From NCBI GenBank assembly GCA_049860595.1, contig CP187551.1: DNA of 64,000 nucleotides; one strand, 5' to 3'. The notes under the pieces are model-generated. The model was given only the letters and a program-made list of their open reading frames with translations. It had not been told where the DNA came from and did not search any database. The DNA is from Methanocaldococcus sp. 16A (lineage in GTDB: Archaea; AGJL01; Methanococci; Methanococcales; Methanocaldococcaceae). Both the position numbers and the translations under genes were made by a program. Position 1 is the stretch's first letter; each line of letters begins with the position of its first letter. Positions 1 to 64,000 of this stretch are shown here, in pieces.

Positions 1-28
1 TTACTCTCATTTTTGACACCAAAAAATT

Positions 29-201
29 ATAGGACATTCTCAGGAATAAATTTTCAATGGAATAACAGATTAAATGCAGAAATTTAATTTTATTTTATAT
101 TGAATATACTGAAACAAAAACTTCAAAATTTCCTTAATACATATTAAAGTACATTCAGATAGTTAATTCCTTAATGAATATATAAACTGCGAAAGTCCTA
201 T
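29..201. repeat. MITE-like intergenic repeat, family A (TIR ATAGGACTTTCGCAG-like)
   Basis: ATAGGACATTCTCAG ... CTGCGAAAGTCCTAT inverted ends; related copies at 12072-12130, 12278+ and 42177-42272. Confidence 0.75.
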
Positions 202-318
202 TATAGTTTTGTGCAAAATAAACTAAACTTTATATTAAGGGAAATTTGAATGTCTACTTTTTGGAAGACATTCGTTAATGCCTTATTCATTATAGATACT
301 ATTTTGCAAAAAACTATA
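202..318. repeat. MITE-like intergenic repeat, family B (TIR TATAG(T/C)TTTGTGCAAAA)
   Basis: TATAGTTTTGTGCAAAA ... TTTTGCAAAAAACTATA with internal hairpin GAATGTCT...AGACATTC; close copy at 42062-42176. Confidence 0.8.
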
Positions 319-466
319 AATGTAGTTATTATTAAAATTTTTAATATTGTATTTTAAAAATTTAATAGATATTATTAATTTTTTTGATAATATCTATCAA
401 AATTTATAATAATGTTTATATATTGTGAAGTTTGTAATAGCACGTGTGAAATTTTGGAGGGATAGT

Positions 467-811
467 ATGATTGACAAGGTTTTATTAGAGCTAAATAAAA
501 CAGAAGGGATTAAAGGTTCAATGGTTGTAGGAAAAGATGGTTTGGTTATAGCTACTCAATTGCCAGGGAATGTTGATGCCGAGTTAGTAGGGGCTATGGC
601 ATCAGCAGCATTTGGGGCTGCTGAGAGAACAGCTGCAGAAATTGGTATGGGTAATTTAGAACAAACAATGATTGAAGGGGAGCATGGTAAAACTTTAATG
701 GTCGATGCAGGAGAGGGAATCTTAGTTGTTTTAACAGATGCAAAAGTTAATTTAGGTCTAATTAGAATTACTATGAAAAGAGCTGCAGAGAAAATAAAAG
801 CTATGTTCTAA
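467..811 (+). CDS. Roadblock/LC7 (MglB-like) domain protein
   Basis: GIKGSMVVGKDGLVIA...LGLIR pattern; ATG at 467 follows GGAGG. Confidence 0.85.
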   Translation: MIDKVLLELNKTEGIKGSMVVGKDGLVIATQLPGNVDAELVGAMASAAFGAAERTAAEIGMGNLEQTMIEGEHGKTLMVDAGEGILVVLTDAKVNLGLIRITMKRAAEKIKAMF

Positions 812-859
812 AATAATTAAGTCTTCTAAATTTTAAAATTTTACTATGGAGGGATTAGA

Positions 860-1876
860 ATGAAAATATCAATATACGGGGCGGGAAATCAAAAACTCTA
901 TTTAGAAAAATTAAATCTACCAGAAAAATTTGGTGGGGAACCTCCCTACGGTGGAGCAAGAATGGCTATAGAGTTTGCTAAAGCCGGGCATGATGTTATC
1001 TTAGCAGAACCAAATAAAGATGTAATGAGTGAAGATTTATGGAAGAAAGTTGAAGATGCAGGAGTTAGAGTTGTTAGTGATGATATAGAAGCTGCCAAGC
1101 ATGGAGAAGTTCATATCTTATTTACACCGTTTGGAAAAATAACAATAAACATTGCAAAGAAGATTATTGAACATGTCCCTGAAAATGCTGTTATTTGTAA
1201 CACGTGTACTCTTCCTACTCCTGTTTTATATAGGTCATTGGAAGGAATTTTAAGATTAAAAAGAAAAGATGTTGGAATTTCATCAATGCACCCAACAGGA
1301 GTTCCAGGAACTCCAGGACAGAAATATTATACAATTGCTGGAAAAGCATTAGAAGGTAAAGAGTATGCAACAGAAGAACAGATAAACAAATTAGTTGAAC
1401 TGGTGAAAAGCATTGGAAAAACACCATATATAGCTCCTGCAGATGTAGTACCTGCAGTTGCAGATATGGGAGCTTTAGTCACTGCAATTGCTTTAGTAGG
1501 AGTCTTAGACTATTATAGAGTTGGAAAAGAAATTATTAATGCTCCAAAGGATATGATAGAAAAGCAAATATTGGTTTCTCTTCAAACTATTGCCTCAATT
1601 ATTGAAACTTCAGGAATTGAAGGTTTGATGAAGGTTTTAGATAAAGATGCTTTAATTACATCTGCAAAAAATATGCTAATTGATGAAAAGCAGGAAGATT
1701 TAAAGTTAGCTTTGAAGATTATCGAAGAGTTTGATAAATCAACTATTGGAGAGAAAGACGTTAATCAGACATATTTAGTAGCTCCTCAGGCTTTGATAAA
1801 AGAAGCCACATCATTAGTTGGAAAGAGTGCTGTTGAGGGAATGATTAGAAGAAGCTCAAATAAGTTATTTGAATAG
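860..1876 (+). CDS. Hmd paralog (HmdII/III-type methylene-H4MPT dehydrogenase-related protein)
   Basis: MKISIYGAGNQKLY...PPYGG, NTCT and HP motifs; homologous to hmd at 58842. Confidence 0.9.
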   Translation: MKISIYGAGNQKLYLEKLNLPEKFGGEPPYGGARMAIEFAKAGHDVILAEPNKDVMSEDLWKKVEDAGVRVVSDDIEAAKHGEVHILFTPFGKITINIAKKIIEHVPENAVICNTCTLPTPVLYRSLEGILRLKRKDVGISSMHPTGVPGTPGQKYYTIAGKALEGKEYATEEQINKLVELVKSIGKTPYIAPADVVPAVADMGALVTAIALVGVLDYYRVGKEIINAPKDMIEKQILVSLQTIASIIETSGIEGLMKVLDKDALITSAKNMLIDEKQEDLKLALKIIEEFDKSTIGEKDVNQTYLVAPQALIKEATSLVGKSAVEGMIRRSSNKLFE

Positions 1877-1979
1877 AATTTAAATATCTATGAACAATTA
1901 AACCATCAGAATTCATAGATTACTTATTATTTTTACAAAAACAAAAAACATAGTGAATAAATAAAAAAGGGGTAATATC

Positions 1980-2426
1980 ATGTCTTTAAAATTTTCAATA
2001 AACGAACTTTCAAAAACCAATAGAAATTCCTTAGGTAGAAACATAGATATTACCGTTTTTAGATTAATAAGGTTTATGAACTTAGAGAGATATTTAGGAA
2101 GAGGAGCGCATGGAGTAATTTATGATTGTGGTAGAGAACTGGGAAAAAGTTTAAATCCTTCATCTATTGAGGATGTAGTAAAATTTTGTGAAGAATATAA
2201 AATTGGAAAAGTAGAAATTGTAAATAAAAATCCCCTACAAATTAGAGTTTGTGAGTGTATTTCATGTTCTGGACTTCCAGAAGTTGGTGAGACATTATGT
2301 TGGTTTGAAGGAGGATTTATTGCAGGATGTTTAGAAAAGATATTAAATAAAAAGGTTAGAGTAAATGAAACACACTGTGCAGGTTTAGGTAATAATTTTT
2401 GTCAATTTGAAATAAAAATTTTATAA
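1980..2426 (+). CDS. V4R domain protein
   Basis: ECISC...LCWFEGGFIAG...ETHC...CQF signature. Confidence 0.85.
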   Translation: MSLKFSINELSKTNRNSLGRNIDITVFRLIRFMNLERYLGRGAHGVIYDCGRELGKSLNPSSIEDVVKFCEEYKIGKVEIVNKNPLQIRVCECISCSGLPEVGETLCWFEGGFIAGCLEKILNKKVRVNETHCAGLGNNFCQFEIKIL

Positions 2427-2622
2427 TGTTATTTAAATAAAAATTTCAATTAAAAAATATCTTAATTATATTACAGTAAATTTTAAATATTGTGTCTTAA
2501 ACATAACTTTTTTACATTTACATATAGTTAAATCTCCAGAATTTATTAGTTTAGTTTATTTTTTTAAAATATAGTATTCTTCTCCTGAAAATATGTAATA
2601 TTATAGTAATATTAATAGGTGA

Positions 2623-3123
2623 ATGGTTATGGCAATAGACTCATATAAGAAGCTTATAGAGAACAGAAATTTACATCCACTTCATATAATATTAACGTCG
2701 TGCTTGGGGGAATTAGCTAATTTGAGATTGTTAAATCAAGGAACAACAAATATTATTGGTTCATATATTGGGAAAAAGGTTGGACAATGTATTTTAGATT
2801 TGGGATATGAAGTTCCAAAGGATGATAAAGAACTTATTGAGTTTTTAATTGAATACTGCCAGATTTGTGATGATGTTATCATAAAAATTGAAGATAATAC
2901 AATAACTATTGGAATTAAAATAGACAAATGCAAATATTGTCCAAAACAGATTGGAGATGCAGAGATTCCTGGAAGTGCATGCCCGATACCATCATTAATT
3001 GCAAGTTTATTAGGCAAATTTAAAAATAGGTCATATAAAATGAAATTTTGGAATGATGCCAATCAACTAATAAAAAAAGAGAATGGATATTGTTGGTTTG
3101 TTATTGAATCTCGCAGATATTAA
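2623..3123 (+). CDS. Hypothetical Cys-containing protein, possibly V4R-like fold
   Basis: 166-aa ORF with RBS; CKYCP, ACPI and terminal CWF resemble V4R/output-domain metal ligands. Confidence 0.6.
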   Translation: MVMAIDSYKKLIENRNLHPLHIILTSCLGELANLRLLNQGTTNIIGSYIGKKVGQCILDLGYEVPKDDKELIEFLIEYCQICDDVIIKIEDNTITIGIKIDKCKYCPKQIGDAEIPGSACPIPSLIASLLGKFKNRSYKMKFWNDANQLIKKENGYCWFVIESRRY

Positions 3124-3156
3124 CTTATTAGATAAAGAATCTAAAAATAAAATTTT

Positions 3157-3516
3157 TTAGTGGTATTTTTTCATCTCGTTTATTATATATTCAAGAGCTT
3201 CAAAACCCTCTTTTCTATGCCTTGCAAAAACAGCTATTGAAGAAACTCTCTCCCCAACATTCAAGAATCCAGTGTTATGATAAAATAAAATCTCAATAAC
3301 ATCAAACTTATTTTTTGCATTATCTATAATTGATTCTAATTTTTTTAAGATATCCTCATCTATATGCATTCCTTTTGAAGGGATTTTTTCTCCATTTTTT
3401 ATATCATACTCTCTAACGAATCCATTGAAGGTTATAACACATCCATATTTTCCTTTATATTTTTCAATGTATTCATCCATTTTTTTTCTAAATTCTTCAT
3501 AGCTATTAAAAATCAT
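3157..3516 (-). CDS. moaE: Molybdopterin synthase catalytic subunit
   Basis: FNGFVR, H..G.L.VGE, HRKEGF motifs. Confidence 0.85.
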   Translation of the reverse strand: MIFNSYEEFRKKMDEYIEKYKGKYGCVITFNGFVREYDIKNGEKIPSKGMHIDEDILKKLESIIDNAKNKFDVIEILFYHNTGFLNVGERVSSIAVFARHRKEGFEALEYIINEMKKYH

Positions 3517-3671
3517 TTTCTCACCTAATTTCTATATTAATAATTAAAGCTTAACTTAAAATAAAAAATTAACTTATATCTATTTATTTAAATGTATAAT
3601 ATTAAATTAAAAGAGTTTTTAATCATTAGAAATTAGTAAAAATACAAAAAATCAAAAATAACGTAAAAAAT

Positions 3672-5447
3672 CTATTCATCTACGTAATAATACTCTCCCT
3701 TCTCTTTTTGCATAATATCTCTTTGGCTACCTTCCTTATTAGCTCTCGGCCTTCCTGTTTCTGGGTCTCTTCTAAATGTAATTTGCATCTCTTTTAAGAA
3801 TTTATTAGCCCCATCCCTCTTATTCATTGGGCTACTACCAACTCCAAACTTCCCTGGCTCTCCACTAAATACAATAAATCTATCTGAAATGTAGTCTTGG
3901 AATAATATATCGTGGTCGACAACAAACATCCCTGCTTCTTTTTCATCTGCAATTCTTCTTATTACTTTTGAAACTCTCAATCTCTGCTCAACATCTAAAA
4001 ATGCTGATGGCTCATCCAACAAATAAATATCAGCATCTCTACTTAAGCAAGCAGCAATAGCTACTCTCTGCAACTCTCCACCAGATAGCTCTTTAACCTC
4101 TCTATCCAACAACTTCTCTAACTGTAGAGGATTAATTATCTCAGATTTGTAATAAGAGGCGTTTATGTTAGTTATTGAGCTCAATAAATCTTCAACTGTT
4201 CCATCATAATCTGGAGTAATGTATTGAGGTTTATATGAAACTTTTATATCTCCTTCTTTGGTAACCTCTCCTTCATCTGGTTTAATAATCCCAGCTAATA
4301 ACTTAACAAACGTTGTTTTTCCAATACCGTTAGGACCTAAAATACCAATAACTTCTCCTTTATAAATGGTTCCTCCGCTAACCTCTAATTTAAAATCTCC
4401 CAAAGTCTTTTTCATTGATGAATATGTTAATAAGATTGGTCTATTCTTAAAGTCAATAACTGCCCTCTTCTCAAATATAATTGGCTCTTTTCTAAATCTT
4501 ATATTCTCTTCCCTCAACTCTCCATATAGATATTCATTAATCCCCACTCTAACACTCTTAGGCATTGAGACAATACCATAAGCTGATGGAACTCCATACA
4601 TAATATGAATATAATCAGATAAGTAATCCAAAACAATTAAATCGTGTTCTACTACAACAACCCTATTTAATTCTCTAATTAACCTTGCAGCATTGAATCT
4701 CTGCCTAATATCTAACCACGAAGAAGGTTCATCAAAGAAATAGATATCTCCTTTTCTCAAATAAGCAGCAGCAATAGCAACTCTCTGCAATTCTCCACCA
4801 GATAATTGGCTTAACTCTCTATTTAAAATATTTTTTAGCTCTAACTTCTCAACAACTTCATCAAACTTACCTTTTTCATCAATTTTCTTTAATAACTCTC
4901 CAACCTTTCCCTTAACAACCTTTGGTAATATATCAACATACTGAACTTTATGGATAGCCTTTACTCCTTTATTTTTTAATTTTTCAAAGTATTCTTGCAG
5001 TTCAGTACCTCTAAAGTATTTTATGACATCATCATAGTTTGGCTCTTTATCATGTTTTCCTAAATTAGGAATTAACTCCCCAGCTAAAATTCTTAAGACA
5101 GTAGATTTACCAATCCCATTCTGCCCTATAATCCCAACAACCCCATCTCTTGGAATAACTAAACCAAATAGCTTAAATCTATTCTGCCCATAAGAATGGA
5201 CAATTTTATCTTCACTTAACTCTTCAGGTAATCCAATAATAGATATCGCCTTAAATGGACATCTCTTAACACAGATTCCACAACCAGAACATAAAACCTC
5301 TGATATCACTGGCTTTCCAGAATTTTCATCTATCTCTATTGTCTTTTCTCCCATTCTAACTCCTGGACAGTATTTCATGCATTCTAAGGAGCATTTCTTT
5401 GGCTGACATCTATCATAATCAATAATGGCCAATCTCACAAAAACCAC
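3672..5447 (-). CDS. rli: Ribosome recycling ATPase ABCE1/RLI
   Basis: N-terminal Fe-S domain, two ABC domains with LSGGELQ, FRRDPETGRPRANK. Confidence 0.97.
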   Translation of the reverse strand: MVFVRLAIIDYDRCQPKKCSLECMKYCPGVRMGEKTIEIDENSGKPVISEVLCSGCGICVKRCPFKAISIIGLPEELSEDKIVHSYGQNRFKLFGLVIPRDGVVGIIGQNGIGKSTVLRILAGELIPNLGKHDKEPNYDDVIKYFRGTELQEYFEKLKNKGVKAIHKVQYVDILPKVVKGKVGELLKKIDEKGKFDEVVEKLELKNILNRELSQLSGGELQRVAIAAAYLRKGDIYFFDEPSSWLDIRQRFNAARLIRELNRVVVVEHDLIVLDYLSDYIHIMYGVPSAYGIVSMPKSVRVGINEYLYGELREENIRFRKEPIIFEKRAVIDFKNRPILLTYSSMKKTLGDFKLEVSGGTIYKGEVIGILGPNGIGKTTFVKLLAGIIKPDEGEVTKEGDIKVSYKPQYITPDYDGTVEDLLSSITNINASYYKSEIINPLQLEKLLDREVKELSGGELQRVAIAACLSRDADIYLLDEPSAFLDVEQRLRVSKVIRRIADEKEAGMFVVDHDILFQDYISDRFIVFSGEPGKFGVGSSPMNKRDGANKFLKEMQITFRRDPETGRPRANKEGSQRDIMQKEKGEYYYVDE

Positions 5448-5531
5448 CTCCTAAATAAATAAAAATATATTTTAAATTAAATTTTTAAAATAAAAGAATA
5501 GAAAAAATTTCTAAAGAAAAAATAGATTAGT

Positions 5532-6533
5532 TTATTCATCTCTTACTCTTTTAGCAACTTCTTCAGCCATTTCAAATGTATTTAAGTTTCCTCCTAAGTC
5601 AGGTGTTGTTAAACCTAAAGCCAAAACTTCCTCCAATGCTTTCTCAACTTTATCTGCAGCTTCATACTCTCCTAAGTATCTAAGCATTAAAACAGCACTT
5701 AATATTGTAGCTGTTGGATTGGCAATTTTCTTTCCAGCAATATCTGGAGCTGAACCATGAACTGGCTCAAATAATCCATGCTCATCTCCTATGTTTGCTG
5801 AAGGAGCTAATCCCAACCCTCCAACAGTTCCAGCAGCTCCATCTGATAAGATATCTCCAAACAAATTAGATGTAACAACAACATCAAACACTTGTGGTTT
5901 AGTTATGATATACATGTTCATTGCATCTATATAGTAATCTTCAGCTTTTATATCATCATATTCTTCAGCAACTTTGTAAAATACCCTCTTAAATAATCCA
6001 TCAGTTAATTTTAAGACATTTGCCTTATGAGCACAGGTAACCTTTCCTTCTTTACCCATCTTCTTTCTTTCTCTTGCCAAATTAAATGCAAATCTAAATA
6101 TTCTCTCACAAGCCTTTTCAGTAATAACTCTTGTAGCTATTGTAACCCCTTCATCAATCTCTGCCTCTATTCCTTTATACAATCCTTCAGTGTTTTCTCT
6201 CACAATTATATAATCAATATCAGGTCTTAAGCATTTAACTCCTTTATAAGCTTTTACTGGTCTTACATTGGCATAGGTGTCTAAGATATGCCTCAATTTA
6301 ACAATAACATCTGCCGCTGTTTCTCCAGCAGCTCCAAATAAAACAGCATCACAATCTAAGGCAGTTTCAATAGTTTCTTCTGGTAATGCTTTTCCAGTTC
6401 TTTTATAAACTTCATCTCCAGCCTCAGCATAAACAAACTCAAATGGTAATCCTGTAGCTTCTAAAACTTTTATTGTTGCAGGAACTACTTCTTTCCCTAT
6501 TCCATCTCCTTCTATAACACATATCTTATGCAT
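5532..6533 (-). CDS. leuB: 3-isopropylmalate/3-methylmalate dehydrogenase
   Basis: GDGIG, RENTEG, NLFGDILSD, EPVHGSAPDIAG. Confidence 0.85.
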   Translation of the reverse strand: MHKICVIEGDGIGKEVVPATIKVLEATGLPFEFVYAEAGDEVYKRTGKALPEETIETALDCDAVLFGAAGETAADVIVKLRHILDTYANVRPVKAYKGVKCLRPDIDYIIVRENTEGLYKGIEAEIDEGVTIATRVITEKACERIFRFAFNLARERKKMGKEGKVTCAHKANVLKLTDGLFKRVFYKVAEEYDDIKAEDYYIDAMNMYIITKPQVFDVVVTSNLFGDILSDGAAGTVGGLGLAPSANIGDEHGLFEPVHGSAPDIAGKKIANPTATILSAVLMLRYLGEYEAADKVEKALEEVLALGLTTPDLGGNLNTFEMAEEVAKRVRDE

Positions 6534-6642
6534 AATCATCACCAACATTTTTATTGTAATTAATTATATATTTCCTTAGCAAAAGTAATAATACTACAAA
6601 CTCTTTTAAAATATTTACTTAATCATTTACTAGGGGGATGTT

Positions 6643-7836
6643 ATGGACACAAAAGAAATTATAGAGTTAGAAAAAAAATATCATCTCCAAATTTATGGAA
6701 GATTACCAGTTGTTTTAGTTGAAGGTAAAGGGATAGAGGTTTATGATGTCAATGGAAAAAAATATCTTGACTTTTTATCAGGAATTGGAGTTAATAATGT
6801 AGGACATTGTCATCCAAAGGTTGTTGAAGCAATAAAAAAGCAAGCTGAAACATTAATCCATACATCCAACATATATTACACAATCCCACAAATAAAATTA
6901 GCTAAAAAGTTGGTTGAGTTAAGTGGCTTAGATAAGGCATTTTTTTGCAACAGCGGAGCTGAGGCAAATGAAGGTGCCATAAAATTTGCAAGGAAGTATG
7001 CATCAAAAATATTAGGAAAAGAAGGCGGAGAAATTATCAGTATGTACAATGCATTCCATGGAAGAACTTTAACAACATTGGCAGCTACACCAAAACCAAA
7101 GTATCAAGAAGGCTTTCATCCATTACCACAAGGTTTTAAATACGTACCTTTCAATGATATAGAGGCGTTGAAAGAAAGTATAACAAACAAAACATGTGCT
7201 ATAATAATTGAACCTGTTCAAGGAGAGGGAGGAATTCATGTTGCTGATAAAGATTATTTAAAAGCTGTTAGAGATTTATGTGATGATAAAAATATTGTCT
7301 TAATCTTTGATGAAGTGCAGTGTGGAATGGGAAGAACTGGAAAGATGTTTGCCTATGAGCATTATGATGTAAAGCCAGACATCTTAACATTGGCAAAAGC
7401 TCTTGGAGGAGGAGTACCAATAGGGGCTGTTGTTTTAAAAGAAGAGATAGCAAATGCTTTAAGTTATGGAGACCATGGAACAACCTTTGGTGGAAATCCT
7501 TTAGCTTGCTCAGCTGCATTAGCATCAATTGAGGTTATAGAGGAGCTTATTAAAGATGATAAAGTTATAGAAACAGGAGAATATTTCATTCGAAAACTCG
7601 AAAATCTTATGGAAAAGTATAGCTTTATAAAAGAAGTAAGAGGATTAGGTTTAATGATTGGTTCTGAACTTGAATTTAATGGAGCTGAAATTGTTAAGAA
7701 AATGCTCGAAAAAGGATTTTTAATTAATTGCACTTCTGATGTAGTTTTGAGATTTTTACCACCATTAATTGTAGAAAAAGAGCATATTGATGCCTTAACT
7801 AATGCATTAGATGAAGTATTTTCCGAGATAAATTAA
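6643..7836 (+). CDS. argD: Acetylornithine aminotransferase
   Basis: Class III aminotransferase motifs FHGRT, DEVQ.G.GRTG, AKALGGG, HGTTFGGNP. Confidence 0.92.
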   Translation: MDTKEIIELEKKYHLQIYGRLPVVLVEGKGIEVYDVNGKKYLDFLSGIGVNNVGHCHPKVVEAIKKQAETLIHTSNIYYTIPQIKLAKKLVELSGLDKAFFCNSGAEANEGAIKFARKYASKILGKEGGEIISMYNAFHGRTLTTLAATPKPKYQEGFHPLPQGFKYVPFNDIEALKESITNKTCAIIIEPVQGEGGIHVADKDYLKAVRDLCDDKNIVLIFDEVQCGMGRTGKMFAYEHYDVKPDILTLAKALGGGVPIGAVVLKEEIANALSYGDHGTTFGGNPLACSAALASIEVIEELIKDDKVIETGEYFIRKLENLMEKYSFIKEVRGLGLMIGSELEFNGAEIVKKMLEKGFLINCTSDVVLRFLPPLIVEKEHIDALTNALDEVFSEIN

Positions 7837-7842
7837 TTTTTA

Positions 7843-8070
7843 TTATTTTTTATTTTCATCTTTCTTTTTTGGATTAACTACTTTAACCAATATAGCATTT
7901 GTTGGACATCTGCCTGCACAAAACTTGCAGTTGTGGCAGTATTCAACATCATAAGCATAGTATTTTCCATTTTCATCTTTTGTCCAAATAAGAGGACCTT
8001 TTGGACATACATCATAGCATCTTCCACATCCAATACATTTTTCTTTATCTACAATAATCTCAACTGCCAT
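7843..8070 (-). CDS. 2x[4Fe-4S] ferredoxin
   Basis: [12 protein letters not shown] and [12 protein letters not shown]. Confidence 0.92.
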
Positions 8071-8131
8071 TCTATTCCTCCAAAATTTTTATATATTATT
8101 AAATTATGTTATAATTAATATTATTAATCAT

Positions 8132-8142
8132 CCGAAATTCGG
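8132..8142. promoter_or_regulatory. Candidate Ptr2 operator between divergent ferredoxin and regulator genes
   Basis: CCGAAATTCGG matches the CG-N5-CG core of the Ptr2 consensus (ACGATTTTCGT); overlaps the regulator RBS. Confidence 0.6.
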
Positions 8143-8149
8143 TGATATT

Positions 8150-8572
8150 ATGGATGAAAAGGATTTAAAAATTATCGAGATTCTTATGAGAGATGGAAGA
8201 AAATCATATACTGATATAGCAAGGGAATTAGGAACAAGTGAAAGTTCTATAAGAAAAAGAGTTAAAAAATTAGAAGAAGAGGGAGTTATTAAAGGATACA
8301 CTGCAATAATAAATCCCTCAAAAATTGGATATAACGTCGTAGCTTTAACTGGGTTTGATACAGAGCCTGATAAATTTCTGAGTGTTGCCAAAGAACTTTG
8401 TAAGTTTGAAGAAGTTAAAAAAGTATTTACATCAACAGGAGACCACATGATTATGGCTGAAATTTGGGCTAAAGATGGAAAAGAATTTTCAGATTTAATT
8501 TTCAATAAGATTGGAAAAATTGAAGGTATAAAAAAGATTTGTCCAGCTATTATTTTAGAGCAATTAAAATAA
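8150..8572 (+). CDS. ptr2: Lrp/AsnC family transcriptional activator (Ptr2-like)
   Basis: Lrp HTH ([29 protein letters not shown]) plus RAM domain; divergent from ferredoxin. Confidence 0.85.
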
Positions 8573-8639
8573 TTTAAAAATTTAAAAAATAAAAAAATTT
8601 AAAGTAATATTAAAGTCAAAAAAATAGAATTAAGAAGAT

Positions 8640-9065
8640 TTATTTAAAGTATCTGTCTAAGATTCCTTTTAACATTCTTGCGTGTCTTGCTTCATCTCTA
8701 CTTGATTCATCAAAGAAATCATGAGCTGGATCAATTCCTAATTCTTTTGCCTTTGTTGCAGCAGCTTTTTTCTCTTTGTTTGCCATGCATTCTCCTTTTA
8801 ACATCATTTCAATGTTCTCTTTTAAGTTCTCTGAAATTAAACCGTTCATTTCAGCAAAGTGTGCTGCGTGCTCAGCTTCTTCCATTGCAATTCTTATTAA
8901 AACTTCAGCGACTTCTGGTAACCCCTCCCTCTGAGCTTGTCTTGCCATAGCTAAGTATAAACCAACTTCCTTACACTCCCCTTCAAAGTTTGCTTGAACT
9001 TCTTTCTCCAACTCTGTTCCTTTTGTTACTCCTATTTTGTGTTCATTTATTAAGTCCAATTCCAT
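8640..9065 (-). CDS. Rubrerythrin-type diiron protein without rubredoxin domain
   Basis: [28 protein letters not shown] diiron motifs. Confidence 0.85.
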
Positions 9066-9136
9066 TATCTCACCTTAAATTTTATTTTTTAATTTACATA
9101 ATAACAATACGCAACTACGTTATATAATATTAATGG

Positions 9137-9149
9137 TTCGAAATTCGAA
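9137..9149. promoter_or_regulatory. Candidate Ptr2 operator upstream of rubrerythrin-like gene
   Basis: TTCGAAATTCGAA palindrome about 10 bp upstream of a TTATATAA box (minus strand). Confidence 0.65.
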
Positions 9150-9175
9150 ATATATTTGATGAATTAGTTCTAAAT

Positions 9176-9616
9176 TTAATCAATATTAATCATTTCATCC
9201 TCGATAATAAGACCCTTCTCTTTAAACCACTTTCCATATTCTTTATCTGGTTTTGCTATGTGCATTGTAAGCCACCCTACTAAAAAAGATAAAGCACTTC
9301 TAAAATCATTCTCCGAACCTTCTTCAATTTTTGGGAGTAATTTTTCAATAACTGTTTTAACAAATATTTCATGAGTTTTTTTATGCCTTTCTAAGTTGGG
9401 ATATCCATATTTTTCCATAACCTCTTCTTCATGCTTAAAGTGCTTTGCAGCATAATTAATTACTCTTCTCTTTAACAATTCTTTGGCTTCTTCCTTTTTA
9501 CCTTCTCCCAACAAACTATAAATTTCATTTAATGTATTAACTAAAAATTTATGCTCATCGTCAAATGCCTTAATCCCTGTTTCAAAATCTTTACTCCATT
9601 TAATTATCTCTTTCAA
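9176..9616 (-). CDS. Bacteriohemerythrin
   Basis: W...F.TG...D.EH, HFKHEE, H...H, WL..HI...D. Confidence 0.93.
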
Positions 9617-9808
9617 ATTATCACCAATTAAAATCCTCTTTACAATTATTTAAAAATAATTAAATTAAATATTCAATAATATTAATATTTGTTTATATAC
9701 AAATATTAACAAACTATGCAAATATTAAAATTCAAAACTTAGTTTAAAATATCCATTTTTCAATCATGTAATAATAACTTACATTAGAAAATTATATAAT
9801 ATTAATGG

Positions 9809-9821
9809 TTCGAAATTCGAC
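9809..9821. promoter_or_regulatory. Candidate Ptr2 operator upstream of hemerythrin (duplicated promoter)
   Basis: TTCGAAATTCGAC within a near copy of 9120-9181. Confidence 0.6.
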
Positions 9822-9992
9822 ACATATTTGATTAATTGGTTCTAAATTTAATCTATATGGATATTCCATTTCTCATATGTTCTAATTTTCCTTATGGACA
9901 TAATAATAATTTTAATATTGTTAATTTATATATATAAATATATAAATTCAATGTCTAAAAATAAAAAATAAAAAAACAAAAAGAGAATAAAT

Positions 9993-11234
9993 TTATTCAA
10001 TCTTCATTTCTTTAATTCTCTTAGCTAACTCTTTACCCATGTTGTAGCAGTTTGTTAATTCATCTTCTGTTGGGACATAGTAGAGTTCATATTGGTTAAT
10101 AACTTCAAATCCACATTTTGCTAATTCTTCAGCAATCTTAGCTACTGCTCCACCATTACCTCCCATTGAACCAAATGCTATTGCCAATCTCTTAAATCCA
10201 GTTCTGTTGAATTTTAGACCTCTTAAGTAGTAAATTAAATCTCCAATTGATGGGTATGGTTCATCATATATTGTTGGAATTCCAAAGAGTACTGCCTTAG
10301 CATCTAATATATCTTTAACAATTTCACTTCTCTCATCTTCGTGTAAGAAATACATTACAACGTCAATTCCTTCACTCATTAAACCTTCTGCAAATGCATG
10401 AGCCATTTTTTGTGTTGAGTAGTGCATTGTATCGTAAATAATAACTGCCTTATCCTTAGCTGCTTTACCAGTAGCAAAGTCCTGATAAGCTTTAATAACT
10501 TTCATAGGATCTGTCCAAATTTGTCCATGTGATGGAGCAATCATTTTTATCTTTTCTAATAATCCTAAGTTGATAACTTCTTCAAATTTCTTCAATACGA
10601 GTTTTGATAATGGTGTGATTAAGTTTGCGTAGAACTTTTGATTTGCATCCATTAAGATGTATTCTGGAATATCTGTATCAAATCTCTTATGTGCTGGGAA
10701 GCATAAGTGCTGTCCAAATGCATCGTTTGAGAATAAAATCCCTCCTTCGTTATAGAAGGTGAACATACTGTCTGGCCAGTGCAATAAAGGAGCTTCTAAG
10801 AAAGTTAAAGTTTTACCTCCTAAATCAACAGTATCTAATGATTTAACTACTTTGAATGGTGCATTCTTTAATGATGGATAGTGCTTTTTCAATCCTTCAA
10901 CTGCTACTTCAGTACAGTATATTGGAGCCTCTGGGAATTTTTTATGAATTTCTGGTAAAGCCCCACTGTGGTCTTTTTCTACGTGGTTTTGAACGATTAC
11001 ATCAATTTTAAATTCCCTCCCCTCTTTTTCAAATGCATCTTTTATCCTCCCCCACATTTGAGCGGAGGTTCCTGGGTATGTGTTATCTATTATAGCAACT
11101 TTTTCATCCCCAAATACTAAGTATGCGTTGTATGTTGTTCCTTTTAGTGTATATCCGTGGTATTTTCTAATGTCCCAATCTAAAACCCCCACCCAATATA
11201 CACCATCTGCTATTTTAATTGCATCTGCTTTCAT
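9993..11234 (-). CDS. fprA: Flavodiiron protein / F420H2 oxidase
   Basis: [27 protein letters not shown] and flavodoxin domain. Confidence 0.93.
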
Positions 11235-11382
11235 ATATTTCACCACCAATAGTCAATTTTCAACGTATATTTTTTAGTATTAATATCCTAACAATATTTT
11301 TGTATCTACTTTATGTATATATTACATTTACGGTTCGATGTTCGTATTACTAATATAAAATACAATTACATATTTTGGAATT

Positions 11383-11964
11383 TTAATCTTTTACAACTTC
11401 AACTTTAAAGTAACATGCATCAGCCCCCTGAGCCATACATTTTATTTCATCAACCACAACCGTTTTCTTTAATATGCATTCCATTGCTCCAGCTATTAGA
11501 CCAGCATCAAAATGACAGATTGGTTCATTAATATCTAAACCTCCACACATTGCACACTCTCTCACTTTTAAAATAAATGGTTTTCTGCTTTCAATTTCTA
11601 AAATTCCTAAATTATTTTTTCTAAAGAATGTTTTTAATTCTCTAATATTTTTTGGTTCTAAAAATTTTCCAAATTCATATCCCATTTCATATAGCGTTAT
11701 TTCAGAGCCTCTTTCTTTAATTTTCTTTATTACAATGTATATCATAATCCTAAAAAGCTCTAGTGGGATATATTCCCTAATTTTTCTGTCAGTATATTTC
11801 TTTTCATCAAATGTCATTTTTCCTTTGTCAAATCCTTTCTTTAAATGTTCAACTACTTCATTAACTAACTCATCATCATTTGACAAACTATTATCTTCTT
11901 TATCCACGATAATTTCTTTAAAAATCTCACTCATATCTTTATTCAATTTTATGTGGATATGCAA
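11383..11964 (-). CDS. V4R domain protein
   Basis: ECAMC...ICHFDAGLIAG...EIKC...CYF; probable TTG start after GGTGA. Confidence 0.8.
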   Translation of the reverse strand: MHIHIKLNKDMSEIFKEIIVDKEDNSLSNDDELVNEVVEHLKKGFDKGKMTFDEKKYTDRKIREYIPLELFRIMIYIVIKKIKERGSEITLYEMGYEFGKFLEPKNIRELKTFFRKNNLGILEIESRKPFILKVRECAMCGGLDINEPICHFDAGLIAGAMECILKKTVVVDEIKCMAQGADACYFKVEVVKD

Positions 11965-12351
11965 TGTATCACCTTTAAAACTTAATGAGTTGTAAAAAAT
12001 CAAACTAAGTTTGTAAAACTCAATTTATTGTTGGCTTATGTCCTTTACAAACACAGCTAAAGTATATACTATGGGACTTTAACAGAAATAAATGTTTTTA
12101 AATAAATATATAAACCGCAAAAGTTCTATACTAAACGTCTATAATTAAAGGTAAATAATAATTTTATCCGTCATTTTTTCGCATAAATTTCTTAAAAAAT
12201 ATACGAATTTCGAAAAAATTAAAAAATTTTTAAAAAAAGTTAGATTATATTTTAATTACTTTTATAATATTTTAATAATAGGACTTTCGCACTTTATGTA
12301 CTTAATGAAGGAAAATATAATTCCAAAGGTATCAAATATTTCTTTAAAGAT

Positions 12352-12717
12352 TTATTTCTGCGAAAATCTTACTAATACGTCAAAAACACTCAATGTTCCT
12401 ACAACTTCATCGTTTTCATTGACAACTGGATAAGCAATTTCTTCATTTTTAATCATCTCTTCTATAATCTCCTCTGTTAGCTCATCTTCTTCTTTTAAAA
12501 CTTTTATTTCATCAATAAACAACATTAAATCTTCAATTTTTGAATGCTTACATCCTGCAAGTAAATCTAAAGCAGTTATCCATCCAACCAATTTTCCTTC
12601 TTCTACAACTGGAGCATAATATTTTCTTTCTTTATATAGTAATTGAACCACCTCTCCTCCAATATCATTTGGAGAGATTTTTATGAAATCCCTATTCATA
12701 ATTTCTTTAACTTTCAT
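12352..12717 (-). CDS. CBS domain pair protein
   Basis: VKEIMN, PVV..GKLVGWIT..DL, YPVV...VVG.LS..D. Confidence 0.88.
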   Translation of the reverse strand: MKVKEIMNRDFIKISPNDIGGEVVQLLYKERKYYAPVVEEGKLVGWITALDLLAGCKHSKIEDLMLFIDEIKVLKEEDELTEEIIEEMIKNEEIAYPVVNENDEVVGTLSVFDVLVRFSQK

Positions 12718-12907
12718 TGATATCCCTCAAAATTAACTTGTAAAATTATACAAGATTTTTCTATTTTATTCTAAAAATCTTATTATGTTGAAAATTTTAT
12801 ATAGATTTTGTGCTGTTTTCATAACGCCCTATAAACTATTTATTAAAATATTTCGTAACAAAAATTATATATAATCTCAAATTATAAAATTTAAAATAGG
12901 TGGTACT

Positions 12908-13495
12908 ATGGTTTTAAAATCCAAAGAAGAGTTTAACAACGATTTTATAAACGAAATTATAGAAACTGGAAAAGATATTTTGGGGGAGGGGCATGTTGCC
13001 TCTTTTAAAGCTTGCTATCAATGTGGGACATGCACTGGAAGCTGTCCAAGTGGTAGAATAACTGCTTTTAAGACTAGAAAATTAATAAAATACGCTCAGT
13101 TTGGAATGAGAAAATTTGCTGTAGAAAGTGAGGATTTATGGATGTGTACTACATGCTATGAATGCTATGAAAGATGCCCAAGAGAAGTGAAGATTACAGA
13201 CATAATTAAAGTAATTAGGAATATCGCCGCAAGAGAAGGAAGAATGACAGAATCTCATAAAAAAACTGCATTATATGTATTTAAAACTGGACATGCTGTC
13301 CCAATTAATGAAGAAATAAAAAAGGCAAGGAAATCTATAGGTTTAACTGAGGTTCCACCAACAACACACAAATATCCTGAAGCATTAGAGATTGTTAGAG
13401 AAATTATGAAGGATTTAAACTTTTGTGATATGGTTGGGATATGCACTGAGACAATGCAATTAAAACCTGTTGAATGGAAAGACATGTCAGAATAA
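12908..13495 (+). CDS. hdrC: Heterodisulfide reductase subunit C
   Basis: [29 protein letters not shown]. Confidence 0.93.
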
Positions 13496-13509
13496 ATAAG
13501 GTGAATTTT

Positions 13510-14391
13510 ATGGAATTTGCTTTTTTCTTAGGATGTATAGCACCAAATAGGTATCCGGGTATAGAGAAAGCCACATATACAGCATTAGAAAAATTGGAAA
13601 TAAAGTTGCATCCATTTGAAAAGGCTTCATGTTGCCCAGCTCCAGGGGTTTTTGGTTCTTTTGACCTAAAAACATGGCTTGCTTTAGCGGCGAGAAATTT
13701 GTGTGTTGCAGAAGAGATGGGCTTAGATATCATAACAATATGCAATGGATGCTACGGTTCATTGTTCGAAGCAAATCACATCCTTCAAGAGAATGAAAAA
13801 GCCAGAAATATGGTAAATAAAGTTTTATCAAAATATGGATTGGAATATAAAGGGACTGTTAAAGTTAGACACCTACCAGAGGTCCTTTACTTTGACTTAG
13901 GTGTTGATGCAATAAGGGAAAAAGTAAAAAAGCCATTAAATATAGATGTTGCAGTGCATTATGGTTGCCATTACTTAAAACCAACTGATATAAAGCATTT
14001 AGAGGGTTCTGAAAGACCAAAGTCGTTTGATGAACTTGTTGAGGCACTTGGAGCTAAGTCAATAAATTATAAAGATAAAAACATGTGCTGTGGAGCAGGG
14101 GGAGGGGTTAGGGCAAGAAACCTTGATGTTGCTCTACAAATGACTGAAACAAAATTAAGAAATATAAAAGAAGCAGGAGCAGATTGTATCACAGACGTTT
14201 GCCCATTCTGCCACTTACAGTTTGATAGAGGGCAGGTAGAGATAAAAGAGAAGTTTGGTAGAGAATATAACATTCCAGTAATTCACTATTCCCAGCTTTT
14301 AGGATTAGCTATTGGAATGTCACCAAAAGATGTTGCATTAGATTTGCATTTTATATCAACTGAACCATTAATCGAGAAACTTGGATTGTAA
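13510..14391 (+). CDS. hdrB: Heterodisulfide reductase subunit B
   Basis: [43 protein letters not shown]. Confidence 0.95.
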
Positions 14392-14458
14392 AAAATTAGT
14401 AAAATATATATACCTACAAAAACAAAAAATTAATTTAGGAATTTTTTGGGGTGTTAAA

Positions 14459-14773
14459 ATGAAAAATGAAGTTTTCTTTGGGGAGGGGATGAAAGTAGTT
14501 AAAGAAAAATACCCTGATTTGTATGAAGCTATTGTTAAGTTAAATGAAGCAGCTTTCACAGGAAAAGTTTTAGACTATAAGACACAAAAATTAATAGCAA
14601 TAGGAATAGTTGCTTCAAAATGTGATGAAGTTGCAACAGAAAGGCAGATGAGGAGTGGAATGAAAGAACTCGGCATTACAAAAGAAGAGATTGCAGATGT
14701 TTTAAGAGTTGTTTTATTAACTAGTGGAATGCCTGCATTTATAAAAGCAATGAAAATCTTGGAAAAACTCTAA
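14459..14773 (+). CDS. Carboxymuconolactone decarboxylase/AhpD-like protein
   Basis: LD.KT.KLIAIG, G.TKEEI..V. Confidence 0.8.
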   Translation: MKNEVFFGEGMKVVKEKYPDLYEAIVKLNEAAFTGKVLDYKTQKLIAIGIVASKCDEVATERQMRSGMKELGITKEEIADVLRVVLLTSGMPAFIKAMKILEKL

Positions 14774-14808
14774 ATATTTAAAATTTTATTTTAAGGGGGA
14801 GGGGAATT

Positions 14809-15159
14809 ATGAACTATTTTTGTGGAATAAACAAAATGAAAGAAGGAAATGACTTTGAAAAAAAACACACACCATTTATTGACTGTCCAGATGTTGTTAA
14901 AGCAGATGAATATTTTGAAGTTAAAATATCAACTGGAATTCCACATCCTATGGAGGATGGGCATTTCATCCAATGGATTGAGGTGTTTATGGGAGATATC
15001 TACTTAGCAAGAGTTGATTTTACCCAATTCATGAAGCCAGAAGTAAAGTTAATGGTAAAAGCCCCTTCAAAGGGACATGATAAATTTTCATTAAAAGCTT
15101 TGATGAGATGCAACTTACATGGTATATGGGTGTATGAAAAAGAGATTAAATTAGAATAA
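14809..15159 (+). CDS. sor: Superoxide reductase (neelaredoxin type)
   Basis: EKKH.P, HPMEDGHFIQWI, CNLHG.W. Confidence 0.92.
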   Translation: MNYFCGINKMKEGNDFEKKHTPFIDCPDVVKADEYFEVKISTGIPHPMEDGHFIQWIEVFMGDIYLARVDFTQFMKPEVKLMVKAPSKGHDKFSLKALMRCNLHGIWVYEKEIKLE

Positions 15160-15268
15160 ACTTCTCCAATTTTTAACGAATTTAGTATGATTAATGATAA
15201 ATATAATATAGCAACATAAAAGAATATTGAACAAAAAATTAAAAAAACATTAAAATGGGTGAAAATGA

Positions 15269-15427
15269 ATGGCAAAATATCAATGTATGTGTGGTTGGAT
15301 TTATGATGAAAATGTGGGGGAGCCTTCTCAAAACATCCCACCAGGGACAAAGTTTGAAGAACTTCCTGACACATTTAAATGCCCACAGTGTGGTTTGGGG
15401 AAAAATGCATTTAGAAAAATAGAATAA
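15269..15427 (+). CDS. Rubredoxin (52 aa; missing from ORF track)
   Basis: Manual translation MAKYQCMCGWIYDENVGEPSQNIPPGTKFEELPDTFKCPQCGLGKNAFRKIE; GGTGA RBS. Confidence 0.93.
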   Translation: MAKYQCMCGWIYDENVGEPSQNIPPGTKFEELPDTFKCPQCGLGKNAFRKIE

Positions 15428-15428
15428 G

Positions 15429-15713
15429 GTGATGTATATGATAACAACAAATCATCCACTATATGAAGCTTTAAAAGACATTCAAGATTTCAAATTGAGA
15501 TTATTTGAATACTTCAAAGATAAAAAAGTTTTTCCAATAAAAAGTAAAGTTGAATTAGCAGCAGCTTTACCTTGCGGTTTATCACTACCATGTGGGGAGA
15601 TTGAAGCTGGAGAGTTAGTTAAATTATTAACTGACGATGATTTCCCAATAAAAGACCCTGAAGATTTAGCAATGAAATTGGCAAATAAATGCCTAATTGA
15701 AAAGAAAGAATAA
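15429..15713 (+). CDS. MTH865-like family protein
   Basis: FPI....L..ALP.G...AGE..KLL...DFP pattern. Confidence 0.7.
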   Translation: MMYMITTNHPLYEALKDIQDFKLRLFEYFKDKKVFPIKSKVELAAALPCGLSLPCGEIEAGELVKLLTDDDFPIKDPEDLAMKLANKCLIEKKE

Positions 15714-15728
15714 GTTGGTGAATATAAG

Positions 15729-16244
15729 ATGATTAAAGAAAATATCTTAGATGCCTTAAATAAACAAATAAATAAGGAATTTTACTCAGCATATCTCTAT
15801 TTATCTATGTCCGCCTATGCAGAATCTATTGGATTGAAAGGATTCGCTCAGTGGCTTAAAGTTCAAAGTCAGGAAGAATTAGACCATGCAATGAAGATAT
15901 ATAGTTATGTTATAGAAAGGGGAGGGAGAGTAAAATTATATGCCATAGAAGAGCCAAAAAATGACTGGATGTCGATTATTGAAGTGTTCGAAGATGGATA
16001 CAAACATGAACAACTTATGACTGAATCAATAAACAATTTAATGAGTTTAGCAATTTCTGAGAAGGATTATGCGACAGTAAATTTCCTACAATGGTTCGTA
16101 AATGAACAGGTTGAGGAAGAAGCATCTTTTTCAGAAATCTTAGACAAATTAAAATTAATTGGCGATGATAAAAGAGGATTATTTATGCTCGATAAAGAGC
16201 TTGGACAGAGAGTATATACTCCTCCAACAACAGAGAAAATTTAA
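15729..16244 (+). CDS. ftn: Ferritin
   Basis: [30 protein letters not shown]. Confidence 0.95.
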
Positions 16245-16260
16245 TTCTTTAGGTGAAAAT

Positions 16261-16446
16261 ATGACATGGTGGAAATGTTCAAACTGTGGTTATACATTTG
16301 AGGCAGAGAAACCCCCTGAAAAATGTCCAAACTGTGGGGAAATTTGCACGTTCTATGACGTAACCTGCTATACACCAGAATGTGGATGTCAAGGTTATGA
16401 CCCTAAATTAGTTGCGAGAAGACCAAACGAAGAAAGTAGATTCTAA
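16261..16446 (+). CDS. Small rubredoxin-like metal-binding protein
   Basis: WKCSNCGY...PPEKCPNCG...[10 protein letters not shown]; ATG after GGTGA. Confidence 0.8.
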
Positions 16447-16520
16447 TTTCGTCAATTTTACATCTTATTTTATCTTCAAACAAAAAAATAAAAAAATAAA
16501 TAAATGGGGGAGGGACACTT

Positions 16521-17189
16521 ATGTGTGAAGGAAATATACCTGTTATTGGAGAAAAATTTCCAGAAGTAGAAGTTAAAACTACTCATGGAACTATTAAATT
16601 ACCAGATTATTATGTAGAAAAAGGTAAATGGTTTGTATTATTTAGCCATCCTGCTGACTTCACACCAGTTTGTACAACAGAGTTTGTAGGATTCCAAAAA
16701 AGATACGATGAGTTTAGAAAACTAAATACTGAATTGATTGGGTTAAGTATAGACCAAGTTTTCTCTCATCTAAAGTGGACTGAATGGATAAAAGAAAAAT
16801 TAAATGTAGAAATTGAGTTCCCAATTATAGCAGATGATAGAGGGGAATTAGCAGAGAAATTAGGAATGATAAGCCCATACAAAGGGAATAATACAGTTAG
16901 AGCTGTATTCGTTGTAGATAACAAAGGGATAATTAGGGCTATCATCTACTACCCACAAGAAGTTGGTAGAAACTTAGATGAAATTGTTAGATTGGTTAAA
17001 GCTCTTCAAGTTTCAGATGAGAAAGGAGTAGCAATGCCTGCAAACTGGCCAGAAAATGATATAATTGGCGATAAAGTTATAATTCCTCCTGCATCATCAA
17101 TAAATGAGATAAAGCAGAGAAAAGAGGCTTGTGAAAAAGGAGAAATTGAGTGCTTAGATTGGTGGTTCTGCTACAAAAAGTTAGAATAG
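16521..17189 (+). CDS. Archaeal peroxiredoxin
   Basis: [25 protein letters not shown]. Confidence 0.95.
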
Positions 17190-17366
17190 ATTAAATTTTA
17201 TTATTTAAATTTTAGTTGTGATACTTTATGATAGAGCTTAAAGTAGCATGTAAATTATAGTTTTGTGCAAAAATATGTAAATTAAATAAGGCATTAATAA
17301 ATATCGTCCTATTAAATGACTGAGCAGTGTTTGATTAATAAAAATCTTAAATAATAGGGGAATTTT

Positions 17367-17954
17367 ATGAAAGAAACCATTGTAAATTTGATAAAAGCAT
17401 ATATTGGAGAGAGTTTAGCAAGAAACAGATATACATGCTATGCAAAAATTGCAAAGCATGAAGGATATGAGCAGATAGCTGATATATTTTTATTAACTGC
17501 TGAAAATGAGAGAGAACATGCTAAATGGCTATATTATTTAATAACTGAACTAAAAAAGAAATACAACATTAATGAAAATTCAATAAAAGTTGATGATGTG
17601 GACGTTCCAATTGTTTTAGGAAATACCGCTGAAAATTTGAAAGCTTCTATTGAAGGAGAACATTATGAACACACAGAGATGTATCCAAAGTTTGCTGAAA
17701 TTGCAGAGAAAGAAGGGTTAAAAGAAATAGCTGAAAGGTTGAGAGCTATTGCAATAGCAGAAAAGCATCATGAAGAAAGATTTAAAAAATTATTAAAAGA
17801 GCTTGAAAACGGAACATTATATAAGAAAAATGAACCTGTAGAGTGGGTTTGTAAAAAATGCGGCTATACTCATCTTGGAAATGAACCTCCTGAAGAATGT
17901 CCATCTTGTAGTCATCCAAGAAAATACTTTGAAGTTAAATGTGAAAAATACTAA
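17367..17954 (+). CDS. rbr: Rubrerythrin
   Basis: GES.ARNRY, E.EHA, EKHHEERF, C-terminal CKKCG..CPSC. Confidence 0.95.
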   Translation: MKETIVNLIKAYIGESLARNRYTCYAKIAKHEGYEQIADIFLLTAENEREHAKWLYYLITELKKKYNINENSIKVDDVDVPIVLGNTAENLKASIEGEHYEHTEMYPKFAEIAEKEGLKEIAERLRAIAIAEKHHEERFKKLLKELENGTLYKKNEPVEWVCKKCGYTHLGNEPPEECPSCSHPRKYFEVKCEKY

Positions 17955-17968
17955 AATGGGGAGGAAAT

Positions 17969-18319
17969 ATGAAAGTTGCATTCTTAATTTTCTCATATTC
18001 AAACAAAGATAAACCCAACATGCCAGTAATGTTCCACACATTGTTGTTTGCAAATGAGATGAAAGAAAAAGGGGATGAAGTAAAGATTATATTAGAGGGG
18101 GAGGGAGTTCTATGGGCAAAAGATTTATTAAGTGAGAATCATCCATTAAAAAATCATTTTGAAAAATTAAAAGATGATCTTGTAGTTTGTGAGGCATGTG
18201 CAAGTATGTTTAACATTAAAGATGAAATTAAAGGAAAATTAAAGTTGGAGAATGATTTATTTGGGCATATTAGCTTAAAGAAATATTTGGATGAGGGCTA
18301 TAGAATAATTGAACTTTAA
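17969..18319 (+). CDS. DsrE-family protein
   Basis: V.IILEGEGV, CEACA motif. Confidence 0.7.
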   Translation: MKVAFLIFSYSNKDKPNMPVMFHTLLFANEMKEKGDEVKIILEGEGVLWAKDLLSENHPLKNHFEKLKDDLVVCEACASMFNIKDEIKGKLKLENDLFGHISLKKYLDEGYRIIEL

Positions 18320-18382
18320 AAATTAAATTTTTTATAATTATATTTTATAATTATAATCTCTTTTTTATTATAGGTGATTTTA

Positions 18383-19555
18383 ATGGTTGTTGAAATAAAG
18401 AAGGATATATTTTGGGTTGGTGTAATTGATTGGGAAATTAGGAATTTTCACGGCCATGAAACTCCATACGGTTCAACTTATAACTCATATTTAATAAAGG
18501 ATGAGAAAAATGTTCTCATTGACACTGCAAAAGATTATATGTTCATTGAATTAATAAACGGAATCTCAAATGTAATAAATCCAAAAGATATTGATTATAT
18601 AGTAGTTAATCACGTAGAGAAAGACCACAGTGGTTGTGTAGATAAATTAGTTGAAATTAGTAATGCTACTATAATAACCAACGAAAAAGGGAAAGAGCAT
18701 TTATCTTTATATTATGACACTGAAGGATGGAACTTTATTGTTGTAGATTCTGGAGATGAAATAAATATTGGAAATAGGACCTTAAAGTTTATAAGAACTT
18801 CAATGCTCCACTGGCCAGATAATATGATAACTTATTGTATAGAAGATAAGATTTTATTTTCAAACGATGCATTTGGACAACATATAGCAACTTCTGAAAG
18901 ATTTGACTATGAAATTGGAAAAATAATTTTTGAGCATGCAAAGGAGTATTTTGCAAATATTTTAATGCCATATAAAATGCTTATTCCTGATGTTGTAAAT
19001 TCTGTCAAAGAATTAGATATCGAGTTCATATGTCCTTCTCATGGAGTAATATGGAAAGAATACATAAACGAAATAATTGACAAATATTACGAATGGGCTA
19101 CTAACAAAACAAAAAATAAAGCAGTTATTGTTTATGACACAATGTATGGCTCTACTCAAAAGATAGCTCATGCAATTGCTGAGGGATTAATGGAAAAAGG
19201 TGTAGAAGTAAAGATTTATAGAGTTTCTGAAACTCCATTGAGTTTAATTATGACTGAAATCTTAGATGCAAAATATGTACTAATTGGCTCGCCAACTTTA
19301 AATAGAAATGTATATCCTGAAGTAGGTAAATTTTTATCATATATGGCGTGTATAAGACCTTACGATAAAATAGGAGTCGCATTTGGCTCTTATGGATGGA
19401 TGGAATGTGCTACTGAGAAGATTAAAATATTGATGGATAATTTAGGCTATAAGATAGTTGATGATGAATCTCTAAAAGTTAGATTTGCTCCTAAAGAAGA
19501 AGATTTAAAGAAATGTTATGAATTTGGTAAAAGATTAGCAGAAGAAGATTTATAA
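18383..19555 (+). CDS. fprA: Flavodiiron protein (second FprA paralog)
   Basis: [31 protein letters not shown]. Confidence 0.92.
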   Translation: MVVEIKKDIFWVGVIDWEIRNFHGHETPYGSTYNSYLIKDEKNVLIDTAKDYMFIELINGISNVINPKDIDYIVVNHVEKDHSGCVDKLVEISNATIITNEKGKEHLSLYYDTEGWNFIVVDSGDEINIGNRTLKFIRTSMLHWPDNMITYCIEDKILFSNDAFGQHIATSERFDYEIGKIIFEHAKEYFANILMPYKMLIPDVVNSVKELDIEFICPSHGVIWKEYINEIIDKYYEWATNKTKNKAVIVYDTMYGSTQKIAHAIAEGLMEKGVEVKIYRVSETPLSLIMTEILDAKYVLIGSPTLNRNVYPEVGKFLSYMACIRPYDKIGVAFGSYGWMECATEKIKILMDNLGYKIVDDESLKVRFAPKEEDLKKCYEFGKRLAEEDL

Positions 19556-19603
19556 CATTTTCAATTTTTTATTTAATTTTATTTTTTTATTTAGGGTGAA
19601 ATT

Positions 19604-20194
19604 ATGAAAATCTTTGGAATAAGTGGAAGTCCAAGATTGCAAGGAACTCATTTTGCAGTAAATTATGCTTTAGAATATTTAAAAGAGAAGGGAGCAGAGG
19701 TTAGGTATTTTTCTGTTCATAGAAAGACTATAAATTTTTGTATCCATTGTGATTACTGTATAAAAAAGAAAGAAGGTTGCATACATAAAGATGATATGGA
19801 GGAGGTTTATGAAAACCTTATCTGGGCTGATGGAATTATAATAGGAACTCCAGTTTATCAAGGAAATGTAACAGGACAATTAAAAACATTAATGGATAGA
19901 TGTAGAGCAATATTAGCAAAAAATCCTAAGATTTTGAGAGGTAAAATTGGAATGGGCATTGCTATTGGTGGAGATAGAAACGGTGGGCAAGAGATTGCTT
20001 TAAGGACAATACATGACTTTTTTATAATAAATGAAATGATTCCTGTGGGAGGGGGTTCTTTTGGAGCTAACTTGGGAGCTACGTTTTGGTCTAAAGATAA
20101 AGGTAAAAAAGGTATTGAAGAAGATGAGGAAGGGTTGAGAGTTTTGAGAAAAACACTTAATAGATTTTATGGGGTCTTAAAAAGCACTAAATAA
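19604..20194 (+). CDS. isf: Iron-sulfur flavoprotein
   Basis: SGSPR, CIHCDYC.....C, TPVY, GGQE. Confidence 0.9.
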   Translation: MKIFGISGSPRLQGTHFAVNYALEYLKEKGAEVRYFSVHRKTINFCIHCDYCIKKKEGCIHKDDMEEVYENLIWADGIIIGTPVYQGNVTGQLKTLMDRCRAILAKNPKILRGKIGMGIAIGGDRNGGQEIALRTIHDFFIINEMIPVGGGSFGANLGATFWSKDKGKKGIEEDEEGLRVLRKTLNRFYGVLKSTK

Positions 20195-20206
20195 AGAGGG
20201 ATAACA

Positions 20207-20779
20207 ATGCTAAAAATTGCATGGGGAATAACTGGATGTGGGGATAAACTTCCAGAAGTTGTTGAAATAATGAGAAATTTAAAAAATAAGTATAATTTAG
20301 ATATTGACGTATATTTATCAAAAAATGCAAAGATTGTTGTAAAGTGGTATAAACTTTGGCAAGTTTTAGAAGATGAGTTTTATGATTTAAGGGTTGAGGT
20401 TAATGCAAACTCTCCATTTTTGGTAGGAAAATTACAAACTGGAAAGTATGATTTATTTTTAGTAGCTCCAGCAACGGCAAATACAACAGCAAAGATTGCC
20501 TATGGTATAGCAGATACATTAATAACCAACTCAGTTGCCCAAGCAATGAAGGCGAGAGTTCCTGTCTATATCTTCCCACCAGATAATAAAAAAGGAAAAA
20601 TAGAAACAATCCTTCCAGGAAATAAAAAATTAACATTATACATGAGAGATGTTGATGTTGAAAATGTTGAAAAAATTAGAAGAATGGAAGGAATTGAAGT
20701 TTTAGATAAACCAGAAGATATAGAGAAGGTTATTTTAAAGCATATAGAAATGAAAAAGCAGAAAGAAAAAGAAGAATAA
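20207..20779 (+). CDS. afpA: Archaeoflavoprotein AfpA
   Basis: AWGITGCG, PATANTTAKIA.GIADTL. Confidence 0.85.
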   Translation: MLKIAWGITGCGDKLPEVVEIMRNLKNKYNLDIDVYLSKNAKIVVKWYKLWQVLEDEFYDLRVEVNANSPFLVGKLQTGKYDLFLVAPATANTTAKIAYGIADTLITNSVAQAMKARVPVYIFPPDNKKGKIETILPGNKKLTLYMRDVDVENVEKIRRMEGIEVLDKPEDIEKVILKHIEMKKQKEKEE

Positions 20780-20951
20780 ATTTTAATAATTTTTTATTTT
20801 ACTAAATCTATTAATCTAAATTCATTATTTTAATGTGAATATCGTTTTCAATAAAATTTTTGGAGACGATTTTCAAACCGTTAATGTTATTTATTCGTTA
20901 CTATATTAATGATTATCGTAAATCAAGTTAAAAATATACTTGGTGATAGGT

Positions 20952-22826
20952 ATGAAAAACTGCATCGCTGCCATACCAGAAATTAAAGAGATGGTTGAAA
21001 AGGCAAAGTTAAAAGGTATTGAAACTCCTCACACAAGATTCCCAAATCAATTTCCAAAATGTCCTTATGGATTAAAGGGGGTTTACTGTATATTATGTGC
21101 TAACGGACCTTGTAGGATAACTGAAAAAACTCCTTATGGTGTTTGTGGAGCTACAGCAGATGTTATAGTTGCAAGAAACCTCTGCAGAGCTGTTGCTGCT
21201 GGAGCTTCATGTTATGTTCACTGTGCTGAAAACGCTGCAAGAGCATTATTGTCAGCAGGTAAAGGAGAAGGTAATTATGAAATAAGAAATGAGAAAAAAT
21301 TAAGATTTTTAGCAAAAAAACTTGGCTTTGATGCAAATAAAGATGCTAAGCAGTTGGCTGTTGAAGTTGCTGAGTTCATATTAGAGGATATGTATAAACC
21401 AAGATGGGAAAAGAGTGAATTAGTCCCTAAATTATGTCCAGAAAAGAGATTAGAAGTATTTAAAAAGTTAGATATCCTTCCAGGAGGAGCAAAAGGAGAG
21501 ATTGTTGATGCATTAACAAAGACTTCAACAAACTTAAACAGCAATCCAATGGATTTGTTGGTTCATTGCCTTAGATTAGGATTACATGCTGGATTTACAG
21601 GGCTTTTGATGACATGTTGGTTGAATGACATATTATTTGGCTCACCAAAGATTACAGTTGTAGAAAATGGGTTTAGCTCAGTTAAGCCAAACAACGTAAA
21701 TATTATGATAACAGGACACCAGCATGCATTAATTCAGCCATTATGTGAAGCAGCAATGGAAGAAGATTTAATAAAAATGGCAAAAGAAGCAGGAGCTGAG
21801 GAAATTAAGATTATTGGAGCTACATGTAATGGACAAGATATGGAGACAAGAATTGCTCATTTACCAGAAAGCTTTGTTGGTTACATAGCTAACAACTTTA
21901 CAACAGAGCCATTAGTAGCTACTGGATTAATTGACGCTGTAGTTTCAGAATTCAACTGTACATTCCATGGATTGAAGTTTGTTGCTGAAAAAACCAAAAC
22001 AAAATTAATCTGTATTGACGACATGGCTTACATTGAAGGAGCTGAATACATCCCATGGGAGCCAGAAAATGCAAAAGAAAAAGCAAGAGAGATAATTAAG
22101 AAAGCAATTGAAGCATTTAAAGAGAGGAAGAATATACAGAAAGATTACTATGACACAAAAGTTAAATCAGTTGTTGGAGTTGGAGAAGAGTCATTAGTTG
22201 AGTTCTTAGGAGGTAGTGTAAAGCCATTAATTGATTTAATAGCCAAAGGAAAGATTAAAGGAGTCGTTGGAGTCGTTGGTTGCTCTAATATAGCAAGTGG
22301 AGGACATGATAATGTAATTGTTACATTAACAAAAGAGCTCATCAAGAGAGATATCTTAGTCTTAGCAGGAGGTTGTGTAAATAGTCCATTGAAACACGCA
22401 GGCCTCTTTAATCCTGAAAGTGCTGAATTGGCAGGAGAGAACTTAAAAGAGGTTTGTAAGAGCTTAGGAATTCCTCCAGTATTAAACTTTGGAGCATGTT
22501 TGAGTATTGCAAGAATTGAACAGGTTGCTGTTGCAATTGCTGAAGAATTGGGAGTTGATATCCCAGATTTACCAGTTGCAGCTTCAGCACCTCAGTGGTT
22601 AGAGGAGCAAGCGTTAGCAGATGCAACTTATGCAATAGATATGGGTTTCACCGTCCACGTTTCACCGGTTCCATTTGTTACTGGCAGTGAGTTAGTAACA
22701 AAGGTCTTAACAGAGGCTGTTGAAGGCTTAACAGGAGGTAAATTAATTCCTGAGCCAAATCCATACAAAGCCGCTGATATCTTAGAGAATGTAATTATGG
22801 AGAAGAGAAAGAAATTAGGGATCTAA
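20952..22826 (+). CDS. cooS: Ni-CO dehydrogenase family protein (CooS-type, non-canonical active site)
   Basis: C..G..G..C..C..GPC...CG clusters; C-cluster ligands GHQ, TC, NC, GC, GC, GAC. Confidence 0.9.
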   Translation: MKNCIAAIPEIKEMVEKAKLKGIETPHTRFPNQFPKCPYGLKGVYCILCANGPCRITEKTPYGVCGATADVIVARNLCRAVAAGASCYVHCAENAARALLSAGKGEGNYEIRNEKKLRFLAKKLGFDANKDAKQLAVEVAEFILEDMYKPRWEKSELVPKLCPEKRLEVFKKLDILPGGAKGEIVDALTKTSTNLNSNPMDLLVHCLRLGLHAGFTGLLMTCWLNDILFGSPKITVVENGFSSVKPNNVNIMITGHQHALIQPLCEAAMEEDLIKMAKEAGAEEIKIIGATCNGQDMETRIAHLPESFVGYIANNFTTEPLVATGLIDAVVSEFNCTFHGLKFVAEKTKTKLICIDDMAYIEGAEYIPWEPENAKEKAREIIKKAIEAFKERKNIQKDYYDTKVKSVVGVGEESLVEFLGGSVKPLIDLIAKGKIKGVVGVVGCSNIASGGHDNVIVTLTKELIKRDILVLAGGCVNSPLKHAGLFNPESAELAGENLKEVCKSLGIPPVLNFGACLSIARIEQVAVAIAEELGVDIPDLPVAASAPQWLEEQALADATYAIDMGFTVHVSPVPFVTGSELVTKVLTEAVEGLTGGKLIPEPNPYKAADILENVIMEKRKKLGI

Positions 22827-22896
22827 ATTTCTAATTCAGATTTTTTAATTTTAAATCTTTTTCTTTATTTAAATAAAAATTTAATTAGGTGGAATT

Positions 22897-23793
22897 ATGA
22901 AAATTAGAGGGTTTGAGAGCTCAATGATGGGGAGAGATATAGATTTTATTCCCCCAGCAATGACAAGATTATGTTGCTTAAATGAAATTTCACATGCATT
23001 AGCAGGAGTTATGGCTATTGAGAAAGCTTATAATATATCTATTCCAAATGAAGGGCAGTATTTGAGAGAAATTGCAAGATTGGGGGAGATTGTTGAAGTA
23101 GATGCAATAAAGTTAGATGAATTCATAGATACAGATAAATTAGCAGATATTGGAAACAAAATAAAATCAATCTTAGGAAAAAAAGGAAAATATTTAGCAG
23201 TTGGAGGAGTCTTAGAAAATATAAGTGAAAAAAGAAAAGAAAAATTAATAGATTTAGCAAAAGAGGGATTAAGCTTAGTTGATAAAGATTTTGTTAAGTT
23301 AGTTGATGAGAGAAAGAAAAAGATACCACTACCAGATGTTAATTTAATTGATGGTTACAACTTTGATGTTAATAAAGTAGAAACAAACGGATTACCTAAA
23401 ACTGCTCTTTATGATGGAAAAGCAGTTTATAGTGGAGCTTTAGCAAGAATGTATAAAGAAGGATTAATAAACTCAAAAAATATGTGGGATGTATTATCTT
23501 CAAGGATGATTGAAATAGAATTCTGCTTAAATAAAATTATCATGCTTTTAAACAAATTAAAATTAACTCATCCATACATGGAGCCAATTATAAGGGATGG
23601 AAAGGCTGTTGGGGAAGTTGTTATAGAAGGAGGTGAAGGAATCATTTATCACAAAGTTGAATTACTTGGAAGAGAGATTTTGGATTACACAATATTAACA
23701 AGTGAAAACTTTAACAAAGCAGTATTAGATGGAATAAACAATGAGGAAGCAAAAAGAATCATCCAGCTTTGTGAAAGATGTTACTATTTATAA
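22897..23793 (+). CDS. Shortened, degenerate [NiFe]-hydrogenase large-subunit-like protein (FrhA/VhuA-like)
   Basis: RGFE....GR, RLCC....H, GALARM, EG..G...H, T..NF, LCERC; only 298 aa. Confidence 0.75.
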   Translation: MKIRGFESSMMGRDIDFIPPAMTRLCCLNEISHALAGVMAIEKAYNISIPNEGQYLREIARLGEIVEVDAIKLDEFIDTDKLADIGNKIKSILGKKGKYLAVGGVLENISEKRKEKLIDLAKEGLSLVDKDFVKLVDERKKKIPLPDVNLIDGYNFDVNKVETNGLPKTALYDGKAVYSGALARMYKEGLINSKNMWDVLSSRMIEIEFCLNKIIMLLNKLKLTHPYMEPIIRDGKAVGEVVIEGGEGIIYHKVELLGREILDYTILTSENFNKAVLDGINNEEAKRIIQLCERCYYL

Positions 23794-23819
23794 ATATTTT
23801 AGCATAAAGAGGTGATTTT

Positions 23820-24479
23820 ATGACCGGATGCGGTTCTTGTGGCAAGATTATCAAAAATATTGAAAAGAAATATTACAACAAATTAAAAGAAAAAGGCATT
23901 GTGTTGGTTGGAGGCGCTGTAAATTTAGATGATGATGAAGAAGTTAAGAAAATAAAGGAAATTAGAAAGAATGCAAAGATATTAATTGCTGTTGGTAGCT
24001 GTGCTGTAAGTGGGGGTTTCCAAAGAATGCTTATTGGATTAGAGAATGGATTTCCACAAAGATTTGTTAAAGTTGGAGATGTTGTTAAGGTAGATTATGC
24101 AATAATTGGCTGCCCACCAGATGAAGAAGAGGTAGAAAAAGTAGTGAGAGCCGTTATTGAAAAAGATACTGCAATAGTTGATTCATATTTAATACTAAAA
24201 CCTTACGAAATTATTGCTGGAAAACCAATTATTGATGCTTACATGAAAGTTAATGAGGTTTTATTAACTTCAAATAAAGAGTTATGTTTAGGATGTGATG
24301 ATAAACCAATAAATGATGAATTCTGCACTGGTTGTGGTACATGCGTTGCTAAATGTCCAGCAAACGCTTTAACAATTGATGAAAAGCCAAAAGTCAATAT
24401 AAGTAAGTGTATTAAGTGTGGTACTTGTTTCTTTAACTGTATAAGAGTAAAAGAGGCACTACCGAGCGAAGCGAGGTAG
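23820..24479 (+). CDS. Hydrogenase small-subunit-like Fe-S protein (FrhG-like)
   Basis: CGSC, AVGSCA.SGG, GCPP, C-terminal 2x[4Fe-4S] motifs. Confidence 0.8.
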   Translation: MTGCGSCGKIIKNIEKKYYNKLKEKGIVLVGGAVNLDDDEEVKKIKEIRKNAKILIAVGSCAVSGGFQRMLIGLENGFPQRFVKVGDVVKVDYAIIGCPPDEEEVEKVVRAVIEKDTAIVDSYLILKPYEIIAGKPIIDAYMKVNEVLLTSNKELCLGCDDKPINDEFCTGCGTCVAKCPANALTIDEKPKVNISKCIKCGTCFFNCIRVKEALPSEAR

Positions 24480-24566
24480 TGCATCCTGGGTATCCCAATA
24501 GGGCAAAGCCCTATGGGTGTTGGAACATGTTTCTTTAACTGTATAAGAGTTAGAGGTGAGGCATAA
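24420..24566 (+). repeat. GC-rich double-hairpin element flanked by duplicated gene 3' end
   Basis: About 30-bp direct repeats at 24420 and 24522; hairpins GCACTACC/GGTAGTGC and ATAGGGC-AAA-GCCCTAT. Confidence 0.85.
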
Positions 24567-25351
24567 TGAAATATCTCTCAGTAAAATCAAAATTAAATAT
24601 TGAAGCGCAAGATGGGGGATTCACAACAACCTTTTTAGGTTATTGTTTAGAGAGTGGATTATTAGATGCCGTAGTAGTTGTTAGAGATAAAAATTGGAAA
24701 CCACTTGCTTATTTAGCCACAAACACCGTTGAATTATTAGAATCACCAAAAAGTAAATACTCTATCTCACCAAACAACAAGTTGTTAGAATATGCTACTG
24801 AAAATTATGATAAAGTTGGATTGGTTGGTTTGCCTTGCCATATATTAGGAGGATTGCAGTTTGATTTAGCTTTAAAAGTTGGTTTATTCTGCACCAAAAA
24901 TTTCCACTATGAAACAATAAAAAACATTATAAAAGAGAGATTTGGACTTGATATGGATGAGGTTGTAAAAATGAACATTACAAAAGGAAAATTTGTTGTT
25001 GAAACCTTAAAAAGTACTGATTTAGTCCATTCAGAAAGAGTAGTTTATGAAATTCCAATAAAAGAGATTGAAAAGTTCTGCAACTTAGGATGTAGGGTAT
25101 GTACTGACTTCTCAGCAAAATATGCTGATGTATCAGTTGGAAGTGTTGGTAGTGAGGACGGGTGGAACACTATAATTATAAGAAACAAGAAGGTTGAAGA
25201 TATAATAAATGAAATGGTTGAGAAGGGATTAATTGAAGTTAAAGAAACTGTTGATATTAAAGCGGTTGAAAAATTAGAGAATATTAAAAAGAAAAATGAA
25301 GAAATTAACAAATGTTCTGCATACTTTGCTGTATGCCCAGCTCTATTCTAA
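24566..25351 (+). CDS. F420-binding FrhB/FdhB-like subunit
   Basis: QDGG..T, SKY, VGLPCH, GLFC..NF, C..C.DF...ADVSVGSVGS..GW. Confidence 0.88.
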   Translation: MKYLSVKSKLNIEAQDGGFTTTFLGYCLESGLLDAVVVVRDKNWKPLAYLATNTVELLESPKSKYSISPNNKLLEYATENYDKVGLVGLPCHILGGLQFDLALKVGLFCTKNFHYETIKNIIKERFGLDMDEVVKMNITKGKFVVETLKSTDLVHSERVVYEIPIKEIEKFCNLGCRVCTDFSAKYADVSVGSVGSEDGWNTIIIRNKKVEDIINEMVEKGLIEVKETVDIKAVEKLENIKKKNEEINKCSAYFAVCPALF

Positions 25352-25460
25352 CATGTAATGCTTCTATTTTTATTTATTTAACCATAAAAAATATAAATTT
25401 AAACTTAATAAAATTTTTTACATTTTTTACTTTTTTATAATTTTATTTAGAGATGAGAAT

Positions 25461-26081
25461 ATACTAATTAAAAAAATTGAAGCACTATAAAATTCAGAGA
25501 TTAAAGATATTATTGATAAAAGACTCCAAGAATTTAAATCTTTTAAAAATAAATACAATGAAGAATGGTTTAAAGAACTATGTTTTTGCATCTTAACAGC
25601 TAATTTTACAGCTGAAGGAGGAATAAAAATACAGAAAGAAATAGGGGATGGATTTTTAACACTTCCAAGAGAAGAATTAGAAGAAAAATTAAAAAATTTG
25701 GGGCATAGATTTTATAGAAAAAGAGCAGAATATATTGTTTTAGCTCGAAGATTTAAAAATATCAAAGATATCGTTGAGAGTTTTGAAAATGAAAAGATAG
25801 CGAGAGAGTTTTTAGTGAGAAATATAAAAGGGATTGGATATAAGGAAGCAAGCCACTTTTTGAGAAATGTTGGCTATGACGATATTGCCCTAATTTACAG
25901 ACATATACTAAGAGAGCTTTATGAAAACAACTACATTGATGAGATTCCAAAAACATTGAGTAGGAAAAAATATTTAAAAATTGAAAATATATTGAGAGAT
26001 ATTGGGGAGGATGTAGATTTAAAACTCTCTGAATTAGATTTGTATATATGGTATTTAAGGACAGGAAAAGTTTTAAAGTGA
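25461..26081 (+). pseudogene. ogg: 8-oxoguanine DNA glycosylase/AP lyase (Ogg2) pseudogene
   Basis: Frame extends upstream (ELCFCILTAN) with ATA in place of a start and in-frame TAA at 25488; HhH KGIGYKEASHFLRNVG present but DRH is YRH. Confidence 0.85.
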
Positions 26082-26085
26082 GATT

Positions 26086-26493
26086 ATGGTAAATGTTGAA
26101 AGAATTAGCATATCATTTTCAAAATTTCTTTTAAAAGAGATAGATGATGTTGTTAAAAAGAAGGGATATTCGAGTAGAAGTGAATTGATAAGAGACGCTG
26201 TGAGAAAACATATCTTAGAAAGTAACTCATTAGATAAAGAAGGAAACATTAGTGGGATTATTATTGTTGTCTATACACCAACAAAAGAGTCTATGGAAAA
26301 AATGAGTAAGTTGTATTTTGAATATAACGATGTAGTTAAATCATTAAATCAATCATACATAACAACATCATGTGGTAAAAATAAGAAAGTAGAGATTTTT
26401 GTTGTTGAAGGGAATGCAAAGAGAATATCTGAATTTTACGATGGAATTTCAAAGATTGATGGAAAGATTTATGATAAAGTTATTGTATTTTAA
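26086..26493 (+). CDS. NikR/CopG-like ribbon-helix-helix regulator
   Basis: RISIS...LL.E.D....GY.SRSELIRDA; ACT-like C-terminus. Confidence 0.85.
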   Translation: MVNVERISISFSKFLLKEIDDVVKKKGYSSRSELIRDAVRKHILESNSLDKEGNISGIIIVVYTPTKESMEKMSKLYFEYNDVVKSLNQSYITTSCGKNKKVEIFVVEGNAKRISEFYDGISKIDGKIYDKVIVF

Positions 26494-26682
26494 TCTTTTT
26501 TAATATTTAGATTAATTAATATTACTTTTTTATTTTTTTTCATACCGATTATATCACTAAACTCTAACAAAAAAATAATTTTTGTTCTCTTTTTCAGATT
26601 AAAAAGGTCAAAAATATTTTTATATTATTGAATACACCATATAATTTGACGACTAAAAATAAAAAATAAAATACGAGGTGAG

Positions 26683-27006
26683 ATGGTGACAAAAGTAGCA
26701 ATTTTAAGATGTGATAGTGCAGCAAAGACCTGCCCTGCAGTTGGATGTGTAACAGCAGCATTAAACAAAAAGGACACATTTAAAGACTATGAGGATGTTG
26801 AGTTCTTAACTATAATAACATGTGGAGGATGTCCAGGAAGATTAGGATTGAATCAAATAAAGCAATTAATAGAAAAGCATGGATTGGAAGTTGTTCATTT
26901 TGCAACCTGCATGAGTGCATTAAAACCAAAATGCAGATATGCTGAAGAAATGAAGGAAGAGATTGAAAAGATGGGAGCAAAGGTTGTTATGGGCTCACAC
27001 TTTTAA
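26683..27006 (+). CDS. CGGC domain protein
   Basis: C......CP...C, TCGGCPG, HFATC. Confidence 0.85.
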   Translation: MVTKVAILRCDSAAKTCPAVGCVTAALNKKDTFKDYEDVEFLTIITCGGCPGRLGLNQIKQLIEKHGLEVVHFATCMSALKPKCRYAEEMKEEIEKMGAKVVMGSHF

Positions 27007-27062
27007 ATTAGAACTTTAATTTTTATAATTAGATGAATTTAAATGTTTAAATGGTGGTATTT

Positions 27063-27749
27063 ATGAAAATAACAAAATATAGAGTTGATGTTGACCAGGA
27101 TAAATGTATAGGTTATGAAGAATGTGGGCTTTGTATTAAAGCCTGTGAAGAAAATATTCTAATTCCAGACCCAGAAACTAAAAAAGTTAAGGTTAATAGA
27201 GAAAAAGAAGTTTATTGCGATGGAATAGGAACATGTTTGGACGTATGTCCAGTTAATGCAATAAAAATAACAAAAGAAGTAGTGGATGTTAATGAACATC
27301 AACAACATTCAGAACATAAATGCCCTGGCTCAATGGCAATGACTTTGAAAAGAGAAAAATCTGAAGAAGATAATGATGTAGAGCTAAGTTCAGAGCTAAT
27401 GAACTGGCCTATACAACTTCATCTATTAAATCCAATGGCTCCATATTTCAAAAATGCTGAACTTCTTATAGCAGCAGATTGTGTTCCATTTGCTTATGCT
27501 AATTTCCACAAAAAATTCTTAAAAGGAAAGGTTTTGGCTATTGGATGTCCTAAATTGGATGACACTTCAGGATATGCTGAAAAAATAAGGGCAATTGTTA
27601 AATTAAACAACATTAAAAAAGTTGATGTTGTGATAATGAGCGTTCCTTGCTGTCATGGTTTGTATGCTTTGGTAAAAAAAGCACTTGAGGGAATTGATTG
27701 TGAAATAAAAAGACACATTATTTCAATTAATGGAGAAGTGTTGGAGTAA
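27063..27749 (+). CDS. Hcp-associated 4Fe-4S protein
   Basis: Ferredoxin motifs plus CPGS, WPIQLHL, AADC, GCPKLD, VPCC. Confidence 0.8.
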   Translation: MKITKYRVDVDQDKCIGYEECGLCIKACEENILIPDPETKKVKVNREKEVYCDGIGTCLDVCPVNAIKITKEVVDVNEHQQHSEHKCPGSMAMTLKREKSEEDNDVELSSELMNWPIQLHLLNPMAPYFKNAELLIAADCVPFAYANFHKKFLKGKVLAIGCPKLDDTSGYAEKIRAIVKLNNIKKVDVVIMSVPCCHGLYALVKKALEGIDCEIKRHIISINGEVLE

Positions 27750-27945
27750 TACTAAAACTAAAACTATTCATAATAATTATATTTAACATACTCACAACTA
27801 TGAGTACTAATTGTCTAAAATTCCAAAGGAAAGTTATCAGAAATCTATTTATATTATTAAAATAAAATAATTAATCGTAAAGCACCAATCTAAAATGTCC
27901 TCGTAAAGGATTGGCTTACAATTAAAAAATTTAATGGGTGAAAGT

Positions 27946-29592
27946 ATGGAATACACTCCAAGACCAACAAATATGTTTTGCTATCAATGCCAAGAGGCTG
28001 CAAGAAATGAGGGATGTACAGTAGTGGGGGTTTGTGGGAAGAGAGATAATGTAGCAAACCTTCAAGATTTATTAGTTTATACTATAAAAGGTTTATGCTA
28101 TGTATGTAATAAAGGTAACTACTTAGATGATGAAGTTATGGAATATATCCCAAAGGCGTTATTTGTAACAATAACAAATGTCAATTTTGACGATCAAGAT
28201 GTGATAGATTGGATAAAGAAAGGAGTAGAGTTAAGAGAAAAAGTTATTGAAAAAGCCAATTTAAATAAAGAAGAACTTCCTCACTGTGCTACATGGACTT
28301 ATAATGATGAGAATGACATAATAGAATTATCAAAAGCTAAGGAAGTTAGTGTTTTAGCAGAAGATAATGAAGATATAAGGTCTTTAAAAGAACTCATAAC
28401 TTATGGAATTAAGGGAATTGGGGCTTATTTAAGCCATGCAATGCATCTCGGTTATAATAATGAGGAAATCCACAAATTTATAGTTAAAGCAATGACAAAA
28501 CTCATTGAATGCAATGATGTAGATGAACTCTTCAATTTAGCAATGGAAACAGGTAAGTATGCAGTAGATACATTGGCATTATTAGATAAAGCAAATACTG
28601 AAACTTACGGACATCCAGAAATAACAGAAGTTAATTTAGGAGTTAGAGACAGACCAGGAATATTGATTAGTGGGCATGATTTAAAAGATTTAGAGCAGTT
28701 ATTAGAGCAAACTAAAGGAACTGGAGTTGATGTCTATACACACTGTGAGATGTTACCAGCACATTACTATCCATTCTTCAAGAAGTATGAGCATTTCGTT
28801 GGAAACTACGGAGGTTCATGGCCACACCAAACAGAAGAGTTTGAGAAATTTAACGGCCCAATAGTCATGACAACAAACTGTTTAGTTCCACCAAAAGATT
28901 CATACAAAGATAGAGTTTATGTCACTGGGGCTGTTGGATATCCAGGATTGAAGAGAATTCCTGTAAGAGAAGATGGAACTAAAGATTTCTCAGAAGTCAT
29001 TGAACATGCTAAGAAATGTAAGCCACCAACACCACTTGAAGAAGGAAAAATCGTTGGAGGATTTGCACACAATCAAGTATTGGCATTGGCAGATAAGATA
29101 ATTGAAGCAGTTAAAAGCGGAAAGATAAGAAAATTCGTTGTAATGGCTGGATGTGATGGAAGACACAAGACAAGAGAATACTACACTGAATTTGCTAAGA
29201 AGTTACCAAAAGACACAGTTATATTAACATGTGGATGTGCAAAATACAGATTCATTAAGTTAGATTTAGGAGACATTGATGGAATTCCAAGGGTATTGGA
29301 TGCTGGGCAATGTAATGATAGCTATTCATTAGCAGTAGTTGCATTGAAATTGAAAGAAGTCCTTGGATTAGATGACATAAATGAACTCCCAATTGCTTAT
29401 AACATTGCATGGTATGAGCAAAAAGCAGTTGCTGTATTATTGGCATTGCTCTACTTAGGAGTTAAGAATATAGTATTAGGCCCGACAATTCCTGCTTTCT
29501 TATCACCAAATGTAGTGAAAGTATTAGTTGAAAAGTTTGGAATCTCAACAATCTCAACAGTTGATGAAGATATTAAGAGATTAGTTGGATAA
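27946..29592 (+). CDS. hcp: Hybrid cluster protein (hydroxylamine/NO reductase)
   Basis: MFCYQCQE...GC...GVCGK, SGHDL, H.EMLPAH, GCDG, DAGQCND, WYEQKA. Confidence 0.96.
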
Positions 29593-29674
29593 ATTTCCTA
29601 CATCTATTAAAACTTTCTTTATACTTTATAACCAATTTTTTAAGAAATTTTTAAGAAATTTTGAGGTGGTGTAA

Positions 29675-30025
29675 ATGATAGAAAAAGTTTATGAGTTTAA
29701 GAAGGATGCTACAACAAAGGTTGTTGAAAAAATTGTCAATACCGAGCATGTTCAAATCAATCACATAGTTTTACCAAAAGGAGAGCAAATGCCTAAACAC
29801 TACTCAAACTCTTACGTACATTTAATAATTATTAAAGGAGAGATGACTTTAACCTTAGAAGACCAGGAACCTCACAACTACAAAGAAGGGACTATTGTAT
29901 ATGTGCCATTTAATGTAAAGATGCTCATTCAAAACTTAAATTCTGATATATTAGAGTTCTTTGTAGTAAAAGCTCCACATCCAAAGAAATTAAATGCTCC
30001 TGAAGAGGCCATTAAGTGTGAATAA
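29675..30025 (+). CDS. Cupin domain protein
   Basis: LPKGE..P.H, G.M.L, G....VP. Confidence 0.8.
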   Translation: MIEKVYEFKKDATTKVVEKIVNTEHVQINHIVLPKGEQMPKHYSNSYVHLIIIKGEMTLTLEDQEPHNYKEGTIVYVPFNVKMLIQNLNSDILEFFVVKAPHPKKLNAPEEAIKCE

Positions 30026-30034
30026 ACTAAAAAG

Positions 30035-30047
30035 AACGAAAATCGTA
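30035..30047. promoter_or_regulatory. Candidate Ptr2 operator upstream of ferredoxin-TusA-DsrEFH operon
   Basis: AACGAAAATCGTA contains the exact ACGAAAATCGT core, about 10 bp upstream of TTAAATA. Confidence 0.65.
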
Positions 30048-30094
30048 TAAAAACAGTTAAATAACCAAAATGAGAAATAAGTATTGGTGATATC

Positions 30095-30280
30095 GTGAAA
30101 GTAACAATAAACTACGACTTGTGTAAAGGTCCAGACTGTGCAGAGTGTGTAAATGCTTGCCCAATGGAAGTCTTTGAGATTCAAGGAGATAAAGTTGTTG
30201 TTGCAAGAGAAGAAGATTGCACAGGATGTGGGGTTTGTATGGATGTATGTCCAACAAATGCTGTTAAAGTTGAAGATTAA
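30095..30280 (+). CDS. 2x[4Fe-4S] ferredoxin
   Basis: CKGPDCAECVNACP, CTGCGVCMDVCP. Confidence 0.92.
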   Translation: MKVTINYDLCKGPDCAECVNACPMEVFEIQGDKVVVAREEDCTGCGVCMDVCPTNAVKVED

Positions 30281-30289
30281 GGTGAGAAA

Positions 30290-30508
30290 ATGGAAACACT
30301 TGATGCAAGGGGTTTGCAGTGTCCAATGCCAATTGTAGAGTTAGCTAAAAAAATGAAGGAATTGAAAGAGGGGGAGGTTTTAGAACTTATTGCTGATGAC
30401 CCAGGGTCTAAGGAAGATGTTCCTGCATGGTGTAAAAGAACAGGAAATGAGTTAATTGAAATGACTGAAGAAAATGGTGTATTCAAATTCAAAATTAAGA
30501 AAAAATAA
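30290..30508 (+). CDS. tusA: Sulfur carrier TusA
   Basis: LDARGLQCPMP, ADDPG..D.PAWC. Confidence 0.92.
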   Translation: METLDARGLQCPMPIVELAKKMKELKEGEVLELIADDPGSKEDVPAWCKRTGNELIEMTEENGVFKFKIKKK

Positions 30509-30572
30509 GTTCTAATGCATATTAAATCTTTTTAATCAATATTTTTTTCAATTTTCTATTTTTGGTGATATT

Positions 30573-30989
30573 ATGGCAGATAAAATGGCACTCGTTGTCT
30601 CGGAAGGGACATTTGATAAGGCAATGATGGCTTTTATTCTTGGAACTATTGGGGCTACAATGGGGATGGAAGTTCATATATTCTTTACATTTTTTGGTTT
30701 AGAGATTTTAAAGAAAAATGCAAAACCAAAACTTCCAGGGATTTATAGATTGTTTGGAAGTTTAGGAGTAAAGATGATGGAAAAGAAAATGAAAAAAGAA
30801 AATATTGGAAGCTTTGAAGAGATGAGACAGCAAGCTATTGATTTGGGAGTTAAATTATATGCATGTAGCACTTCCATGAGCGTTATGGGAATAAAAAAGG
30901 AAGATTTAATTGATGGAGTTGAGGTTGTTGGTGCTACAAAATTTTTAGATATTGCAATGGATGCAAAGATTCAACTATTTATAGGGTGA
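30573..30989 (+). CDS. DsrE2 (DrsE_2) family sulfur transfer protein
   Basis: FFTFFGL, YACSTSM..MG, VVGA..FL. Confidence 0.85.
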   Translation: MADKMALVVSEGTFDKAMMAFILGTIGATMGMEVHIFFTFFGLEILKKNAKPKLPGIYRLFGSLGVKMMEKKMKKENIGSFEEMRQQAIDLGVKLYACSTSMSVMGIKKEDLIDGVEVVGATKFLDIAMDAKIQLFIG

Positions 30990-30993
30990 TTAA

Positions 30994-31284
30994 ATGGTTT
31001 TATTCATTCTTTTAAAATCTCCATTTGAATGCAATGCTATTGAACTTATGGAGAGATTGAGAGATGGAAATAATGATGGCGTTTTGCTCGCAGAAGATGC
31101 CATATATTATGCAACAGTATCAAAAGTTAAAGATGAGTTGTTAAAAAAAGGTTATAAGATATATGCGATGCAAGATGACGCTCTTGCAAGAGGATTTGAT
31201 AATATTGAAGATGTTGAGTTAATTGATTACGAAACTGCTGTTGATTTGATTATGGAGAAGTATTCAAAAGTAATATCACTTTAA
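30994..31284 (+). CDS. DsrH/TusB-like protein
   Basis: KSPF, LL.EDA.Y, D..ARG, IDY...VDL. Confidence 0.8.
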   Translation: MVLFILLKSPFECNAIELMERLRDGNNDGVLLAEDAIYYATVSKVKDELLKKGYKIYAMQDDALARGFDNIEDVELIDYETAVDLIMEKYSKVISL

Positions 31285-31293
31285 GGTGACATT

Positions 31294-31650
31294 ATGAAGA
31301 CATTAACCATTATTTTGAAATCTGGCTCTATGATGAACATGGACCCAAATTTTGCTTTAAAATTGGCTGAGGCTGCTTTAAAAAAAGGTTATAATGTAAA
31401 TTTATTCTGCTATGGGGAGGGAGTTACAGTTATTAAAAAAGGTCAAAATCCAAAAAGATTCCCAAATATAGAAAAGATTTGCAGGAATCTTATGGAAAAA
31501 GGATTGAAAGTTGCCGCATGTAGCACTTGCGCAAATGCGAGAGGGATATATGAGGAAGATGCCATTGAAGGTTGTAAAATAGGGAGTTTAACTAACGATT
31601 TATCCCAATTTATAGCGGATAGTGATAGAGTTATTACCTTAACAAGGTGA
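31294..31650 (+). CDS. DsrE/TusD-like protein
   Basis: LF.YGEGV, CSTCANARG, DRV. Confidence 0.82.
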   Translation: MKTLTIILKSGSMMNMDPNFALKLAEAALKKGYNVNLFCYGEGVTVIKKGQNPKRFPNIEKICRNLMEKGLKVAACSTCANARGIYEEDAIEGCKIGSLTNDLSQFIADSDRVITLTR

Positions 31651-32012
31651 AAATTATGGTTAAGTCATTAATTACTTTAATTTTAAAACCACCCTATGGA
31701 AGTGAAGATTCATTTGCAGGATTGATGTTTGCACTATCTCAAATTGCTAGTGGAATTATTGAGAAATCAGACGTCGTTTTAATGCATGATGGGGTTTATA
31801 ATGCCAAAGCTAACCAAAAACCAGAGACAATAGGGATGCCATCAATTATTGATGTTATAAACAATTTGCAGGCATTTGGTTGCAAAATTTATTGCGTTGA
31901 GGAAGATTTAAAGGAGAGAGAAATTAATGATGTTATAGATGGCATTGAAATCATAAAATCCAAAAAATTAAAAGACATATTAGATGAGTATGATGAAGTA
32001 ATTACATTTTAA
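31647..32012 (+). CDS. DsrF/TusC-like protein
   Basis: PPYGSE, DGVY, EDL.ER. Confidence 0.8.
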   Translation: MKIMVKSLITLILKPPYGSEDSFAGLMFALSQIASGIIEKSDVVLMHDGVYNAKANQKPETIGMPSIIDVINNLQAFGCKIYCVEEDLKEREINDVIDGIEIIKSKKLKDILDEYDEVITF

Positions 32013-32078
32013 TATTCTTTCATATTAATTATATCACTATTTGGTTTAATTGGTTTAATTTTAGTTTATGGTGGAAAT

Positions 32079-32420
32079 ATGGAGGTAAAAGAATTAATGG
32101 AAAAAATAATATCCAATAAAATAAAACTCTCACTACTGTGCAGATTTAAATCAATAGAGCAATATAAAAATGAATTATATGAAGATATTGCAGTTAGCCA
32201 AATGAAAGATGCTGAGATACTTTATGAAAAATACCTTATGTATATTGGAGAAAAACCAAATATAAAAGTTGAATTAAGTGGGGACATAAAAGAGATTTTA
32301 AAAGAAACTATTGAATTAGAGAAAAAACTTATAAAAGAGAGTGGTATGACCTTTGGAATTAGACAGACTACAATTCACTGCCTTACAAGTGATGAAAGAT
32401 TCTATTTCTATCTAAAATAA
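32079..32420 (+). CDS. Hypothetical helical protein
   Basis: 113-aa ORF with RBS; no motif recognised. Confidence 0.6.
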   Translation: MEVKELMEKIISNKIKLSLLCRFKSIEQYKNELYEDIAVSQMKDAEILYEKYLMYIGEKPNIKVELSGDIKEILKETIELEKKLIKESGMTFGIRQTTIHCLTSDERFYFYLK

Positions 32421-32481
32421 AATAAAACCAAAAGTTATTTTTTATTTTTATTTTTTAGATTAAAAACTTTAAGGTGAGATA

Positions 32482-33240
32482 ATGATGATTGATGCCCACA
32501 CACATTTAGATGTTAGGAGTTTTGAGGATTTAGAGAAAATGGCATTATGTGGGATTGAAACAATTATAACCTGTGCCCATGATCCATACAAAATGAGCTC
32601 TCCTGATGTCTATTTAGACCATTGGGATAGATTGATTAATTTAGAAGTAAAAAGAGGAAAAATGGCTGGTGTTAATGTTAAAGTAGCAGTTGGAGTTCAT
32701 CCTATGGGATATCCAAAGAATTGGATGCCTTTAATAAAAAAACTTCCTGAATTTTTAGAGAATGAGAATGTCGTTGCTATTGGAGAAACCGGATTACATT
32801 ATTTAACAGAGGATGAGAAAAACCTTTTAAGAGAGCAGTTGATTTTGGCAAAAGATTACAACATGCCTATAATTATTCACACACCAGAGAAAAATAAGAA
32901 AGAAGCATTAATTGAAATTTTAAAGATTTTAGATGAAGTTAAAATAAAGGATGATTTGGTTATGATTGACCACATAAACAAAGAGACAGTAGATTTAATA
33001 GATAGGGATGTTTATGTTGGTTTAACCGTCCAACCATCAATGAAAATAAGCCATGAAGAAGCGGCAGAGATAATAAAGAATTATGACAAAAAATTTATTT
33101 TAAGCAGTGATTTAGGAAGTTTAAAGGCAGATATCTATGCTTTGCCAAGAACTAAGCTATATATGAAAAAAATTGGTGTTGAAGAAGAGAAGATAATTGA
33201 CTCAACTTACAAGAATGCAAAGGAATTTTACAGGTTATAA
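32482..33240 (+). CDS. TatD-related metal-dependent hydrolase
   Basis: IDAHTH, GVHP, AIGETG, IHTP, IDH, SSD. Confidence 0.88.
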   Translation: MMIDAHTHLDVRSFEDLEKMALCGIETIITCAHDPYKMSSPDVYLDHWDRLINLEVKRGKMAGVNVKVAVGVHPMGYPKNWMPLIKKLPEFLENENVVAIGETGLHYLTEDEKNLLREQLILAKDYNMPIIIHTPEKNKKEALIEILKILDEVKIKDDLVMIDHINKETVDLIDRDVYVGLTVQPSMKISHEEAAEIIKNYDKKFILSSDLGSLKADIYALPRTKLYMKKIGVEEEKIIDSTYKNAKEFYRL

Positions 33241-33315
33241 ACAAAATTCTTATTCCATTCATAAATTTGGATATTTTTTAAATATATTAGAACAACAAAA
33301 ATTTTAAGTAAGAAA

Positions 33316-33465
33316 GTGTTAGGGTTTTTTGAGAAGTATCTTTCAATATGTGTAGCGTTGTGTATTGTTCCTTGGATTTTATTGGCTAATTATCTAGTCA
33401 GAGTTCTTGTGGAGGTTCCGTTGATGTTGACACTTTTTTGGATTGCAAATAAGATAAAGTGGTAA
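33316..33465 (+). pseudogene. acr3: Internally deleted Acr3 arsenite efflux remnant
   Basis: Manual translation VLGFFEKYLSICVALCIV...VLVEVPLMLTLFWIANK joins Acr3 N- and C-terminal motifs; directly upstream of arsC. Confidence 0.75.
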
Positions 33466-33477
33466 TTAAGGGAAAAT

Positions 33478-33867
33478 ATGAAGGTTTTATTTGTTTGTAT
33501 TCACAATAAAAGAAGGAGTGTAATGGCAGAGGCGTTTGGGAAGAAATTTGGTTTAAATGCCTTCAGTGCGGGAGTTGAGAGAACTGATGGTATTGATGAG
33601 AAAGTTGTTGAGGTTTTAAAAGAAAAAAATTTAAAGGCAAAAGAAAAGCCCCAAACAATAGATGAAGTTGTTAAAAATGTTGGAGAGTTCGATGTAGTTG
33701 TTACCATGGGATGTTTAAACTCTTGCCCTTATATTCCAGCAAAAAAACATATAAGTTGGAATATTGAAGACCCTACAGGGAAGGATATTGAAGTTTATAG
33801 AAAAATTAGGGATGAGATTGAAGAGAAAGTTAAACAACTTGCAAATTCCATCAAAAAAGATATTTAG
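33478..33867 (+). CDS. arsC: LMW-PTPase family arsenate reductase
   Basis: C-X5-R loop CIHNKRRS, SAG, TMGC...CP, W.IEDP. Confidence 0.85.
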   Translation: MKVLFVCIHNKRRSVMAEAFGKKFGLNAFSAGVERTDGIDEKVVEVLKEKNLKAKEKPQTIDEVVKNVGEFDVVVTMGCLNSCPYIPAKKHISWNIEDPTGKDIEVYRKIRDEIEEKVKQLANSIKKDI

Positions 33868-33910
33868 TCCATTAAAATTTATTTAAATTTAAATTATTGC
33901 AGGTGATAGT

Positions 33911-34648
33911 ATGAAAGCTATATTTATTTACCACAAAGGTAACGAAAGAATGGAAAAATTCTATAAAAATTTATTAAATGAGCCAGATTTTTGTAGAATT
34001 TGTGATGATTGCTACAACTGCAGAGGGACTTGGAGCTTCAAAGATAATGTAAAAAATATTGTCATTGATGAAGTTTATGAAGAATTTATAGACAACCCTT
34101 ACGATTATCTTCCAGAGCTTCCAGAAGGAGATGTTTGTATAGCTCAATTGCATGAAGATTTATTGTATGAGCTTCCTTTATTGCTAAAAGAAAAAAATTA
34201 CAAAGCTTTAATTGTTCCTTCTGAAACTCCACATGATTTGTCTCCAGCATTAAGGAGAGATTTAAGTAGAGTCTGTAAAGAGTACAATATAGAATTCGAA
34301 AACCCGAAACCATTCTGTTCATTAGAGAAAAAAGAAAATAATGAGTTTATAAACAAATTTATTGACTATTTCAAAATAGGAAAACCTGAATTGAAGATAG
34401 AAGTTGAAGATAATGTTGTTAAAGATGCTAAGGTTAAAATCTCTGCCCCATGTGGAGAGACATATTACATAGCTAAAAGATTGAAAGGAAAAACTATAAA
34501 CGATTTGAAAGAAGAAATTGCAAATGCTCATCATAATTATCCATGTTTGGCAAGTATGGAAATGGATAAAGAGTTAGGAGATACTATTTTACATAAAGCG
34601 GGATATATTGCAATTGAGAGCGTTGAAAAAGCTATAAAAAATAAATAA
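33911..34648 (+). CDS. DUF166 family protein (archaeal thymidylate-synthase-annotated family)
   Basis: PKPFCSL, SAPCG.T, HHNYPC.ASM, ILH.AG. Confidence 0.75.
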   Translation: MKAIFIYHKGNERMEKFYKNLLNEPDFCRICDDCYNCRGTWSFKDNVKNIVIDEVYEEFIDNPYDYLPELPEGDVCIAQLHEDLLYELPLLLKEKNYKALIVPSETPHDLSPALRRDLSRVCKEYNIEFENPKPFCSLEKKENNEFINKFIDYFKIGKPELKIEVEDNVVKDAKVKISAPCGETYYIAKRLKGKTINDLKEEIANAHHNYPCLASMEMDKELGDTILHKAGYIAIESVEKAIKNK

Positions 34649-34770
34649 ATTTTTATTTTTTATGGCTGTGTATTAATTTTTCACAACTTAGTAAATTTTA
34701 TATATTTGTTTTATTATTATATATGTAGTGAAAAAAATACATATACTACAACCACACTTCAGGTGAAAGA

Positions 34771-35184
34771 ATGAAGAAAGTATTATTAGCAATATTGGGA
34801 ATTGCATTAATGGGAGTAGTTTTTGCCTTTCCACCATGGATGAATATGCAAACTACTGAAAATATAGATATAAATCCAACAGATATTTTAAAAACTGCAA
34901 ATATAGTTAATTATACAACACCATTTGGCTACAACATCTCCCTCATAGAAATAAATGGGCAGATAGTTGGAGTTTTATGGAAAGATGTTGATTTGAGCAA
35001 ATTAGAGATTGGAGAACCATTCAATACACCATTTGGTGAGAAGTATCCTTTATACTACGATGGAGAGTTAGTTGGATTTGTATTTACCAACCATCCAAGT
35101 TACTATCATGGGTATGGAATGATGAGAGGATACGGATACCCTAACTGCCCTTGTGGATGTTATTGTGGATGTTATGGACAATAA
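34771..35184 (+). CDS. Secreted protein with TPFG repeats and Gly/Met/Cys-rich tail
   Basis: Signal peptide MKKVLLAIL...VFA; YGMMRGYG..CPCGCYCGC. Confidence 0.7.
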   Translation: MKKVLLAILGIALMGVVFAFPPWMNMQTTENIDINPTDILKTANIVNYTTPFGYNISLIEINGQIVGVLWKDVDLSKLEIGEPFNTPFGEKYPLYYDGELVGFVFTNHPSYYHGYGMMRGYGYPNCPCGCYCGCYGQ

Positions 35185-35392
35185 TAAAAGTGATATGAAA
35201 ATATAACGTGTAAATCAGATATCTTTCATTTCTCTTTTCATTTCATTCTTAATTTTATTGAAACTCTATGAAAAACAGTTATCTATCCTTTTGGAGTTAA
35301 AATTTTCTATTACATAACAATGAATGAATATCAGTATAAATCAAAGTTAAATTTAAATAATATTTAAACAATATATTTTTTAGGGTGATAAC

Positions 35393-36409
35393 ATGTGGAA
35401 AAAATTGATATTACTATTACTAATGGCAATTCCAATGGTTTCTGCAACAGATGTGATTTTAGTAAGTGATAATTGTGCAGACCAATGCACAGCTTTAGAA
35501 GTAGCAAATGCGTTAAATGCAACGGTAATAACAACCGAGTGGGGGATTTACAACGAAAGCTTAGTTAATGAAATATTAGCTTTAAACCCTAATAAAGTAA
35601 TAATTATTGGAGGTCCTTTGGCTGTAGCTGAAAATTATACAACTGCATTAGAAAATGCAGGAATAACTGTTGAGAGAATTGGTGGACAAACAAGGTATGA
35701 AACTAATGCAAATGTTACATTAAGATTCCAAAATCAATTCAGATATGCTTATGGAAATAATACAACTGCATATGTATGCCACGGATTTGATGATATTGCA
35801 TTAAATGAAACAATGGAAAGAATAAGAAATGGAACATGTTTAGTTTTATTAACTAATGGAGTAAATTTAACTGTTGAACCTGAAAGATTACAATTAAGAA
35901 TAAACAAAATAGAAGTTGTTGAAAATCCATTCTGCCCATTCTGCAACCATTCAGCATTGGTACTGAAATTACAAAGAAAAGGTCTAAATGTTGAAATTAA
36001 TAAGATTCCAGAAGATAGAGTTAAATTAATGTTACAAAATAGAATAAAAATAATGGAAAGAAGAATCCTTATGTTAAAAAGAATGGGAATCAATGTTAGC
36101 GACTTAGAAGAAAAGTTGAAAGAAGTTGAAGAATTAATGAACCAAAATAGATACCAAGATGCATACAGAATAATGATTCAATTGAATGGAGAACAGATGG
36201 CTATGGTTAAATTGCACTTACATCCAATGGGTCATGGATTGGGTATAAGCAATACAATGGGAGGAAACGCTCCTCATGTCTATCATCAAAATGGTAATAC
36301 CTCACAAATAGGTATTGGAAATGCAAATGCCCCTCATATCTATCATCAGAATAATGATACAGAAATGGGAAATGTAAATGCGCCTCATTTATATAACAAA
36401 AACCAATAA
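35393..36409 (+). CDS. Secreted cell-wall-binding-repeat-2-like protein with His-rich C-terminal repeats
   Basis: Signal peptide; IIIGGP.AV, ERIGG.TRYETN; three NAPH.Y repeats. Confidence 0.8.
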   Translation: MWKKLILLLLMAIPMVSATDVILVSDNCADQCTALEVANALNATVITTEWGIYNESLVNEILALNPNKVIIIGGPLAVAENYTTALENAGITVERIGGQTRYETNANVTLRFQNQFRYAYGNNTTAYVCHGFDDIALNETMERIRNGTCLVLLTNGVNLTVEPERLQLRINKIEVVENPFCPFCNHSALVLKLQRKGLNVEINKIPEDRVKLMLQNRIKIMERRILMLKRMGINVSDLEEKLKEVEELMNQNRYQDAYRIMIQLNGEQMAMVKLHLHPMGHGLGISNTMGGNAPHVYHQNGNTSQIGIGNANAPHIYHQNNDTEMGNVNAPHLYNKNQ

Positions 36410-36497
36410 ATTAACATATTTTATTTTTTTATTATTTTTTTATGGATGCGGTTGTTAATACAACTGTCCCAACCTTTAAAATAATTAAGGTGAAATC

Positions 36498-37235
36498 ATG
36501 AAAAACATGATAAAATTAACTTTCATATCATTAATAGCTTCAATAGTTCTTTTAACAGGATGTGTAACTCAAAATACAGAAAATACCAACATGCAAAATA
36601 ACCAAATTGATTATCAAAGCCAAATTGATATGGGAAAAGGAAAAATAGTAGGAAATAATGGAAATATAAATGTCAGTTTAATCTGTAAAGACATTGATGC
36701 TCTACCAAAACAGCCAATAAGTGAAGAAGAAAAAGAAGGTTTAATTGAAATGAGGGAAGAAGAAAAATTGGCTAGGGATGTTTATTTAACCTTATACCAC
36801 AAGTGGGGGTTGCAAATATTCAAAAATATTGCTGAAAGTGAGCAAACTCATATGGATTCAGTTAAATATCTCTTAGATAAATACAATATTCCGGATCCTG
36901 TTAAAAGTGATGAGGTTGGAAAATTCTCAAATCCAAAATTTGAAGAACTTTATAATAAGTTAGTTGAGCAGGGTAGCAAATCTGTTGTTGATGCGTTAAA
37001 AGTTGGAGCAACTATTGAGGACTTGGATATTGCTGATTTAGAACATTGGATAAGTAAAACAGATAATGAAGATATAAAATTTGTTTATGAAAACTTAATG
37101 AAAGGTTCAAGAAACCACATGAGGGCTTTTGTTAGTATGTTAGAAAGATATGGAGCAAATTACACCCCACAGTATATAAGTAAGGAAGAATTTGAGCAAA
37201 TAATAAGTAGTTCAATGGAGAGAGGAAATAGGTGA
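36498..37235 (+). CDS. DUF2202 ferritin-like lipoprotein
   Basis: Lipobox LTGC; [33 protein letters not shown]. Confidence 0.85.
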
Positions 37236-37870
37236 AGAATATGAAGAAGTTATTTACTATTTTTTTACTTTTTACTCTTTTTACTTTTTTAAGTTTATCT
37301 TTTGCATGGGATGACTGTCCTTTTGGAAGAGTGAATTGTACATATCCAGGAGAATGTGGAAGATATATTGATACAAATAATAATGGAATTTGCAACCATA
37401 GTGAGCCAGCTCCTACATCCTTAGAAAATCCAAATATAGAAAATAATAACATAAATAACACAAATGTAGAATTAACAGAGGAATTAATTGATGAATATGT
37501 CAATATATCCGGAAAAGAATTAAAATTATACACCATAAAAGAAATTTGCGATAAATATGGCATAAATCCAAACTGTTTAAAAGAAAAGTTAAAAATTAAT
37601 GTTCCTGAAGATACAACATTTGATGAGATAAAAAAGACTTATGGAATTTCACCAAGTGATGTTAAAAAAGCAATTGTTGAGTGTATGATTGAAGAAGGTA
37701 AAATTAAATTAAATATAACTCAAAATAAAAATATATCAAATTTAAACAACAACTTAGATAATAAAAATAGTTCTATTATAGATAAAATAATATCCTTTCT
37801 ATTCTCAACAATAAACCTAAGAGACCTATTATTTGGGTGTGGTTATAAATGGATAAAATACAGACATTAA
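37232..37870 (+). CDS. Secreted Cys-motif protein
   Basis: Signal peptide; [22 protein letters not shown]. Confidence 0.7.
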
Positions 37871-38565
37871 GAAAAATCTCCCAAATATTCTTTTTTGTTT
37901 ATTTTGTTTTTTTAGTGAGTTTTTGTTTATGCTTCTTTGGAGTAATTGAAAAATTTGTTTTAAAAGGAAGTATAGGAGAGTTAATTTTTAAGTTAATTGT
38001 TATTATTGCCTTAACTTCAATATTTGGGAGAGTATTTTGTGGCTGGATGTGTCCATTGGGTTTTTTATTTGAATTATCTTACAAGTTGAGAGTAAAGTTG
38101 TTTAAAACAAAAAAACTACCTACAGTTAATGAAAACATCCACAAAAAATTAATTTATCTAAAATATGTGGTATTAATTGTTTCCTTAATTTTAACATACT
38201 ATCTTTCAACTTACGCATTTTGTAAAGTATGTCCAATTGGATTTTTAACAAATCTCTATGGAACAGTTATATCTTTTATAATATTAATTATCTTTATAAT
38301 TGCCTCTTTCTTTATTCCAATGGCATTTTGTAGATACTTTTGCCCATTAGGTGCATTTTTATCAATATTTTCTATAAAGCCAATATTTCAACTAAAAACA
38401 AATAATAACTGTGTTAAATGTAAGCTCTGTGAGTTTAAATGTCCAATGCAAATAAAAATAACAAAAAAAATTAACCAAATGGAGTGTATAAGATGCTTTG
38501 AATGTAAAAGTGGATGTAAAAAAGGAGGTTTATCATTTTCGCACATCTTCAAAAAGAATGATTAA
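37849..38565 (+). CDS. NapH/MauN-like membrane 4Fe-4S protein
   Basis: [19 protein letters not shown], two ferredoxin motifs, TM helices. Confidence 0.88.
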
Positions 38566-38718
38566 TAAAAATCTTTTTATTTTTTATGAATAATTATGCA
38601 CTATTTTTATTTATGAAGATTAATTATTATTCTCTCTATTTTAAAATATTTGACTAAAAATATTTTTATATTTTGGATTTCAAAATTTATTAATAATACA
38701 GAATTTTCAGGTGGTATT

Positions 38719-39396
38719 ATGTTCAAAATCCAAATATTTAGAAAAATCTCCCAAACATTCTTTTTTATTAGAGCTTTAATAGTTACAGGTTTTTATTTGA
38801 GTATAATAAGCTTTGTTGGAGGATTTATTTTAGGAAAAGGAGCATATACAAACTTAAGGATTGTTGCAGTAATATTAGCAATCATTGCTGGAAGAATATT
38901 TTGTGGATGGATGTGTCCATTTGGATTTCTGTTTGATTTAGTTTATCAAACAAGAGTAAAAATCTTTAAATTAAAAAAATTACCAACTATGCCAGAACAT
39001 ATACACCACACATTGAAATATTTTAAGTATTTTGTGTTAGTTTTAGTGATTGTATTAGCCTATGTGTTTGGAACTGATATATTTTTTAATTCATATGCAT
39101 TAGCTTATTTATTATTGGCTTTATTTTTAGTTTTAGGATTTATTTATCCAAGATTTTTCTGTAAATATGTCTGTCCTGTTGGAGCTTTATTAAGTATATT
39201 TGCAAAATTTTCAATATTCAGACTAAAACTTAATAAAAATAAATGTACAGGTTGTAGATTATGTGAATTTAAATGCCCGATGCAAATAAAAATTGCAAAT
39301 GTAGATAAGATAGACCAGATGGAGTGTATAAGATGTTTTGAATGCATGAGTGCATGTAGAAAAAAATCACTAACTTTCTCACCTTTCTTTAAATAA
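38719..39396 (+). CDS. NapH/MauN-like membrane 4Fe-4S protein (tandem paralog)
   Basis: [37 protein letters not shown]. Confidence 0.88.
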   Translation: MFKIQIFRKISQTFFFIRALIVTGFYLSIISFVGGFILGKGAYTNLRIVAVILAIIAGRIFCGWMCPFGFLFDLVYQTRVKIFKLKKLPTMPEHIHHTLKYFKYFVLVLVIVLAYVFGTDIFFNSYALAYLLLALFLVLGFIYPRFFCKYVCPVGALLSIFAKFSIFRLKLNKNKCTGCRLCEFKCPMQIKIANVDKIDQMECIRCFECMSACRKKSLTFSPFFK

Positions 39397-39438
39397 AATA
39401 ACTCATTTAAAAAAGTTAAATATTAAATTATACAATAT

Positions 39439-39771
39439 TTAAAAGACCACTAAATTCCCTAATGCTAATATAATTAGCATCCCCATTAATGCTAAATGAG
39501 CTGAATAGATTCCAGTATTTTGGAATTGGGTTTTTAATATATTACATATTGTATTACATAATGTTAAAGGAGTTATTATTTGGAAAGCTATTGCTAAATA
39601 TCCAACTATATTGCTATCTACGAATAATGAAGCTAAAGTTAATATAAAGGCTATTATTAAAGACGCGAAATGTGGCATTAATCTCATTCCTGTTAATCTA
39701 AATGTAGCAAATCCAGAAAGCATTGCACCAAATATTATTGATAAGGAAACCAATGTTACTACATCATTCAT
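39439..39771 (-). CDS. Small methanogen membrane protein
   Basis: Hydrophobic helices, SGFATFR..GMRL.PHF; ATG after GGTGA. Confidence 0.7.
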   Translation of the reverse strand: MNDVVTLVSLSIIFGAMLSGFATFRLTGMRLMPHFASLIIAFILTLASLFVDSNIVGYLAIAFQIITPLTLCNTICNILKTQFQNTGIYSAHLALMGMLIILALGNLVVF

Positions 39772-39931
39772 TTTAATCACCTTCAATATTTTTAAAAATT
39801 TTTTATAAGCTATTTTCTTTAGCATTGCACAGTTCTTATCCTAATACTTCAAACAGAGGATGAAAGATAGATAAATAGATAGAAATGACTTTTCTAACCC
39901 TCCCCCACTACAACTATACATTTTTTTATAC

Positions 39932-40753
39932 TTACAACCATACAGGTCTAACATTTGGCTTTGATAGATAGTTTAAGAATGTTGGAGCTCCTGCAATCTC
40001 AAATCCATCTTCTAAGTTATTTTCATTAATTCCTCTAAACTGTGCACTTAACTCACAAACATATACTTTTACTCCTCTTTTTAGAATGTCTCTAACTAAA
40101 TCTCCAAGTTTTGGAAATGCAGGATGTTTAACTTTGTCACATTCTCCTTTTAAACCTAAGCTTGCTCCATCCATCATTAAGAATATTGTTGGCTTTAAGT
40201 TCATTTTTAAAGCAACATCTGCCATCATAAATGTTGCATAAGCCTTTTCAGCGTTTCCTGTTCCTGTTGTATTAATGATGAAGAGCTCATCAATTTTTGT
40301 TATTGCTGCTGCTTTTTCTTCTTTCTTTTCTCCTTTCTTAACCAATATTCTGTAAGTTCCATCTCCTTTATCTTCAACTTTTATTATTTCATTACCCATT
40401 CCTTTTAATCCTTCTGTTAAATCAGTTAAGGCATTTTTTCCACAGATAATCTCTAAAACTTCCCCATTCTTCATTTTTGATAACATGTCAGAGACCATCA
40501 TTATAGGTCCTGGACATGTAGCTCCTACAACGTTAATAGTTTTATCTGCTTTAATTTCCCCAACATAGATTTTAACTACATTTCCATCAACTTCATACTT
40601 TAAGTTGTATTTTTTCATTAAATTTTCAATATCTTTTATTTGCTCTTCCCCATCGGTTTCAACAACTAAAATTCCATCTTTTGTATCACTTAAAATCATG
40701 TCTATTAATAAAGAAGGACTTCTTAACCCTTTAACTTTAAACTTTCTTATCAT
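39932..40753 (-). CDS. TusA-TusA-DsrE fusion sulfurtransferase-like protein
   Basis: Degenerate TusA (GLRSPS), TusA (GATCPGP), DsrE (FLMMDGA, VCELSA..RG). Confidence 0.8.
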   Translation of the reverse strand: MIRKFKVKGLRSPSLLIDMILSDTKDGILVVETDGEEQIKDIENLMKKYNLKYEVDGNVVKIYVGEIKADKTINVVGATCPGPIMMVSDMLSKMKNGEVLEIICGKNALTDLTEGLKGMGNEIIKVEDKGDGTYRILVKKGEKKEEKAAAITKIDELFIINTTGTGNAEKAYATFMMADVALKMNLKPTIFLMMDGASLGLKGECDKVKHPAFPKLGDLVRDILKRGVKVYVCELSAQFRGINENNLEDGFEIAGAPTFLNYLSKPNVRPVWL

Positions 40754-41005
40754 TTACACCACCCCTAATAATCATAAGACAATTTTATGGAAGGTAAGAT
40801 ATTCATAGTTGTGTATTACCTACGAACAAACATTATGTACTACCACATATATAAACTTTTCGATTTTACAGTATATAAACTTTTGTTATTTTCACATAGA
40901 TTTTTGACATAATTTTTATGATAAATTTATCAATATTTAATAACATAGTTTTATATACAAACAAGATATATAGTTAATACACAATCACACACAACCAGTG
41001 ATATA

Positions 41006-41368
41006 ATGAAAAAGTACATACTATCTATATTAACATTCATTTCCATTGGAATTTTATTTTGTGGATGTATAAATATTAATGAAAACGTAAAAAATAAAAA
41101 ATTTGATTTTAATGGAACATGTATCGTCGAATTTACTGCTGAGTGGTGTGGCTATTGTAAAAAATTAGAACCAACAATTGAAGAATTAGAAAAAGAAGGA
41201 TATAAAGTGATTAAAATAGATATTGATAAGAATAAGGATATTGCTGAAAAATATGGAATTAGGGCTGTGCCAACAATATTTTATGTAAAAGATGGAAAAA
41301 TAATTGATGTAACAGTTGGATATAATCCAGAAGAGATAAGAGAAAAAGCAAAACAGTTAAAGGTATAA
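41006..41368 (+). CDS. Exported/lipoprotein thioredoxin
   Basis: Signal with FCGC; WCGYC; cis-Pro VPT. Confidence 0.88.
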   Translation: MKKYILSILTFISIGILFCGCININENVKNKKFDFNGTCIVEFTAEWCGYCKKLEPTIEELEKEGYKVIKIDIDKNKDIAEKYGIRAVPTIFYVKDGKIIDVTVGYNPEEIREKAKQLKV

Positions 41369-41378
41369 ATGTGGGAAT

Positions 41379-42023
41379 ATGGATTTACTTTTAATTTTTT
41401 TATCTGGGATTTTTACGGCTTTAGGACCGTGTGTTTTAAGTATTTTGCCGATATCTCTTGCATACACTTTTAGCATATCAAATAATAAAAAAGATGGGTT
41501 TTTTGTGTCACTATTTTTTGTTTTAGGGTTAGCAACAATATTTAGTATTTTAGGTGTTTTATTTTCACTATTTGGTTCAGTATTTAATTTATATAGATTA
41601 AAGTTTATTGCTGGAATTTTAGCAATTATTTTTGGAGTTTTGATGATTCTAAACTATAACATAAAAATCTTTAATTTTAGTGCTAAAGGAAAAATCTGGA
41701 ATAAAGCTCTTTATGTGATAAATAAAAATAGAAAATTTAAATATTTAAGTTCTTTTTTATTTGGTTTCTGTTATGGAGTTTTAGCAAATACATGTGCAGA
41801 CCCTGTTTTAGTTAGCATTTTATCATATATTTCAACAAAAGGTGATATATTATATGGATTTTTTGCATTATTTGTTTATGCAATTGGTTTTGGTATTCCA
41901 ATAATTATATTAAGCTCTTTAGGTGTTGAAGGAAAAGAGATATTATCAAAAATTAATCCTAAAATAGTAAATCTTATATCAGGGACAATATTAATACTAC
42001 TGGGAATTTGGATTCTAATCTAA
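41379..42023 (+). CDS. ccdA: CcdA/DsbD transmembrane disulfide electron transporter
   Basis: GPCVL..LP, TC..P.L, Y..G.G.P. Confidence 0.85.
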   Translation: MDLLLIFLSGIFTALGPCVLSILPISLAYTFSISNNKKDGFFVSLFFVLGLATIFSILGVLFSLFGSVFNLYRLKFIAGILAIIFGVLMILNYNIKIFNFSAKGKIWNKALYVINKNRKFKYLSSFLFGFCYGVLANTCADPVLVSILSYISTKGDILYGFFALFVYAIGFGIPIIILSSLGVEGKEILSKINPKIVNLISGTILILLGIWILI

Positions 42024-42061
42024 AGTTTTTAATATTGCAAAAATTTAATATAATGGAATTA

Positions 42062-42176
42062 TATAGCTTTGTGCAAAATAAAATAAACATTAAAAAGGAA
42101 AAATTTGAATGCCTTCCTTTTGGAAGGCATTCTTTAATGCCTTATTTTATTTAAGATACTTTTGCACAAAGCTATA
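42062..42176. repeat. MITE-like repeat family B
   Basis: Perfect 17-bp TIR TATAGCTTTGTGCAAAA/TTTTGCACAAAGCTATA; internal GAATGCCTTCC-TTTT-GGAAGGCATTC. Confidence 0.85.
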
Positions 42177-42272
42177 ATAGGACTTTCGCAGGAAATAAAT
42201 ACAACAATGACCTTTGATGCCTTTTAGGCATCTGAATTCCTTAAAATAATATATAAACTGCAAAAGTCCTAT
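42177..42272. repeat. MITE-like repeat family A
   Basis: ATAGGACTTTCGCAG ... CTGCAAAAGTCCTAT; internal GATGCCT-TTT-AGGCATC. Confidence 0.8.
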
Positions 42273-42308
42273 AAATTAACTGCCCAAAAATATGTAGATG
42301 TGGTTTAT

Positions 42309-43055
42309 ATGATTAAAGAAAAGACAAAAGTGAAGGTTATTGGCTTAGAACTACCAATATTTAAAGGAAATGAAGATATAAATTTATCCGAACTAATAGC
42401 CCAATATCCAATTGAAGATGGGGATATTATTGTAATTGCAGAAACGTTAATCTCAAAATTAGAAGGAAACGTAATAGATAAAGACAAAATAATTCCTTCA
42501 AAAGAAGCTATTGAATTAGCTGAAAAAACTGGAAAAGACCCAAAAGTTGTTCAAGTTATTTTAGATGAAGCTAAAGAAGTAGTTAAAGTTGGAAAGAATT
42601 TTATTATTACAGAAACAAAACATGGCTTTGTTTGTGCCAATAGCGGTGTTGATGAAAGTAATGTGTTAGGTATAAAAACCCTGCCAAGAAACCCTGACGA
42701 GAGTGCTGAAAAAATTAGAAAAGAGATTGAAGAATTAACTGGAAAAAGAGTAGGGGTTATAATATCTGATAGTGTTGGAAGACCTTTTAGGAAGGGAGCT
42801 GTTGGAATAGCAATAGGTGTTAGTGGAATCTTGGCATTGTGGGATAGAAAAGGAGAAAAAGATTTATTTGGAAGGGAGTTAAAAACTACTGAAGTTGCTA
42901 TTGCCGATGAGTTGGCAAGTATGGCAAATGTTGTTATGGGAGAAGCTGATGAAGGAATCCCTGTTGTGATAATTAGAGGGGCTAAAGTCCCATTTGGTGA
43001 TGGAAAAGGAAAAGATTTAATTAGACCAAAAGAAGAAGATGTTTTTAGAACATAA
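42309..43055 (+). CDS. cofE: Coenzyme F420-0:L-glutamate ligase
   Basis: SK.EG, CANSGVDESN, DS.GRPFR.G, ADELAS.AN.VMGE. Confidence 0.95.
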   Translation: MIKEKTKVKVIGLELPIFKGNEDINLSELIAQYPIEDGDIIVIAETLISKLEGNVIDKDKIIPSKEAIELAEKTGKDPKVVQVILDEAKEVVKVGKNFIITETKHGFVCANSGVDESNVLGIKTLPRNPDESAEKIRKEIEELTGKRVGVIISDSVGRPFRKGAVGIAIGVSGILALWDRKGEKDLFGRELKTTEVAIADELASMANVVMGEADEGIPVVIIRGAKVPFGDGKGKDLIRPKEEDVFRT

Positions 43056-43072
43056 TTTTTTGGTGAGCTTAA

Positions 43073-43756
43073 ATGGTGAAAAAAGTTTATGGTATTGGTG
43101 TAGGAGTTGGAGACAAAAAGCTACTAACTTTAAGAGCATTGGAAATTTTAAAAAAAGTGGATAAAATATTTGTTCCAATATCTAAAGAAGGAAAAAAATC
43201 TATCGCTTATGAGATTATAAAGGATTACATTTATGGAAAGGAAATAGAGGAGCTATTATTCCCAATGATTAAAGATAAAAACAAATTAAAAAAATATTGG
43301 GGAAATGCTTTAGAGAAAGTTTTAAATGAAGATGGGGAAGTTGCTATAATAACAATTGGTGACCCAACACTTTACAGCACATTCTCTTATGTTTGGAAAC
43401 TTTTAAGAGAGAAAGGTGTTGAGATAGAGATAATTAATGGAATATCTTCAATCTTTGCTTCTGCAGCAGCTTTGAAAATCCCATTAGTTGAAGGCGATGA
43501 AAAACTATGCATTCTTCCACAGGGAAAAGATTTAGAGAAATATATTAATGAATTTGACACAATAATTATTATGAAAACAAAAAATTTAAAAGAAAAGTTA
43601 GAAAAAATAAAGAATAGAGATGATTATATAGTTGGTTTAGTAAAGAGAGTAACATTTGAAGATGAAAAAGTAGTAATTGGTAAATTAGATGAGTTGAATT
43701 TCGATGAATTTAATGATTATCTCTCCTTAGCTATAATAAAGAGGGTTAAAAAATGA
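43073..43756 (+). CDS. cbiL: Cobalt-precorrin-2 C20-methyltransferase
   Basis: GIGVG.GD, FPM, GDPTLYST, GISS, IMK. Confidence 0.88.
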   Translation: MVKKVYGIGVGVGDKKLLTLRALEILKKVDKIFVPISKEGKKSIAYEIIKDYIYGKEIEELLFPMIKDKNKLKKYWGNALEKVLNEDGEVAIITIGDPTLYSTFSYVWKLLREKGVEIEIINGISSIFASAAALKIPLVEGDEKLCILPQGKDLEKYINEFDTIIIMKTKNLKEKLEKIKNRDDYIVGLVKRVTFEDEKVVIGKLDELNFDEFNDYLSLAIIKRVKK

Positions 43757-44814
43757 AAATAATAAGAGCAGTTCCTGAAGAATTTTTAAATGGATTATAT
43801 TTAATTCCAACAGATAGAGGAAATTTGTTAGAGTTAGATGAAAACGGAAATTTTGAAGTAGTTAATAATATACCAATAATTAGAATTTTAGCAACACCAA
43901 ATTTAAAAAAGACGATAGCAAAGATTGTCTATCAAATCAAAGATAAATATTATCTCTTTAAAGATTACAAAAAAGCAAGCTGGTTAAAAAATCTTTTAGA
44001 ATATATTAACAACAAAATTGAATTTGATAAATACTACAGAGCCAAAAAAGCATGGTATAGAGGAATAGGAGATTTATTTAAAAATATAAGGACATGGGAT
44101 TTTGAAAAAGTCATTGGGAAAATAATCTCATTATTAAAAGTTTTAAACCCAATAATTGTTTTTGATGTTCATGACATACGGAAATGGCATTATGGAAAGA
44201 GTTTTATAAACTTTGTTAAAGAATTAAGAAAAAACAATTTAAGTGTTGTGATAAGATATCCAATTGATTGTCATGAGGAAATTAGAGAAATTTTTCCAGA
44301 AGGTACTTTAAATACAAAAGCAGCTATAAAATACTTTGCAAAGATTCATGGTTATTATATAAGCAATAAAGTGGCTGATTATTTACTAAAAATAACTAAT
44401 GGAAACTTAGAAACAATATATTTAATACTAAGACACTCAAAAAGGGAAATAAAAAATCTTAGAGAGCTAAAAATACCATGGCTTAAAATTTTACCATATA
44501 TAGTGGATTCGAAATATCGAAAATTGGTTGAGGCAATAATAGAGTTACGGAAGTTTAAAGTTGAAGATATCATCTATAAGGTTAATTACAAATTATCAAC
44601 ATTATACAGATATTTAGACGAATTGGTTGAGTTAGGTATATTAACAAAAATAAAACACAAAGGTAGAGTTAGGTTTAAAATAAGATTAAATAGAAACATC
44701 CTTTTAGAGCTCATTAAAAAATCTAAAAATAACTATTTTCATTGGTTCTCTATTTTTTTGTTAGATAGTATACCGTGGAATATACGGATTTTCGAATTTT
44801 CGAAGAATATATAG
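43753..44814 (+). CDS. Hypothetical protein: degenerate AAA+-like region plus C-terminal winged HTH
   Basis: IIVFD, lid-like TNGN; STLYRYLDELVELGIL wHTH; no Walker A. Confidence 0.6.
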   Translation: MKIIRAVPEEFLNGLYLIPTDRGNLLELDENGNFEVVNNIPIIRILATPNLKKTIAKIVYQIKDKYYLFKDYKKASWLKNLLEYINNKIEFDKYYRAKKAWYRGIGDLFKNIRTWDFEKVIGKIISLLKVLNPIIVFDVHDIRKWHYGKSFINFVKELRKNNLSVVIRYPIDCHEEIREIFPEGTLNTKAAIKYFAKIHGYYISNKVADYLLKITNGNLETIYLILRHSKREIKNLRELKIPWLKILPYIVDSKYRKLVEAIIELRKFKVEDIIYKVNYKLSTLYRYLDELVELGILTKIKHKGRVRFKIRLNRNILLELIKKSKNNYFHWFSIFLLDSIPWNIRIFEFSKNI

Positions 44815-45335
44815 AGTTAAGGATTATCATACTAACCTGGACGATAGTGTTAATATTTATTGATTGTGCAAAGTTGTGACAAAATCTTGTTTTATTTTTT
44901 GACATATTGTTAATATTTTAAGAAATTCAATTTAAATACTAACTTCTTATAAGATTTTCGAATTTTCGAGTTGAATGTATGTATATGAGAAGATATTCTA
45001 TCGAGAGTTAATAATGGTTGTGAATATCACAAACATGACTATTATATTATTATACTTTTTTTCTCAATATAAGTTAAAAACATAAAAATTTTATGTTTTT
45101 AGTTTAAATTTAATATATTACAAAATATTTACAAAAAACAATGTTAAAAAAATTGTTATTTTAAAAAATAAAAATAAAAAACAACAAATGAATATAAAAA
45201 TCCAACATTAACTGTTTGTTATACAAAATAATATACAGTAATCTCTATCTTATTTTTGTGATAATCTGTTCTTTGAAAAATTCTTGCTCATCTGATATCC
45301 ATATACATACATTCGACTCGAAAATTCGAAATTTA

Positions 45336-45863
45336 TTAATCCTGATTTTTCAATGTGTTGTAGAACTTTTTCAGATAATTAATATGTTTACAGTTATCAC
45401 TCTGACAGATAACACACCACCAATGACCTCTATTGCTTCTAAAAACGTCTCCTAAATGCTCTCCGTTGGAATCAAAGAACGAAAATATAAATCCTCCAAG
45501 TTTATCTTCTTTCCATCTGATTTCAAACCCTATCCTATCTACCGGGTAATACTTAGTAGCAATTTTCTTTTTAGGTAATTGTTCGAAAACACTCGAAAAA
45601 CTCAAATCGAATATTTCTGGGGCTAATCTTTTTAATATCGCTAATCCTTTTGAGGTAAATGAATATATAACCTTATGTCCTGCTCTTTCCCTCTTCATTA
45701 TGTTTAGAGCTGAACACAACCTTAAAAAAGAGCTTGCAAGACCTTTCGATATATTTAAATTCTCTGCGAGTGATTGTGGATAAGTTGTGCCACGTATTAA
45801 CACATAATGTAAAATGGCTTTTCTAAATATAGTTGATATGATTTCGTATGGTAATCTTTCCAT
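45336..45863 (-). CDS. wHTH protein with C-terminal SWIM-like zinc finger
   Basis: TYPQSLAE.LNISKG...; W.C..C....CKH. Confidence 0.7.
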   Translation of the reverse strand: MERLPYEIISTIFRKAILHYVLIRGTTYPQSLAENLNISKGLASSFLRLCSALNIMKRERAGHKVIYSFTSKGLAILKRLAPEIFDLSFSSVFEQLPKKKIATKYYPVDRIGFEIRWKEDKLGGFIFSFFDSNGEHLGDVFRSNRGHWWCVICQSDNCKHINYLKKFYNTLKNQD

Positions 45864-46538
45864 TTATAACACCTTTATTTTTGATATAAATTATTTTTTT
45901 GCTCTTATGTTATTGGTGTTCAATTATATTTACTATACTTACTTATAAATCTTTTGATTCACGATATAGTTTTACCCACTAATTTTTCGTTGCAGTATTA
46001 CCAATATTTTAAAAATTTTTGTTTGAATATAGGTATTGATAGAGCATGTATTTATTTATTTCTTTTATATTCCAATTTTATATTTTTCTTTACTAATAGT
46101 ATATAGTTTTAATATATTGTTAATTAGAGTATAATTTTTGATTCATAGTATTTTGTATATTATAAGTTTAGATTCACGATATTTTATTTTTCGTGTGTTG
46201 TAATAATTCCCATGAGAAGAATTAAAATTAATTTTATTTCATTAGAATAATATATATATTATTTTTATTTTTATTCAAGTTTGTTTCTGAGAATGATGTT
46301 TATTTGCATTATATATAATATTATTTGATTCACGATATTTTTTAATTTTATTGTTTGATTCATAATATTTTTAAAAATAAAATATATAACAAAATATTTA
46401 AATTAATTAATAATTAATTACATCTATTATTCTATTTTTCGAAATCTATATAATACACTTAGAACAAAAATTCGAAACCACTACAGAACATTATAATTAT
46501 CAATTCAAATTAATTCATATTTTATTATCGGTGGAAAC
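45864..46538. other. Putative chromosomal replication origin (oriC)
   Basis: 675-bp very AT-rich intergenic with five direct repeats TT(T/A)GATTCA(C/T)(G/A)(A/G)TAT, adjacent to a Cdc6-like gene. Confidence 0.75.
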
Positions 46539-47768
46539 ATGGACCCAATAGAGTTTATACAAAAATCTGCAAGCTCTATAGCAAGCACCATGCATAAATT
46601 GAAATTAAAATATAATCCATTTTCTGAGAAGCCAATAAGAGGCAATACAAAGTTTTTTGTTGGTAGAGTTAGTGAGTTGAGGGAGATTGGAGAGATCTTA
46701 GGTTCTGCTTTGCATGGTAGTGTAGCCAATGCTGCAATAGTTGGGACTAAGGGGATAGGAAAGAGTTCAATGCTCAACATCATATACTATGCTACAAAAA
46801 AGCAAGGACATTGGGTTGTTGAGCTAACAGCCTCTCAAATAACGCCAAGACAATTTTTGATACAACTTTTATACAATATATTAACTGAAAATATTCTAAC
46901 TATGAGTGGAACTATAAAATCTGATTATATGGAGCATTCAAACAGAATTTTGGACATGTATAGAAAGTTAAACAACTATGGAGATAAAGTTCCTATACAT
47001 TATCCAAGAGAGAGAATTGAAAGAGATTTAGAATATTTAATAAATGAAGTTAAAAGCCAGGATAAGTTATGTATAATATTAATTGATGAAGCAGACCAAT
47101 TTGCAAAAAAAAGCTGTTTATCTTTATTACAATTTTTCCACTCATTTTTGTATGAAGAAGGAATTTTAACCTTCATGGCAGGTTCCCCAACATTAATGGA
47201 TGATTTGACAAAAATATCTCCACCAATAAAAGATAGAATTCCAAAGATAATAAATATGCCTCCTTTATCAAAAGATGAGTCCTATGATTTAATTAGAAGA
47301 AGATTAGAAGATGCGCATATAGATGGTGCTGAGGAATTTGAGCCGTTTACTGAAGATGCTATACACAAGATTGTTGAAGAGTGTGATGGTATTCCAAGAA
47401 AGATAATAATGACTTGCTCTGAGTCTATATCAATAGCTATAAGAAAAGGTTTAACCAAAATAGATGAGAGAGTAGTTAAAGAGGCTATGCATTCTCTTGG
47501 GATTAGTGTAGGGCATCAAATTCTAAATCATTTAACTCCTGCCCAGTCAGAGATTGTTAGGGCAATGGCGGAGCTTGGAGGTTCTGCAACTGTAACTCAA
47601 CTTTCTGAATATTTAAAAAAATCACCAAGTACTATTGGAACACATTTATCAGACATTTATGAGATGGGATATATTTATAAAGAAAGGGATGGAAACAATG
47701 TGTATTATAGACTGTCTAAAGAACTTAGGGATGTTTTAATAGGTGAAGATGATGAATTGGAGATGTGA
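46539..47768 (+). CDS. Cdc6/Orc1-like AAA+ ATPase with C-terminal wHTH (candidate initiator)
   Basis: Walker A GTKGIGKS, Walker B LIDEAD, sensor-2 GIPR, wHTH. Confidence 0.8.
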   Translation: MDPIEFIQKSASSIASTMHKLKLKYNPFSEKPIRGNTKFFVGRVSELREIGEILGSALHGSVANAAIVGTKGIGKSSMLNIIYYATKKQGHWVVELTASQITPRQFLIQLLYNILTENILTMSGTIKSDYMEHSNRILDMYRKLNNYGDKVPIHYPRERIERDLEYLINEVKSQDKLCIILIDEADQFAKKSCLSLLQFFHSFLYEEGILTFMAGSPTLMDDLTKISPPIKDRIPKIINMPPLSKDESYDLIRRRLEDAHIDGAEEFEPFTEDAIHKIVEECDGIPRKIIMTCSESISIAIRKGLTKIDERVVKEAMHSLGISVGHQILNHLTPAQSEIVRAMAELGGSATVTQLSEYLKKSPSTIGTHLSDIYEMGYIYKERDGNNVYYRLSKELRDVLIGEDDELEM

Positions 47769-48684
47769 TGTTCAAAATTTTGAGCCAGATGTTAAAATAT
47801 CTTTAACAAGAGTAGGAGTTACAAATCTAAAAAAACTTGTTAGATTAAAAAGAAAAAATAAACGACCTATTATTTTATTATCTACTTTTGAAGTTTTTGT
47901 TAATTTGCCGAGCTCACAAAAAGGTATTCACATGTCAAGAAATCCTGAAGTTATAGAGGGAATTATAGATGAAGCATTAGAGATGGAGAGTTATGAGATA
48001 GAAACAATTTGTGAAGAGATTGTTAAGAGATTGTTTGAAAAACATGAATACGCTACAGAAGCAGAGGTTTTTATGGTTAGTGATTTCATGACTAAGGAGA
48101 AAAGCCCAATATCTGAGAAATATTCTCAAGAGATACATAAAATTATGGGTGGAGCTAAAGGAATAAAGAAAGATGATAAAATTGAAATAACAAAAATTGT
48201 TGGGGCTGAAGTTATTGGCATCACTGCTTGTCCATGTGCTCAAAATTTAATAAAAGAGATATCTATTAGAAATTTAAAGGAAAAAGGATTTTCTGATGAA
48301 GATATTGAGAAAATATTGGATTCTGTTATCTTTGCTACTCACAACCAGAGAGGAATTGGTAGAATTATATTAGAAGTTCCTACAGGTTATGATATTGAGA
48401 TTATGGATATCATTGATATAATTAAAAAATCCATGAGTGCTGAGATTTATGGAATTTTGAAGAGAGCTGATGAAGCTTATGTTGTTGAACAAAGCCATAA
48501 AAATCCTAAGTTTGTTGAGGATTGTGTTAGAGAGATGGCTAAAAGAGTTGTAGAGAAGTTTAAACATCTACCAGATGAAACAAAGGTTTCAATTAGGCAA
48601 ATAAATATGGAAAGTATTCATAGACATGATGCATTTGCTGAAAAAGTAGCAACTCTTGGAGAATTACGGAGAGAACTAGAATAA
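47743..48684 (+). CDS. mptA: GTP cyclohydrolase MptA (FolE2 family)
   Basis: DVQ, KGIHMSR, TACPCA, THNQRG, FVED.VR, ESIH.H. Confidence 0.93.
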   Translation: MKMMNWRCDVQNFEPDVKISLTRVGVTNLKKLVRLKRKNKRPIILLSTFEVFVNLPSSQKGIHMSRNPEVIEGIIDEALEMESYEIETICEEIVKRLFEKHEYATEAEVFMVSDFMTKEKSPISEKYSQEIHKIMGGAKGIKKDDKIEITKIVGAEVIGITACPCAQNLIKEISIRNLKEKGFSDEDIEKILDSVIFATHNQRGIGRIILEVPTGYDIEIMDIIDIIKKSMSAEIYGILKRADEAYVVEQSHKNPKFVEDCVREMAKRVVEKFKHLPDETKVSIRQINMESIHRHDAFAEKVATLGELRRELE

Positions 48685-48731
48685 TACTTTGAGTTTATAG
48701 ATTATTTTATTTCTATTTTTATCAAATTATA

Positions 48732-49841
48732 ATGGGGGAGAATTTGAAAGCTTTGGTTTTAGGAGTTAATACAAGACCTGTAGTTAATTCTCTCAAAAAA
48801 TTAGGATTCTATGTATATTCTGTTTCTTACTATGCCCCAGAAGATTTAAATGCTGATAAAATATATTATCTGATAAATCCTTTAGCTCATGGAAGGTTGA
48901 GAGAAAATTATAATGAGAATAGATTAATTGAGATAGCTAATGAATTAGTTGATGAAGTTGATTATATCTTTATAACTTCGGGTGTTTTTGAATTCGAAAA
49001 TTCGAAAGTTCCAAAATGGGATAATGTTGTAGGCAACGAGCCAAAAAAGATAAATGAAATATCCAATAAATTTAAAACATGTAAAAAATTAAAAAATTTA
49101 GGTTTTAATGTACCAGAAACAAAGAAAATTAACAATAAAACTCAATTATATAAATTTTTGGAAGAATTTAAATCCTGTGTTTTAAAGCCTATTTACGGTA
49201 GTGGAGGAGGAGTTATAAAGCTGAATTTAAATGATTATAGTGATGAGTTAATTTGTAATATCAAATTCCCAATTATTGCTCAAGAGTATATTGGAGGGAA
49301 AAGTTTTAGTGCTAACTTTATAGGCAATACATTTATAACCTTTAACAAACAAATTATTATTAAGGGAATGTATGCTGGAAATTTAACACCATATCTAAAT
49401 TTGCCAAATAAGTTTATTAAAATATTTAGTGAGGTTATAGAAGCTTTTGGACTAAAAGGAATGAGTGGAATTGATTTTTTAATTAAAGATAATGAGCCAT
49501 GTATTGTTGATATAAACCCACGAATTTTAGGAACGTTTGAAACTATAGAGCTGAGTGCATCTCAAAATTTAGCAAAAGCTCTATTAAATAACAAATATAC
49601 CAAAGAAATTAAACTAAAAGAGACATATATAAAGAGGATATTGTTTGCTAAAGAAAAAATTATTGCAAATATATCAAAAAGAGACTTTGTATATGATATT
49701 CCAAAGAAAAATGCAGTTATAGAGAAAGGAGAACCTATAGCTACAGTAATTGCAAAAGAAAACATTAAATCAATAATAAACAGCGTTTATAAGGAGTGTG
49801 CAGAGTATGACAAAAGAAAACAAGATAGAGAGGATATATGA
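48732..49841 (+). CDS. ATP-grasp domain protein
   Basis: KP..GSGG, QEYI.G, GIDF, DINPR. Confidence 0.85.
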   Translation: MGENLKALVLGVNTRPVVNSLKKLGFYVYSVSYYAPEDLNADKIYYLINPLAHGRLRENYNENRLIEIANELVDEVDYIFITSGVFEFENSKVPKWDNVVGNEPKKINEISNKFKTCKKLKNLGFNVPETKKINNKTQLYKFLEEFKSCVLKPIYGSGGGVIKLNLNDYSDELICNIKFPIIAQEYIGGKSFSANFIGNTFITFNKQIIIKGMYAGNLTPYLNLPNKFIKIFSEVIEAFGLKGMSGIDFLIKDNEPCIVDINPRILGTFETIELSASQNLAKALLNNKYTKEIKLKETYIKRILFAKEKIIANISKRDFVYDIPKKNAVIEKGEPIATVIAKENIKSIINSVYKECAEYDKRKQDREDI

Positions 49842-50364
49842 AATGTTAAACGACCCTCTGATTCAAGAAGTTCTATTTAATATATTTGAAGGAGAAGAAA
49901 AAGGATTTGAAGTTATTGATATACTTTTAGAGAAAGGTGAGACTACAGAGGAAGAGATTGCTAAAGAACTTGGTGTAAAGCTTAATGTAGTTAGGAAATT
50001 ACTTTATAAGTTGTATGATGCAAGATTGGTTGATTACAAAAGATGGAAAGATGAAGATACCAATTGGTATTCCTATACCTGGCTGCCAACACTTGAAAAA
50101 CTTCCTTATGTAGTAAAAAAGAAGATAAATGAGTTAATTAAGGACCTTAAAGAAAAGTTAGAGTTTGAGAAAAATAACATGTTTTTCTTCTGTTCAAATT
50201 GTAATGTAAGATTTACATTTGAAGAAGCAATGGATTATGGATTTACGTGTCCTGGTTGTGGAAATATGCTACAAGAATTTGACAATAGTAAATTAATTAA
50301 AGATTTAGAGGAGCAAATAAAATTTTTAGAGGAAGAATTAAAGAACAATCCTTTTTTAAAATAA
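49807..50364 (+). CDS. tfe: Transcription factor E
   Basis: TEEEIA..LG..LN.VRK.LY.L, W..Y.W, Zn ribbon C..C...FEEA...F.CP.CG. Confidence 0.93.
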   Translation: MTKENKIERIYEMLNDPLIQEVLFNIFEGEEKGFEVIDILLEKGETTEEEIAKELGVKLNVVRKLLYKLYDARLVDYKRWKDEDTNWYSYTWLPTLEKLPYVVKKKINELIKDLKEKLEFEKNNMFFFCSNCNVRFTFEEAMDYGFTCPGCGNMLQEFDNSKLIKDLEEQIKFLEEELKNNPFLK

Positions 50365-50426
50365 CTTTTAAATGAAAAACTTAACTTGTGTATAATTTTT
50401 CCAACTATTAAATTTAGAGTGAGAAC

Positions 50427-50936
50427 ATGGAGTTTGAAAAAGCATTATCTATTTTAAAAAATTTATGTTCTAAGGATGTGGTAGAACATTGTTTAGCAGT
50501 TTCAGAATATGCCTATGAATTAGCTTTGGCTATAAAAAACAACGGATATAGTGTTGATGTTGAGCTTGTTAGATTGGGAGGTTTATTGCATGATATTGGA
50601 AGAAGTAAAACTCATGGGATAGAGCATGGAATTGTAGGGGCTGAAATTTTGAGGGAGTTAGGATTTGATGAGAAACTTGCATTAATAGCTGAGAGACACA
50701 TTGGAGCAGGAATAACAAAAGAAGAAGCTATAGAGCTTGGATTACCACCAAAAGATTATCTGCCAATAACCTTAGAAGAAAAGATTGTAACTCATGCAGA
50801 TAATTTAATATTTGGAACTAAAAGGGTAGAAATAGATGATGTTATAAAAAAATTTGAAAAGAAACTTGGTGAAAACCATCCTTCAATTAAACGAATTATT
50901 TTATTAAATGAGGAGATAAATAATCTTTTAAAATAA
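50427..50936 (+). CDS. HD domain protein
   Basis: LLHDIGRS.THG..HG, ERHIGAG, EEKIV.HAD. Confidence 0.88.
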   Translation: MEFEKALSILKNLCSKDVVEHCLAVSEYAYELALAIKNNGYSVDVELVRLGGLLHDIGRSKTHGIEHGIVGAEILRELGFDEKLALIAERHIGAGITKEEAIELGLPPKDYLPITLEEKIVTHADNLIFGTKRVEIDDVIKKFEKKLGENHPSIKRIILLNEEINNLLK

Positions 50937-50954
50937 TAGAATAATATACTTAGA

Positions 50955-52456
50955 TGACAACTCTCCGCCCAAAGCAGAGGTTTCTTTAGGAGAGCAGAGG
51001 GTTAAAAACCCTCACCCTCCATGGGTTGCCAAGCCCACTATCCCTATCCCTTTCGGGATTCGGGACTACCTTAAATAAAATATTCCTCGCACCATTAACA
51101 TCCGCATTAATAACAGCTCCACACTCAGAACAAACATATAAACCTCTATATTTCCTATTCGATTTCTTTATTACTCCACAAACACTGCATTTTTGAGATG
51201 TATAACTTTCATTCACCAAATCTACTGTTATTCCTTCTTCTTCAGCTTTATAAGTTATTTTATGTATTAGTTTTCCGAACGGAATTCTGTGCAGTTGCTG
51301 ATTTATTCTATCTCCAATATCAATTTTAGTTAAATTTTCACTTAAATTTCCTATAACAATCTTCGAAACTCCTTTTTCTTTCGCTAAATTTACAATCCCT
51401 CTGCTAATCTTGTGAATATAGTCATTAATATAATTCCTTTCCTTCACCGCTAACTTCGATAATTGCTTGCAAGTCTTCAAACCTTGTTCTGCAATTTGAG
51501 ATTTAACTCTCGCTATCTCTTTAGCGAACCACCTTAATTTAGACAATAAAATTTTCCCATCGAATATTAATGGTTGTTTATCTCCTTGTATCACTGTAGT
51601 TGCTAAGTTCTTCACTCCTAAATCTACTGCCATTACTTTTTCTTTCTTAGGTTTTTCTGGATTAACTTCCTTTTTATAAATCAAATGTAGAACATAAAAT
51701 CTCTGCCCATAAATATCGTGAGGAACAATCTCAACCTCTTTAACCTGCATGACATCGAGCGGTAGAGTTTTCGGCATCGTAGCTTTGCTACGAGTAGCAA
51801 AATTCTTTGAATTTTGCATGAACTCTACCCATAGAAACTTGGACTCGATGCCATGCTTTTCTTTGAGATATTGTCTTGTTTGCTTTGATAAGGACAATCT
51901 TAACTTATTACCGATAATTTTAAGTCCATCTTTTTTCCATTTCACTGGAAAATGTCCATTTTTAGGTTGAAATCTTGGTCTCTTCGTATGTTGTTTAAAG
52001 CAGTTGAGCCATGCGATTTTTAATTTCTGCAAAACTGCTTGTGCTGACTGTGAATGAAGGTTTTTATACCAAAAATTAGTTTTTAGTTTCTTTTCTAATT
52101 CATTAATCTTTATATTGCCTTGCATAACTTGATAGTTAGCAACATTCCATAATTTTGATGAGAAATAAGTTAAATGGTTTAAGATAATCCATTGTTCGTC
52201 TGTTAATTTTCTCGTTAGATTTATCGTTAAAACTCTCGTTACTTCCAACATAGACACCTTTCTGGTAGTCCGTATGATGTGGTGGTATTTCTTTGGTAGG
52301 GATTTAATTCCAGAATAACTATATTATATAGGACAACATTAATATATAAAATTATGTCTCCTTCTTTCTCCCCTATCTCCTTGTGAAGCAAGGAGAGTGT
52401 ACTGAAATCTGAAAGATTTGTCTGAATTCATCACCGCCCTAAAGCAGAGTTTCTTA
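50955..52456 (-). mobile_element. IS200/IS605-family (IS1341-type, tnpB-only) element
   Basis: Single tnpB; shared subterminal motif CCGCCC(T)AAAGCAGAG(G)TTTCTT at 50967 and 52434; TTAC precedes the inferred left end; right end ...GTTGTCA. Confidence 0.75.
50986..52257 (-). CDS. tnpB: RNA-guided endonuclease TnpB
   Basis: LWN, AVDLG (RuvC-I), ESYTSQKCS.CG / C..CG Zn ribbon, NADVNGA.NI (RuvC-III). Confidence 0.93.
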   Translation of the reverse strand: MSMLEVTRVLTINLTRKLTDEQWIILNHLTYFSSKLWNVANYQVMQGNIKINELEKKLKTNFWYKNLHSQSAQAVLQKLKIAWLNCFKQHTKRPRFQPKNGHFPVKWKKDGLKIIGNKLRLSLSKQTRQYLKEKHGIESKFLWVEFMQNSKNFATRSKATMPKTLPLDVMQVKEVEIVPHDIYGQRFYVLHLIYKKEVNPEKPKKEKVMAVDLGVKNLATTVIQGDKQPLIFDGKILLSKLRWFAKEIARVKSQIAEQGLKTCKQLSKLAVKERNYINDYIHKISRGIVNLAKEKGVSKIVIGNLSENLTKIDIGDRINQQLHRIPFGKLIHKITYKAEEEGITVDLVNESYTSQKCSVCGVIKKSNRKYRGLYVCSECGAVINADVNGARNILFKVVPNPERDRDSGLGNPWRVRVFNPLLS

Positions 52457-52464
52457 GTAACAAT

Positions 52465-53403
52465 TTATGTAAAGAATCCTGGAGCGAATTTTAGAATTGA
52501 GTAATACGCTAAAATACCAATAGTCATAGTTATAGCTGAGATAAAGAACATCCTTCCAATTTTTAATCCGAATATGGGAATTGCAAATAGAGCTCCTATA
52601 ATTGCTGTCCCTATTTGTATAGTCTCTAAACCTCTTGATATATCTTCTGGATTAACTGGAGGTAATGGAGTTATTCCGCCTAGCATGTTGGATATAGTTA
52701 TTAGATAAGCACCTAATAATCCAGCGACTGCTGGAATGACGCCACATAATATAATAAAACCAATAGCTAAACCTGTAGCCGTAACACTCATTAATTGTCT
52801 TTTATACATTTTAAAATCATCAAGAGTCTTAGCTAAAATTTTTAATGAATTCGCTAAGTCACCTCCATATTTTCTATTTTCAATCATAATTCTTGTTAAC
52901 ATCTTTAAAACTTTAGAATCATATAAATGGGATACAACAGTCATAGCTTCTTCAAAACTAACCTTTTGTTTTTCCATTAAATAGAGAACTTTCCTAAAAA
53001 CATTACTAACTTCTTTTATATTACTTTTTACGACTTCATCTAACGCTTCGTTTATAGACCTCCCAGATTCAAGAGCTAATATCATAATATAAAGGGCTTG
53101 TGGGATGTTATTTTCAAGCGTTTCTATTTTATTTTCATATAGTATGGATGGTAAGGACATTGTTGCTCCCATATATAAAATTGTTAATATGACAATACTT
53201 TTAATGGTTAAATTAAAGTATAACCCTATAATAATGGAAATTATTACAATAACTACTATAAAAACAATAAATTTTTTATCATCAATATTCCTTCCCAATT
53301 TTTTTAGGATAATAGTATTTTTCTTAATGGTGTGATAATATAAAAGTTCAAGATATTTCATGAGTATCACTTTATTCAACCTTAAATTTAACAAAGATTC
53401 CAA
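52465..53403 (-). CDS. Type IV pilus/T2SS F-domain platform protein (TadC-like)
   Basis: P.AL..M...LESG, GG.L...L; TM helices. Confidence 0.85.
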   Translation of the reverse strand: MESLLNLRLNKVILMKYLELLYYHTIKKNTIILKKLGRNIDDKKFIVFIVVIVIISIIIGLYFNLTIKSIVILTILYMGATMSLPSILYENKIETLENNIPQALYIMILALESGRSINEALDEVVKSNIKEVSNVFRKVLYLMEKQKVSFEEAMTVVSHLYDSKVLKMLTRIMIENRKYGGDLANSLKILAKTLDDFKMYKRQLMSVTATGLAIGFIILCGVIPAVAGLLGAYLITISNMLGGITPLPPVNPEDISRGLETIQIGTAIIGALFAIPIFGLKIGRMFFISAITMTIGILAYYSILKFAPGFFT

Positions 53404-54418
53404 ATATTAATGTTAGTAAGGGACCAATTTTTGTTAATAAAAGATCTAAGGCGTTTAATATTCCGGGAAATCCTTGATTAGCTATCATGGTTGATAAAAT
53501 CATCCCACTAAATGGAAGAATTAACCCTACACCAAATGCCAAGTTTCCTAAGTTTTGGATCATAAATTTAGACGAATCTAATTTAATCATAGATTCTCTA
53601 ACGATATCGTCATATAGTTTTTCTAATAGTAATGGTAGATTACCTTTATTATACCCTATAATCATTTGGTCATATAATTTTTTTAATAATGGAATTTCAG
53701 TTCTTAGTTTAGCTCTTTCAAGAGCTTCAGCCAAACTATAACCGGACATATTAACATCTCTAATTATAGTTTTTGCTTCAAATGCTACAATACCGTATTC
53801 ATTACTTTTGGATATACTTTCAAGAACCTCGGGAAGAGAAGCTCCTGCCCTAAGTATTGATATCATATACAGTAAAGTAAATAACACTTGTAATTTTATC
53901 TCTCCTTTAAACAATATTAACTTAATTTTTGGATAAAATATTGACAGTATTAATACAATAATTGAACCAATAATTCCATTTAACAGACCTCCAATAATAT
54001 TTTCATCTAAGAGTCCCATAAATAACAACACAATAAAAACAAATATCATATATACAATTACTTTTTTAAAATATTCTATCTCATTTTCAAATCCTATATA
54101 TTTAAGTTGGTTTCTTGATAGAATTTTTACATTTTTAAAAATATTAGATAATGATTCAGCAGATTTCTTAATAAATTCTTCTTCATATAATAAAAACTCA
54201 TATTTTTTGAACTTTTCATAAGTTAGCATTTCTTCAGGTTCAATATATACATCATAGAACTCAGAAATTTTAATTCCTAACTTTTCACCCATTTTTTTCA
54301 TTTCAGACAGTAATTTGGCATCTAATGATTTAAGTCCCCATTTATATAAAAATATGTCAATCTTTATTTTAATTCTTTTAAATTTTTCTTTTAAATTTTC
54401 TAGCATTTTAATCCCCAA
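53372..54418 (-). CDS. Type IV pilus/T2SS F-domain platform protein (TadB-like)
   Basis: LRAGASL, YG....E, G.SL.EAL. Confidence 0.85.
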   Translation of the reverse strand: MGIKMLENLKEKFKRIKIKIDIFLYKWGLKSLDAKLLSEMKKMGEKLGIKISEFYDVYIEPEEMLTYEKFKKYEFLLYEEEFIKKSAESLSNIFKNVKILSRNQLKYIGFENEIEYFKKVIVYMIFVFIVLLFMGLLDENIIGGLLNGIIGSIIVLILSIFYPKIKLILFKGEIKLQVLFTLLYMISILRAGASLPEVLESISKSNEYGIVAFEAKTIIRDVNMSGYSLAEALERAKLRTEIPLLKKLYDQMIIGYNKGNLPLLLEKLYDDIVRESMIKLDSSKFMIQNLGNLAFGVGLILPFSGMILSTMIANQGFPGILNALDLLLTKIGPLLTLIFGIFVKFKVE

Positions 54419-54430
54419 ATAAAAATAAAT

Positions 54431-56623
54431 TTAAATAGATAGGAATTTTAAAAGTTTTTCAGGGTCAGATTGATAAGCCATAATATACTTAGAGACATCT
54501 TCAAGTTTTCTGATATTGTTTTTATATAAATAACTTATAACTTTTTTTCTATTTTCTCTATCTCTTAGTAATTCTTCTCTTGAAATACCTGCAATTTCAC
54601 AAACTACCTCTTCCCACATACATATTCCTCTTCTTTCTAAATGGTCTTTTATACCATTATACTCATAAAGCTTAGTTTTGGCAATTTCATGACCCTCTCC
54701 ACCACCTTTAACAATCTCTATAATTTCTAAAATTCTTCTTACAGTTTTTCCACCTCTTCTAATTCTTTGCTGGTTTATAATAAAATCTAACGCTGTTAGC
54801 ATAATTTTTGGAACATTCATTGGAGGGCTTGTTAATCTTAAAATAGCCTCATCGGCACTATTTGCGTGTAATGTCCCTGAGCAGTTTGAAACAATAATCC
54901 CTCCAAACTTCCCAGCAATATAGGTGTGGTTATCTTTAACTGTTAAGTCATAAATGTATCCATCATAATAAATTTCTTGAATATCAATTATCACATCCCA
55001 ATATATATCTGAATTTACTAAAATTTTTAATTCGTTAGTGTTTAGAGTATTAATTCTATGTAGCTCATTTTTTGATGATGGATTTTCTATATCTTCTTTC
55101 TCATGAATTTTTAAGTCTCTTGGAAGTGCAATATAATCACTAACTTTAGCCATTTCAGCATTAACTTCTAATATTTTTCCATCTTTTAAAATATATATTG
55201 GATGGTCATAAGTTAAGACAATATCTTTACCACTTTTTGTTTTTATCTTTAACATTTTTCCATGATATTTTTTTCTCCAAACTCTTGATATTAGTTTATC
55301 TTCAATTTTTAATGTGGTTTTATTGAAGCTCTTAATAAATATATTTTCATTAGATATGTCTATAAATTCAAAACCATTTTTTTCTCTAACACTTTTTGAT
55401 TTATATTTTTTAAAAAATTTATCTACAAATGTTCCTATCTCTACGATATCTCCATTAGATAAATATATAGGCTCATCATAAGCTAAAGCACCATCATGCC
55501 CTGTATTCATAGCAACTAGTAATGAGTGTGCTTCCTCTCCTCTAACTTCTCCGACAAATATTCTATCTGGCCTCATTCTTAGAGCATTTTTAATTAAATC
55601 GTCCATTGTAACCTCATATTCAGGCATTCCAGGTCTTGCAGGTCTTGTAACCATTTTTATAACATGTTTATGAGGAATTTGCAATTCTGGAGTATCTTCT
55701 ATGGTAATAATTCTTTCATTATACATTGAAAATAATGATAAAACATTCAATAAGGTAGTTTTTCCAGAACCTGTTCCACCGACTATTAATGTATTAGCTG
55801 GCTTAGCTCCAAAATATCCTTCAACTGCTTGCCATAAAAAAGCTGCGGTATCTATATCTAATGTTCCAAAGTTTATTAAATCTATAACTGTTAATGGACG
55901 TTTAGAGAACTTTCTTATTGTTAAAGTAGCTCCATTCATTGTTATATCTGCTGTAGTAGCATTTACCCTGCTACCGTCTGGTAAGAAAGCGTCAAGCATT
56001 GGGACTCTTGAATCTATTGGTCTATTAACTAAATTTGCAATACTTTCTATGATTCTATCAACTTCGTTTCTGTCTAATATAATATTTGTTTCACACATTT
56101 GGTGTTTTCTATGGAATACAAATACTGGAACGTTATATCCATTAACCATAACTTCTTCTAATTGGTCATCGTGTAATGGTATTTCTAATAACCCTAACCT
56201 ACCTGATATTAGATAAAAATACTTAGCTAATGAATCAATATATGGAATACTTAAATTATATCTTACGGAAAAATCAGATAAATACTCTTTTATTTGTTTA
56301 TATTCAATTAATCCAAGCTCTCCAATCTGTATTTTTATTAAATTAATGTTTTCTTTTGAAAGTTTTGATAGTGAATTTTCAATCTTTTCAATTTCTGGTA
56401 TTAAATAATAGATATAACCTTCTTCTTTCTTTATCACTACTTCTACACTTATATCATCAACATTAACTACATATGAATCTAATACATTTTCATCTTTAAT
56501 TTCACTACGTTTTGATAATAAACTTTCAGTTTTTGTAACAGATTTTTTATCTGCTGATGTAGGTTTTGATTCTTTTATAATACTTTTTTCAGTCTTTTTT
56601 TGAATTTTATCAAATAATCCCAA
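54431..56623 (-). CDS. klbA: KlbA/TadA-type secretion ATPase, intein-containing
   Basis: GGTGSGKTT, IEDTPEL, LRMRPDRI.VGEVRG.EA, MNTGH[intein]..GTLHAN. Confidence 0.92.
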   Translation of the reverse strand: MGLFDKIQKKTEKSIIKESKPTSADKKSVTKTESLLSKRSEIKDENVLDSYVVNVDDISVEVVIKKEEGYIYYLIPEIEKIENSLSKLSKENINLIKIQIGELGLIEYKQIKEYLSDFSVRYNLSIPYIDSLAKYFYLISGRLGLLEIPLHDDQLEEVMVNGYNVPVFVFHRKHQMCETNIILDRNEVDRIIESIANLVNRPIDSRVPMLDAFLPDGSRVNATTADITMNGATLTIRKFSKRPLTVIDLINFGTLDIDTAAFLWQAVEGYFGAKPANTLIVGGTGSGKTTLLNVLSLFSMYNERIITIEDTPELQIPHKHVIKMVTRPARPGMPEYEVTMDDLIKNALRMRPDRIFVGEVRGEEAHSLLVAMNTGHDGALAYDEPIYLSNGDIVEIGTFVDKFFKKYKSKSVREKNGFEFIDISNENIFIKSFNKTTLKIEDKLISRVWRKKYHGKMLKIKTKSGKDIVLTYDHPIYILKDGKILEVNAEMAKVSDYIALPRDLKIHEKEDIENPSSKNELHRINTLNTNELKILVNSDIYWDVIIDIQEIYYDGYIYDLTVKDNHTYIAGKFGGIIVSNCSGTLHANSADEAILRLTSPPMNVPKIMLTALDFIINQQRIRRGGKTVRRILEIIEIVKGGGEGHEIAKTKLYEYNGIKDHLERRGICMWEEVVCEIAGISREELLRDRENRKKVISYLYKNNIRKLEDVSKYIMAYQSDPEKLLKFLSI
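54884..55489 (-). mobile_element. Mini-intein (202 aa), Ala-start, KlbA type
   Basis: GHDG|ALAYDEPIY...LTYDHP...YDLTV..NHTY...IVSN|C; no LAGLIDADG motifs. Confidence 0.9.
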
Positions 56624-56687
56624 TATATACCACCTTAAAAATGATTAAATTCTATTAACTCAAAAATTTTTAAATAATTTCTTCAAC

Positions 56688-57692
56688 TTACAAAGTAACA
56701 TCAATATCTAAGTGTTCTGTTAGCTCTTTATATCTGTTTCTTATTGTCACTTCTGTCACTCCAGCAACTTCAGCAACTTCTCTTTGAGTTCTTCTACAGC
56801 CAAGTAAGACACTTGCGATATATATTGCTGCAGCAGCAACTCCAGTAGGGCCTCTACCACTTGTTAATCCCTTTTCAGCGGCTTGTTGTAATATTTGTAT
56901 TGCCTTAGATTCAACTTCTCCAGGCAATCCAAGTTCGGATGCAAATCTTGGCACATAATCGATAGGATTTGTTGGAGTTAATTTTATACCTAATTCTCTT
57001 GCTAAAAATCTATATGTTCTTCCAATTTCTTTTCTATCTACTCTTGAAGCTTCAGCAATCTCATCTAATGTTCTTGGTACTCTACATCTTCTACAAGCTG
57101 CGTAAATAGCAGCTGCAACTACTCCTTCAATGCTTCTTCCTCTTATTAATCCTTTCTCAACAGCTCCTCTGTAAATTATAGCAGCATTCTCCCTTACATG
57201 TCTTGGCAATCCAAGTTTTGATGTAATTCTATCTAATTCTGATAAAGCAAATGCTAAATTTCTTTCTGCAGCATCACTGACTCTAATTCTTCTCTGCCAT
57301 TTTCTTAATCTATAGAGCTGAGCTCTTTTGTTTGCGGATAAGTCCTTTCCATAACTATCTTTATTTCTCCAATCAATAACTGTTGATAAACCTTTGTCGT
57401 GAATGGTGTAAGTCATAGGAGCTCCAACTCTACATCTCTTAATCTTTTGTTCATGGTCAAATGCTCTCCACTCTGGTCCAATATCAAACAACTTCTCTTT
57501 AATAACACATCCACATTTGGCACAAACTATCTCTGCTCTTTCATAATCTTTAACAACATCTTTACTACCACAAATTGGACAAATAATATCTTCTTCACTA
57601 ATATTACTTTCTTTTTTTTCAGATTTTCCAGATTTTGTTATAATTTTCTTTTCTTTTGTGTTTTTTTCTTCTTTAGTTTTGAGAGCTTCCAT
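56688..57692 (-). CDS. tfb: Transcription initiation factor IIB (intein-free)
   Basis: CPICG Zn ribbon, GPEWRAF, two cyclin repeats, [10 protein letters not shown]. Confidence 0.97.
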
Positions 57693-57732
57693 AGGCTACA
57701 CCATTAAAGTTTATAGTTTTTTACAAAAAACT

Positions 57733-57978
57733 TTAATTTTTCTTCTTAGAATTTTTATATTTAGATTTATCGTTTTTAATATATGCAATTCCAGAAACTT
57801 CTATATCTTTATTGATTGGGAGTATTTTTACATATGGTTTAGCTACAGGTCCAAAAATATCTACTACCTTACCAATTTTCTTATTTTTGAAAATAACAAC
57901 TGAACCAATCTTTATCTCTCTCTTTCCTCTACCTATCAAGAAACCCTTTGGCGTTTTATGAAGTATTTCTACTTTCAA
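57733..57978 (-). CDS. gar1: H/ACA RNP Gar1/Naf1 protein
   Basis: IGKVVDIFGPV.KPY. Confidence 0.88.
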   Translation of the reverse strand: MKVEILHKTPKGFLIGRGKREIKIGSVVIFKNKKIGKVVDIFGPVAKPYVKILPINKDIEVSGIAYIKNDKSKYKNSKKKN

Positions 57979-58118
57979 ATCACTCCCTCTATATATGCTA
58001 ATTTATCTTTATTGAAAAATGGTATAAATAGTTTTCGAAAACTTTATATATATGTGTTTTGAAGAGGTATATATACTTAATGAAAATATATTTAAATATA
58101 TAAAATTAAAGTGAAAAC

Positions 58119-58679
58119 ATGAAAATCTTAGATTTAACCCAGGTTTTAATTAATTTTCCATATCCGGGAGACCCAGAGCTGAAAATTACTGAAAAAAGGA
58201 TGGATAAGTTTATAATATCAGAGATAGTTATGGGCTCTCATCTCTCTACTCATGTAGATTATCCAAAACATATTGGCTTAGAAAATATAATTTTTTCTAA
58301 AGATTTGATAATTAAAGGAGTTGGGTATTGTATATCTTTGAATAATTTTGAGATAAATAAGTTACCTGTTTGTGATATATTACTAATTTATACAGGATTT
58401 TCTAAATATTGGGGAAAAGAAGAGTATTTCGAAAAAATTCCAGATATTTATTTTTTAGATGATATTATTAAAAGCAACATAAAATGTGTTGGCATAGATG
58501 CATGCACAATTGGTGGATTTGAGGAGCATAAAAAGCTTCTGTCAAATAATATCTTAATTATTGAAAATTTAAACGAAAATTTAAAAAATTTAGTTGGAAA
58601 GAAGTTCTATTTTTTAGGATTACCATTAAAGATATTCGATATTGATGCCTCTCCAATCAGATGCATCGCTATTTTTTAG
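58119..58679 (+). CDS. Cyclase/kynurenine formamidase family protein
   Basis: YPGDP, H.STHVD.P.H, GID, IIENL, DASP.R. Confidence 0.85.
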   Translation: MKILDLTQVLINFPYPGDPELKITEKRMDKFIISEIVMGSHLSTHVDYPKHIGLENIIFSKDLIIKGVGYCISLNNFEINKLPVCDILLIYTGFSKYWGKEEYFEKIPDIYFLDDIIKSNIKCVGIDACTIGGFEEHKKLLSNNILIIENLNENLKNLVGKKFYFLGLPLKIFDIDASPIRCIAIF

Positions 58680-58841
58680 ACCATATTTAATTTTTTATAT
58701 TGGCTATTAGAGAAATTATTTGGATAGATAATACTTATTTATGGCTATTTACTATCTGAAATCAAATAGATAATTTTATATATTACCAAATATAACAATA
58801 ATATTACTAATATTGTTTAAAATATTTAACAAGGTGATAGT

Positions 58842-59873
58842 GTGAAAATAGCAATCTTAGGAGCAGGATGTTACAGAACTCATGCAGCTGCAGGGATTAC
58901 AAACTTCATGAGAGCATCACAAGTTGCTAAAGAAGTTGGAAAACCAGAAATTGCATTAACACACTCAACAATTACAATGGGAGCTGAGCTCTTACACTTG
59001 GTAGATGATGTTAAAGAAGTTATTGTTTCAGACCCATGCTTTGCTGAGGAGCCAGGATTAGTTGTTATTGATGAATTTGACCCAAAAGAAGTTATGGAAG
59101 CTCACTTAAATGGAAATCCAGAAAGTATAATGCCAAAGATTAGAGAAGTCGTTAAGGCAAAGGCAAAAGAGTTACCAAAACCACCAAAGGCATGCATACA
59201 CTTTGTCCATCCAGAGGATGTTGGTTTAAAAGTTACATCAGATGATAGAGAGGCAGTTGCAGATGCAGATATTATTTTAACATGGTTACCAAAAGGAAAC
59301 AAACAACCAGACATTATTAAGAAATTTGCAGATGCAATTCCAGAAGGAGCTATTGTAACCCACGCGTGTACAATTCCTACAACAAAATTCGCAAAAATCT
59401 TTAAGGATTTAGGAAGAGAAGACTTAAACATAACCTCATACCACCCAGGATGTGTTCCAGAGATGAAAGGACAAGTTTATATAGCAGAAGGCTACGCAAG
59501 TGAGGAAGCTGTTAACAAATTATATGAAATCGCTAAAATTGCAAGAGGTCAAGCATTTAAGATGCCTGCTAACTTAATAGGTCCAGTTTGTGATATGTGT
59601 TCAGCAGTTACAGCAGTAGTTTATGCTGGTTTATTAGCTTACAGAGATGCAGTTACAAAGATTTTAGGAGCTCCTGCTGACTTCGCTCAGATGATGGCAG
59701 ATGAAGCTTTAACTCAAATGCTTAACTTAATGAAAGAGAAAGGAATTGCAAACATGGAAGAAGCTTTAGACCCAGCAGCATTATTAGGAACAGCAGACAG
59801 TATGTGCTTTGGTCCATTAGAAGATATCTTACCAACAGCATTGAAGGTATTAGAAAAACACAAAAAAGAATAA
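58842..59873 (+). CDS. hmd: [Fe]-hydrogenase (H2-forming methylene-H4MPT dehydrogenase)
   Basis: MKIAILGAGCYRTHAA, THACTIP, YHPGCVPEMKGQ, CDMCS. Confidence 0.97.
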   Translation: MKIAILGAGCYRTHAAAGITNFMRASQVAKEVGKPEIALTHSTITMGAELLHLVDDVKEVIVSDPCFAEEPGLVVIDEFDPKEVMEAHLNGNPESIMPKIREVVKAKAKELPKPPKACIHFVHPEDVGLKVTSDDREAVADADIILTWLPKGNKQPDIIKKFADAIPEGAIVTHACTIPTTKFAKIFKDLGREDLNITSYHPGCVPEMKGQVYIAEGYASEEAVNKLYEIAKIARGQAFKMPANLIGPVCDMCSAVTAVVYAGLLAYRDAVTKILGAPADFAQMMADEALTQMLNLMKEKGIANMEEALDPAALLGTADSMCFGPLEDILPTALKVLEKHKKE

Positions 59874-59987
59874 ATTTGCTTTTTAAATCTTTTTTATTTT
59901 TTATTTTTTTATTTTATTTTAATTTATAGAATAATAGAAAACTTTTTAATCTTTTTTAGCTGTAAGATATTTTGATGTTTAACCATA

Positions 59988-61073
59988 ATGATTGGTGATG
60001 TAATGGTATTTGAGAAGATAGAGGAGAATTTTAAAGAGCTAAAAGAAGGAAACAAACAATTTATAAAAAATGGGCTTATAGATGAGGATGAATCATTAAA
60101 ACTATTTAAAATAGACAATTGGAGAGATTATTTGAAATTATTTAGATTAGCTTCAGAAGTTAGAGACTTTTTTAAGAAAGAGATTGAAATAACTTCAACA
60201 ATCCATATAACAAATATTTGCAAGATTAATCCAAAATGCTCATACTGCGGTTTTGCCGCCGGAACTTCAAAAGAAGGATATTATAAACCATTTAGATTAA
60301 ATGACGAGGATATAAAAAAATCAGCAATAGCAATTGAAGAGAGTGGAATAAAAAGAGTTAGTTGCTCTTCTGCACATGGTTATGAAGGTAGAGAGGTTGT
60401 TAGAGCTTTAAAAATAGTTAAGGATAATACAAACTTAGAGGTTTTAGTTAATGCTGGAGCAGATTTAACTGAAGAAGCAATAAAGGAGCTTAAAAAATAT
60501 GGCATAGATACAATCTGCTGTAACTTAGAGACGATAAATGAAGAACTTTTTAAAAAATTAAAACCTGGGGAGGAATTGGAAGATAGGATAAGAGTTTGTA
60601 AATTAGTCAATAAATATGATATTGAGTTATCTTCCGGTTTATTAATAGGGATAGGCGAGAGTTATGAAGATAGGGTAGAGCATTTATTTTATTTAAAAAA
60701 TGAATTAAATGTTGGGGAAATACCTATAATGGGTTTCAATCCTTATAAAGGAACACCAATGGAGAATCATCCAAAATGCTCTGCCTTAGAGCAGGCAAAG
60801 ACAATAGCTATAACAAGGCTATTATTTCCAAATATAAGGATTACTTCACCAACACCAACAATAGGGGCTGAGTTGGTGCAATTTGCTTTATTAGGGGGGG
60901 CAAGTAATATAGCAACGGTTATTCCAAGAAATCATCCAATAAACATTAAGGGAGTAGGTAGTCCAAAAACTGGAAATTTAGAAGAAGTAGTTAAAATGAT
61001 TGTAGATTTGGGTTTAAAACCAAAATTGGATTGGAAGAAATATAAGGAATATTTAAAAGTTTATGGAAGATAA
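59988..61073 (+). CDS. hcgA: FeGP cofactor radical SAM protein
   Basis: CX5CX2C motif CKINPKCSYC; adjacent to hmd. Confidence 0.9.
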   Translation: MIGDVMVFEKIEENFKELKEGNKQFIKNGLIDEDESLKLFKIDNWRDYLKLFRLASEVRDFFKKEIEITSTIHITNICKINPKCSYCGFAAGTSKEGYYKPFRLNDEDIKKSAIAIEESGIKRVSCSSAHGYEGREVVRALKIVKDNTNLEVLVNAGADLTEEAIKELKKYGIDTICCNLETINEELFKKLKPGEELEDRIRVCKLVNKYDIELSSGLLIGIGESYEDRVEHLFYLKNELNVGEIPIMGFNPYKGTPMENHPKCSALEQAKTIAITRLLFPNIRITSPTPTIGAELVQFALLGGASNIATVIPRNHPINIKGVGSPKTGNLEEVVKMIVDLGLKPKLDWKKYKEYLKVYGR

Positions 61074-61094
61074 ACTATAAAAATTAGTGAGAAA

Positions 61095-61652
61095 ATGAGG
61101 GGAATAAATCCTTATTACTTATATTTGATTGGGAATGGCTTTGTATTTACATTAATAGTTATTTCAATGCAATTATTAGGGATGTTGAGAGTTATATATG
61201 TGATTGGCATAGTTTTTGGAATAGCAATAATTTATTTGGCAATAATATTTTATTCATATTCAAAAGTTAGGAAAATAAACACTGGAAAGCTTATCTATAG
61301 AGGAACTATAAAGATTGGAAATTGGCATCATATATTATTTGGATTGGTTTTTGTTTTATTGGGAATTTTTATTATATATTATTTTGTTAAAGGAATGATG
61401 GCTATTATTTTATCATCATTTATTTTATTTTTAGGTTTTTTAATATCTAATCTTAAACAAACTCACTATTTGTCTATTTACGAAAATGGAGTTGTTGTTG
61501 ATGGAATCGCGTTTTATAATTATGAAGAGATTGAGAAAAAAGAAACTAATGATAAGTTAATATTAAAAATAAGAGGTATACCAAAAGAAATAGTTTTAGA
61601 AAAAACGTCTAATAAGTGGAAATATGAAAATTGGAATTACAAAGATGTATAA
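61095..61652 (+). CDS. Hypothetical membrane protein
   Basis: About four TM helices then IYENGV soluble tail. Confidence 0.7.
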   Translation: MRGINPYYLYLIGNGFVFTLIVISMQLLGMLRVIYVIGIVFGIAIIYLAIIFYSYSKVRKINTGKLIYRGTIKIGNWHHILFGLVFVLLGIFIIYYFVKGMMAIILSSFILFLGFLISNLKQTHYLSIYENGVVVDGIAFYNYEEIEKKETNDKLILKIRGIPKEIVLEKTSNKWKYENWNYKDV

Positions 61653-62169
61653 AGAAATTGCTGATTTAATTGGCTTAGAGGATTATGAAATAGTCAATCC
61701 ATACAAAGAAAAATGCAATTGTGATTTTTTAATCATATCTAAAGGTTATAAAGATAGAGTAAGGAGATTAAATCCAAATGCTGAGATTTTTGAGGTTAAG
61801 TCAGCAACTTTTAAGGATTTGATTGAAAGTTTAGGAGAATTAAGAAAATTAGGTATTGGAGATGAAGAAAAAATAAATAATTCAATAGAATTCCTAAAAA
61901 ATAAAGAAAAAGAAATAAAAAATTTGGCTAAAGATTTAAATATAGAAGTTAATCCAAAAACAGAGTTTGTTAAAAAAGTTATTGAAGATTTGGGTATAAA
62001 AATTTCTAATAAAGGCATTATAATAATTCCAGACTATTTGAATAAAAATTATAGTAATGCAATTATATTAAAAACACATAACTATGATTTAGAGTTAGTT
62101 GAGAGGATTGAAGATAGGTATCTCCAGATTATAGAAAAGTTGAGGGATTTTTATGAGAGAACTTATTAA
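61624..62169 (+). CDS. Hypothetical protein in hmd/hcg cluster
   Basis: 181-aa ORF overlapping both neighbours. Confidence 0.65.
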   Translation: MKIGITKMYKEIADLIGLEDYEIVNPYKEKCNCDFLIISKGYKDRVRRLNPNAEIFEVKSATFKDLIESLGELRKLGIGDEEKINNSIEFLKNKEKEIKNLAKDLNIEVNPKTEFVKKVIEDLGIKISNKGIIIIPDYLNKNYSNAIILKTHNYDLELVERIEDRYLQIIEKLRDFYERTY

Positions 62170-63670
62170 AGATGCTGTAAATAATTTGGATTCAGCATTA
62201 GAACTAAGAAAAATAGTAATAAAAAAGTTAAATGAAAAAAAATTAAAAGAAAGCGATATTATTGAGGTCGTTGATGCAGTTGATGATTTATCTTTAGAAG
62301 AGATTCAAAAATTAGGAAGTAATTTAAGAAAATTCCCAATGGGTTGTGATTTGGTTGAAATTGCTGTAGGGCCGTGTTCATCATCATTAACATTAACTCA
62401 ATTTATTGAAAATTGCATATTAACAGATTATATGGGATTTCCAATTCATATCTGTAGTTATGCAGTGGCAGATATTGCTGAAAAAGAAAATCTAAGAGCA
62501 ATAGATGTTTTGAAAATGGTTTTAGAAAATGTTGAAGTCCCTATAGATATAGACCACTTTGGAATGTATGGACCTATGAGATTTCCAAAGGAGATTACTC
62601 ACTGCTATGGGGATTGTTATTATAAAGGTCCGCCATTTAAAGGCTGTCCAAGAGATAGAATTCATAAGAGGTTGATAGAGAAAGAAAAAGAGCATGCTGA
62701 TGAGTTTGAAGATTGGGTTAGATTGGCTTCAACTGTATGTATAAACGTGGTTGAGGAGCAGGGTGGAGAGGAGCATGCTGCTCCATTAGAGGAGATGGAG
62801 GTTGTTGCAAGAACAGCTAAAAAATATGGAAAGGGTTTAGAAGGAATTTTCCATATTGGAGATGGATATGATGATTTAATAACTGGAATTAAGGCATGTA
62901 TTGATTTGGATGTTGATGTGTTTGTTGTTGAGGGAGCTCCATTTAACAGAGCTAAAGATAGGCTAAAAGCGTTTGCTAAAGCTATAGCAGTGTCAAGAAT
63001 CTTAGTTAAGGGAGGGGTTGTAGCAACAAATGGAGCTTATGAGGATGAATGTAGAATTGGGTTGAGGAGTGGTTTAAATGCTATAATAACTGGATTTCCA
63101 TTAAATCACCATGGATATATGTGTGGTTATTCTCCAAAAACTGCAAAAAGAGGTAATTTTGGTTTAAGAAGAGTTATGAGAATAATTAGAGAAGAAATAA
63201 AAGCAGGAAATGTTAATGCAAGCTTTATAGATAAGGAGATAGTTAAAGCAATTGCCTTAGGAAACAACTTTTTAAAAGGAAATATCTATCCTTACAGCAT
63301 TGGAGGGTTTTATTTAGGAGATGCACACTGGGCATCTATAAAAGAAAGTAATCTATGTAGAAAATTAAAAGTGAATAAGACAATTGATGACATCTCTACT
63401 GAAAAAATAGGATTAATTGGAGGAAGGTATATAAGTTGGGCAATTGCTGAAAAGGCAGAGGAAATTTATATTTCAGATGCTGATAGTTGGGTAGAAAAAG
63501 CCACTATCAAAATATTAAATGAAGCAGGAATTAATGCCTATTCATGCAATGGAGATGATAAAAAAGCTGTAGAGAGTTCAAATAAGACTTATATAACAAC
63601 CTTTATTCCAAGTATTGCTTTGAAAATATTTAATAAGCTTAGAGATAGCAGAGTAGAGCTTTTGATTTAA
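62153..63670 (+). CDS. hcgG: FeGP cofactor biosynthesis protein HcgG (HmdC)
   Basis: GPC, DHFG..GPMRFP, C.GDCY..GPP..GCPR.RIH, TNGAYEDEC, HHGYMCGY. Confidence 0.9.
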   Translation: MRELIKDAVNNLDSALELRKIVIKKLNEKKLKESDIIEVVDAVDDLSLEEIQKLGSNLRKFPMGCDLVEIAVGPCSSSLTLTQFIENCILTDYMGFPIHICSYAVADIAEKENLRAIDVLKMVLENVEVPIDIDHFGMYGPMRFPKEITHCYGDCYYKGPPFKGCPRDRIHKRLIEKEKEHADEFEDWVRLASTVCINVVEEQGGEEHAAPLEEMEVVARTAKKYGKGLEGIFHIGDGYDDLITGIKACIDLDVDVFVVEGAPFNRAKDRLKAFAKAIAVSRILVKGGVVATNGAYEDECRIGLRSGLNAIITGFPLNHHGYMCGYSPKTAKRGNFGLRRVMRIIREEIKAGNVNASFIDKEIVKAIALGNNFLKGNIYPYSIGGFYLGDAHWASIKESNLCRKLKVNKTIDDISTEKIGLIGGRYISWAIAEKAEEIYISDADSWVEKATIKILNEAGINAYSCNGDDKKAVESSNKTYITTFIPSIALKIFNKLRDSRVELLI

Positions 63671-63746
63671 AATTTTATTAAAATTTTATTTATTTTAGTT
63701 TTCAACATAAATAATTTTAAAATCAAAAAGAAGGTAGTGGAATATT

Positions 63747-63925
63747 ATGACTAAAACAAAAAATAAATTGAAAATACTGATAAAAGAAAATTTAGTGAAG
63801 AATTAAGAAAATTGAATGAGGGGAGTAGATTAAGGATGATGAAACCTATATTTGCTCAAGCATTAGCAGAATATTGTAAATGGGATGATTTACCTGAAGA
63901 ACTAAAAGAATTATTAGAAAATTAA
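63747..63925 (+). pseudogene. Frameshifted small ORF (about 59 aa)
   Basis: ATG after GGTAGTGG; adding 1 nt near 63765 gives MTKTKNKIENTDKRKFSEELRK...ELLEN*. Confidence 0.45.
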
Positions 63926-63937
63926 GAAAGTGATGTT

Positions 63938-64000
63938 ATGGATGAGTTAATTTGTAAAGCAATAAAAGAAATGAGAAGATTAAAAATAAACTATAAGGGG
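63938..64000 (+). CDS. Start of ORF truncated by window end
   Basis: AAGTGATG RBS then MDELICKAIKEMRRLKINYKG. Confidence 0.5.
   Translation, partial: MDELICKAIKEMRRLKINYKG

Follow-up and report, generated by a model that had tools for sequence, protein, structure and literature searches.

Genes and features of the cooS locus

The window, i.e. the whole 64,000-nt stretch of Methanocaldococcus sp. 16A DNA analysed here, carries at positions 20952-25351 of the plus strand four open reading frames for CooS, FrhA-like, FrhG-like and FrhB-like proteins, in the order given in the earlier note (Table 1). In 10 of 11 orthologous loci, cooS is immediately preceded by the gene of the archaeoflavoprotein AfpA, which may be a functional neighbour of the CooS enzyme. 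Alignment of 10 genomes revealed long invariant blocks in the cooS upstream region (e.g. ACCGTTAATG..TATTTATTCGTTA..TAATGATTATCGTAAA), and the genes adjoining this region have a synonymous divergence of 0.4-0.9. No clustering of the CGT-centred boxes was seen upstream of other genes of the island. The FrhA-like gene is preceded by a 70-base AT-rich spacer with the TATA-like TTTAAATA.

Table 1. Features of the cooS locus (window coordinates)
Feature	Position	Strand	Remarks
AfpA archaeoflavoprotein gene	20207..20779	+	TIGR02699, 309 bits; directly 5' of cooS
Conserved region 5' of cooS	20800..20935	+	TATA-rich sequence resembling a promoter; CGT-centred boxes occur repeatedly
cooS	20940/20952-22826	+	ATG at 20952 preceded by GGTGA; some orthologues begin at 20952
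cooS product: Ni-CODH catalytic subunit, clade C, structural group C-3	20952..22826	+	TIGR01702 and ligand alignment
FrhA-like gene	22897..23793	+	298 aa; predicted shrunken [NiFe] large-subunit fold without Ni-Fe site
FrhG-like Fe-S subunit	23820..24479	+	219 aa; one proximal-type and two ferredoxin-type [4Fe-4S] sites
FrhB-like F420/FAD/[4Fe-4S] subunit	24566..25351	+	261 aa; PF04432, PF04422, NF006807

The operon is located in a stress island, and its neighbours encode superoxide reductase, ferritin, peroxiredoxin, rubrerythrin, FprA, FMN reductase, AfpA, Ogg and Hcp; the proximity to FprA had been pointed out before. Hcp, together with its own FeS partners, is encoded 2.5 kb downstream of the operon. 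Ogg-like genes were also found near 3/8 related CooS genes of other lineages. Contigs from one vent metatranscriptome run cover all four genes and extend across two of the gene junctions, which is not proof of transcription. Abundant cooS transcripts at 80 C, assigned to Methanocaldococcus, are mentioned in a preprint (10.1101/2025.04.25.650746).

CooS is an atypical clade C enzyme

Profile search identified CooS by TIGR01702 (956 bits, cut-off 478), and the closest solved structure was 6t7j (E 5.5e-132). As shown by alignment A6, which comprises 38 rows of the window's CooS and its relatives, the ligands of the C-cluster (H256, C292, C336, C444, C475, C516) and of the B-cluster (C46, C49, C54, C65) are invariant. 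At the D site, C37 is the sole Cys left, with Tyr45 at the position where relatives carry Cys, and the acid-base His/Lys pair is replaced by Tyr88/Gln553. The D-cluster is the route by which other CooS enzymes pass electrons to ferredoxin or CooF. The description of this CooS as atypical was borne out; its features are those of structural group C-3 in Table 2 of Inoue 2019 (PMC6344411), where this atypical form has already been published.

According to PMC13056359 (eLife 2026), clade C CooS genes have FeS proteins (72%) and NAD(P)/FAD oxidoreductases (71%) as neighbours. The authors of that study expect low or no CO/CO2 activity for the clade; the experiments quoted there are knock-outs in T. 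kivui and C. autoethanogenum, all concerning CO metabolism. For the O2-induced CooS-FNOR-CooF cluster of clade C-1, CO was proposed as an electron source for O2 detoxification (PMC6344411).

FrhA-like protein is a pseudo-hydrogenase large subunit

The FrhA-like protein matched PF00374 (35.6 bits) only within residues 4-62, and its TIGR03295 (frhA) score of 83 bits is below the cut-off of 392.5. At the same time, its AF2 model (pLDDT 94.4, pTM 0.93) confidently predicts a [NiFe] large-subunit fold, with FrhA 9r51_A as the best Foldseek match (TMq 0.85). There are only 4 open codons upstream of the ATG, which is preceded by AGGTGG, and 14/14 full-length orthologues span residues 1-298; the length of 298 aa, as originally reported, therefore appears genuine and not due to a frameshift.

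The motifs read RLCCLNE and QLCERC, exactly as quoted in the earlier note, yet to call them eroded was an overstatement. When 81 rows were aligned, C26 fell on the first Cys of RxCGxC and C292 and C295 on the two of DPCxxC, so that three of the four Ni-Fe cysteines are retained; only the second N-terminal one, a bridging Cys, is lost, to Asn29 (Thr in one orthologue). Missing from the protein are 37 N-terminal residues including RxEGH as well as the histidines of HxHxxH, and Glu247 occupies the Arg position of PRGxxxH. The chain stops three residues past the last Cys, where mature large subunits end, without a C-terminal extension. Given the missing RxEGH segment, the bridging Cys to Asn change and the loss of the active-site Arg, the FrhA-like protein is predicted to be incapable of hydrogenase activity. 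This agrees with the proposal that the trio derives from an F420-reducing hydrogenase, as its Frh matches indicate, and is not itself one.

At E<1e-30 the protein finds only 3 matches among 1.84 billion representatives, and the pseudo large subunits adjoin the FrhA/FruA clade in a 77-row tree. Position 27 is restricted to Cys, Tyr or His across Methanococci. The proteins of Methanococci and Methanopyri-like MAGs have in common the Arg to Glu replacement and an Arg that precedes the last Cys; the Ni-Fe cysteines kept are the first, third and fourth in the former and the first, second and fourth in the latter. One species only (G004) has a 395-aa fusion of the FrhA-like protein with the proximal-cluster half of the FrhG-like protein, with neither CooS nor FrhB-like encoded nearby. 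Existence of this fusion on its own implies that an FrhA-like/FrhG-like unit is possible without CooS, and the FrhA-like pocket may thus have a role of its own; a pure scaffold role leaves the three conserved cysteines unexplained.

FrhG-like and FrhB-like subunits retain their Fe-S ligands

PF01058 and Fer4 domains were detected in the FrhG-like protein, which aligns with FrhG of 9r51 and 3zfs and scores 124.7 bits with TIGR03294, below the cut-off of 245.5. Its proximal-cluster cysteines (C4, C7, C61, C98) and those of two ferredoxin-type clusters are invariant in 15/15 sequences, which confirms that the small subunit keeps its Fe-S ligands. The FrhB-like protein matches PF04432 (E 3.4e-40), PF04422 (E 7e-17) and NF006807 (307 bits, above the cut-off of 269) and falls below the FrhB equivalog cut-off; from these matches it can be classed as a bona fide FrhB-family protein. 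It is nearly equidistant from FrhB and from the F420H2-oxidase half of Fsr (7np8, E 2.7e-42). Five cysteines (C91, C109, C176, C179, C250) and two sequence blocks (QDGG, SKY.ISPN) are the same throughout both archaeal lineages.

Distribution, gene order and selection

The FrhA-like protein and group C-3 CooS occur in the same 14/40 Methanococci genomes, namely 12 of genus g1, including that of the window, and 2/2 of genus g5; among the Methanococci genomes searched, both are absent from G002, G003, G009 and G015. The order CooS, FrhA-like, FrhG-like, FrhB-like was kept in 11/11 fetched orthologous loci and in 4/4 loci of Methanopyri-like MAGs (64-70% G+C), where the genes are separated by only 7-49 bases. 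These latter loci have other neighbours than the window's and lie outside any large island, and their proteins share 56 (CooS), 22 (FrhA-like), 35 (FrhG-like) and 34-40% (FrhB-like) identity with those of the window. The survey thus supports the proposed tie between the trio and CooS.

The second D-cluster Cys is lost (Tyr or Trp) in both lineages with Frh-like partners, and the other rows of A6 keep the CC pair. No Frh-like genes were found in 27 loci (12 + 15) of D-cluster-intact CooS relatives. As judged from these alignments and loci, D-cluster loss is linked to the Frh-like partnership. Median dN/dS values were 0.043 for CooS, 0.093 for FrhA-like, 0.067 for FrhG-like and 0.100 for FrhB-like; all four genes are under purifying selection, and the neutral decay (dN/dS near 1) raised earlier as a concern is not what we see for the trio. 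In one genome (G039), identity to the window's proteins is about 95% for CooS and AfpA but only 57-69% for the Frh-like trio, which would not be expected of tightly co-evolving partners.

A candidate F420-linked CooS oxidoreductase

The earlier interpretation as a whole is partly supported. Binding among the four proteins in an F420-linked CooS complex is rather likely, and the chances are about even that the four genes specify one F420-linked oxidoreductase assembled from two older enzymes. The catalytic head would be CooS, in which the ligand sets of the Ni-Fe-S C-cluster and of the B-cluster are complete and the D-cluster is lost. The FrhG-like protein would provide three [4Fe-4S] clusters as a wire, and the FrhB-like protein would bind F420 and carry FAD and one [4Fe-4S] cluster. 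The FrhA-like protein, a cut-down large-subunit fold presumably unable to build a Ni-Fe centre, would hold the FrhG-like one. Electrons delivered to the C-cluster by CO, or by some other low-potential donor, would pass through the B-cluster, the FrhG-like clusters and the FrhB-like cluster to FAD and F420, and F420H2 would be delivered to the neighbouring F420H2 oxidase FprA and other stress enzymes upon oxygen intrusion. What counts against the complex is that in normal Frh the FeS chain terminates at the large subunit; to dock here, CooS would need access to a cluster that is usually buried. Flow from CO to F420 as the physiological direction is tentative and somewhat doubtful, being weakened by the Tyr/Gln for His/Lys replacement and by the low CO/CO2 activity expected of clade C. 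We found no description in print of an Frh-like partnership of CooS, and the operon probably encodes an undescribed F420-linked redox enzyme in the oxygen-stress defence of heat-loving methanogens, which would correspond to the CooS-CooF-FNOR cluster of clade C in bacteria, F420 taking over the part of NAD(P).

The same four subunits could also work in reverse, F420H2 being oxidised at the FrhB-like subunit and a modified CooS site reducing hydroxylamine, NO, N2O, peroxide or O2, as an F420H2-dependent detoxifying reductase analogous to Fsr. Residues for fast CO/CO2 turnover are indeed replaced by Tyr88 and Gln553, consumers of reductant (FprA, peroxiredoxin, rubrerythrin, superoxide reductase, Hcp) dominate the neighbourhood, Ogg-like genes accompany related CooS genes elsewhere, the FrhB-like protein resembles FrhB and the F420H2-oxidising half of Fsr to the same degree, and Inoue 2019 (PMC6344411) cites a Ni-CODH turned into a hydroxylamine reductase. 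We nevertheless regard reverse flow as unlikely: the six C-cluster ligands, Ni ligands included, are intact and indicate CO/CO2-type chemistry, Hcp with its FeS partners is already at hand downstream, and the sole experimental clade C data quoted in PMC13056359 are the CO metabolism knock-outs. Another reading is that the remodelled FrhA-like pocket forms a new metal or substrate site (Cys26, Cys292, Cys295, Glu247, Arg294), the operon then encoding a two-headed enzyme or one in which FrhA-like/FrhG-like are catalytic with CooS and FrhB-like as donors. Complex I offers a precedent, as its Ni-Fe pocket could turn into a substrate site, and the invariant or nearly invariant cysteines under purifying selection, the restricted position 27, the Glu and Arg common to both lineages and the G004 fusion are consistent with such a site. 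Yet the cysteine subsets differ between the two lineages, which fits a relaxed need for a defined metal site, the Glu-Arg pair could merely fill an empty pocket and the fusion is confined to one species, so that a new site seems quite improbable.

Should the trio be independent of CooS, e.g. an F420H2:ferredoxin-type oxidoreductase, their adjacency would reflect shared regulation in the stress island. The divergent trio of G039 and the spacer with its TATA-like TTTAAATA before the FrhA-like gene speak for this, but strict co-presence and co-absence of CooS and FrhA-like, the same tightly spaced order in Methanopyri-like loci outside large islands, and the lack of Frh-like genes in the 27 loci of D-cluster-intact relatives make it very improbable. 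Finally, the public names of the proteins (F420-reducing hydrogenase subunits) would suggest a working H2-oxidising F420 hydrogenase. However, four defining large-subunit features are missing and the genome carries a canonical selenocysteine FruA (682 bits), while dN/dS values of 0.07-0.10, with reading frames unbroken in 14 genomes, exclude a decaying pseudogene set; both readings are refuted for practical purposes.

Comparison with known systems

The trio resembles FrhABG/FruABG (group 3a) in its three subunit types and gene order, in having FrhA, FrhG and FrhB as top profile and structure matches, in G and B subunits that have kept their full set of FeS ligands, and in the position of the pseudo large subunits beside the FrhA/FruA clade. 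It differs in its large subunit of 298 aa instead of about 410, from which RxEGH, the C-terminal extension, one bridging Cys and the Arg of the active site are missing; moreover, all three proteins stay under the FrhA, FrhG and FrhB equivalog cut-offs, and the genes are linked to cooS without an FrhD protease gene. Other modules of hydrogenase origin have lost the Ni-Fe site as well: in complex I NuoD/NuoB and Ehr-type proteins, the large/small pair keeps a proximal-type cluster and the Ni-Fe pocket is remodelled. These are membrane-bound group 4 lineages that have lost all four cysteines, whereas the FrhA-like protein derives from soluble group 3, keeps three of them and is not membrane-linked; its sole trace of complex I is a weak NuoD match (E 3.5e-4). 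Fsr, which the FrhB-like protein matches about as well as it does FrhB (7np8), is a model for an FrhB module feeding a detoxifying reductase, but it is a single polypeptide fused with a sirohaem sulfite reductase and has neither CooS nor hydrogenase-like subunits.

Bacterial clade C CooS-CooF-FNOR systems (Clostridium ljungdahlii, C. autoethanogenum and others) share with the window the CooS clade with Tyr/Gln for His/Lys, the combination of CooS, an FeS wire and a flavin-dependent hydride-carrier oxidoreductase (PMC13056359), and the link to oxygen response (PMC6344411). Here, the roles of NAD(P) and FNOR would fall to F420 and the FrhB-like subunit, a hydrogenase small subunit with a dead large subunit would serve as the wire instead of CooF, and CooS has lost its D-cluster. 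The CODH of Ca. Ethanoperedens thermophilum (alpha2 epsilon2 zeta2), the structure of which was solved and CO-driven F420 reduction measured, is likewise a Ni-CODH hard-wired via ferredoxin-type clusters to an FrhB-like FAD/[4Fe-4S] F420 reductase (Lemaire et al. 2024, PMC11493965). Yet that CODH belongs to clade A, being a Cdh of the acetyl-CoA decarbonylase/synthase. Ferredoxin domain and F420 reductase are joined in one zeta subunit, and neither a large nor a small subunit of hydrogenase origin is present.

Operon layout and neighbourhood

The window (G000:C1:800001-864000, G+C ~30%, of a 1.62-Mb genome) carries the four ORFs listed below, and the nearest named relatives of their proteins come from Methanocaldococcus and Methanotorris. 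The earlier note had described them as cooS followed by FrhA-, FrhG- and FrhB-like genes; the ORFs and their family scores bear out this description. For the ATG start of cooS, a GGTGA ribosome site lies ahead of it, and the same start is used by some of the orthologues.

Features of the operon and its flanks (coordinates of the window)
Feature	Position	Strand	Length	Remark
AfpA	20207-20779			archaeoflavoprotein gene
Region upstream of cooS	20800-20935			conserved
Four ORFs	20940-25351	+		one strand
CooS, TTG start	20940-22826	+	628 aa	
CooS, ATG start	20952-22826	+	624 aa	
Spacer cooS/FrhA-like	22827-22896		70 bases	
FrhA-like	22897-23793	+	298 aa	
FrhG-like	23820-24479	+	219 aa	
FrhB-like	24566-25351	+	261 aa	
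Ogg	25440-26081			8-oxoguanine glycosylase
Hcp set	26683-29592			Hcp (hydroxylamine reductase family) with the CGGC-domain and 2x[4Fe-4S] proteins

The operon is surrounded by genes for superoxide reductase, an MTH865-like protein, ferritin, a rubredoxin-like protein, peroxiredoxin, rubrerythrin and a DsrE-like protein, and by those for FprA (an F420H2 oxidase), FMN reductase, AfpA, Ogg, a NikR-like regulator, a CGGC protein, a 2x[4Fe-4S] protein and Hcp. The Ogg gene that follows the operon seems to be disrupted in this genome, with ATA at the position of the orthologue's ATG and TAA (25488-25490) where the orthologue has AAA; the frame is otherwise open up to 26081. Hcp (853 bits) is preceded by the CGGC-domain protein and the 2x[4Fe-4S] protein (232 aa), which may be its own electron-donor set. 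The NikR-like regulator lies between the cooS operon and the Hcp set.

Sequence type of CooS

In the profile search CooS scored 956 bits with TIGR01702 (cut-off 478), and it aligns over its full length with solved CODHs (6t7j, E 5.5e-132). To compare its metal ligands we used an alignment of 38 rows (A6; 624-aa numbering), consisting of 11 Methanococci orthologues, four sequences from Methanopyri-like MAGs and 23 database relatives. The C-cluster ligands H256, C292, C336, C444, C475 and C516 and the B-cluster ligands C46, C49, C54 and C65 are invariant in all rows. The D-cluster Cys pair is incomplete, with C37 alone kept and Tyr45 instead of the second Cys, and the acid-base His/Lys of catalytically fast CODHs are replaced by Tyr88/Gln553. 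Tyr/Gln at the acid-base positions, a single D-site Cys and an archaeal host are the traits of structural group C-3 of clade C, to which CooS is assigned exactly on these residues. The earlier note rightly called this CooS atypical, and the type has already been published (PMC6344411): Table 2 of that paper (Inoue 2019) gives the ligand row of C-3 as H C C C C C, and its accessible text reports the group from Methanocaldococcus and Methanotorris only.

The cooS gene of a related genome (G014; L039 5843-7930, G014:C1:645063-647117) is part of a 702-aa open frame with two overlapping matches to the query (residues 1-300 and 243-628); either ~60 residues around the C-cluster His are duplicated in frame, or this is an assembly artefact. 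A database CooS named Methanopyrus kandleri (P0104) is unlike all relatives over ~80 residues (A6 columns ~385-470), an Arg/Gly-rich stretch after which it rejoins them; the record looks like the product of a pair of frameshifts.

The FrhA-like subunit lacks a normal Ni-Fe site

The FrhA-like protein reached 83.1 bits with the frhA profile TIGR03295 (cut-off 392.5) and passed PF00374 (35.6 vs. 25.8 bits) through residues 4-62 only. Its truncation is real, and the length of only 298 aa given for it holds: the upstream frame closes after four open codons, AGGTGG lies ahead of the ATG, and all 14 full-length orthologues match residues 1-298. In two alignments (A1, 14 rows; A2, 81 rows) Cys26 corresponds to the first Cys of RxCGxC. 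Position 27 is Cys, Tyr or His, and the bridging second N-terminal Cys has become Asn29 (Thr in the related genome G039). Cys292 and Cys295 align with the DPCxxC pair, and the His after CxxC is Leu298, so that C26, C292 and C295 are kept from the four-Cys Ni-Fe ligand set. The 37 N-terminal residues with RxEGH are missing, as are the HxHxxH histidines, and Glu247 occupies the Arg position of PRGxxxH; the columns of RxEGH and PRGxxxH were taken from the alignment. The C-terminus lies three residues past Cys295, which is the end of mature large subunits, making a processing protease unnecessary.

An AF2 model based on A2 (pLDDT 94.4, pTM 0.93) has the large-subunit fold, with FrhA 9r51_A as the best Foldseek match (E 4.8e-18, TMq 0.85). 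The protein is thus a large-subunit fold incapable of assembling a normal Ni-Fe centre. To call its Ni-Fe motifs 'eroded', as had been done, is too strong for a protein in which three Cys are conserved. A canonical selenocysteine FruA (682 bits) is encoded elsewhere in the genome.

The FrhA-like proteins form a very narrow family. HMMER searches against 1.84 billion representatives gave 85 proteins at E <=0.001 and three at E <=1e-30, the latter being the family itself, a fusion protein of genome G004 and a fragment. Both canonical Cys motifs were present in six of seven other matches inspected; the seventh (P0047) contains the first and stops ahead of the second. A word-indexed search of 5.8 billion proteins found six, all members of the family, and an ESM Atlas look-up returned ordinary hydrogenase clusters only. 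The G004 fusion (L047 8001-9188, 395 aa) joins an FrhA-like part (45% identical) to the proximal-cluster half of FrhG-like, without the ferredoxin domain, and has the motifs RICHLNE and FCERCHY. It adjoins an ArsR-type gene and a radical SAM gene; the G004 genome has no C-3 CooS, and no FrhB-like gene is found near the fusion.

FrhG-like and FrhB-like subunits

Fourteen Cys of the FrhG-like protein (C4, C7, C61, C98, C156, C159, C169, C172, C175, C179, C197, C200, C203 and C207) are invariant in 15/15 sequences. They align to FrhG of 9r51 and 3zfs, and, with Cys-to-cluster assignment by homology, they provide the ligands of the proximal, medial and distal [4Fe-4S] clusters. The small subunit has accordingly kept its Fe-S ligands, as proposed, in one proximal-type and two ferredoxin-type sites. 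Its score with TIGR03294 is 124.7 bits (cut-off 245.5), with ~45 N-terminal profile positions absent. The FrhB-like protein belongs to its family by PF04432 (137.8 bits), PF04422 (61.8 bits) and NF006807 (307.2 vs. cut-off 269) and stays below the stricter frhB equivalog TIGR03289 (196.6 vs. 331.5); its similarity to FrhB is about the same as that to the F420H2-oxidase half of Fsr. Five Cys and several blocks are invariant in both archaeal lineages; the protein is a predicted F420/FAD-binding subunit.

CooS and the Frh-like trio are inherited together

The 298-aa FrhA-like protein was found in 14 of 40 Methanococci genomes (12/17 in genus g1, including that of the window, and 2/2 in genus g5), and C-3 CooS is present in the same 14. 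Four genomes, G002, G003, G009 (85% complete) and G015, have neither. The order CooS, FrhA-like, FrhG-like, FrhB-like is kept in 11/11 fetched orthologous loci, and AfpA lies directly upstream of cooS in 10 of them. In one of the relatives (G039, L046 5140-10324) AfpA and CooS are ~95% identical to those of the window (dS 0.9), and the FrhA-like, FrhG-like and FrhB-like proteins are 57, 69 and 63% identical (dS 1.2-2.3), which points to separate histories or to a recombination breakpoint downstream of cooS.

The range outside Methanococci rests on a scan for CooS relatives with one genome per species (16 loci) and a metagenome scan. Methanopyri-like MAGs (L051-L054, 64-70% G+C) show the same four-gene order in 4/4 loci, the genes being 7-49 bases apart. 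Their CooS shares 56% identity with that of the window and has a single D-site Cys (Trp for the second), Tyr and Gln; these C-3 traits would extend group C-3 to this lineage. The FrhG-like (238-241 aa, 35% identical) and FrhB-like (300-304 aa, 34-40%) proteins accompany a longer FrhA-like protein (363-369 aa), in which the N-terminal strands are kept and TGEPGE replaces RxEGH. Of its Cys positions, the two N-terminal ones are intact and the third is Ser; Arg has likewise become Glu, and the chain terminates exactly at the His. The conserved Cys triplets differ between the two lineages.

Frh-like genes were seen in 0/27 D-cluster-intact loci (12 from the CooS scan and 15 from the metagenome scan). 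The synteny survey that had been suggested thus shows that loss of the D-cluster coincides with gain of the Frh-like partner, and we take this coincidence as the strongest argument for a dedicated wire.

Neighbours of the Methanopyri-like operon are unlike those of the window: in L051 (6145-6537 and 13215-13985) a rubrerythrin-like gene and DUF166 lie upstream, and two genes downstream an ArsR-HTH + V4R protein is encoded, which has the architecture of the methanogen redox regulator MsvR. Among eight longer metagenome loci with D-cluster-intact clade C CooS relatives, three (L083, L084 and L089) have an Ogg-like gene within ~3 kb, and L084 a peroxiredoxin as well. The association of CooS with an oxidative damage neighbourhood recurs outside Methanococci.

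In a quick maximum-likelihood tree of 77 large subunits, nine pseudo large subunits, i.e., FrhA-like proteins without a normal Ni-Fe site, form one group of long branches (SH-aLRT 86) that neighbours the FrhA/FruA clade. Because of these branches, and because canonical FruA is a better match to the Methanopyri-like FrhA-like protein than that of the window, a single origin of both lineages is no more than a possibility.

Selection, regulation and expression

Pairwise Nei-Gojobori comparisons among 12 genomes gave median dN/dS values of 0.043 for CooS (66/66 pairs usable), 0.043 for AfpA (55/55), 0.093 for FrhA-like (57/66, dS 0.05-1.5), 0.067 for FrhG-like (65/66) and 0.100 for FrhB-like (56/66). 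Neutral decay, with dN/dS near 1, had been named as an outcome that would speak against a function; the genes are not decaying.

The region between AfpA and cooS is conserved across 10 genomes far above the synonymous sites of the genes, and repeated CGT-centred boxes flank a TATA-like stretch in it; it is probably the site of a putative regulator. As a candidate for a shared promoter box of the island, ACGATTTTCAA (<=2 mismatches) gave 41 matches vs. 48 expected, and TATCGT-type words showed no clustering upstream of other stress genes. The MsvR-type box has the form TTCG-N7-9-CGAA; its one match in the window (0.22 expected by chance) lies at 45582, far from the operon. A search of the window's genome for the MsvR-like regulator of the Methanopyri-like locus yielded partial V4R-domain matches only. 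The spacer ahead of the FrhA-like gene contains oligo-T runs and, ~25 bases ahead of the ATG, the TATA-like TTTAAATA, and the trio may have its own promoter as well; in Methanopyri-like loci this spacer is shorter (24-49 bases).

A sequencing-run search gave one RNA run with 7% of the sampled words. Contigs of this one hydrothermal-vent metatranscriptome, 85-99% identical, span 20936-25167 and cross the cooS/FrhA-like and FrhG-like/FrhB-like junctions; such RNA-library contigs neither prove transcription nor rank expression. A preprint (10.1101/2025.04.25.650746) reports, in its accessible text, cooS transcripts that were abundant at 80 C and were assigned to Methanocaldococcus, and it interprets them as Wood-Ljungdahl genes.

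Discussion

The observation in the earlier note is confirmed and its interpretation partly supported. The view of the hydrogenase shell as a wire between F420 and CooS agrees with the gene linkage and the intact Fe-S ligands; the three Cys retained in the 'shell' fit it less well. We read the four proteins, by analogy to three working models named below, as one F420-linked CooS oxidoreductase. FrhG-like and FrhB-like would take the role of the zeta subunit, or of CooF and FNOR, FrhA-like would be an adaptor holding the proximal-cluster domain, and electrons would pass from CO to F420 and feed FprA. A complex prediction for CooS with FrhG-like, both given as alignments, returned a score of 0.00, i.e., 'no answer', and weighs neither way.

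The direction from CO to F420 is favoured because CooS has a full set of C-cluster ligands and because, in the accessible text of PMC13056359, all experimental results quoted for clade C deal with CO metabolism. Nearly as likely is the opposite direction, an F420H2-driven reductase, for which the Tyr/Gln replacements in CooS and the reductant-consuming neighbours speak. The former Ni-Fe pocket of FrhA-like might instead be a new active or metal site, with Cys26, Cys292 and Cys295 plus Glu247 and Arg294 as the residues of the re-purposed pocket. In that case the operon's product would be an enzyme with two heads: a further reduction at FrhA-like would be driven by the oxidation of CO at CooS, of F420H2 at FrhB-like, or of both, and the G004 fusion would be the minimal catalyst. 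The fusion, the differing Cys triplets and the discordance in G039 leave room for a pocket with its own function, and in complex I a Ni-Fe pocket was turned into a quinone site; we nevertheless regard this possibility as unlikely. The F420-linked CooS oxidoreductase remains our preferred reading.

CODHs of clade C are widespread, and what they do in the cell is treated as an open question in the accessible parts of PMC13056359 and PMC6344411. The main text of PMC6344411 has no mention of F420 or Frh and names E-1, F-1 and F-2 as the only groups that occur together with catalytic subunits of [NiFe] hydrogenases; that of PMC13056359, an eLife 2026 context survey, has no matches for F420, Frh or Methanococc*, and the supplements of both may list neighbours. 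Supplements aside, literature searches with MJ0725, MJ0726, MJ0727 and MJ0728 and with CooS plus FrhA/FrhB/F420 returned nothing on a CooS-Frh-like operon. This type of CooS has been described before; that it is obligatorily paired with an F420-linked module derived from a hydrogenase and devoid of Ni-Fe was not found in the searched literature.

The operon offers a natural experiment, in which the D-cluster was lost exactly where the F420-linked wire was gained, in two archaeal classes. From this the redox partner can be predicted, and a hyperthermophilic methanogen amenable to genetics allows a direct test of the function. It is also a second, independent case of a [NiFe] hydrogenase module that lost its metal site and was reused for electron transfer or as an adaptor, here from the soluble group 3 lineage. 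Annotations need correction both for the trio, currently named F420-reducing hydrogenase subunits, and for Methanocaldococcus cooS transcripts taken for Wood-Ljungdahl genes in vent metatranscriptomes.

The closest working models for the operon are the bacterial CooS-CooF-FNOR, the F420-reducing CODH of Ca. Ethanoperedens, and Fsr. According to the accessible text of PMC6344411, which cites Whitham 2015 and Hillmann 2009 for the O2 link, the clade C CooS-CooF-FNOR is O2-induced, and CO was proposed as the electron source for O2 detoxification. The structure of the Ca. Ethanoperedens enzyme has been solved, and the accessible text of PMC11493965 describes its zeta subunit as a ferredoxin domain plus an FrhB-like reductase; for our operon, a comparable complex is predicted from gene linkage. 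CODH modules coupled to F420 or NAD(P) are kinds already known, and the operon is a variant of these.
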